DNA of 64,000 bases from the human T2T-CHM13v2.0 reference genome, Homo sapiens. Where the stretch lies: assembly GCF_009914755.1 (NCBI RefSeq), contig NC_060925.1; one strand, given 5' to 3'. Positions 1 to 64,000 of the stretch are shown here, in pieces (the stretch's first letter is position 1; the number at the start of each line of letters is the position of its first letter). The translations under genes were made by a program, and so were the position numbers. The notes below the pieces were generated by a model, which worked only from the letters and a program-made list of their open reading frames with translations, was not told the origin of the DNA and searched no databases.

Positions 1-428
1 CCATTTCTATTATGCCTTAAACAGTATGCGTTAATCATGCTTGTTATCTCAGAGAGTTATTGGAAATGAGTAGAAGCTTGGAAGTGATAGTGTAAGCAAG
101 TAATTTTCATGACAATGGCTTATCACCTGATGATCATCATATGAAAGTTTTGCTTGCTCCTTTCAGGGGGTGTGCATGTTTTTCGTCATCTGGCCCAATT
201 CCACTCTGAGTTTAATTTTCTGTTTTTATTTTATCTAACATTTTTTCCTAATCCTAGAACTATGCCTCTTTACAAAAATATTACTTAAAACCTATTTCTA
301 CAGAATTACATTAAAACAAGTAAACTTTCTACCTCCCTGTACTGTAAACCAATTGGTAATTATTTTAGTCACCTTCTGCATTAGGAGTTCCATCTTTTGG
401 GCATTGAAATTGATTTTTTTCATCTTAG

Positions 429-435
429 CATCTGA
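429..435 (+). CDS. LRRC7: Probable coding start of an alternative terminal exon of LRRC7 (adds Asn-Ile-stop; short LRR-only isoform)
   Basis: Strong acceptor ttttttttcatcttAG at 427-428. With the same phase-2 entry as the 59669 exon, and assuming the upstream exon ends in AA, it reads AA|C ATC TGA. This fits my unverified recollection of a short LRRC7 isoform. Confidence 0.55.
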
Positions 436-1966
436 AGATCCAGAGTGTGCCCCTTGCCCAATCGCCTGAGACTATACAGTGACACCTACAACAGAGGATG
501 TGGAGGGAGCAGCTTTTCGGGCACCAGAAATGGCAGCATCAGGAGCATCAGCACGAATAGACTTTGTAGAGGTAGTTCTCCCAAACTATATTATGAAACC
601 AAACATTTTTGGTGCGCTACCTGCTGATGGGGGCTGCCTTCTTACTGCCTAGTATCTACAAAATGTTTGGTCTTTGTTAAAGTTTAACGATGACATTTCT
701 GACTAATATAGAGAGACCTGATTTTTTTCCAAATGTGTTCAGTTGCCATAACTTTCAATGAATATGAAATTTTATCAGTCTCAGAAAAACATTAATACCC
801 ATATTTTTATCTAATTGATTTCACTATTTGTTATGTTAAGGTGCTTTTGTGTATAATTTTTGTATATATTTTTAAATGGGATCAAACTAAGCCATAATTT
901 AAAAGTCATCCTAATGCAGTAAATAAGATAATTTCTCTAGTTTGTTAAATTCTTCAGAGACCGAATATAATTGCTCGTTTTTCTGTCATACTCCCTGATG
1001 ATGTTCCATTGTGGACTTATTTTGCAAAGTTCCCAGATGGCACAAGTCAAAATATGAAATGCTGATGATTGATTGATTTTATGTATCCTTTCATCTTATG
1101 TAATTTAATGTGGAACAGTTATTTTGTAGCTCTAAAATACATTTGTTAATTAACCATATTGGCTTTTCATGCAGTTCAATGGCTTATAGCATTTCAATTT
1201 GCATAGAAAATGAATCTCTGTAATGATACTTTTGCTAAATAAATAACAATCGACATAATGGGTTCATTTGCTTTTAACATTTTATACATACAATTTAGAA
1301 GTAGGATATATTTCATATTGAAATTTTGAAAAGCTTGAAATTCAACATACAAGGTCACCATCTTGCTGATGCCTAATGCAGTACAGCAAATTCATTCTTC
1401 ATCCCATGTTAACTCCTTTTTGGAACAAGTCAAAATACAAATAATTTACAATGATTGTGTTGGAGCTATTGCTTGATTAAATACAATTCAAAGGTTCTTT
1501 TTATAAAACAGGTGTGAGCAGGACACATTGCACTTACGGGCTTTTCCTATTTTTTTGGTTCTATTTCATTTTACTGCCTAGGAAAGAAACATTTTTTTGT
1601 AAAACCTATGCTATGGAACTGAAATGTACTTTATTGAATATTTCTATTCTGTTTTATGAATATCAATTATGTGAAATATATAAATATAAAATTGCCTTAG
1701 AATGCCTAACTCTTTGTATAAAACAGATATCTGAAAGTAGATGTTGGTTTTTTGTTCAAATTGTGTAAATGCTGATTTTTCCATGAGTACTTATGAAGAT
1801 CTATATGTAAAAATTTTAAGTCTGCTTACTGTGTTTGTACCACCTTGTTCTTAGCTGTGTATACTCTATGCTAATTGACTTCTGTCATTGTCACATATAT
1901 TGCATATATCTCTCAAAAATTAAAAGGTATATTGCTATTCTAAAAATAAAAAATGTAAATTCCTGA
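436..1966 (+). other. Putative 3' UTR of the alternative terminal exon
   Basis: Repeat-free AU-rich stretch with many TGTA/TTTTGT motifs; AATAAA at 1945-1950; end position estimated. Confidence 0.4.
1945..1950 (+). terminator. Candidate polyadenylation signal AATAAA
   Basis: Canonical hexamer followed by GT/T-rich sequence (tagtgtagttttataatgtgtt, ~1995-2017). Other AATAAA hexamers exist nearby. Confidence 0.4.
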
Positions 1967-4267
1967 CATTGCTGTAGAATAAGTTGCACTATCTTAGTGT
2001 AGTTTTATAATGTGTTCTTATGAATTCTCAGTGCCCTTCAAATGCCACCAATTTATTCAGCTTTCCGAAATTTATTTTAGAGATTACTTAAAAAGAGATT
2101 GCTTAAAACATTCTATGTGAAAGTAGCTTTAAAGATTAAAGAAACATTGCTGTTTTGACTTTATGATGTTCTAAGTAAGAAACTGGACCTTTCATTATTA
2201 AAGCTTAAAAATCTTATACAGCAGCAATAAAAGTCTGCATCAGTGTGCAGACTGTTGAATAATTAACCTTACTGCAGTAAACCATGTTGCCTTTCTGGTC
2301 TCGATAATATATAACAATTGAAAACTTGTATGTGTAGCATAAAGGAAACTTTTCTTAATGAAAAGAAATTAACAAGTAAGTGGAATAACTGTTATCAAAG
2401 CTAAAGTTCTTTAAAACTTAATCAGCAGAAGTGATTATAAAAGTAAAAGGTTAAAATAAATACAATTGAATATAATATATGATTTATTTTGCCCACTGTC
2501 CATGTTATATGTCCTGGTTAGTGCTTCAACAATCATAAGTGATTGTAAATTCATTCATAATATTTGTGTGACTCTAATCTTTTATTCTAAGAGGAATTAT
2601 GCATACCAGTTTAACAAAATACTGCCTGTGTTTATCTGTGACGTTTCATATATTTTCAGCCTCAATATATACTTTTTAAAAAAAACAGGTAAAATGATAA
2701 TAAGATGAAATATTTTTATATGCATCTATATTGAAATAATTGTATTGAACTGTCTTTTATAAATATATTCTATTGATTTTACATTCATGAGTAGTAGGAT
2801 ATGCATATTAAGCCAAAATTTGGCTAAACATATTCAGTAAAGAAAAACAACAACAAAAACGACCCCTTAAGAAGAAGGCAGTACAGTATGTGGCTACCCA
2901 TTCTGTACGATACAAATACCATACAACCCTTTCCTTCTTCATAATATTAGACTACTCTCAGGAACGTGGGGCATGATGTGAACAACACTCTGTATTGCCT
3001 TTCATCATTTTATTGGCATCTCATGAAGAGAAGCCAGTTGTTATGCCTTTTAGGAGTGCCTCAGAGAATAGAATACATATGCCCGTATATTTCTCAGAAG
3101 TTACGGGTTTCTGGAACTTTGTTAAGAATTTCATAACTGTATTCTACCAGCCATATTTTTTGTCCATATCAAATTTTGCCAATTAAGGTTCCTGCTATTT
3201 TGTCTTATCTTTTTAATCAAATCAACTTTTCTTGAGCCAAAACTGGCAGATCTAAATTTTGTCACCAAAAATTATGATTATTTTATCAGTTTTTAAAGGG
3301 AAGGCATGTTAGGCATAGTCAGTTTTATTTGTGTCACTTGTTTCTGCCACTAGCAATCAATATAAGTTAATAAAGACTGATAGTCTATATTTATTCATTG
3401 GCATAAAAAATACTATTACCAGGGCAAAAATATAGCATCTGGAGGTCTAGTAGAGTAAAAATAATAATTCCAGAACAGATGGGTTTAGAACAGCATGAGA
3501 ATGTGGAAACTACGTCTTGCTCAAATCTCAATGAGGTAAAAATCTTTTATTAAACCAGTAATTCTTCCAACCCTCACACACGTACAACTTGCTTTGATTT
3601 CAGCTGTATTTTACATATAGATAGAACATCTGAAATCCAAGCTCTTCATCGCCTCTTGTGCTTGGGCAAATTTTAGAGAAATGCAAATCTTTAATTCAAT
3701 CCAATTCAATAAACATTTGTTGAGGACTGACTGTGTGTCAAGCACAAGGATTAACACTAGAAACACCATGTACAAGGAGTCCCTGCTGTTTAGAAGCTTA
3801 AGGTCTGATAAGGAACAGAGACAAGTGAAGCATTATATTCAGTACAGCATAGTATATAAGATTATGGAGATGTGATGAAGTCCCAGAAAGAGTACAGAGA
3901 AGTTATATTTCTTAGTCCTATCTGTAAAGTCCAGGTGAAGCCTGAGGAGTCTTTCAAACCATAAATTGGAATTTTAAAATGGGCAAAAGGAAAATGAGTG
4001 TTACTCATAGAGAAAACCCCATGTTACAAGGGGTTGATATGTAAAATAGAAAGCATGAGGAAGGAGTAACCATGAGGTAGACAGAGAAGAAACTGTGAAG
4101 GGGCTCTCATGACATGGTTAGACTTTATTTTCTGGGCAATAGAGAGGTTTTGATGAAATGGTTTTAAGCAGCGGAATGACACGTTAGATTTGTAAGTGAT
4201 GGGATAACATTGGCTAAGTAAGAATTCAAACTCCTTGCTAAGCAAGCAAATAACAAAAGCCACTCTG

Positions 4268-4418
4268 GGCCAAGTGTAGTGGTGTACACCTATAATCCCA
4301 TTGCTTTGAGAGGCCAAGGCAGGAGGATCACTTGAGGCCAAGAGTTTGAGGCTACAATGAGCTATGATCACACCACTGCACTCCAGCCTGGGCAACAGAA
4401 CAAGACCCTGTCTCTAAA
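4268..4418 (+). mobile_element. Alu monomer (FRAM/FLAM-like)
   Basis: ggccaagtgtagtgg...ccactgcactccagcctgggcaacag; single arm only. Confidence 0.85.
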
Positions 4419-4431
4419 GCTACTTAGACAA

Positions 4432-4770
4432 TTCTTTTTTTAAAAAAAACCAGTTTTATTGAGGTGTGTGAAATACATACCATAGAATGAACTCATTTTA
4501 AGTGTACAATTCAATATTTTTAATACATTTATAGAGAAGTGCAATTATCACCACAATTTAATTTTGGCCATTTCTATTATCCAAGTGCCCAAGTCCTTCC
4601 TGCTTATTCACAGTTAATCCCCATTCTAATCTCCTTTCCTACCCTAGCCCCAGGTAACTACTAAACTGCTTTCTGTCTTTATACATTGTCCTTTTCTGAA
4701 CATTTCATATAAGTAGAATTATTCATGTAGACATCTTTTATGTCTGGTTCCTTTCACTTAGCATAACACT
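4432..4770 (-). mobile_element. Old L1M 3' end fragment
   Basis: T-tail followed by cagttttattgag...ttttaagtgtacaattca, typical of an L1MB/MC 3' UTR. Confidence 0.7.
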
Positions 4771-5699
4771 TAGCATAACCCATAATAATCTGGCATAACC
4801 TGTAGTGAGGTTTCTGCCAGATTATTATTAGACAAACAGAATAGACATATTTTACTCCTAAAGAGACTATGAACACTGGGAAAACAACACGTGTGATAAG
4901 GATGTGGTGTGAGACTATCAAAGGTGTAGAGGAGACAAGAAATTGAGGGACCGAGATAGGACAGGATGGCAGGGAAAAAGAGTCAGCTGGAGTAGAAGAA
5001 TCAGAAGTGCAGTTATGTGAAAGTAGAAGAAAACAAGTCAAGATATTTTAATAAAATTTGCTGAAGACTAAAGATTTGAACTGTATTGCCTTCCTACCTT
5101 AAAGATTTAAAACAGGTATTTGTAAAGATTGGACTTCCTGTTTGTCGTTACTACTAGATTCTAGATACTACAGGTATCACAAGCTTCATTAGTTTCTTGG
5201 AGAAGTAAAGTCACTTCTCCAAAGAATCCTTATCTTAGAAAAAAAAAAAAAAACAAGAATGCTCTTAAATAGTGACAGACTGACATCTGCATTTAAAACA
5301 TAAAGGGGCAAAAGTGCATCTAGAACAAGCTGTATTATCTTTGAAAATCCACTGTGGAGCCAATGGGACATTTTGATAGTCACACTGAGATTGGAGATAC
5401 AGTGTTTTTAGAGAATGCACGACTGATTTAAGAATGCTTGTTCAGATGAAGAAACAGACTTAGGTGGCATGATGAGGTCATTCAAGTCGTAAAAATTTAA
5501 AAATTCTTTCTGCAGGAGAAGACAAGGCTTCTGGCAGATTTTCTGAGTCTATATTCAAGATCCACCCCACTAACTGAGAATGGCTGCCTTGCTGATTTGA
5601 CTGTTACTGTAGAACTGAAGATAAAGCGAATTTTGGAGTTGTTTGTGTGATCTACTAGTTACTAGAAAAATCACAGGTTTATAATGCAGCTAATGGGAT

Positions 5700-6200
5700 A
5701 AACAGACTTTGATTTTAGGGCAGTGAAGACTCTCTGCATGATGGATAATGATACTATATATATAAATAAATGTATATATATATAAAAGAACAAGCTGTGT
5801 GTGATATATATTTACTCTGCTATGTATAATATTTATATATAAATATATATTATAAAATGTATATATACATATATTTATATATATGGTGTACATTTGTCCA
5901 AATCCGTCAAATATATATTATAATCCATCCATGATGGATACATGTCATTATACATTTGTCCAAACCCATCAAATGTACACTGAGAGTGAACCCTAATGTA
6001 AACTGTGGACTTTGGGTGACTATAATGTGTAGATGTAGTTTATCAGTTGAAACAATGTACCACTCAGGCCGGGAATGTGAATATTAGGGAAAGCTATGCA
6101 TGTGTTCGGGTGGGGAGTATATGAGAAATCTCTGTGCTTTCCTCTCAATTTTGCTGTAAACCTAAAACTGCTTTAAAAAAAAACAAAAACAAAAAAAAAA
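5700..6200 (+). mobile_element. L1MC-type 3' end fragment with internal AT low-complexity insert
   Basis: atggatacatgtcattatacatttgtccaaaccc...gagtgaaccctaatgtaaac...cctaaaactgct plus A tail. Confidence 0.7.
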
Positions 6201-6553
6201 GACTGCGCACTGGCCAGAATATGCCTGCCACTTAGTTGTTACGAGGAAGGGACAAACTCAAAAACAAAGAACCCACTAAGTAGGAAATCTGACAAAAATT
6301 TCCAGGCCTAATGTCATGACTGGCCTCAGGCCAAGAACTCTCTGATGAATGAAATTGGAGTCTCAGAAGACAGCACCAAAGACGGTTTCTGAGAGGCTAC
6401 TGAAAGGACCCTCTCTCGAGAAACCACATCTCCAAACCCCTAGGAGTGGGAAGTGGTCCTGCCAAGCACGGTTCCTAGAGGGGCCCAGGGGTCCGCTGTG
6501 GCCTCGGTAGGAATGAGAGATTTCTCAGCGCTGGTTGGAAATACTGCAGAACA

Positions 6554-6781
6554 TCCAGGCGGGGTGGCACATGCCTGTAGTCCCAGCTACTCAGGAGACT
6601 GAGGCAGGAGGATTTCTTGACCCCGGGAGTTCTAGGCTGTAGTGTATTATGCTGATCGGGTGGCAACACTAAGTTTGGCATCAATATGGTGACCTTCCTG
6701 GAGCGGGGACCACTCGGTTTTCTAAGGAGGGGTGAACCAACTCAGGTCGGAAACGGAGCAGGTCAAAATTTCCATACTGAA
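6554..6781 (+). pseudogene. 7SL (SRP RNA) retropseudogene, 3'-truncated
   Basis: Alu-like 5' domain followed by the 7SL-specific S domain (gcatcaatatggtgacc, aaggaggggtgaacc, caggtcggaaacggagcaggtcaaaa). Confidence 0.92.
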
Positions 6782-8439
6782 CAGAAATTCTCAGGAACAA
6801 TCCCAGGTTAAGGACTGCAGATTCATTCCCTAAGCCATGGAGTCAGGGTCCCCTGCCTTGGTCAGGGTGAACGGGACAAACCCGGAACCCTGAAGGTTGG
6901 TCTTGTTTGCTGCTGTTAAAGTAACAAGGAGCTATTTTACCACCCATAAAACTAAGACTCTATTCCTTAGAAGAGAGGAGGTTAACTACTAATATGAATG
7001 TGTTTTAATTACAGGAAGTTGGTATTTCTCCGGGAAATGCTCCGAGACACTGGAGAAATGTTTGCATACGCTGGGTAGGGGAGAAAAAGAGGCAAATTAA
7101 AATGGGATGGGATAAAATGGAGATTTTTATATTTTTCCTTCCTCCTTTCCCACTTAGCTTTGTTCTCTGTGTCCACTTCCTGAGAGAAGAAAAGACAACA
7201 GTCACTGCAAGATGCTCTCAAATAAAAGTCAAAGGAGGAGAATTATTCTCTCTCGTGGGCTCCTTGTGGGAGCTGGAGGTGAGAGGACATCAGGAGCTTG
7301 CACTGTAGGACTTCAGCGCTGAGCAAGGGGATGATCAGGGCAGAAGATGGGGTAGACGTGATGTCAGGAAAGAGAGTTCTTTGGGTAGGAGAGTAAGGTT
7401 TTCCTAGGAGTTTTGGTGTGCTATGCAGTCGGATAGAAAATACCAGTAAGAAGTGCTGTGAGCCAAGTTCTTAGATCCTCTTAAATGTTGACAATAACCT
7501 CAGGACAGAAATTGCCATTTGGGGGTCTATGTTTCTCTAAGTAGCCTTTATGAAAATATCATGGGAGTGAATACGAAGGACAGGGAGACCAGCTGCTGTA
7601 ATCATGACAAAAGAAGGAGAGTATTATTGATAATAGGGAAGAAAAAGTAAACAAAATTGGGAGACATTTTTGGAAGTGAAATTCAAAGGACTTTCATCAG
7701 AGTGTAGCTTATTCTTGTCATATATAAGGAAAAAAAAGAAGAAGTTTTACAAAAACTGCTTCTAGGTTGTTCCTTAAATCAGGGCTTTACTCTGTGGCTT
7801 TGTGGTTTAATTTCAAAAGTATTTTCCAGAAAAAAAAGACACAGCCATGTTCAAAGCAACTAGCAACAAATTGCAAAGCCAGAATAATGCATCTTGCATT
7901 TATAACTGTTTTTGATTGACTTATAAATCTGCTTCCCTTTATTAGTTTGACTAAGATCCAGTCCAAATGTCAATGCCTCTTTGAAGATTTCCCTGGATCC
8001 CCAAACATGTGCACATGGGACTTTGGATATAAAATTTCTAAAATGTTATCACATCATATTTTAATTAGTTGTTTCAAGGTCTGCTTTCTTGAGCTCTTTG
8101 AAAGCGGGACTATGTCTTATTCATCATTATAGCTCCACTGGATAGAAAAGTGCTTTGTCCAAAGTTAGATTTGTTAAATGAATAGAGGGGATATGGCAAT
8201 CAGAGGAAATGCAATCTTCTGCTGAGTGTCAGAAGTACTATTATATGCAATAACAACAAAATTAAAATGTCTAAAATCAGTCCCTGTATCTATAAAAATA
8301 TGAAACTATTTCCAATATTATTCCTATCAAAATTTCCAATGAAACCAGTACTTGTATGTGCTATTAGTTCTAATCATGCTGCTAGAACATTGTTGAGTTT
8401 GAAATTGTTAGCATCATTCAACTAATATGCGTATAGCTG

Positions 8440-9575
<1,136 letters not shown>

Positions 9576-10145
9576 TTTTTTTTTTTTTTAATTATACTTT
9601 ATGTTTTAGGGTACATGTGCACATTGTGCAGGTTAGTTACATATGTATACATGTGCCATGCTGGTGTGCTACACCCACTAACCCGTCATCTAGCATTAGG
9701 TATATCTCCCAGTGCTATCCCTCCCCCGCCCCCCACCCCACCACAGTCCCCAGAGTGTGATATTCCCCTTCCTGTGTCCATGTGATCTCATTGCTCAATT
9801 CCCACCTATGAGTGAGAATATGCGGTGTTTGGTTTTTTGTTCTTGCGATAGTTTACTGAGAATGATGATTTCCAATTTCATCCATGTCCCTACAAAGGAC
9901 ATGAACTTATCATTTTTTATGGCTGCATAGTATTCCATGGTGTATATGTGCCACATTTTCTTAATCCAGTTTATCATTGTTGGACATTTGGGTTGGTTCC
10001 AAGTCTTTGCTATTGTGAATAATGCCACAATAAACATACGTGTGCATGTGTCTTTATAGCAGCATGATTTATATTCCTTTGGGTATATACCCAGTAATGG
10101 GATGGCTGGGTCAAATGGTATTTCTAATTCTAGATCCCTGAGGAA

Positions 10146-13154
<3,009 letters not shown>

Positions 13155-13685
13155 TTATCTGTCTAATGTTGACAGTGGGGTATTAAAGTCTCCCATTATT
13201 AATGTGTGGGAGTCTAAGTCTCTTTGTAGGTCACTCAGGACTTGCTTTACGAATCTGGGTGCTCCTGTATTGGGTGCATATATATTTAGGATAGTTAGCT
13301 CTTCTTGTTGAATTGATCCCTTTACCATTATGTAATGGCCTTCTTTGTCTCTTTTGATCTTTGTTGGTTTAAAGTCTGTTTTATCAGAGACTAGGATTGC
13401 AACCCCTGCCTTTTTTGGTTTTCCATTTGTTTGGTAGATCTTCCTCCATCCTTTTATTTTGAGCTTATGTGTGTCTCTGCACGTGAGATGGGTTTCCTGA
13501 ATACAGCACACTGATGGGTCTTGACTCTTTATCCAATTTGCCAGTCTGTGTCTTTTAATTGGAGCATTTAGCCCATTTACATTTAAAGTTAATATTGTTA
13601 TGTGTGAATTTGATCCTGTCCTTATGATGTTAGCTGGTGATTTTGCTCGTTAGTTGATGCAGTTTCTTCCTAGTCTCGATGGTCT

Positions 13686-14702
13686 TTACATTTTGGCATG
13701 ATTTTGCAGCGACTGGTACTGGTTGTTCCTTTCCATGTTTAGCGCTTCCTTCAGGAGCTCTTTTAGGGCAGGCCTGGTGGTGACAAAATCTCTCAGCATT
13801 TGCTTGTCTGTAAAGTATTTTATTTCTCCTTCACTTATGAAGATTAGTTTGGCTGGATATGAAATTCTGGGTCGAAAATTCTTTTCTTTAAGAATGTTGA
13901 AAATTGGCCCCCACTCTCTTGTGGCTTGTAGGGTTTCTGCCGAGAGATCCGCTGTTAGTCTGATGGGCTTCCCTTTGTGGGTAACCCGACCTTTCTCTCT
14001 GGCTGCCCTTAACATTTTTTCCTACATTTCAACTTTGGTGAATCTGACAATTATGTGTCTTGGAGTTGCTCTTCTCAAGGAGTATCTTTGTGGCATTCTC
14101 TGTATTTCCTGAATCTGAACGTTGGCCTGCCTTGCTAGATTGGGGAAGTTCTCCTGGATAATATCCTGCAGAGTGTTTTCCAACTTGGTTCCATTCTCCC
14201 CATCACTTTCAGGTACACCAATCAGACGTAGATTTGGTCTTTTCACATAGTCCCATATTTCTTGGAGGCTTTGCTCATTTCTTTTTATTCTTTTTTCTCT
14301 AAACTTCCCTTCTCACTTCATTTCATTCATTTCATCTTCCATTGCTGATACCCTTTCTTCCAGTTGATCGCATTGGCTCCTGAGGCTTCTGCATTCTTCA
14401 CATAGTTCTCGAGCCTTGGTTTTCAGCTCCATCAGCTCCTTTAAGCACTTCTCTGTATTGGTTATTCTAGTTATACATTCGTCTAAATTTTTTTCAAAGT
14501 TTTCAACTTCTTTGCCTTTGGTTTGAATGTCCTCCCATAGCTCAGAGTAATTTGATCGTCTGAAGCCTTCTTCTCTCAGCTCGCCAAAGTCATTCTCTGT
14601 CCAGCTTTGTTCCGTTGCTGGTGAGGAACTGCGTTCCTTTGGAGGAGGAGAGGCGCTCTGTGTTTTAGAGTTTCCAGTTTTTCTGTTCTGTTTTTTCCCC
14701 AT
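13686..14702 (-). pseudogene. L1 ORF1p remnant with premature stops
   Basis: MGKKQNRKTGNSK...QNHAKM, split into three same-frame ORFs. Confidence 0.95.
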
Positions 14703-15157
14703 CTTTGTGGTTTTATCTACTTTTGGTCTTTGATGATGGTGATGTACAGATGGGTTTTTGGTGTGGATGTCCTTTCTGTTTGTTAGTTTTCCTTCTAACA
14801 GACAGGACCCTCAGCTGCAGGTCTGTTGGAATACCCTGCTGTGTGAGGTGTCAGTGTGCCCCTGCTGGGGGGTGCCTCTCAGTTAGGCTGCTCAGGGGTC
14901 AGGGGTCAGGGACCCACTTGAGGAGGCAGTCTGCCCGTTCTCAGATCTCCAGCTGCGTGCTGGGAGAACCACTGCTCTCTTCAAAGCTGACAGACAGGGA
15001 CATTTAAGTCTGCAGAGGTTACTGCTGTCTTTTTGTTTGTCTGTGCCCTGCCTCCAGAGGTGGAGCCTACAGAGGCAGGCAGGCCTCCTTGAGCTGTGGT
15101 GGGCTCCACCCAGTTCAAGCTTCCTGGCTGCTTTGTTTACCTAAGCAAGCCTGGGCA

Positions 15158-15373
15158 ATGGCGGTCGCCCCTCCCCCAGCCTCACTGCCTCCTTGCAGTT
15201 TGATCTCAGACTGCTGTGCTAGCAATCAGCGAGACTCTGTGGGCGTAGGACCCTCGGAGCCAGGTGCGGGATATAATCTCATGGTGCGCCGTTTTTTAAG
15301 CCAGTCTGAAAAGCGCAATATTCGGGTGGGAGTGACCCGATTTTCCAGGTGCGTCCATCACCCCTTTCTTTGA
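15158..15373 (+). CDS. L1 ORF0, intact 71 aa (antisense-promoter ORF)
   Basis: gggcaATGg start; MAVAPPPASLPPCSLISDCC...RFSRCVHHPFL*, the canonical ORF0 length. Expression unknown. Confidence 0.7.
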   Translation: MAVAPPPASLPPCSLISDCCASNQRDSVGVGPSEPGAGYNLMVRRFLSQSEKRNIRVGVTRFSRCVHHPFL

Positions 15374-16489
15374 CTTGGAAAGGGAACTCCCCGACCCTTG
15401 CACTTCCCAAGTGAGGCAATGCCTCGCCCTGCTTTGGCTCGCACACGGTGCGCGCACCCACTGACCTGCACCCACTGTCTGGCACTCCCTAGTGAGATGA
15501 ACCCGGTACCTCAGATGGAAATGCAGAAATCACCCGTCTTCTGCGTCGCTCACACTGGGAGCTGTATACCGGAGCTGTTCCTATTCGGCCATCTTGGCTC
15601 CTCCTCCCGAGGACATTTTTCTAAGTGAAATAAGCCAAACACAGAAAGAAAAATACTACATGATCTCATTTATAGGTGGAATCTAAAAAAAAAACAGACA
15701 GAAGCCGAGAGTAGAACAGTGGTTACCAGCTGTTTGGGGGTAGGGAAGATGGGGAGATGTAGCCCAAAGGAGACAAACTTGCAGTTGTAAAATGGATACA
15801 CACTGGAGACCTAATGTACAGCATAAGAATATATTGAGTACTTGAAATATGCTAAGAGAGTGGATCTTAAGTACAGTCATACCTCAGAGATATTGCAGAC
15901 TCAGTTTCACACCACCACAATAAAGCAAATATTGCAATGAAACTATTGTTTTCCACTGCATATAAACATTATGTTTACAATATACTGTAGTCTATTAAGT
16001 GTACAATAGCATTATGTCTTTAAAAACAATATACATATCCTAATGAAAAAATACTTTATTGCTAAAAATTCTAACAATCTTCTGATGCTTCAGCAAGTAG
16101 TAATATTTTTGTTGATAGAGGGTCTTTCCTTGATGTTAGTGACTGCTGACTGATCAGGGTGGTGGTTGATTAAGGTTATGGTGGCTCCGGCAATTTCTTA
16201 AAATAAGACAACAATGAAGTTTGCTGCATCGATTGACTCTTCCTTTCATGAAAGATTTCTCTAGAACATCTTTCTCTTTAAGATGCTAAGATTTCTCTGT
16301 AGCATGTGATGCTATTTGATAGCATTTTACCTACAGTAGAACTTCTTTCAAAATTTGAGTCTATCCTCTCAAACATTTGTGGCTACTTTATTAATAAGTT
16401 TATGTAATATTCTGAATTCTTTCTTGTCATTTCAACAATGTTCACAGCATCTTTACCAGGAGTAGATTCCATCTCAAGAAACCACTTTC

Positions 16490-16831
16490 GCTAGGTGCAG
16501 TGACTCACTCCTGTAATCCCAGCACTATGGGAGGCTAAAGCAGGTGGATTACTTCAGCCCAGAAGTTCGCTATCAACCTGGGCAACACGCCAAAGCTCTG
16601 TCTCTACAAAAATATACAAAATTAGCTAGGTGTGGTGTCATGCACCTGTAGTCCCAGCTACTCAGGAGGCTGAGGTGGGAGGATCACTTGAGCCTGGCTG
16701 GTTAAGGCTTCAGTGAGTCAAGACTGTGCCACTCACTCCAGCCTGGAAGACAGAGTGAGACCCTGTCTAAAAGTAGAGTAAGGAGATAGAGAAGAAGAAG
16801 GAGAGGAGGAGGAGGAGGAGGAGGAGGAGGA
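16490..16831 (+). mobile_element. AluJ with GA/(GGA)n-degenerated tail
   Basis: Dimeric Alu; TSD aagaaa(c/t)cactttc on both sides. Confidence 0.9.
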
Positions 16832-18416
16832 AAGAAATCACTTTCTTAGATCATCCATAAGAAGCAATTTCCTGTCTGTTAAAGTTTTATGAGATTGCAG
16901 CAATTCAGTCACATCTTCAGGCTCCACTTCTAATTTTAGATCTCTTTCTACCACATTGAAATTACTTTCTACACTGAAGTCTTAAACCCCTCAAAGTCAT
17001 CCATGAGGGTTGGAATCAATTTCTTCCAAACTTATGTTAATGTTAATGGTTTGATCTCCTCTCATAAATTATGATTGCTGTTAATGGCATCTAGAATGGT
17101 GAATCCTCTCCAGAATGTTTTCAATTTACTTTGCCCAGGTCCATGTGAGGAATCACTATCTGGCTATACAAAATGTATTTCTTAAATAATAAGGCTTGAA
17201 AGTCAAAATTACTCCTTGACCCATTAACAGCAGAATGGATGTTGTATTCACAGGCATAAAAACAGCACTAATCTTGTACATCTCCTTGGGAGCTTTTGGG
17301 TGACTAGGTGCATTGTCAATGAACAGTATATTTTGAAAGGAATCTTTGTTTCTGAGCAGTAGGTCTCAACAGTAGTCTTAAAATATTCAGCAAACCATGT
17401 AAACAGAGGTGTTGTCATCCAGACTTTGTTGTTCCATTTCTAAAGCACATGCAGAATAGATTTAGCATAATTCTTAAGGCTCCTAAGATTTTCAGAATGG
17501 TAAATGAGCATTGGCTTTAACTTTAATTTACCAGTGGCATTAGCCTCTAATAAGCGAGTCAGACTGTCCTTTGAAGCTTTGATGGCAGGCATTGATATTT
17601 CCTCTTTAGCTTTGAATGTCCCAGATGGCATTTTCTTCCAAAGGAAGGCTATTTTATCTATATTGAAAACCTGTTTTTTATTGTAGCCACCTTCATTAAT
17701 TATCTGAGCTAGATCTTCTGGATAATTCACTGCAGCTTCTACATCAGCACTTGTCGCTTCACCTTGCACTTTTATGTCATGAAGATGACTTATTTCCTTA
17801 AACTTCACAAACCAACCTCTGCTAGCTTCAAACTTTTCTTCTTCAGCTTCCTTACTTTTCTCAGTCTTCATAGTATTGAAGAGAGTTAGGGTCTTGCTCT
17901 GGATTAGTCTTTGGCTTAAGAGAATGTTGTGGCTGGTTTGATCTTCTGTCCAGACCACTACCACTTTCTCCACATTAGCAGTAAGCCTGTTTCACTTTCT
18001 TATCATTCATGTATTCACTGAAGTGGCACTTTTGATTTCCTTCAAGAAATGTTCCTTTGAATTTACAACTTGGCTAACTGTTTGGCACAAGAGGTATAGC
18101 TTTTGGTTGACTCCAGCTTCTGACATGCCTTCCTCACTAAGCTTAACCATTTCTAGCTTTTGATTTAAAGTGGAAGACCCACAAATCTTCCTTTCACTTG
18201 AACACTTAGAGACCATTATAGGGTTATTGATTGGCCTAATTTGTTGTGTCTCAGGGAATAGAGATCCCAAGGAGAGGGAGAGAGGAATGGTCTTTTGGTG
18301 GAACAGGCAGAATATACACAGCATTTATCAAATTAACTTTTCCATCTTATATGGGCATGGTTCATGGCTCCCCAAAACAATTACAATAGTAGTAACATCA
18401 AATATCACTGATCATT

Positions 18417-18713
<297 letters not shown>

Positions 18714-19609
18714 TCACTGATTATAAATAAACATAATAGATAAAACAATAAAGGAAAAGTTTAATATTACCAAAAGTGATACAAAGACATGAGTGAGCAC
18801 ATGCTGTTGGAAAAATGGTGCCAATAGACTTGCTCAACACAGGGTTGCCACAAACCTTCAATGTGTAAAAAATGAAATACCTGTGAAGCACAATAAAGTA
18901 AAGTGCAATAAAATGACACGTGCCTGTATTCTCATCACAAAAAAAGAAAAAAAAAGTGAAGTGATGGGTATCTTTATTCACTTGATTGTGGTAATAATTT
19001 CACAATGTATACATATATTGAAACATCAGTCTGTATATTGAATATATACTACTTGTTTATGTCAATTATAACTCAATAAAACTGAATAAATTGAAAACTC
19101 CAAAGTATCGTAAAAGGGGAGCAGTTATATTTCAACTATTGGAAAGACGGCAGCAGCATATCAGGCAGAGAAAATAGTGGATGTAGGAAAGTCTGACATA
19201 TATTTAGTGAATGAGGAGTGGCCTGGTTTTCTGATCAGGGAAGTAAGTTAAAAACAGTGGTAGAAATAAAAGTGGAAAGGTAGGGTGAGGAGTTTGGACC
19301 TCACTAAGTGGTAACTCTTAAAGATTACCTATGTGAGTAGCAAGGACACAGTTGGTACTTAAGGCATGAGTTAAAAACTCAAATGAGAAAAAAATGTTGG
19401 AGCAACACCACGCAGATAAATCCAATGATGTATTTAAATATGATACAATACAATACACATCTTTAAAATTCCTTCTGGTACTGTAATTGACCTGAAGATA
19501 CATGAAATCGTATGAATTACAACTCAAACTGTCATCCCTCTAACAAAACAGTAAGCCAGACAAAACTGATTTAGCCTATAAGTTGTCCCTTATTCCATAA
19601 TAATGAGAG

Positions 19610-19810
19610 GTAGATACTATTTATTTACTGGACATGCCAAGCTCTTTACCTACATGTATTATTTCACTGACCCTTGTAACAACTGAGTGAGGTATGTGTT
19701 GTCATCCTGTTACACATGAGAAAATTGAGTCTCAGAGAAATTAAACAATTATTTACTCAAGAACACTTTGATAGAAAGTGGCAGAAACCAGATTCAAACC
19801 CCTTCTCTCC
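19610..19810. mobile_element. MIR
   Basis: Core resembling atgagaaaattgagtctcagaga...ggcagaaaccagattcaaaccc. Confidence 0.7.
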
Positions 19811-21114
19811 AGTACTCCATCTTGTATCAACTTGACTGTTTTGCCTACAGAGTATAGTTTTGCTTGAATTCTGTTTAAGAAATCAAATTACTTATGCTAG
19901 TGTTGCTTATTTGATTTACCTCCAAGGCACTTGATTAAGAATCAAATTATATTAATGTTTCTTGTGAATGACAGATATTCATCACATGTTACAAGAATTG
20001 CTTATTCTCTTGAGGTGTTTTTCATTTTTAAAAACACATCCAGGTACATTTTGGGTTCTTGAATCACAGATTAACCATTCAGTCCTCACAATGGGAGATT
20101 GAAGAAATAATCAATGGGTTTCATATGGTTAAAAGAGTATCAGTTTCTTTGCAATAATGTAATACTGTCCTTAATTTACAACTCAATGTCTTTAGCTATC
20201 AATTTTATTTTTCCAACCTTTTAAAATCAAGGTGGTTTCTTTTGCATTTCCTAAGATTCCAGATTGAAAATGTAACAAAATCTCAGACAGCTAACATGTA
20301 TTAAACTTTTCAAAGCACATGAAACAATGCTTTCAAAAATATGTTTTTTGAACTACGCATTAACCTCGTAAGAGGAACATAAAAATATTTCCCATTCAAC
20401 TAATAAGAACTTTAATGTCATTTGGTAGGGATAATACACTAATTTTTGTTTCAGCTTATGCTATGTATTGAAATACATTCTATATTTTTTTCTTGAAAAA
20501 GTGTTTGGAATTGTAATTTTTATTATAAGTAGAAACTTTGTAGAAGAATTTTATACAAACTGGTAAAACTTTGAAATGTAAATTATTTCCTACAATAATT
20601 ACCATAAATATGGGTAAATAGCTCAGAATGTTTCTATATGTAACCACTGAGTAATGTACTTTCAGTATTCCTTGATATAAGTTATGGGAACCATGTAGCT
20701 TCTAATAATATCAAGGCATATGCTATTTTAAGAGATTTTTTAATTTAATTTTTAATACAAAATTTCTCATACTTGAAAACCAAACTTTTTTTTTTAGTCC
20801 TCTCAATGAGCTCTTGGTTTTGAGGAAGAGATATTCTAGGCCAAAGAAAGTCACGTGCAAAAGCGGGGAGATGAATGAGAAACTGATGAACTGTGCAGGA
20901 TGCAAGGAGATTCATTGGTGTGGGAGGCATCGGCTACTGAATGTCAAGACATGAGGTTTGAGCAATAGAGCAGAGCCTATTCAAGAGTGGTTTTATATTC
21001 CAGTATAACGGTTAGATCAACAAAGAGAAATAAACCTCATTGCATTGATTTTTCAAGAAATAGTGATCATTTTATTTTACCCAATCTAGGGACCAGAATC
21101 TAATAGGTAATATA

Positions 21115-21330
21115 GTTGCTAATATTTATTGAGCTCTAAATTCTTTACATGTATTAATTCACATAGCCCTCATAGTATCTTGAAGTAGGTATTATTATTT
21201 TCCCCATTTTACAAATAAAGAAACTAAAACACAAAGAAGTAACTTGCCCAAGGTCAGGAAGCTGGTAAGGTGTGGGGGAAGGATTTGAACCCTGGCAGTG
21301 TGACTCTCGCCTTGTTCTTAATTACTATGC
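21115..21330. mobile_element. MIR
   Basis: ccccattttacaaataaagaaact...aacttgcccaaggtca...ggatttgaaccc. Confidence 0.75.
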
Positions 21331-21534
21331 ACAGCTGAATAGAGACCACCCAAAATGAATTCAAGATATGAGAATATGTGATGATTTTGTTGGAGGTTTG
21401 AATACATATTGAATTCATTTCCTCACATTTGTTAGTAAAATATCCTAGCCTCCTTTTTGTTTTTGAAAACAGTTTTATTGAAGTACAATTGCCATCGAAT
21501 AAACTGACATACTTAACATGTACAAATTCACAAT

Positions 21535-22445
<911 letters not shown>

Positions 22446-25400
22446 GAAAAATGTGTAGAATTTTACAAGTTTTGAAATATATACATACCAGTGAAAGCAT
22501 CACTGTAATTAAGATAATGAACAAAATTCATCAGCCCCAACGGTGTCCCCAAGGCACTGTTCACCCCACTCCCCACCCAGACAAATATTGTTCTGCTTTC
22601 TATCACTATAGATGAGTCTGACTTTTCTGGAGTTTTATGTAAATGTAACTATACATTATATTCTCTTTTTCTGCCTGGATTCTTTCACTGAGCATAATTA
22701 TTCTGGGATTGATCCATGTTGTAATGTTTATCAGTTTTTATTGATGAATAATATTCCATTGTAGAAATATTCCATGGCTGTTTATTCTTTCACCTAGTGG
22801 TGAATATTTGTGTTGCTTCCTTTCAGATTTGGGCGATTGCAAATAGGCTGCTATGAATATTTATGTACAAGGCTTTGTATGAATGTTGAGGAAAAGAAGC
22901 CGCAAAGATAATAAATGTCTTCATTTATATAGGATACAACGTGAGGCAAAATTACTCTATGGTATTAGAAATTACAATACTGGTTATCTTTTGGGAAGTA
23001 TGATATTATTGTATTAGAAATTACAATAGTGGTTATCTTTTGGGAAGTATGATAGTGACTAAAAGGGTGCCTGAAGGGGGGCTGCTTTTGGACTCTGGTA
23101 ATAGCGTGCTTCTTTCTTTTAATTGTATTTTATATCGATGCATAATAGATGTACATATTTTCCGGGTACATGTGATAATTTCATATATTCATATAATTTG
23201 TAAAGATCAAATCAGTATAATTGAGATATTTATAACCTTAAATATTTTTCTTTTGTCTATGCTGGAAACATTCAAATTATTCTTTTCTAGCTATTTGAAA
23301 TATACAATAGATGATTATAAATTATACTCACCCTCCTGATCTATCAAACACTACATCTTATTTCTTCTATCAAACTATATATTTGTACCCATTAATCAAC
23401 CTGTTTCTTCATCTTGATGTCGATTACACAGATAGTCAGTATATGAAAATTCAGTGAGCATATTTTAGATATTTATTATTTTATAGGTATCTTATACATG
23501 GATTAAAAGTGAGGCTGCTGAAATGGTTGTGGCTAGATCTAGATGATTCTCTATACAGTGCCTGACTGGTATGCCTGTTTCTTATTTCAAAGCCTTATTA
23601 CTATTCCACTCATAAACTCCCAGTATCCTCTCTGTCCTTCCTATACCATTGCCTTTATAGCCTGCACTATAATTATTTTTTTAGTTTAGGTCTTTCTTGT
23701 TACACTATAAATTTTCTGCAACAAAAAAAAGAGAATGTCTAACTTTTCAGCTTTGTTTTTATTCTGTGGCATGGTACTTGGTACAGAGTAGATATTCCAT
23801 GGACCCTTAGATGAATACTATAAAGCCTTCTTTGTTGGTTGCTTATGCTTCTGCTCAAAGGTTAGCCTCTGAGTCTTCATTATTTGACTTCTACTAGAGC
23901 CTTCAGTTCTCCTATTGTCTACAAATTATTGACTAGGTTTTGTGATATTGAGAGATTTTCTTCCAATTGTAATGCTTTGTTTTAGCATCATTTTTCCAAT
24001 GATAATAAGTTGTGTTATTGAGTACTTACCATGTACTCTGTTTAAGCACTGTACATCTGCTACCACTCTTTGAAGATGTACAACCCAACAATATTCCCAT
24101 TTTATAAACAGGGAAACTGAGGTACAGAGAAGTAGAATGTCATATCACATTGCTAGTAAGTGACAGAACTCAAATTTGATTCCAGACAATCTGACTTCAG
24201 TACTCATGCTTTTATTCAGTTTAGTCTTTTATGTGTATATATGCTATATCATATCATTATGTTTCCTCACTTCCTTTAGAACTTCAATAAAATATTAGCT
24301 TTTCAGAGTGGCTTTCTTTGGGCACTTTACATGAAGTAGCATCCCTTACAATCTGTCTATAATTCTTACCCTGCTTTATTTTTTTCACAGCACTTACCAC
24401 CATTCTGTATGTTGTATATTTATTTCTACTTCCTTCTTGTACATTTCTCCCCACAATAATGGTATTTCCATGAGGGCAGAGACTTTATCTGTTTTGCTTT
24501 TGACTTTACTCCTATCTCATAGAATAAGGCCTGGGACATAATAGGTGTTTAATAAATATTTGTTGAACGAATGCATGAATGCTTCATAGAATCAATTTAT
24601 GCTACGGCATTGTGGTGCTAAGTACAAAGGGACAGCAAAGGTTTATAAAAAAAATGTTCTAGCAGAATCATTTTCTGCTTATAAACCAAAATGGATCTTT
24701 ATTAGACAGAAACATGGATACCAATACATATTCCATGTAGCACGATTGAACATGCCATGTCAATCTTAATGCAAGGCCATTTTTGAAGAGTCTTTGAAGA
24801 TACAGTGTCATGTGAGTTTTTATTCTGGGGAAACTTCTGGCAAATGGGAGTTGAAAGAGAGTTTCTATATTACTTGCATTTTGTCACTTGCATTTTGGAA
24901 AGATTTCAATGGCTGCTCCGTGCAGAGTGGATTATAGCGGGCACAATGGAAGACATGGTAACCAGTTAACAAAGTTGTAGTGTTAATCCATGGGAGAATT
25001 AACTGAAGCCTTGAACTAGAGCTATAAAGTAGCTATGTAGATGAGAAAGGATGTGTTTCAGAGAGAGTAGAATTCATAGGGCTTGGTGAATAATTCATCA
25101 TGGGGTAAGGAATACCTCCCAGGTTTCTGTTTTAGGGAATATCAACTACATAGACAGAAAATAAGGAAGGTCTGGGGAGATGATGAATTTTGTTTTCAAC
25201 ATAATAAATTGGAAAGGCACATGGTATATTCAAGTGGAGCCAGTCAGTAGACAATAAGAAATTTAGACCTAGAACTTTGCACCTGTGGTTGGAGAGCTAT
25301 ATTTCAAAGTCATCAAATGCCTGAAGTTACATAGGGAGATTATGAAGAATATTGTTCGATTGGATTCATATGTACCACACAATAACTAACTGTGATTTTA

Positions 25401-25626
25401 GCTGAAAAGGACTTTAATGGGAGGACCTTGAATAAATGCAATAATTGATAGCAAGACAAGTTAAACTTAGAAACTAAGCAAAAGCAATTTTAAAAGAACA
25501 CTACAGTGTAATACCATTGCAACAGCACCAAACACTGAATGCCACAGTTTGCACTGGTACTCTGCCAGCGCTGGGCACTGGCCACTGCTACTGCCTCATC
25601 AGCTTGCAGTTTCTGTTGCTATCATC

Positions 25627-25627
<1 letters not shown>

Positions 25628-25665
<38 letters not shown>
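25628..25665 (+). repeat. (CTG)12 pure trinucleotide repeat
   Basis: 12 uninterrupted CTG units plus CT, counted directly. Confidence 0.97.
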
Positions 25666-25666
<1 letters not shown>

Positions 25667-26467
25667 AAATGATAATCAATTCTAAGTGGTCAGGAACTTC
25701 TGTAGATAGTATCTGTGGAGGATAAGAAGCATGTGTCTGACTTGTATCGCCTGAGCGCCCAATTCACTGACACCAGAAAGGATTAAAAGCCAAATATCTG
25801 GTTTCTAAGAGGGTTAAAAGTTGAGACCCATCAAGAAGATACCACCAAATATACTTAGTTAACAACATTAGGTTTATTCATTGCTGCTGCAACAGAGATC
25901 GTATACCATGGAGAACCACGCAGCATCTCAGTAAGAGGGAGTTAGAAGGGACCTAGAGATTATGTTGAAAGTGTTCAAAAAATGGGGATTATCACTTTGG
26001 GATTGGGCATTCTCTGAAAATGGGACATTTGGCTATTGGAGATTTTAGTATTTTTTTATCTGTGAGCAGAAGGAATGGAAAGGAGTTAGAGTTATTGGAG
26101 AAGCAGCAGTAGTCTCTCATATTAGCAGAAGCACAAAGTCTTTGTTTTTATCTCTATTCAGGCATAATTATGAAGTTGTCTTGTTTTTATTTTGTATCAT
26201 TGTGGTCACAAAAAATCGTCAATCATTGATGATGTTTGATGGAATTGTTTATGATCAGCAGGGAAATACCATAGCATAGGTGGTTGTAACCAGACCAGCT
26301 ACCAGCTGTTCGCTGTCAGAGATGCTCTTACCTTTCTGGAGAGGAAACTTTGCCTCCTAACAAGACTCCTGAAGTAGAGAATTGCCAAAATGCCAGATGC
26401 CAGGGAGCCAATAAAAAGAAAAAATTACTAAAGCCTACAATTTCCAACTATTCCATATCACTGTAAC

Positions 26468-27150
26468 TCAGGATTCAGCAAATTGGGTCAGATAGTAAAT
26501 ATTTTCCCCTTTGTGAGCCATCAGGTCTCCACTGTAACTACTCAGTTCTGCCATTGTAAGCACAAATGCAGCCATAGATGATATGTAAACAAATGATCAT
26601 GGCTGTGTTCCAATAAAACGATTGCTATGGTTTCAGTGTGGCCCCTCCAAAATTCAGGTGTTGCCAATGTGGTAGTTTCAACAGGTGGGGCTTTTAAGAG
26701 GTGAGTAGGCTGTAAGGACTGCTCCCTCCTTAATAGGATTAAGCTGTTTTAAAAGCGGCTTCGTGCAGCTCTTCGGCCGTATGAGGACTTAGCCTTCCTC
26801 CCTTCTTGGAGTGTACAACAAGAAGTCCCTCACCGGATGGCAGTGCCTTGATCTTGGACTTCCCAATCTCCAGAACTGTGAGAAAATAAGCTTCTCTTCT
26901 TTATAAATGACCCAGTCCGTGGTATTCTGTTACAGCAGCACAAACAGACTAAATAGCTTTGCTGTAATAAAATTTATTTTATGAACACTGAAATTTGAAA
27001 TGTATATCCTTTTCTCATATAATAAAATATTATTATTTTGTCTTTTTCCAACTATTTAAAAACGTAAAAACCATTCCAAATTTGTAGGCTGTATAAAAAG
27101 AACAGCGGACCAGATTTGGCCTGCAGGCTATCAGCTGCAAACCCTTGCTC
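26468..27150 (+). mobile_element. MER58 (hAT-Charlie) interrupted by a MaLR LTR
   Basis: cagatagtaaatattt...ggctgtgttccaataaaac; resumes after 26955 and ends ccagatttggcctgcaggc. Confidence 0.75.
26623..26955 (+). mobile_element. MST-type MaLR solo LTR
   Basis: tgctatggttt start; ccttgatcttggacttccc...tccagaactgtgaga; ends gcagcacaaacagactaa. Confidence 0.85.
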
Positions 27151-27610
27151 CAACTAATAAACAATATTACTGATAGGAGTCTGTTGCCTGTGAGACGGGT
27201 ATGGAAGAGAGTCAATAGTTTTTATGGGATCACAAGTACACATCATGTGGATTTGGAAGAGAAGTAATCATAATAGAGGTTCCATTTAGTTTTGGTCCTT
27301 ATCATAAAACCCAGAATCTACATCTGTTTTAATAGCTTTTAAATTAAGAAATAGTGATAAACTAACACTTCATTTTTCTTCTTTGTATTCTAGGATAAAC
27401 TTCTTCCCATACATTTTTAAAAATTATTATTTATTGATCAGCTTCAGAGGAGAGCTCTCAGTTGGTTGCATACAAATCAAGAGTGTTGATATTGTTTTCT
27501 TATTTTTGATCTATAAAAATTATGAGTTTTATTGTAGCATACAATATTCTTCTAAGGTGCCAAATCATAATAAATATTCTCCTCAACAATTCTACCTTAA
27601 AAAGCAATTA

Positions 27611-27761
27611 CTGGTTGAGCATCACTAATATGAAAATTCAAAATCCAAATTCTGAAATGCTCCAATGAGCATTTCCTTTGAGCATCACGTTGGCACTCAA
27701 AATATTTCAGATTTTAAAGCATTGTAGGTTTTGGATTTTCACACTAGGGATATGCAACCTG
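27611..27761. mobile_element. Tigger4-type MITE
   Basis: TA-flanked c(t)ggttgagcatc...tatgcaacctg inverted ends; aaatgctccaatgagcatttcctttgagc. Confidence 0.75.
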
Positions 27762-29219
27762 TATTCTAAATTGCATGTTTTTAATCTGAGGAGTCCTCTG
27801 AGATGTATTTAAAATGGCTAGCTTTAATCTCATGACCTCCAAAACTAAATCTACCAGAGAATGACTCCCATGAGAGAACCGAATTCATTTAGCCACTATA
27901 AATAGTTCAATATGCCTGTAAATTACAATGTATACAGTGGTTTTGCAGGCAATAAAACCAGAAAGGTAAGCTGGTGTCAAATTATGAAGTTCCTTGAATG
28001 CAATATTGAGGAATTTAGACTTTTTCTTTAAATAATTGTATTTCTGAGCCCAGAAATGATATGATCAAATTATTTTGGGGTTTACTCTGGTGATGATGTT
28101 ATGGATTGGAAGCAGCTGAAAGTGGAGGCAGGCAGACTAGTGAAGAGGCTGTTACAAATGCCTGGGTTGCCATCATCCAAGAAGTAAGAAGGGCAAAACT
28201 AAAACAGTGGCAGAGGGGATGAAAAGAGAGTACACATTCAAGAGATAATAATGGAAATAGAATACATAGGTGTTTGTAACTAATTGGAGAATGACAGAGA
28301 AAAAAGTTTAGAATAGCTTCCATGTTTCTATTAAAGTCTACTGGGAGCATAGTAGTAATACTCATTAAAATAGCAAATAGAGAAGAGGCAAGTTATTTCT
28401 CCTTGTTTCATTTGAACTCCTCCCTTTTCTTATGGGGGAAGTGGGCTTCCTCATCTAGTTTTGGTGCTAACAGTTGTTCTCCATTCCTAAGAATGAAACC
28501 CTGCTCACAGAGTAAAGTTTCAGCACAGTTTTACCCTGGGAACATGACCTACTGTAGCCTGATAGGGAAATAATTGTCTGAACCAGCCTTCTCCAAGAGC
28601 AAATTGCTCTTGAGAAATAACTATCTCTTCCTTGGCCATTAATGTTAAGAAAACAAAAATCATCTTTGATCTCCTTCATATTGCAGAGAACTTTATTAAA
28701 AAAAACTACATTGCTATTTCTAAAACATGCAAAATACTTTTTACACTTAACTGAATGCTGATGCTAGTGTTATTTTCTTTGCTTGGGATTCCCATTCTAC
28801 CTTCTCCATCTGGTGAACTCATTATCTCTTAAGCCCTAATTCCAGTGTTATCTTATATAAAGCCATCTGTAGATCAAGCCCTGATTACAAGCTCTCATAG
28901 TACTCTGACTTCTGGGTATCATGATTCCCAACTGTAATAAATTAATATATTAATTTCATAATAATTTAATATCTAAATTGTATGATAGAATGTATGCTCC
29001 ATCAGGGCAGGAACTGTGTCTGCTTTGTTAATCCTTGAATTGCTATGACACACATAATAAGACTTCATAATAGCCATTATTATTACTAATTGGGAGCTTT
29101 TATAACTACTCCATTAGGTTGTGAGGACCTGAAGGCAACAGCCACATGTTAATCCCCATCCTTAGCCCAGTGCCTGGAATCTAATACATACTCAAATGAT
29201 GTTTGTTAAATTGATTTTA

Positions 29220-29562
<343 letters not shown>

Positions 29563-30149
29563 GCTTCAATTTTCAGAGACGTTATAAAGTAAAGTATCAG
29601 TATAGTACAAAAGTAAAGAGACTAGATAATCAACTTGTTTTGTCCACATGATAAAAATAATGTGAAGAATCAGACTTTTCTTGCTCTTTGAGCAATTAGC
29701 CAAGTGTTATCACATTGACAAAAAATTAATCTTTATTCAATAAAATTCAAGTTCAGAAACATACTTTTTTATGAGAGTATGTTGAAAAGCAATGGTTGAT
29801 GCAAGATTTGCTTTATGTAACTATAATTACCCATAAGAAATAATGCAATTAGACTTCGTGTCTTTTACAGTTCTTTGATTGAAGTGAGTTTTCATTATGA
29901 GGCACATTTCACAATGGTCTCGTTTAGATTTCTTACCCATTGTTATTTTTATTGTACAGTCCATTATTTCTGATGGTTGTCCTTTTATATTTTATTTCGC
30001 AACTTCCAAATGCCAATTGATAATAGTCATTTTTTTAGCATGATAATCTTTATGACAAATGATAACCATGGCAAAAAGTTATTCCTGGTCAGGGCCAATC
30101 AGAAAGTTATCCTAAGTGAAATTTGTTCTTAAGTTGCCATTGCACCAGA

Positions 30150-31065
30150 GAGCTGGGCAAGATGGTTGAATAGGAACAGCTCCAGTCTGCAGCTCCCAGA
30201 AGAGACCAACACAGAAGGCAGGTGATTTCTGCATTTCCAACTGAGGTACTCAGTTCATCTCACTGGGACTGGTTAGACAGTGGTTGCAGCCCACAGAGGG
30301 CGAGCGGAAGCAGGGTGGGGCATCGCCTCACCTGGGAAGCACAAGGGGTCAGGGAACTCCCTCCCCTAGCCAAGGGAAGCCATGAAGGACTGTGCCGTGA
30401 GGGACGGTGCACTCTGGCCCAGATACTACACCTTTCCCACAGTCTTCACAACCCACAGACCAGTAGATTCCATCAGGTGCCTATACCACATGGGCCCTTA
30501 TAGCACTAAATGGCCACAAGACAAAGTGGGAAAGATTTAAAATCAACACCCTAACATCACAATTAAAAGAACTAGAGAAGCAAGAGCAAACAAATTTAAA
30601 AGCTTGCAGAAGACAAGAAATAATTAGGATAAGAGCAGAATTGAAGGAGATAGAGACACAAAAAACCCTTCAAAAAATCAGTGAATCCAGGAGCTGGTTT
30701 TTTGAAAAGACTAACAAAATAGATCACTAGCCAGACTAATAAAGAAGAAAAGAGAGAAGAATCAAATAGAAACAATAAAAAATGATAAAGGAGAGATCAC
30801 CACTGATCCCACAGAAATACAAACTACCATCAGAGAATACTATAAACACCTCTATGCCAATAAACTAGAAAATTTAGAAGAAATGGATAAATTCCTGGAT
30901 ACGTACACCCTCCCAAGACTAAACCAGGAAGAAGTCAAATCCCTGAATAAACCAATAACAAGCTCTGAAATTGAGGCAATAATTAATAGCCTACCAACCA
31001 AAAAAAGTCCAGGACTAGATAGATTCACAACCAAATTCTACCAGAGGAACTGGTACCATTCCTTC
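30150..31065 (+). mobile_element. Older L1PA fragment: 5' UTR start fused to mid-ORF2
   Basis: caagatggttgaataggaacagctcc 5' end; junction at ~30497; ORF2 peptide [17 protein letters not shown]; ends abruptly with no 3' UTR. Confidence 0.85.
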
Positions 31066-31629
31066 CATATTTATAGACACTATTCACAAATATACCAGCA
31101 ATATAGGTTTTAGCAATCAAATGGTAAGAGAATAATCTCTAGGAATATCTTACATAGAAGGAATAACTGTGTGGAGTCATAAACAAGTTGAGTCTGATGC
31201 TATATTATTTTAAGAAGAAACAACTTACAGAAAAAGAATTTTTGAGTAATTTTTTGGAAGATACAATAAATATTAAAAAAGAAGAATACTAATTTGAAAA
31301 ATGTTAACATATTTAATTCTGAAGTAATTAAAAGTAAAAGAAACAATGCATGTAGAATCACAGACATGGTTTCTGAAAAGAAGAAATTATAAACTTGGAA
31401 ATCACTCTGATATCCACAGAATAATTGATGAAAAAACCATGCAAATGGAAACCTAGAATATTGGAAAGTTAAATGTGGGGAGGAAAAAACATAAAGGATA
31501 CTCTGAATCCTAAATGATTTATAAAAATTTCTTTTTTAGTATTTTGAGTAACATAAAAAATTATGCAAATATATTGCTATATATTTTCTATTTCTTTTTA
31601 ACTTATTTAAATGCACTTTCTCCTGATCT

Positions 31630-32226
31630 TTTTGTTTTTTTACATTTTTAAAAATTTATTTTAGGTTCAGGGGTACATGTGCAGGTTTGTTATATAAGTA
31701 AATTGCATGTCACAGGGGTTTGATGTACAGATTATTTTGTCACCCAGGTAATGAGCATCATACCCAATAAGCAGTTTTTCTATTCTCACCCTCCTCCCAC
31801 ACACAACCCTTGAGTAGGCCCTGGCGTCTGTTTCCTTTTTCTTGTCCATATATACTCAGTATTTAGCTCCCACTTATAACTGAGAATATGCGGTATTTGG
31901 TTTTCTGTGCCTGCATTAATCCACTGAAGATAACACCCTCCATTATGTATAATTACATATGTAACATTCTACATTTACATCATAGAATATTACACAGTTA
32001 TGAAAAAGAACTCAGTTATGTCCTCAATGGTAGACTTTATTCTATCTACCATTGATGGGCATTTAGGTTGATTCCATGTCTAATTCCATGTCTTTACTTT
32101 TGTGAATAGTGCTGTGATGAAAATACACATGCATATGCCTTTATGCTAGAGTAATTTATATTCCTTTGGGTATATATCCAATAATGGGATTGCTGGATCA
32201 AATGGTAATTCTGTTGTAAGTTCTTT
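31630..32226 (-). mobile_element. Older L1PA/PB 3' end (host of L1 #2; resumes 38331-38510)
   Basis: ggttcaggggtacatgtgcaggtttgtta...gtcacccaggta; collinear continuation after the TSD. Confidence 0.8.
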
Positions 32227-38314
<6,088 letters not shown>

Positions 38315-38849
38315 CTGTTGTAAGTTCTTTGAGAAATTGCCAAACTGCTTTCCACAATGACTAATCTAAGTTATTTCCCCATCAACAGTGTTTAAGTGTT
38401 CCCTTTTCTCCACAACCTCACCATCATCTGTGATTTTCTGACTTTTAGTAATAGCCATTCTGACTGGTGTGAGATGGTATCTTATCTGACTGGTTGTTTT
38501 GATTTGCATGCTTCCTCCCTCTTAAATCATGGAGGGAAATCTTCCTCACAATCTCCTCCAGCAGAGTCCTCTTCCTGTCCCAGTGGCCAGAACTAGGTCA
38601 TAAGTTCATGTCCTAGTTGCAAAAGAAATTTGGATGATGACTATATGACATTTCTCATCTCTGATGCAGGGCAGGTTCTGCTGGCAAGTAAGAAAGGTAG
38701 TTGCATGGGAAATAGCCATGGCTACTTTGGCAGATTACTTTTAAAGGTCCTTAGCCTCTAAAGTTTAAATTCTCTGACAGCTTAGTCACGGAGTTATGCC
38801 TATTTGATACACCCGTCAGGGTATCAACAATCTAAGGCCAAACTCTGTA

Positions 38850-39134
38850 AAAGCACGGTTAGACCTCTGCAGATAGAAAATATTTGAAAAAAAAAAAACT
38901 ACAATAATTTTAAAAATACAAGTAAGAAAACAACACAGTATAACAAATCTTTACAAAGCATTTACATTGTATCATGTATTTACATTGTATTAGGTATTTA
39001 AAGCATACAGGAGGATGTGTGTAGGTTAGGTGCAACTACTATGCCATTTTGCAGAAACTAGAGTATCAGTGGATTTTTTATATCCATGAAGGTCATGGAA
39101 CCAATTCCCCCAAGGATACTGAGCAACGATTGTA
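38850..39134. mobile_element. MER2-like (TcMar-Tigger) element
   Basis: gcatttacattgtattaggtat, tacaggaggatgtgtgtaggtta, ggaaccaattccccc. Confidence 0.7.
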
Positions 39135-40458
39135 CATAAATATTAATACTCAGAAAGCCCAATATAACAAGTAATAACTTTTTCAATGAAATATAGCCAG
39201 AAAACAATGAGCCTGACACATTGTGTGTCCTTGTATATGCACACATGCATATGTATGTGTTAAAGGGGTCTTTTAGAAAAGAAACTTTGTGGTGGTGGTG
39301 GTCCTTGCCCAGTTATCTACAAGAGTTTTAAAACAGCTTAACTTGGCTTAACTATTTTTTCAGTAACATTCAACATCTCTTCATAAGCATATAATATAGG
39401 TTGCAATATGTTCTAATGAAAATGGGCATATTAGTAACTGATTATGTTTCTCATAACCTTTTGATTGGACTGCTGCTTTATGCATTCTAGGACCTTCAGC
39501 TCTGACAGAGTAGCCCCCCACCCTCAGAAATAATGTCATTGTTCTTGCTTATAGGGCACCTTTTCCCTCACAAAGAGCTCAAAAGTTCTATCAAGCATGA
39601 TTATATCTTTGCTGTGTAATCGTGAGTTAGGACTGCACAATAATTTTCAGTCAGTGGAAAATTCATGTACAGCATGAATGAATAATTGGTTCTGGTTATA
39701 AATTCAAGAAGACTATATAGAAAGTAATAAAATTCAGGTTTCTCTTCAGTCTAATTAAACCCTTCATTAAAAGCAGTAGTGCAGTATTTGTCCTATAGCC
39801 AGTTGCTGTTATTAAGGTACAATTTTACAACTTAATCTTTCTGTTTTTTTTAACAAATATACCTTACTGTATAAACAAGATGTATTCTTAAAAGGTTACT
39901 AATGAAGTTACTTCTTTGTACAGAATCTTTTTTTCGTATTGTGCATTAAACTAGAGATAATCATAGGAAAGAAAACTTTTTCAATAAGACATCACAAAAT
40001 TAACCTAAACTGTTCAATGTTGAATATCTAAAAGGAAAAAATATTTCCTAAGGAAATCCTCAAAATATGTGACAGCTTAATGCAAATTATATATTTTCAA
40101 TGTTTATCCTAATAATTTAAATATTGCAAGGAGTAATACCTTAACTGATAAACATTAACAAAGTGGTTTAAAAAATTAGGTCTTTCCAATATTCTTTCAC
40201 AAAATAATAGATGTTTAATTTGGTCACATATCCTTTTGGAAGATGCCATAAGCCAGTTTGACTTTTTGTTGTTCTTGAGGGAAGTTGAGTTGAAATGCTG
40301 AAAAGTACAAACAATCACAGCTGTGACTTTGGTTTAAGATATAGTATTAACTAAAGAAAACATTTGATAATAGAAATTATGTTTTATCTGCCATCAGACA
40401 CTAGGTATTTAATGTTTCCTGGTTTATAACAACAATAAGTTACATATTCTCATAATGA

Positions 40459-40840
<382 letters not shown>

Positions 40841-41679
40841 TAAAGAGCAATTTATTTCTAAAATTTTATAATATGCAGTTTATTCAAAGAGATGAATTAA
40901 TAACAAGAGAAGACCATGATTATGTGATAAAATTGACAGGTCTAAATCATAAAATCCAAATGTCCATTAAACACAGGACACAGACTAAGCAAAGTGAAAA
41001 AATTCTTTTTTTAAGTGTCATTAAGAGAGAGACATCAGACAGCAATAACTGGGAGAAGTTTTCCTGTCCTTGTGCCATGAATAGCCAGTAATTGGAAAGA
41101 GTGAGCACATTTGAAAAACAAGTTAAAAACTGGAATGCATAAGTCCATGCCAAAAATTTGCAGAATCCTGAGTCAGCAAATCCAAGTTGCTGCACTGGAA
41201 ATTTATGGGAAAACAACATTCCAGCCAAATTCATGTGGCTTCAGAGGTAATCGTACATTTAAATGGATAAAACCTCTGAATCTAATAGAAAGAAAATCAT
41301 AGATTGTACAATTTTGTCAAAGTGACAGATGTACCAAAATATTGCATAAATTCCATCACTGCTTCAACTGGAATATTTTCCAGCTTTGCAATCGGATAAA
41401 TGCTGTAAAGTGATAGCATGATAGGAAGGACTTAATTTTAATAAATGCAACCAAAATGACGGCATTAAGAGCAAATGTCTCTGGATTCCAGCAGTGTTCC
41501 TCATTATTTGAAATAATACATACATATAAATAGTTAAGGATTTCAAATAATACACAAATATAAATAGTTATCTAGTGACAATTTTATAATAATAAATATT
41601 CTCAATCCTTAATTTATCTGTTATATCTTTATTCATGGTCTGGAAACTTAAATATTCTTAGACTTTAAGAACAGGTATA

Positions 41680-41887
41680 GAATAGGGTTGATAGACTATG
41701 TCTTGTCCAAATCTGGCAAGTCTGTTTTTGTAAATAAAGATTTGTTGCAACAAAACCATGTCTATTTGTTAACATATCGTGTAATATAACAATGGTAGAA
41801 TTGAGTAGAGACAGAGACCATATGGACTGGAGAGCCTGAAACATTTGCAATGTGGCCCTTTACAGAGAATGTTTGCTGACTCCTGGC
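41680..41887 (-). mobile_element. MER58A
   Basis: ccaaatctggc...tgtttttgtaaataaag...tggccctttacagagaatgtttgctgactcctg. Confidence 0.8.
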
Positions 41888-42749
41888 ATAGAATATAGTG
41901 AACTGTAGAGCACATATTTTTCATAAAAACATTCATATTTAAACAATGGTCAAGCCAGACAAAACAGGCCAGATTCAGATGACTGGCCAGTGCTAGAAAA
42001 AGAGATGAAGATCCTGTGTCAGCACTGTCACTAATTTTCTGTGTGATATGGAGCAAGTCACCAATTCTCCTCTAGTAAAAAGGGAGTGTCTCCCTTTGCT
42101 GAGGTTACAGTGCATAAGGCCAAATGGCAAAACCACATCATCTTTAAGGGGAATGTGACACTAAGCCAAAGAACTATGTCCAAAATAATCATAAATGCAA
42201 GGAGAGCCTGAAGTGAATATTGGGAGCGGAGGCGCAGAGCCTAACAGGTCAGAGTTTCAAGCAGGCAAATGAGGATGATCTAATCTAATTTAAATACTCA
42301 CAATAACCTACTTAAATAAACCTAGGGCTGTGTTTTCATAAATTAAGTATGTCTATGATTTCACAGACTGAGATACACAAGAACTGTTTCATCTTCTGCA
42401 AAATGAAGTTTTGATAGAAAAACTTCTGGCAAAGTGTGCTTCTAGTCTAAGAAATGTCCTGCAGGAAACAAAGAAAGAAAAAGTTCCTTGGTTACATAAA
42501 CAGGAAGTAGTTTAAACTATTTCCATCTGTTAGAGATTCACAACGAACATTTGTATATTTTGTCTGAGAAGTCCTGCCAATAAGAAGCGTAACATTTTTT
42601 TCAACAAGCTTTGCCAAAATGTACTGGCCATCTGAAATTTTTTAAAAATCATGCAACACTTATAAATCCTTGGAAAAACTTTAGAAAACACTTTCTTAGA
42701 CGATCTCTAAAGCTTTTTCAAACTCTGAAAGCTTTCACTAAGTATTTTA

Positions 42750-42987
42750 ATAACTAACACAGAGAGTATTTATCATGTGTCAGGCACTATTTACATGGTT
42801 TACCTATATTAACTATTTTAATCATAACAGTAACCCTATAACATAGGGATTCTTATTATCATTCTTATAGATGACAAAACTGAGGTTCAAAGATGTTATT
42901 TAGCTTGTTCAAAGTCAAACAGCTAGTGAGTGGTGGAACCAGGATTCAGACCCAGGTAGTTTGAGTCCAGGGTCCGTGGTCTTAGCT
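42750..42987. mobile_element. MIR
   Basis: tgtgtcaggcact...agatgacaaaactgaggttca...ggattcagacccagg. Confidence 0.75.
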
Positions 42988-44479
42988 ATTTTATATATAT
43001 ATAAATTTATATATATATTTTATATGTATATTTTATATATATAATATATATATTATATACATATTTTATATATAATATATATATTATATACATATTTTAT
43101 ATATAATATATATATTATATACATATTTTGTATATATAATATATATTATATACATATTTTATATATATAATATATATATTATATACATATTTTATATATA
43201 TAATATATATATTATATACATATTTTATATATATAATATATATAATATACATATTTTATATATAATATATATTATATACATATTTTATATATATTATATA
43301 TTATATACATATTTTATATATATAATATATATATTATATACATATTTCATATATATAATATATATTATATACATATTTCATATATAATATATATATTATA
43401 TACATATTTTATATATTATATATTATATACATATTTTATATATTATATATATTATATACATATTTTATATATTATATATATTATATACATATTTTATATA
43501 TTATATACATATTTTATATATAATATATATAATATACATATTTTATATATATAATATATATAATATACATATTTTATATATATAATATATATAATATACA
43601 TATTTTATATATATAATATATATAATATACATATTTTATATATATAATATATATAATATACATATTTTATATATATAATATATATAATATACATATTTTA
43701 TATATAATATATATAATATATATAATATACATATTTTATATATAATATATATAATATACATATTTTATATATATAATATATATAATATACATATTTTATA
43801 TATATAATATATATAATATACATATTTTATATATAATATATATAATATACATATTTTATATATATAATATATATAATATACATATTTTATATATATAATA
43901 TATATTATATACATATTTTATATATATAATATATATTATATACATATTTTATATATATAATATATATTATATACATATTTTATATATATAATATATATTA
44001 TATACATATTTTATATATATAATATATATTATATACATATTTTATATATATAATATATATTATATACATATTTTATATATATAATATATATTATATACAT
44101 ATTTTATATATATAATATATATTATATACATATTTTATATATATAATATATATTATATACATATTTTATATATATAATATATATTATATACATATTTTAT
44201 ATATATAATATATATTATATACATATTTTATATATATAATATATATTATATACATATTTTATATATATAATATATATATTATATACATATTTTATATATA
44301 TAATATATATATTATATACATATTTTATATATATAATATATATTACATACATATTTTATATATAAAAATAAAATTTTATTATATATAATATAAATATATT
44401 TTATATAAAATAAAAATATAAATATAAAATATAAATATATATTATATATATTATATATATAAAACTATATATATATATA
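42988..44479. repeat. AT-rich minisatellite (VNTR), ~27-33 bp unit, modal 31 bp ACATATTTTATATATATAATATATATTATAT, roughly 45 copies
   Basis: Period read from C-to-C spacing (e.g. 43943 to 43974). Confidence 0.97.
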
Positions 44480-45694
44480 GTTTTGTTGTTGCACTTCAGA
44501 TATTCAGAGAAGTAAAAACTACCTAAACATCTCACCCAATATTTCTTTTATCATTTGAATTTTTAAAAAACCTATTATTGGAAATGTCAGGAAGTTAACA
44601 CAAGATTTGAACATACAGAGACTGGTGCACTTTGCCTTATCTGCCTTTAGCTCCATGCATATTCCACAATAAGTAAACTAACGTATCCTCATTATAGTAT
44701 TCATTAAAATAGGCCTGTCAGGATTTTTCATTGACCATTGTTAATTAATTATAGCTGCCTCCTTGGCAACTATCAATTAATTATAGATGCCTGATAGAAA
44801 TTGCGTGGTTTCTCTTTGTAAATATTCTAGAATTCCAGCTTCTTACTGGTAAAGAATCATTCATTCATGCCTGTGTAAATGTCTTCATTTAACCGTCACT
44901 GGTTGAGAAGCTATTTATGTTGTGAATAACATTGGCAAGTTACTTGCGCTCACGGACTTTAAATCTAGCAGAGGGAGAAAAACAACAAATAAACAAATAA
45001 AAACTAAGATATTTTCAGTGGTGTTAATAAGAAAATAAAATAGGGTAATATATAAAATGAAGGCAAGAAGGATAGTTTATTTTGGTTGGTGGAAAATGGA
45101 CTAACTTATGAGCTGAGATGAGGAAAAGGGACTGGCTATGAGAAGATTTACAGGAATAACATTACAGGCAGGAGCAACAGCAATAATAAAAGCAATGATT
45201 TAGAAATTTTACACATTTCAACAATTTTACATGTATAATGTAACTATAGATTGGTAAATATTTTATACCACCATTTTTATTAGAACTTTCTCCTTAAGAT
45301 AACTGAGTTAATATGCAAATGAGTCTAAATAATCAGCAAGATATTTGGTTCAGAGGGATGAAGTTCAAATAGTTAGCATTACTGATGGAGAATGTGTGCC
45401 AAACTTGTGATCAAGTCCTAATATTTGCTCCGTGACCTACAGTAGAGATCATATCTTCAGGTTCAGCTATTTGTATAGGGAAATCACACCAATGGACTTC
45501 CATGTGGAGAAAGGGAGATAGGCCCCAGAGCCACCAGTGCTTACTTTCATGAAGAAGGCGTAGAGCCAATGAGTGCATTCCTCAGGTAGGCTAGTTTGAA
45601 TAGCTAAGGGAAAGCCACATGGGAACCCACCTAGTAGCATAAGGAGGTAACAAATGGAGGTAAGATGCTTACTTTTCTGACAATCAGTAAAGAG

Positions 45695-45870
45695 AGGAGA
45701 CATTTGACAATGTCTGGAGACATTGTGATGGTAACAACTGTAAAGAGTGCTGCTGGTATCTAGTGGGTACTTTGGATGCTGCTAAACATCTTAGAGTGCA
45801 CAAGATAGTCCCCCACAACAAACAATTATCTCATACAAAATGTCAGTTGTGCCAAGGTTGACAAACACTA
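45695..45870 (+). mobile_element. MER20 (a second fragment lies at ~46330-46434)
   Basis: gacatttgacaatgtctggagacatt...ggatgctgctaaacatc...aaaatgtca. Confidence 0.8.
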
Positions 45871-47345
45871 CATCCCAGAAGTTTCCTTTTCCATTCATGA
45901 GAGTAGGACAATAGACTTTCCTGCAACATACTCTAATGGGAATTTTTAGAGCTTCTTCACTTTGGACCAAAATCTTTTAAATCCTTTGAGGTTGTATTGC
46001 ATATATAAGATTATGTGCATAATGCTATCTCGAGCTACAATCTCAAAAAAATCTGTTGATTATATCTCAACTTTAGAATTACTCTTTCAGTATTTTCATT
46101 ATTTCTCTTTACATTTGCAAGTACATGTGATTTTCATAACAAGTTTCTCTAAAACCTAGCTCAAATGCCACTTCTTAAAATTATTCCTAATTACTGAACT
46201 GTTTGTTGTTCCTTCTTCTGTGTTCCTATAGCAATCTATCCATACTTTTATCGTGGCACTTGTCACTCTATGAAGTAATTATTTATTTAAAGGTCATTCC
46301 CATTTAGAAAATAAGCCCTTCAGAGCAGAGGCTGTGTAGGATGTGCTAAACATCCTACAATGCACACGATAGCCCCCTATGTCAAAGAATTAACCAGTCC
46401 AAAATGTCAGTAGTGCTGAGGTGGAGAAACCCTGCGTCTCTGGAATCTTTGTAACTCCAGTGCCCACAGGGCGCCTGCCACAAAGAAGCACGTTATAGGA
46501 ATGAATGAATGAATGATTGCTCACAAAGAACAATACTAACATAAAAATACCATGAGTTCTATTTTATTTTTCTGAGAAAATCTTACTTGTTTGTATGCTC
46601 ATGAAATTAAAAACCCTGTTACATATGTTCATCTAAAAGGAACATTTTTTTTGGACAATTTGACAGAATGATTATAGTTTAGCAACTGGCACACGAACAA
46701 GAAAAGTAATAGACTGTGTTATGGACTGTCTAAAATCTTGTGGGTAAGTGAAGACAGTCAAACTTAGAAGAGTGAAATACAGCCAATAATACTGAATGCC
46801 ATCTCTGAAAACAGAAATAAGAATGTAATATTTTAAAGGTACAAAACGTAGGGAAACAGCAGAAAGACAACTTCAAAAGTGGAAAATGTAGTGACAGAAT
46901 GAAACTATAGTGATGATAATTAAAAACTGATGGAAACTACGGTCATATAAATAAAATGAGATAAAATTAAAATAGAAGAAATGGTATTTTAAATAAATAA
47001 GCTTCAGGAAATGGGTCATAAAACCCTATGGGACAGCTTTTCTTTCCCCCAGAACAAGCAAAAGAAAATTGTTGCCCATTCAAAAGACTGTCAAAGGAAT
47101 AGTAGGAAGCTATATTATAAATTTTAAAATATGGTTTCCCGGGCATGAAGTTATGAACCAAAGGTTTCAAAAGCAATAGAAAAAGACTTAGAGGTGGCAT
47201 AGAGTGTACCTTTCTTCCCACAAAAGGAATCGATCAAATTTAAACTACACTAATATAAAGGTAAGAAATAATTTTTTTTAATACATTGTCTTGGTCAGAA
47301 AGTATCTACAGAGTAGAGTTTAATTCTAACTGCCACCAGGCCCTC

Positions 47346-47501
47346 AGAGATAGGAAATGTTTCAGGCTCTGCAGTCCATAGGGTGTCATTCTCAACTATT
47401 CAGTTCTGTGGTTGTAGTACACAAGCAGCCAAATGTATTTGCTAGATACATTAGCAAATAAATATGACCGTGTTCCAATAAAACTTTATTTACAAAAACA
47501 A
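47346..47501 (+). mobile_element. MER58A fragment abutting the PIN1 retrocopy
   Basis: cagagataggaaatgtttcaggc...tgtgttccaataaaactttatttacaaaaaca. Confidence 0.75.
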
Positions 47502-47502
47502 G

Positions 47503-48492
<990 letters not shown>

Positions 48493-49485
48493 CCACCAAG
48501 GATGCCAGATAGACTTGAGCATGCTCTGTTTTGGAAAATAAACATTGGCAAATTTTAGTAAGTCTAAATTGAATAATCAGTGTGTTTAGGAGTCTGGAAA
48601 CACTATTATACAAGGGATTTAAGAGATCATTAATATTTATCCTATACAAAGATAAGTCCTATTACTAATAAAATATTCCTTAATACACTGAAGCATAAGA
48701 TATCACTCATTTTTTCTTTTAATAAAATTAGTTTTGTCTTGGGCCTCAACCACTGGACTGGCAAAAATCCACTCTCAGCTTTATATCATACTCTCCTGGG
48801 ACATCAGTGAGAACTACGGAATTCATAGAATCCCAGAAATTGCAGAAAGACCTCTGGTCTTTAGCTCATTATGGTTCTCACTAGAATACATGTTGCCTAG
48901 AACTATACAGTCAAGTCAAAAGCAGGTGACCTACTATTCCTATGAGCATTTCTTATTCACTTGACACACTTAGTTACTTGGTCCTTCATCTGGGCCCCCA
49001 ATACTTTGGTGCTTATTGTTTGTTTGTTGGGTACGTGGTCTCAGAGTAAGGTTTGAGAGAATCTGCCACTCCATATTCCCAGGCTCAGAAGACAATTTAA
49101 TTCTCTCCTCATGGGCCCCAACTATTCCCCAAGCCCCTTTCCCTGGAAGCACCTATTCAGTGGTATAGATTTAGTGAGAGGTGTAGCAGATGTTCTCCTT
49201 AAAACATTGGCCAAGGTTTCACAACCATCTTTGGGCTGCTGGTGGTCCCACACAGGACATTCTGGGTATCTTGAAACATATTTTAAGATCTGGGGGGAGA
49301 AAGGAGACTGATAGATTTGGAAAAAGTAACAATTCAAGAACGTGTGTGGTAAACTCCAAGTAAGTCATGCAAAAGGAAGAAAATGGAATGTGGGTTAAAA
49401 AGGAGAGTTCGTTTTCAGGTAGAGTAGATAAGATTTTATTCCTCGAGTCTTTATTTCCAGTGAAGACTTTTTGCCTGAGCTCCAG

Positions 49486-49521
49486 ACACACACATACACA
49501 CACACAAACACACACACACAC
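49486..49521. repeat. Interrupted (CA)n microsatellite
   Basis: Direct reading. Confidence 0.9.
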
Positions 49522-50082
49522 TTTTTCCTAATATAAGTGTCTTGCATTCACCTCAAAGCCAATATAGTATTTAAAATACAATCCATTACATTCAACCTAT
49601 CTCCACCTTAGATTTATTCCATTCTAATATACTCTCACTCCTATTCAACTAAGAGACTATCTTTAATTTTTTCCTCTCCTTTACATCTGACATCCAATCA
49701 GTCATCATCATTAATCAAGTCATGTCTTTTTCCAAAGCATCTCTCCTATCTGACATCACATTATTCATATTGCCATTGCCTTATTTCTGGCCCCAATTAT
49801 ATCCCACATGAATTTCAAAACAGTCTGTTATCTGGCCTTATGGCTAACATATCCTGTCCCCATTGCCCACATCATTCCAAGTTGCTGATGTGAGCTTTCT
49901 AAAATAAAAACCTGGTATCTTTTTCCTACCTGAATCTTAAAGCCTTCCATTGCCTTCAAGCTAAAACTCAAATTCCTTAGCTTGACACAGGAGATAATCT
50001 CATGATCTAGTGCTTACCTACATATTATTTCTTACTACTTCCTACCATTTTTCTTATTTCTTATCAATTCTTACATTCATTC

Positions 50083-50457
<375 letters not shown>

Positions 50458-50950
50458 TGACATTTTCTCCTGAAATGACCATCTCCCCTGACTCCTCCAA
50501 AGTAAAGCTTCAGTAAAGCCTTCTATTTTCTATTCCTACCTCCCCCAAGGCTGAAAAAGTACCTCTCCTTTTTGTTCTCTAGCAACCTACACGTATGATT
50601 TTTACGGCAAATGCCATATTGGGTAGAAATTGTTCATTCCACTTGTAATTTCTCTCGATTATGAACTACTTAATACTGGGGACAACACCTTTCATCTTTA
50701 AAACCTTAAACTTGGGAGAAAATAGAAAATCAATGTATTTTTGTTATGGAATAAATAATTTTGAGTGATAAATGGGTAAAAAGCATATTGGATAGAAGAA
50801 AGAGCATTGGCAAAAGCTTACAACTTCTAAAACTAATCATCTCAAAATTACCACTAATCTCCATGTTGTCAAATTAAGTGGTCAGTTCTCAGATCTGTCA
50901 GCGGCTTTTGTCGCAATTGGTCATAGCATCCACCTCGAAATACTATTCTT

Positions 50951-57124
<6,174 letters not shown>

Positions 57125-57138
57125 GAAATACTGTTCTT

Positions 57139-58440
57139 ATTTGGCTTCCAGGACTTTACATTCTTCTTATTTTTTCTCCTATGTCCCTAGTCACTTTTCA
57201 GTTTTACTTATTTGTTCTTCATATCCATTCAGACCTATTCTCTTTTTATCTACATTCATGCCCTTGGTGATCTATATTCTCAAGACCTCACAATAGTATT
57301 TTTTCTTCATCTGTTATAGGTAAATGCACAAACTGGCCCAGTTGGAAAGACTTGACCTAGGCAATAATGAATTCAGTGAGCTGGTAAGCCATCTCTATGC
57401 TACCATGCTCAAATTATGTCTTTCCTAGACTCTTTTCTTGATGTCTATGCTTGTTTATGCAACTGAATGATTAACATCTCTAGTTGACTCTAGAGTAGAA
57501 ATTTCCAACTGAACACCTAAAACTGAACTTCCAGTCTACCCAAAACCCTGCTCCACTTGGTCTTCCTCATCAGTCACTTGCAACTCCATCCTTCTAGTTG
57601 TTCAGACCAAAACACACCTTTAGTCACAGTCAGCTCTCATTCCCCACAGCTGACTCATCAAGACATTTAGTTCTTATCTTAACTATATCCAGAACCCTAC
57701 CACATCTCAGCACCTTTACCATTGCCTTATTATGGCCACCACTGTGGCCATAAATTTTTTATAATAAGAAAGAAGTAAAATAGATTCAGTCCAAGCCACC
57801 ATCACCTCTTATTTGACTTATTACATTAGCCTTCTCTTTGATCTTCCTTCTTCTACTGTTGTCCCCCTCAGTCTGTTTATAAGCCTGCAATCACAGATAT
57901 TCTTCTAAAACAAATCATTTCAGAAACATCTTTCATAAAAACCTTTCAGTGGCCCCCTATCCTACTCAGAATCAAAGCCAAAGTCTCTACATTGTGCTGT
58001 AAGATCGCATATTATGCAACTCCCCATTACATCATCTTTCTACTCCTCCCTCTCTCTCTCTTCTTTAGCCATACTGGTCTGCTAGGATGTCTTCAAGCAA
58101 GTAAAATGTCCCTGCTTTAGAATCTCCATATTAGCATGCTTTTTCATTTCCTTTCTGCCTTGGCTCCAATTTCGTATTCTCATTGAGGCCTTACCTGATC
58201 ACCCTACTAAAAATTAAATCCTTATATGAATTCTCTCTATCTACCTCCTCTGCTTAACTTTTCTCTGTAGCACTTGTAACCTTTTAATATGTTATTTTAT
58301 TTTATTTTATTATTTTGTTTACTCTGATTCTTCCCTGCTGAATGTAAAGTCCTTTGAGGTAGGAATTTTTATCTGTTTTGTTCTCTGCCATACCCCAGAT
58401 CAGCACATAATACTCTCTCAATAATAGTTGCTGAGTGAAG
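57139..58440 (+). mobile_element. L2 LINE remnant (5' part at ~50850-50950)
   Basis: tctacattcatgcccttggtgatct, aaaactgaactt, gtccaagccaccatcacctct, ctcagaatcaaagccaaagtc, gaatgtaaagtcctttgagg; L2-like 3' end. Confidence 0.75.
57320..57383 (+). pseudogene. Duplicated LRRC7 exon (pseudo-exon) with in-frame stop and intact AG/GT
   Basis: 62/64 identical to 59669-59732; TCA>TAA and GGT>AGT; flanked by ctgttatAG and GTaagc. Confidence 0.95.
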
Positions 58441-58789
58441 AAAGAGTACATACTTTTTTTGCATTTCTGAGTATCTGATAGCATCCGGATTGCAGTAATA
58501 TTTCATTTAAGGTTCATAAAAGCCCTATAAGGTAATTTCTACATCCATTTTAAATGTGATAAAACTAAAATTTCTAAGATTTCAATCAATGGTGTCTGAA
58601 GAATTCCTGTATAGGCAGGACTTAAGGACAGAATTCTGATTAGTGGAGAGATAAAAAAAAATCTTTCAGAAAAGCACTGTATTTTCTCATAGTGTATGTT
58701 TACTTGAGAGTGCTTTGAGAAATGCTGACTGCATATGGAGTGCACTTGGGTTCCCTGAACTTTTGACATCAACTCTTGCCCAAGGTTTG

Positions 58790-59157
58790 TGTATTAGTCT
58801 GTTTTCACACTGCTATAAAGAAGTGCTCCAGACTGGGTAATTTATATAGAAAAGAGGTTTAATTGACTCACAGTTCCACATGGCTGGGCAGGCTTCAGGA
58901 AACTTAAAATCATGGCCGAAGGGGAAGCAGGCACATCTTATATGGCAGCAGGCGAGAGAGAACATGTGAAGGAGGAACTGTCAAACACTTATAAAACCTT
59001 CAGATCTCATGAGAATTCTCACTTTCATGAGAACAGCATAGGAGAAACCACCCCCATGATCCAATCACCTCCCACCAGGTCCCTTCCTCAGTATACGATT
59101 ATGGGGATTACAATTCAAGATGAGATTTGGGTCAGGACACAGACCAAAACTGTATCA
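58790..59157 (-). mobile_element. MSTA-type MaLR solo LTR
   Basis: tgtattagtc...ctgggtaattt...aattgactcacagttcc...gagatttgggt...tatca. Confidence 0.9.
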
Positions 59158-59668
59158 GTGTGACAACTATTCATAGCTATAGCAGCTTTCAAGTCAATAT
59201 GTTTGGGAGACAATGACTACAATTTGTCTGTAACAGAAGTTCATTTAAAGGAGTAGAAAATAATAAGACTGATGATGAAATGGTGCCATATTATGAGATT
59301 TTAGAATGGTTTGCTGAGAATTGGTTTCAGCCATTGATTCCCAATCCTGTGGTGACTCTTAAAAATATTGAAGTGGGGCCCCACCCTACACCTCCCACTG
59401 GTGTAGATATTTAATAAGCTTCTTGGATTTTTGTTAAGGAGCCAGCCTTGCATGCCAACCATATTGGCATTTGTGAACAGATGCTGTAGCTTTTCAGCTG
59501 GCAGTTTGCATAGATTTTGTGTATTTGAGATTTACTTGTTGCTGAAGAGTACCCCCAGTTTTGTGCACTACGCAATCAGGTAAATCTGACAGGAAGGTGG
59601 TTGGAATGTCTTTTAGAGCAATGTATCATGCACTACCTCACAATAGTATTTTTCTCCATCTGTTGTAG

Positions 59669-59732
59669 GTCAATGCACAAACTGGCCCAGTTGGAAAGAC
59701 TTGACCTAGGCAATAATGAATTCGGTGAGCTG
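59669..59732 (+). CDS. LRRC7: LRRC7 (Densin-180) internal coding exon, 64 nt, phase 2 to phase 0: SMHKLAQLERLDLGNNEFGEL
   Basis: tttttctccatctgttgtAG acceptor and CTG|GTAAGC donor; LxxLxxLxLxxNxF LRR consensus. The peptide matches my recollection of Densin-180, and PIN1P1 lies nearby. Confidence 0.92.
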
Positions 59733-60469
59733 GTAAGCAAATGCATTTTCTAAACCTGATAAATACCCTTCAGGAGATTCTTTCTTTTGCTCTGTCTTTG
59801 TAAACCAAGGTATTAACTTGATTGCACGTTTGCATTTGCTAAATGTAAAAGTAAAAACCTGGAAGTTAATATTAGCTTTCACTTTTTGGAAAAAAAAATG
59901 GAATTGAGCCAGATACAAATTGATAGTTTTGAGGACCAACTATGTGACAGGTGCCATGCTTAGTATGTTACATATGTTATCTCTTTTAATCCTGATTGGA
60001 CATGTTGCCATTTTAACCTAATGGAAATGAACTTAAAATGGTCACTGTCATACATAGCTATTAAGTGCCTGAACAGGGATTAAACCCAGACTTGATTAAA
60101 TGCAAAGACCGTACCTTGAAAACCTGCTTTGGAGGCTTCTTGGTGCCATTGCATGAGAGAAGTAAGTCACCAATGGCATTCTGGTTCTTACTATATTGAA
60201 AGCGTCTTTCTAGTGAACCCATATTACTACTTCACTGCTGGCAAGACTGGCAGAATTCTGCCTTCTCCTTTTGAGCATCCATTTTGTTTAAAATTTGCCT
60301 GAAGACCAAAATCTCAGATGCAAATCAGAAAGCATATACTTCTTTACAAGACGGCTCAGCTTTCTCTATTCAGAAGTCTTCCACTTGAATATCTCAAATT
60401 TCAAAAAATTCAATTCATCTAAAGTGTATTTTAATTATTTTAAAATTAAAAGATTTAAGTAAGCAATCC

Positions 60470-60650
60470 ATTCCCTGTCCCAGGTCTGTTACTAGCTATG
60501 TGACTTTGTGCAAGTTGCATAACCTCTTTTCGCCTTATTTTCCTCGTGTATAAAATAGGGATTATAATGTTCTCTCTTACACAGGGCTTGTGTGAGAATT
60601 AAATGAGATAATGTATGTACAGGACCTAGCAAAATTTATTCTAATAAATG
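60470..60650. mobile_element. MIR
   Basis: tactagctatgtgactttgtgcaagttgcataacctct...gtgagaattaaatgagataatgtatgta. Confidence 0.75.
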
Positions 60651-63559
60651 CCAGTGTGCAAGGGTGAAAGGGTTTAACTCACACTGTATTTTGAATGCAC
60701 AAAGAAAATTAATTTGTTTTACTTCAACCATAGCTAATCTGATCATTACCCCAGCCTCCATCAGTTGTTTATTAAGGATGAAAACTGAGTTTTATTCTTC
60801 TGTGATTAAGTTTAATATGATTTAAGAAGTTAGATAGTCCCTTTAGGTTGTTTTCATCTTTCTTGCATAAAAATTGCTAGTCTCTCATGTTCCTCTCTCC
60901 ATCCCCTGCTTTCCTCCCTAAGATGGAATTTGGGTATGTGCAGAGGAGGCTAAATTTCTTTGTGACCTGGGCAATAAGGACTCTCTGGCCTCAAGCTAGT
61001 TTTCAGAAGTAGGTTGGCAGCATATGCTGGTCTCTGGGCTGCTGTCTGCAGCTGATGCTGCGTCCTGTTAAATCGTCAGTTCTGAATCCACAGTCAGGTC
61101 TGCGGGCTCAGATAAAACTCTCTAGGAGCATTGGCCATCTTCCTCTTTGGGCATTGCTATACTCAGCTCTCACTGGCTGTAAATGAATGAGACTGTGCCC
61201 TGTCCTCCCTCCAGCACAGGATGAGCAGTCCATCCCCAGTTTGTGTTGTGATGGGCCCTCACCAGCCATGACCTCAGTAGTGGCCCCATGGCCTGTCTGC
61301 TGGCTCTGAGAGTCCACATAACATACAAACTGAGAGACACCAAGTAAAGCTGAATTCCAGAGACTTCTTTGCCTGTCAGATTACACTGTCAAATTTACTC
61401 TGCTTTGGATATACCTAGTGTTGTTACAAAGCAGTTTGCAGGGTGGCCTCAACACAGATATTAAGGCAAGAGTACCTCATAAATACATAGCTTAATGCAC
61501 CTCAGGAATTTTTAAAGGAGATATTTATTAACGTAGGTAGAGAGATTAGTGGGGGTGGTAAATAACAGATAGTGGCAAAACTAGTAGTTTTATACTTATT
61601 GTTTTAAAAATAAGTTGTTAAAGACCTAAGATCTGCCCACACATTTATTAAGACATGTAGTTCAGCCTAATAATTGAAAAACATGGAGGGTACCTTTGGG
61701 TCTATAGCTCACTCTCTAACTTCAACTTCCTTATCAATACAGTAAGGGCATCAGTCTTCTCTATCTTATAGGCTTTTTGAGAGAATTTCATGCAAGGTAA
61801 TCTACAACAAATATTCAGTATGTTAAATGAATTTCAATTCTGTCAGGTATATTATTCTGCAAGTGCTTCATATGAATATGTGTGAATCGGTATTTTACTG
61901 TAAAGATTTGGGTCAACAATGATGAAAAGGGTGGGTTTATTTTTCAAAACTAGTTGTACTAAAAGTAAATTTTAAATTATTTTAATAATGTATGATTTAT
62001 GGTATCTAAGAAATCCTACGAGCAGAAATAACTTTTATTTTGTGTTATGCCAGTATTTCATGCCAGGCACAAAATAAGTCTCTTTTTCTATTTTCTTACT
62101 TTTGCATTTGTTCTAAGAGGTTTTATTTGGTAGTGCTTAAGTATTTGAAGAGTATAACTGTGGAACTTTACATTTCTGATGTTACTCACTTTTAATCATA
62201 GTTTGACTATTACTAGTCATATGCATGGAACTGGCTGTTGTTGTAACAGTAACAACTTTGAATGAGAAAATAAGAGATTTTGCTCTGATAAGAGACCTCT
62301 AGAAACAATGTCATGTGGAGGAGAGGAGATCAAATTCTATTCTGTAGCTAGATATTGACACCGTAGGAGATTATCATTAGATGATTTATTTTTGCATGAC
62401 ATGGTAAAGAGACAATGTGGAGAGTAGATGACTATAATTTTAAAAATAAAATGTGAAGGCCTAATGAGAACAGAAGTTGGCTTGCTTGAGAAGCAATGTA
62501 AATGTCCCAAATAAGATTCAGAGTAGAAATATCTACTTATAGAAGCATTTGTAATAATGAAAAATTCTAAACAAAGGGAATTATTTTATATTTTTAATAG
62601 CAATTATCCCCAGAATATATTGAACAAAGTTCTGAGAACATAATAGATATTTTGGCGGGGGGGGGCGGGGGGTGGGGGGTTTTGTTGTTTCTTTCATGAA
62701 TTGTTTTGCTCAACATAAGATGAATAAATGTTCATTTTTAAAAAAATAGAAAGTTAAAAAGTGAAAAAATGAGAGTAAGGATCATTCATGATCTCATCCT
62801 ATATATAACCATTATTAATATTTTTTGGTATATTCTTCCCTTTACTCTCATTTTCTTTAATGAAGTCAAACAAGTATTATTTGGGGCCAGGTCAGAGATG
62901 GAACACTATTAGGCTGATGTATGGAACCAGATAACATTAACCCTTAGGATCATCCTCTTTGCTGACCATGGCCAACCCTCCCCCTAGTCTAGACCCAGCT
63001 TCCAGCTGCAAGCCTCCTTCACTGCCTCTCTCCTCCCCTCCCTGTGCTGGAAAAAAGAGGGCTGTTCTATAAAGGAGAGTGTCACTTAAGGCCCCAACAA
63101 CTCTACCATGGGAGCCTTCATCAGAAGAGTCAGTTATAAGAAGCAAAACGTGCTTTTTTGTAAGCCAGAAAGAAAGAAGAGCCCAGCCCAGAGGAGACTA
63201 ACAAACTGAGTGAGAAGTAGTCTATATGTGGTTTAGAGTTCGGGAATTCAAAGAAAGCAGCATGGGTAGGGACCCACTGACCCACAGTGGCAATGGGTAG
63301 CAGGGAAGGAAGGCAGGGAGTACAATGGTTATTGGAGCAGCATCTCCCCTTATGTGAAATTCCCTTGTCTTTGCCCCCACCAAACCCCTACAAAGGACTC
63401 CTAAAAAGAATAACTGGGGAGGACTATTTCAAGAAGGACCTAATTTCCTTATCCTGTGCTATTCAAGCAGGTAGTGCTTGAATAGATTTAAAATTTTGCT
63501 ATAAGTATGGCATAATACATACTGGTTATATGTGTCTGCACAGATATTTCTACCTACCA

Positions 63560-64000
63560 AATTGGAATTATAATGTGCATTCTATTTTATTTTAAAGCAT
63601 GGTTATCAAATTCGAAATCTAGATTCCTTATAGGCATTGTAATATATAACCTTTCTTTGTAGCTAAACTAGAAAGACTGCCAAATAATGGATACAAAATA
63701 AACACTAAATTAAGTTGTCTATCCCTGATTTCTAATGAGATTGATGATTTTTTCATATGTTTGTGGCAATTTGTGTTTCCTGTTTTGTGAAATGCCGGTT
63801 TATGTATTTTTGCTCATTTTTCTATTGGTAGTCATTTTCTTGTTGATTTATGGAGATCTTTGATATATTTCACATACTAATCCTTTGTTGTCTGTAGGTA
63901 CTACAATTATTTCTTTTCAGTCTCTGGAGAGTCTTTTTATTTTCTACCTGGTATATTTTGATGGATAGAAGGTCTTAATTATAAAATAAGAAAATGTATA
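63560..64000 (-). mobile_element. Old L1M fragment
   Basis: tttttcatatgtttgtggcaatttgtgtttcc...catttttctattgg...atactaatcctttg. Confidence 0.6.

What the first reader, a model, noticed from the sequence alone, without database searches (positions are those of the whole stretch)
57300..57389. One C>A change gives the exon copy recursive-splice-site (RS-exon) architecture
Seen: the copy reads tttttcttcatctgttatAG|GTAAAT, whereas the real exon reads AG|GTCAAT. The mutation that makes the stop also makes a much better 5' splice site directly after the acceptor. Established: vertebrate recursive splice sites in very long neuronal introns consist of a 3'ss abutting a 5'ss, followed by a PTC-containing RS-exon with its own donor. 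Inference: the copy could be recognised and then removed as a zero-length exon, neutralising a harmful duplication. This would be a de novo origin of a recursive site by exon duplication. The reconstituted donor (probably AA|GTAAAT) is only moderate in strength and must compete with CTG|GTAAGC.
Basis: partly seen in the sequence, partly recalled or inferred. Interest (0 to 1): 0.8.

Follow-up and report, generated by a model that had tools for sequence, protein, structure and literature searches.

The report
Exon copy inserted in LRRC7 intron
A 104-base copy of one LRRC7 exon, with its splice signals, was pasted into an old repeat 2.35 kb upstream in the same intron; a later C-to-A change gives it the look of a recursive splice site, but the sequence suggests a silent or poison pseudoexon rather than a working one.

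Summary
The copy exon (57320-57383) differs from the real LRRC7 exon (59669-59732) at two bases. A57322 turns TCA into an in-frame TAA and turns AG|GTCAAT into AG|GTAAAT. The donor CTG|GTAAGC is unchanged.

New here:
- The duplicated unit is only 104-105 nt and occurs twice in the whole assembly.
- It is an insertion into a dispersed repeat, not a tandem duplication. It has no target-site duplication and no poly(A), and about 10-13 nt of the repeat were lost. This is the signature of a double-strand-break "patch".
- The upstream exon ends in AAA, so the reconstituted donor is AAA|GTAAAT.

That donor is better than the real junction. It is still clearly weaker than the copy's own donor: about 3 bits on a recalled matrix, and -3.2 versus -8.0 kcal/mol against U1. 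Published work says cryptic RS-exons need the opposite relation.

The site is missing from the one catalogue I could check for this intron, and LRRC7 appears in no held list of supported recursive sites. No RNA data could be examined.

Verdict: real recursive-site-like anatomy with no support for the function. It is most likely a silent or NMD-targeted pseudoexon. Recursive splicing remains possible at roughly 10-15%.

The parts
57285..57389 (+). Inserted copy of the LRRC7 exon unit: 33-34 nt of upstream intron, the 64-nt exon, and 6 nt of downstream intron.
   Evidence: 95% identical to 59635/6-59738. Only two copies exist in the genome. The flanks are unrelated to the real exon's flanks.
57286..57290 (+). 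Branch-point candidate CTCAC, with the A at 57290, 30 nt before the copy exon. It lies just inside the duplicated unit.
   Evidence: yUnAy scan. The same motif sits 29 nt before the real exon (A at 59640).
57300..57319 (+). Pyrimidine tract and acceptor TTATAG of the copy.
   Evidence: 15 of 18 pyrimidines at -20..-3, the same count as the real exon. Sequence.
57320..57383 (+). Copy exon (pseudoexon), 64 nt.
   Evidence: It differs from the real exon at two bases.
57320..57325 (+). GTAAAT abutting the acceptor AG. This is the candidate recursive 5'ss (AAA|GTAAAT after the first splice; TAG|GTAAAT in unspliced RNA).
57321..57323 (+). In-frame TAA made by the C-to-A change at 57322 (the real exon has TCA, Ser).
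57375..57375 (+). Second exon difference, A versus G at a CpG of the real exon. It weakens an internal 5'ss-like site (TCG|GTGAGC becomes TCA|GTGAGC).
   Evidence: U1 duplex -8.3 to -4.6 kcal/mol.
57384..57389 (+). Donor GTAAGC of the copy, identical to the real exon's donor.
57263..57284 (+). Left flank: a dispersed-repeat word (CTTGGTGATCT) plus 11-12 nt of remaining spacer.
57390..57401 (+). Right flank: the repeat word CATCTCTATGCT. In other family members it lies about 25 nt after the left word.
59635..59738 (+). Source unit around the real exon.
59669..59732 (+). Annotated LRRC7 coding exon (NM_001370785.2).
   Evidence: Hub annotation.

Best explanation
A 104-105-nt piece of LRRC7 pre-mRNA or DNA was copied and patched into a break inside an old interspersed repeat. 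The piece runs from the branch-point region, through the acceptor and the 64-nt exon, to the first 6 nt of the donor. The break lay 2.35 kb upstream in the same 94-kb intron. The repeat looks LINE-2-like, but that name is recalled and was not tested. The copy has since drifted by 4 substitutions and 1 indel. One change, C to A at 57322, makes both an in-frame TAA and an AG|GTAAAT junction. The copy is a pseudoexon. Most transcripts probably ignore it. When it is recognised, the stronger downstream donor CTG|GTAAGC should win, so the copy would be included and the mRNA removed by NMD (a poison exon). Recursive removal through the weak reconstituted donor AAA|GTAAAT would be at most a minor route. 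What is shown: the anatomy, the insertion origin, and the relative donor strengths. What is inferred: the splicing outcome.
For: Origin. The unit is sharply bounded and its flanks are unrelated to the real exon's flanks. There are only two copies in the genome. The two flank words are 139 nt apart end to end in the window. In 34 of 34 other genomic matches (at most 1 mismatch) they span 35-57 nt, and 16 of the 34 span exactly 48 nt; the reversed-pattern controls gave 0 matches. 30 of the 34 were aligned. Flank similarity extends beyond the seed words, and further collinear matches lie downstream. There is no target-site duplication and no poly(A), and about 10-13 nt of the repeat are missing. 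These are the marks of class 2 templated sequence insertions as described in PMC5110952 (passages).

Splicing. RS-5'ss AAA|GTAAAT scores 2.2 bits and -3.2 kcal/mol. The copy donor scores 5.2 bits and -8.0 kcal/mol. Blazquez 2018 (passages) states that efficient recursive splicing of cryptic RS-exons needs an RS-5'ss that outcompetes the downstream donor, and that the EJC represses RS-5'ss. Including 64 nt shifts the frame with or without the TAA. None of the 10 RefSeq transcripts uses the copy (hub table). The site is absent from Zhang 2018 S1, which lists 3 putative sites in this same intron, and LRRC7 is not among their 342 supported candidates.
Against: No RNA-seq, lariat or conservation data could be examined, so the actual use of 57320 is unknown. 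The copy keeps every local signal of a constitutive exon: the branch-point candidate, the pyrimidine tract, the exon body and the donor. "Mostly ignored" is therefore a guess. In Zhang 2018 only 67% of reconstituted donors are stronger than the RS-exon donor, so a third of their sites work with the weaker relation. The 5'ss matrix uses recalled frequencies, and MaxEntScan could not be run. Zhang's cell lines may not express LRRC7, and their filter requires PhastCons of at least 0.5, which a young insertion would fail whatever its function. A 2026 preprint reports 3,022 recursive sites from 900 human brain samples, but I could not see its tables. The repeat family name is recalled only.
Confidence: 0.6

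Rival explanations
1. The copy is defined as an exon and spliced to the upstream exon. The reconstituted AAA|GTAAAT is then used, so the copy leaves as a zero-length exon. On this model the C-to-A change turned a harmful exon copy into a recursive splice site.
For: All sequence parts of the vertebrate RS-exon layout are present. The C-to-A change raises the junction by 4.3 bits on the recalled matrix, from -2.1 to +2.2, and from -1.6 to -3.2 kcal/mol. The site is the only one of 243 AG|GT in the window with a good tract plus a tail this good. The odds that one of the two exon changes hits a donor-raising position are about 0.03. 33% of Zhang 2018 RS sites have the weaker reconstituted donor. 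Blazquez 2018 shows that single point mutations at the RS-5'ss can switch exon fate.
Against: The reconstituted donor lacks -1G and +5G. It is about 3 bits and 4.8 kcal/mol weaker than the competitor, which is also nearer the next acceptor. The EJC represses RS-5'ss in mammals. The site lies 92 kb into a 94.4-kb intron and would leave only 2.35 kb, so it does not subdivide the intron usefully. No catalogue that I could search lists it. The odds figure is post hoc.
Confidence: 0.12
2. The C-to-A change silences the copy without any splicing at 57320. In unspliced RNA the sequence reads TAG|GTAAAT, a better U1 site than the reconstituted one. U1 bound there overlaps the acceptor AG and hinders its recognition, or simply acts as an intronic U1 site.
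For: TAG|GTAAAT scores 3.95 bits and -6.7 kcal/mol, against 2.2 bits and -3.2 kcal/mol for AAA|GTAAAT. No transcript using the copy is annotated (hub table).
Against: This is pure inference, with no binding or splicing data. Drosophila and vertebrate recursive sites carry the same overlap and their acceptors are still used (background).
Confidence: 0.08
3. A rival for the origin. The two exons are an old tandem exon duplication (a decayed mutually exclusive pair), and only their cores were kept alike by gene conversion.
For: The two exons have the same length and phase, and lie in the same orientation in one intron. Unannotated duplicated exons are common in human genes (PMC9013439, passages).
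Against: Both flanks of the copy are adjacent parts of one dispersed repeat family, interrupted exactly by the unit. Outside the unit there is no residual flank similarity. The copy carries a stop.
Confidence: 0.04

Closest known systems
Cryptic RS-exons / recursive splice sites of long vertebrate genes (Sibley 2015, known to me only through Blazquez 2018, Zhang 2018 and the DMD review; the paper itself is not held)
   Same: An acceptor abuts a GT. A short exon follows with a premature stop and its own donor. The setting is a long intron of a brain-expressed gene.
   Different: The reconstituted donor is weaker than the RS-exon donor. The site lies 2.35 kb from the intron end. It is probably not conserved (absent from a list filtered on PhastCons of at least 0.5). 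No junction, lariat or sawtooth evidence is available.
Class 2 templated sequence insertions (DSB repair patches; PMC5110952)
   Same: A short copy of a sequence whose donor site stays intact. It has no target-site duplication and no poly(A), and there is a small deletion at the target.
   Different: The template lies only 2.35 kb away in the same intron and orientation. The insertion appears in both hg19 and CHM13 (by coordinate offset) and is about 4-5% diverged, so it is old rather than a known polymorphism. Whether an RNA intermediate was involved is unknown.
Unannotated duplicated exons / tandem exon duplications (Letunic 2002 as cited in PMC9013439; Hatje 2017)
   Same: An intronic look-alike of a neighbouring exon with the same length and phase.
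   Different: It is not tandem, since only 104 nt were copied into a repeat. The reading frame is closed by TAA.
Poison exons / pseudoexons
   Same: An intronic AG...GT unit whose inclusion gives a premature stop and so predicts NMD.
   Different: Inclusion has not been observed. The LRRC7 poison exon listed in PMC11632617 ("21b", testis) is a different place.

Membership tests
Vertebrate recursive splice site with RS-exon | AG|GT: a 3'ss with a pyrimidine tract directly abutting a 5'ss-like GT inside a long intron | tested here: met
   (unique among 243 AG|GT sites); intron of 94,405 nt.
Vertebrate recursive splice site with RS-exon | A downstream RS-exon with its own donor, carrying a premature stop | tested here: met
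   64 nt, TAA at 57321-57323, donor CTG|GTAAGC.
Vertebrate recursive splice site with RS-exon | A reconstituted 5'ss strong enough to outcompete the RS-exon donor (Blazquez 2018) | tested here: not met
   2.2 versus 5.2 bits (recalled matrix); -3.2 versus -8.0 kcal/mol U1 duplex. MaxEntScan was not available. In Zhang 2018, 33% of sites also fail this.
Vertebrate recursive splice site with RS-exon | Evolutionary conservation of the site | tested here: inconclusive
   The site is absent from Zhang 2018 S1 (filters: 3'ss at least 5, PhastCons at least 0.5, not an annotated splice site), while 3 other sites of this intron are listed. Which filter removed it is unknown.
Vertebrate recursive splice site with RS-exon | RS junction reads, lariats, or a sawtooth read profile | not testable with these tools
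   No RNA-seq is available. LRRC7 is absent from the held supplements of Blazquez 2018, Hoppe 2023 and Zhang 2018 S2.
Class 2 templated sequence insertion | An inserted copy whose donor sequence is intact elsewhere | tested here: met
Class 2 templated sequence insertion | No target-site duplication and no poly(A) tail | tested here: met
   Junctions read.
Class 2 templated sequence insertion | A microdeletion and/or microhomology at the junctions | tested here: met
   The words span 139 nt against a modal 48 nt in the family, while the insert is 104-105 nt, so about 10-13 nt of the repeat were lost. One ambiguous base (A, 57285 / 59635) sits at the left junction.
Tandem exon duplication / mutually exclusive exon pair | A tandem unit with homologous flanks and an open frame in both copies | tested here: not met
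   The flanks are unrelated. The copy carries TAA.
Poison exon | Measurable inclusion that creates a premature stop | not testable with these tools
   The stop on inclusion is shown. Inclusion itself is unknown.

The most novel reading that the evidence does not exclude
A lineage-specific recursive splice site was born in two steps: a break-repair patch copied a complete exon-definition unit into the intron, and then one substitution gave it a usable abutting donor. LRRC7 pre-mRNA in human neurons would then be spliced first to 57320 and again from 57320. This would be the first dated example of how a vertebrate RS-exon arises.
Probability: 0.1. Interest if true: 0.7.

Novelty: new member of a known kind. 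Interest (0 to 1): 0.3.

Why it matters
If the copy is spliced at all, it is a built-in source of frameshifted LRRC7 transcripts in neurons. It would also be a possible target of deep-intronic variants that raise its inclusion. If it were truly recursive, it would show how RS-exons can arise from exon copies. As it stands, its value is as a clean, datable example of a short templated insertion that carried a whole exon-definition unit into an intron. It is also a natural test case for the rule that the reconstituted donor must beat the RS-exon donor.

Tried and rejected
- MaxEntScan and SpliceAI are not installed. A text search for the two 9-mers together with MaxEnt found 0 papers. I used a recalled position matrix and computed U1 duplex energies instead.
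- Looking for other copies of the flanking repeat failed three ways. Searching inside the window found only weak hits. Genome BLAST with each flank alone found only the flank itself. The four loci from the 782-nt query did not reach the junction. The two-word pattern search then worked.
- A global three-way MAFFT alignment across the insert was misaligned on the left. I replaced it with separate flank alignments and a family alignment.
- Literature, main texts only. LRRC7 with "recursive splicing" gave 0 papers. LRRC7 with "cryptic" gave 19 papers and LRRC7 with "poison" gave 11; none is relevant judging by title or abstract. "Recursive splic" with "exon duplication" gave 8 papers, none of which links the two by title or abstract. 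The five-term search did not require LRRC7 and says nothing about it.
- Access limits. Sibley 2015 is not held. I did not ask for the tables of the 2026 brain RS preprint, because preprint supplements are closed.
- Rejected readings. A protein-coding alternative exon is ruled out by the TAA at its second codon. A CHM13-private variant is unlikely, because the hg19 coordinates of a site 22.8 kb upstream map with the same offset as the real exon.

Full report
**1. The observation**

The copy exon is 57320-57383 and the annotated LRRC7 exon is 59669-59732. Both are 64 nt. Both are preceded by a T-rich tract ending in TAG, and both are followed by GTAAGC.

Only two exon bases differ.
- At 57322 the copy has A where the real exon has C. 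This turns TCA (Ser) into TAA in the LRRC7 frame and turns AG|GTCAAT into AG|GTAAAT.
- At 57375 the copy has A where the real exon has G, at a CpG of the real exon.

Upstream of the exon there are two further substitutions and one extra T.

With one gap, the unit runs from 57285/6 to 57389 and matches 59635/6-59738. That is 104 nt at 95% identity. These are the only two copies in the 3.1-Gb assembly.

**2. How the copy arose**

The flanks of the copy show no similarity to the flanks of the real exon, so this is not a tandem duplication of a larger block. Instead the copy interrupts a dispersed repeat.

- I took one 11-nt word just left of the copy (57263-57273) and one 12-nt word just right of it (57390-57401) and searched the whole assembly for both words within 10-40 nt of each other.
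- This gave 2 exact matches and 34 matches with at most one mismatch. The reversed-pattern controls gave 0 and 0.
- In all 34 matches the two words span 35-57 nt end to end, and 16 of the 34 span exactly 48 nt. In the window they span 139 nt.
- 30 of the 34 matches were held as loci. Aligned with the window, they show the 104-nt block as a single insertion, and family similarity continues on both sides beyond the seed words.
- Further collinear matches to the same family lie downstream of the copy.
- Since 139 - 48 = 91 and the insert is 104-105 nt, about 10-13 nt of the repeat were lost at the insertion.
- There is no target-site duplication and no poly(A). One base (A, 57285 / 59635) is shared at the left junction.

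These are the marks that Onozawa and Aplan give for class 2 templated sequence insertions, which are patches used to repair double-strand breaks (PMC5110952, passages).

From memory the repeat looks like the 3' part of LINE-2. No repeat library is available here, so that name is untested. I also recall a 2004 report of short paired duplications in mammalian genomes that fits this geometry, but the text search for that phrase found nothing.

The copy appears to be in hg19 as well. A site 22.8 kb upstream (window 36867) and the real exon map to hg19 with the same offset. With 4 substitutions and 1 indel in 104 nt the insertion is old, on the order of tens of millions of years, but with a very wide error. 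It cannot be dated without other genomes.

The copied piece starts 5 nt before the only good branch-point candidate (CTCAC, A at 57290) and ends 6 nt into the donor. It therefore carries a complete local exon-definition unit.

**3. The gene context**

I fetched 6 kb around the expected place of the upstream exon. Among nine AA|GTR-ended open frames, one reads ...LVKLRILELRENHLKTLP followed by AA|GTAAGT. It ends at CHM13 chr1:69,715,263.

- Its frame joins the real exon as ...TLPK|SMHKLAQ. That this is the neighbouring exon is inferred from the frame, from the leucine-rich-repeat pattern, and from the hg19 intron in Zhang's table.
- The intron is therefore 94,405 nt long.
- The copy's acceptor lies 92,056 nt into the intron. 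Only 2,349 nt would remain after a recursive step.

**4. Donor strengths**

MaxEntScan is not on the machine. I used a position matrix from recalled human 5'ss frequencies, which is rough, and ViennaRNA duplex energies against the 5' end of U1.

| Site | Matrix score (bits) | U1 duplex (kcal/mol) |
|---|---|---|
| AAA\|GTCAAT (real exon junction) | -2.1 | -1.6 |
| AAA\|GTAAAT (copy, reconstituted donor) | +2.2 | -3.2 |
| CTG\|GTAAGC (donor of copy and of real exon) | +5.2 | -8.0 |
| TAG\|GTAAAT (copy, unspliced RNA) | +3.95 | -6.7 |
| Consensus donor | +8.9 | -14.0 |

The C-to-A change does make a much better donor, a gain of 4.3 bits. The result still lacks both -1G and +5G, and it is clearly weaker than the donor 64 nt downstream that it would have to beat.

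**5. What the literature requires**

- Blazquez 2018 (passages read) defines the RS-exon model. It states that efficient recursive splicing of cryptic RS-exons requires a strong RS-5'ss that can outcompete the downstream 5'ss, and that the EJC represses RS-5'ss in mammals. It uses a MaxEnt cut-off of 5.52. It finds that 1.7-4.9% of annotated exons qualify as putative RS-exons, so an exon that starts with a donor-like GT is not rare in itself.
- Zhang 2018 (passages) reports that 67% of reconstituted donors are stronger than the RS-exon donor. A third are not, so the weaker relation here lowers the odds of recursion but does not exclude it.

**6. Catalogues**

- No paper in the library holds both "LRRC7" and "recursive splicing".
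- LRRC7 does not occur in the held supplements of Blazquez 2018 or Hoppe 2023.
- Zhang 2018 S1 lists putative sites: AGGT in introns of at least 5 kb, 3'ss score at least 5, PhastCons at least 0.5, and not an annotated splice site. It has 12 LRRC7 rows.
- Three sites in that table lie in this intron (hg19 70303966-70397189). One of them falls exactly on an AGGT at window 36867 under the offset set by the real exon. The copy, expected near hg19 70,394,839-41, is not listed.
- The most likely reason is low conservation, as expected for a lineage-specific insertion, but I cannot tell which filter removed it.
- LRRC7 occurs in only two of the six held Zhang supplement files: the S1 table and a per-transcript table (file 5). 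It is therefore not among their 342 junction-supported candidates. Those cells may not express LRRC7.
- A 2026 preprint reports 3,022 recursive sites from 900 human brain samples, with only 4.1% overlap with earlier sets. Its main text does not name LRRC7, and I could not see its tables.

**7. Is the change more than chance?**

- Among 243 AG|GT on the sense strand of the window, only 57320 combines a tract of at least 70% pyrimidines, a YAG, and a tail as good as AAAT. The tract is inherited from the real exon, so only the tail is new.
- Of 192 possible single substitutions in the exon, 9 make an in-frame stop and 3 raise the abutting donor by 2 bits or more.
- Both purine substitutions at position 3 do both things, so the stop and the better donor are one coincidence, not two.
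- The chance that at least one of the two observed exon changes is donor-raising is about 0.03, weighted or unweighted. This is suggestive at best, because the hypothesis was framed after seeing the change.
- The stop is not needed to make the copy harmful. A 64-nt insert shifts the frame, and even the unmutated copy would end in a stop 11 codons into the real exon.

**8. Reading**

The origin as a templated insertion into a repeat is well supported.

For function, I think the copy is a pseudoexon that is mostly ignored. When it is recognised, it should mostly be included through its own strong donor and the transcript removed by NMD. Recursive removal would be a minor route.

A third possibility, at about 0.08, is that the new TAG|GTAAAT binds U1 on the unspliced RNA and masks the acceptor. 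That would also neutralise the copy, but without any recursive step.

An old tandem duplication kept alike by gene conversion is unlikely, at about 0.04, because the repeat is continuous around the unit.

**9. Verdict**

The anatomy is real and nicely explained, but the proposed function is untested and disfavoured by the relative donor strengths. The finding is a new member of known kinds: a templated insertion, an intronic exon copy, and a pseudoexon. It is of moderate to low interest unless RNA data show junctions and lariats at 57320.

Noticed in passing
59722-59732 and 57373-57383: The real exon carries a second 5'ss-like site, TCG|GTGAGC, 8 nt upstream of its true donor. Its U1 duplex is -8.3 kcal/mol, as strong as the true donor. 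In the copy the CpG change at 57375 weakens it to -4.6 kcal/mol. Tandem U1 sites may help define the real exon, and their loss may weaken the copy.
   Followed up: partly
36867 and about 1925: Two putative recursive sites listed by Zhang 2018 S1 for this same intron fall in the window. hg19 70374388 maps exactly to TTTTCAG|GTACAC at 36867. hg19 70339561 maps to 2040, where there is no AGGT; the nearest is at 1925, which implies a 115-nt length difference between hg19 and CHM13 in between.
   Followed up: partly
about 50937-57118, minus strand: The sequence ending near 57118 looks, from memory, like the start of an L1 5' UTR in reverse orientation. That would be a long L1 whose 5' end lies 170 nt upstream of the exon copy (hub repeat mask). 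This was not tested.
   Followed up: no
L041:1764 (CHM13 chr1:69,715,263) to window 59668: The intron is 94,405 nt in CHM13 but 93,223 nt in hg19 (Zhang 2018 S1), so the assemblies differ by 1,182 nt somewhere upstream of window 36867.
   Followed up: no
outside the window (listed as chr1_70041420_70041625_+): PMC11632617 lists a conserved LRRC7 poison exon '21b', with testis as its tissue. It is a different place from the copy studied here.
   Followed up: no
58790-59150: A stretch between the copy and the real exon looks, from memory, like another interspersed repeat. It was not examined.
   Followed up: no
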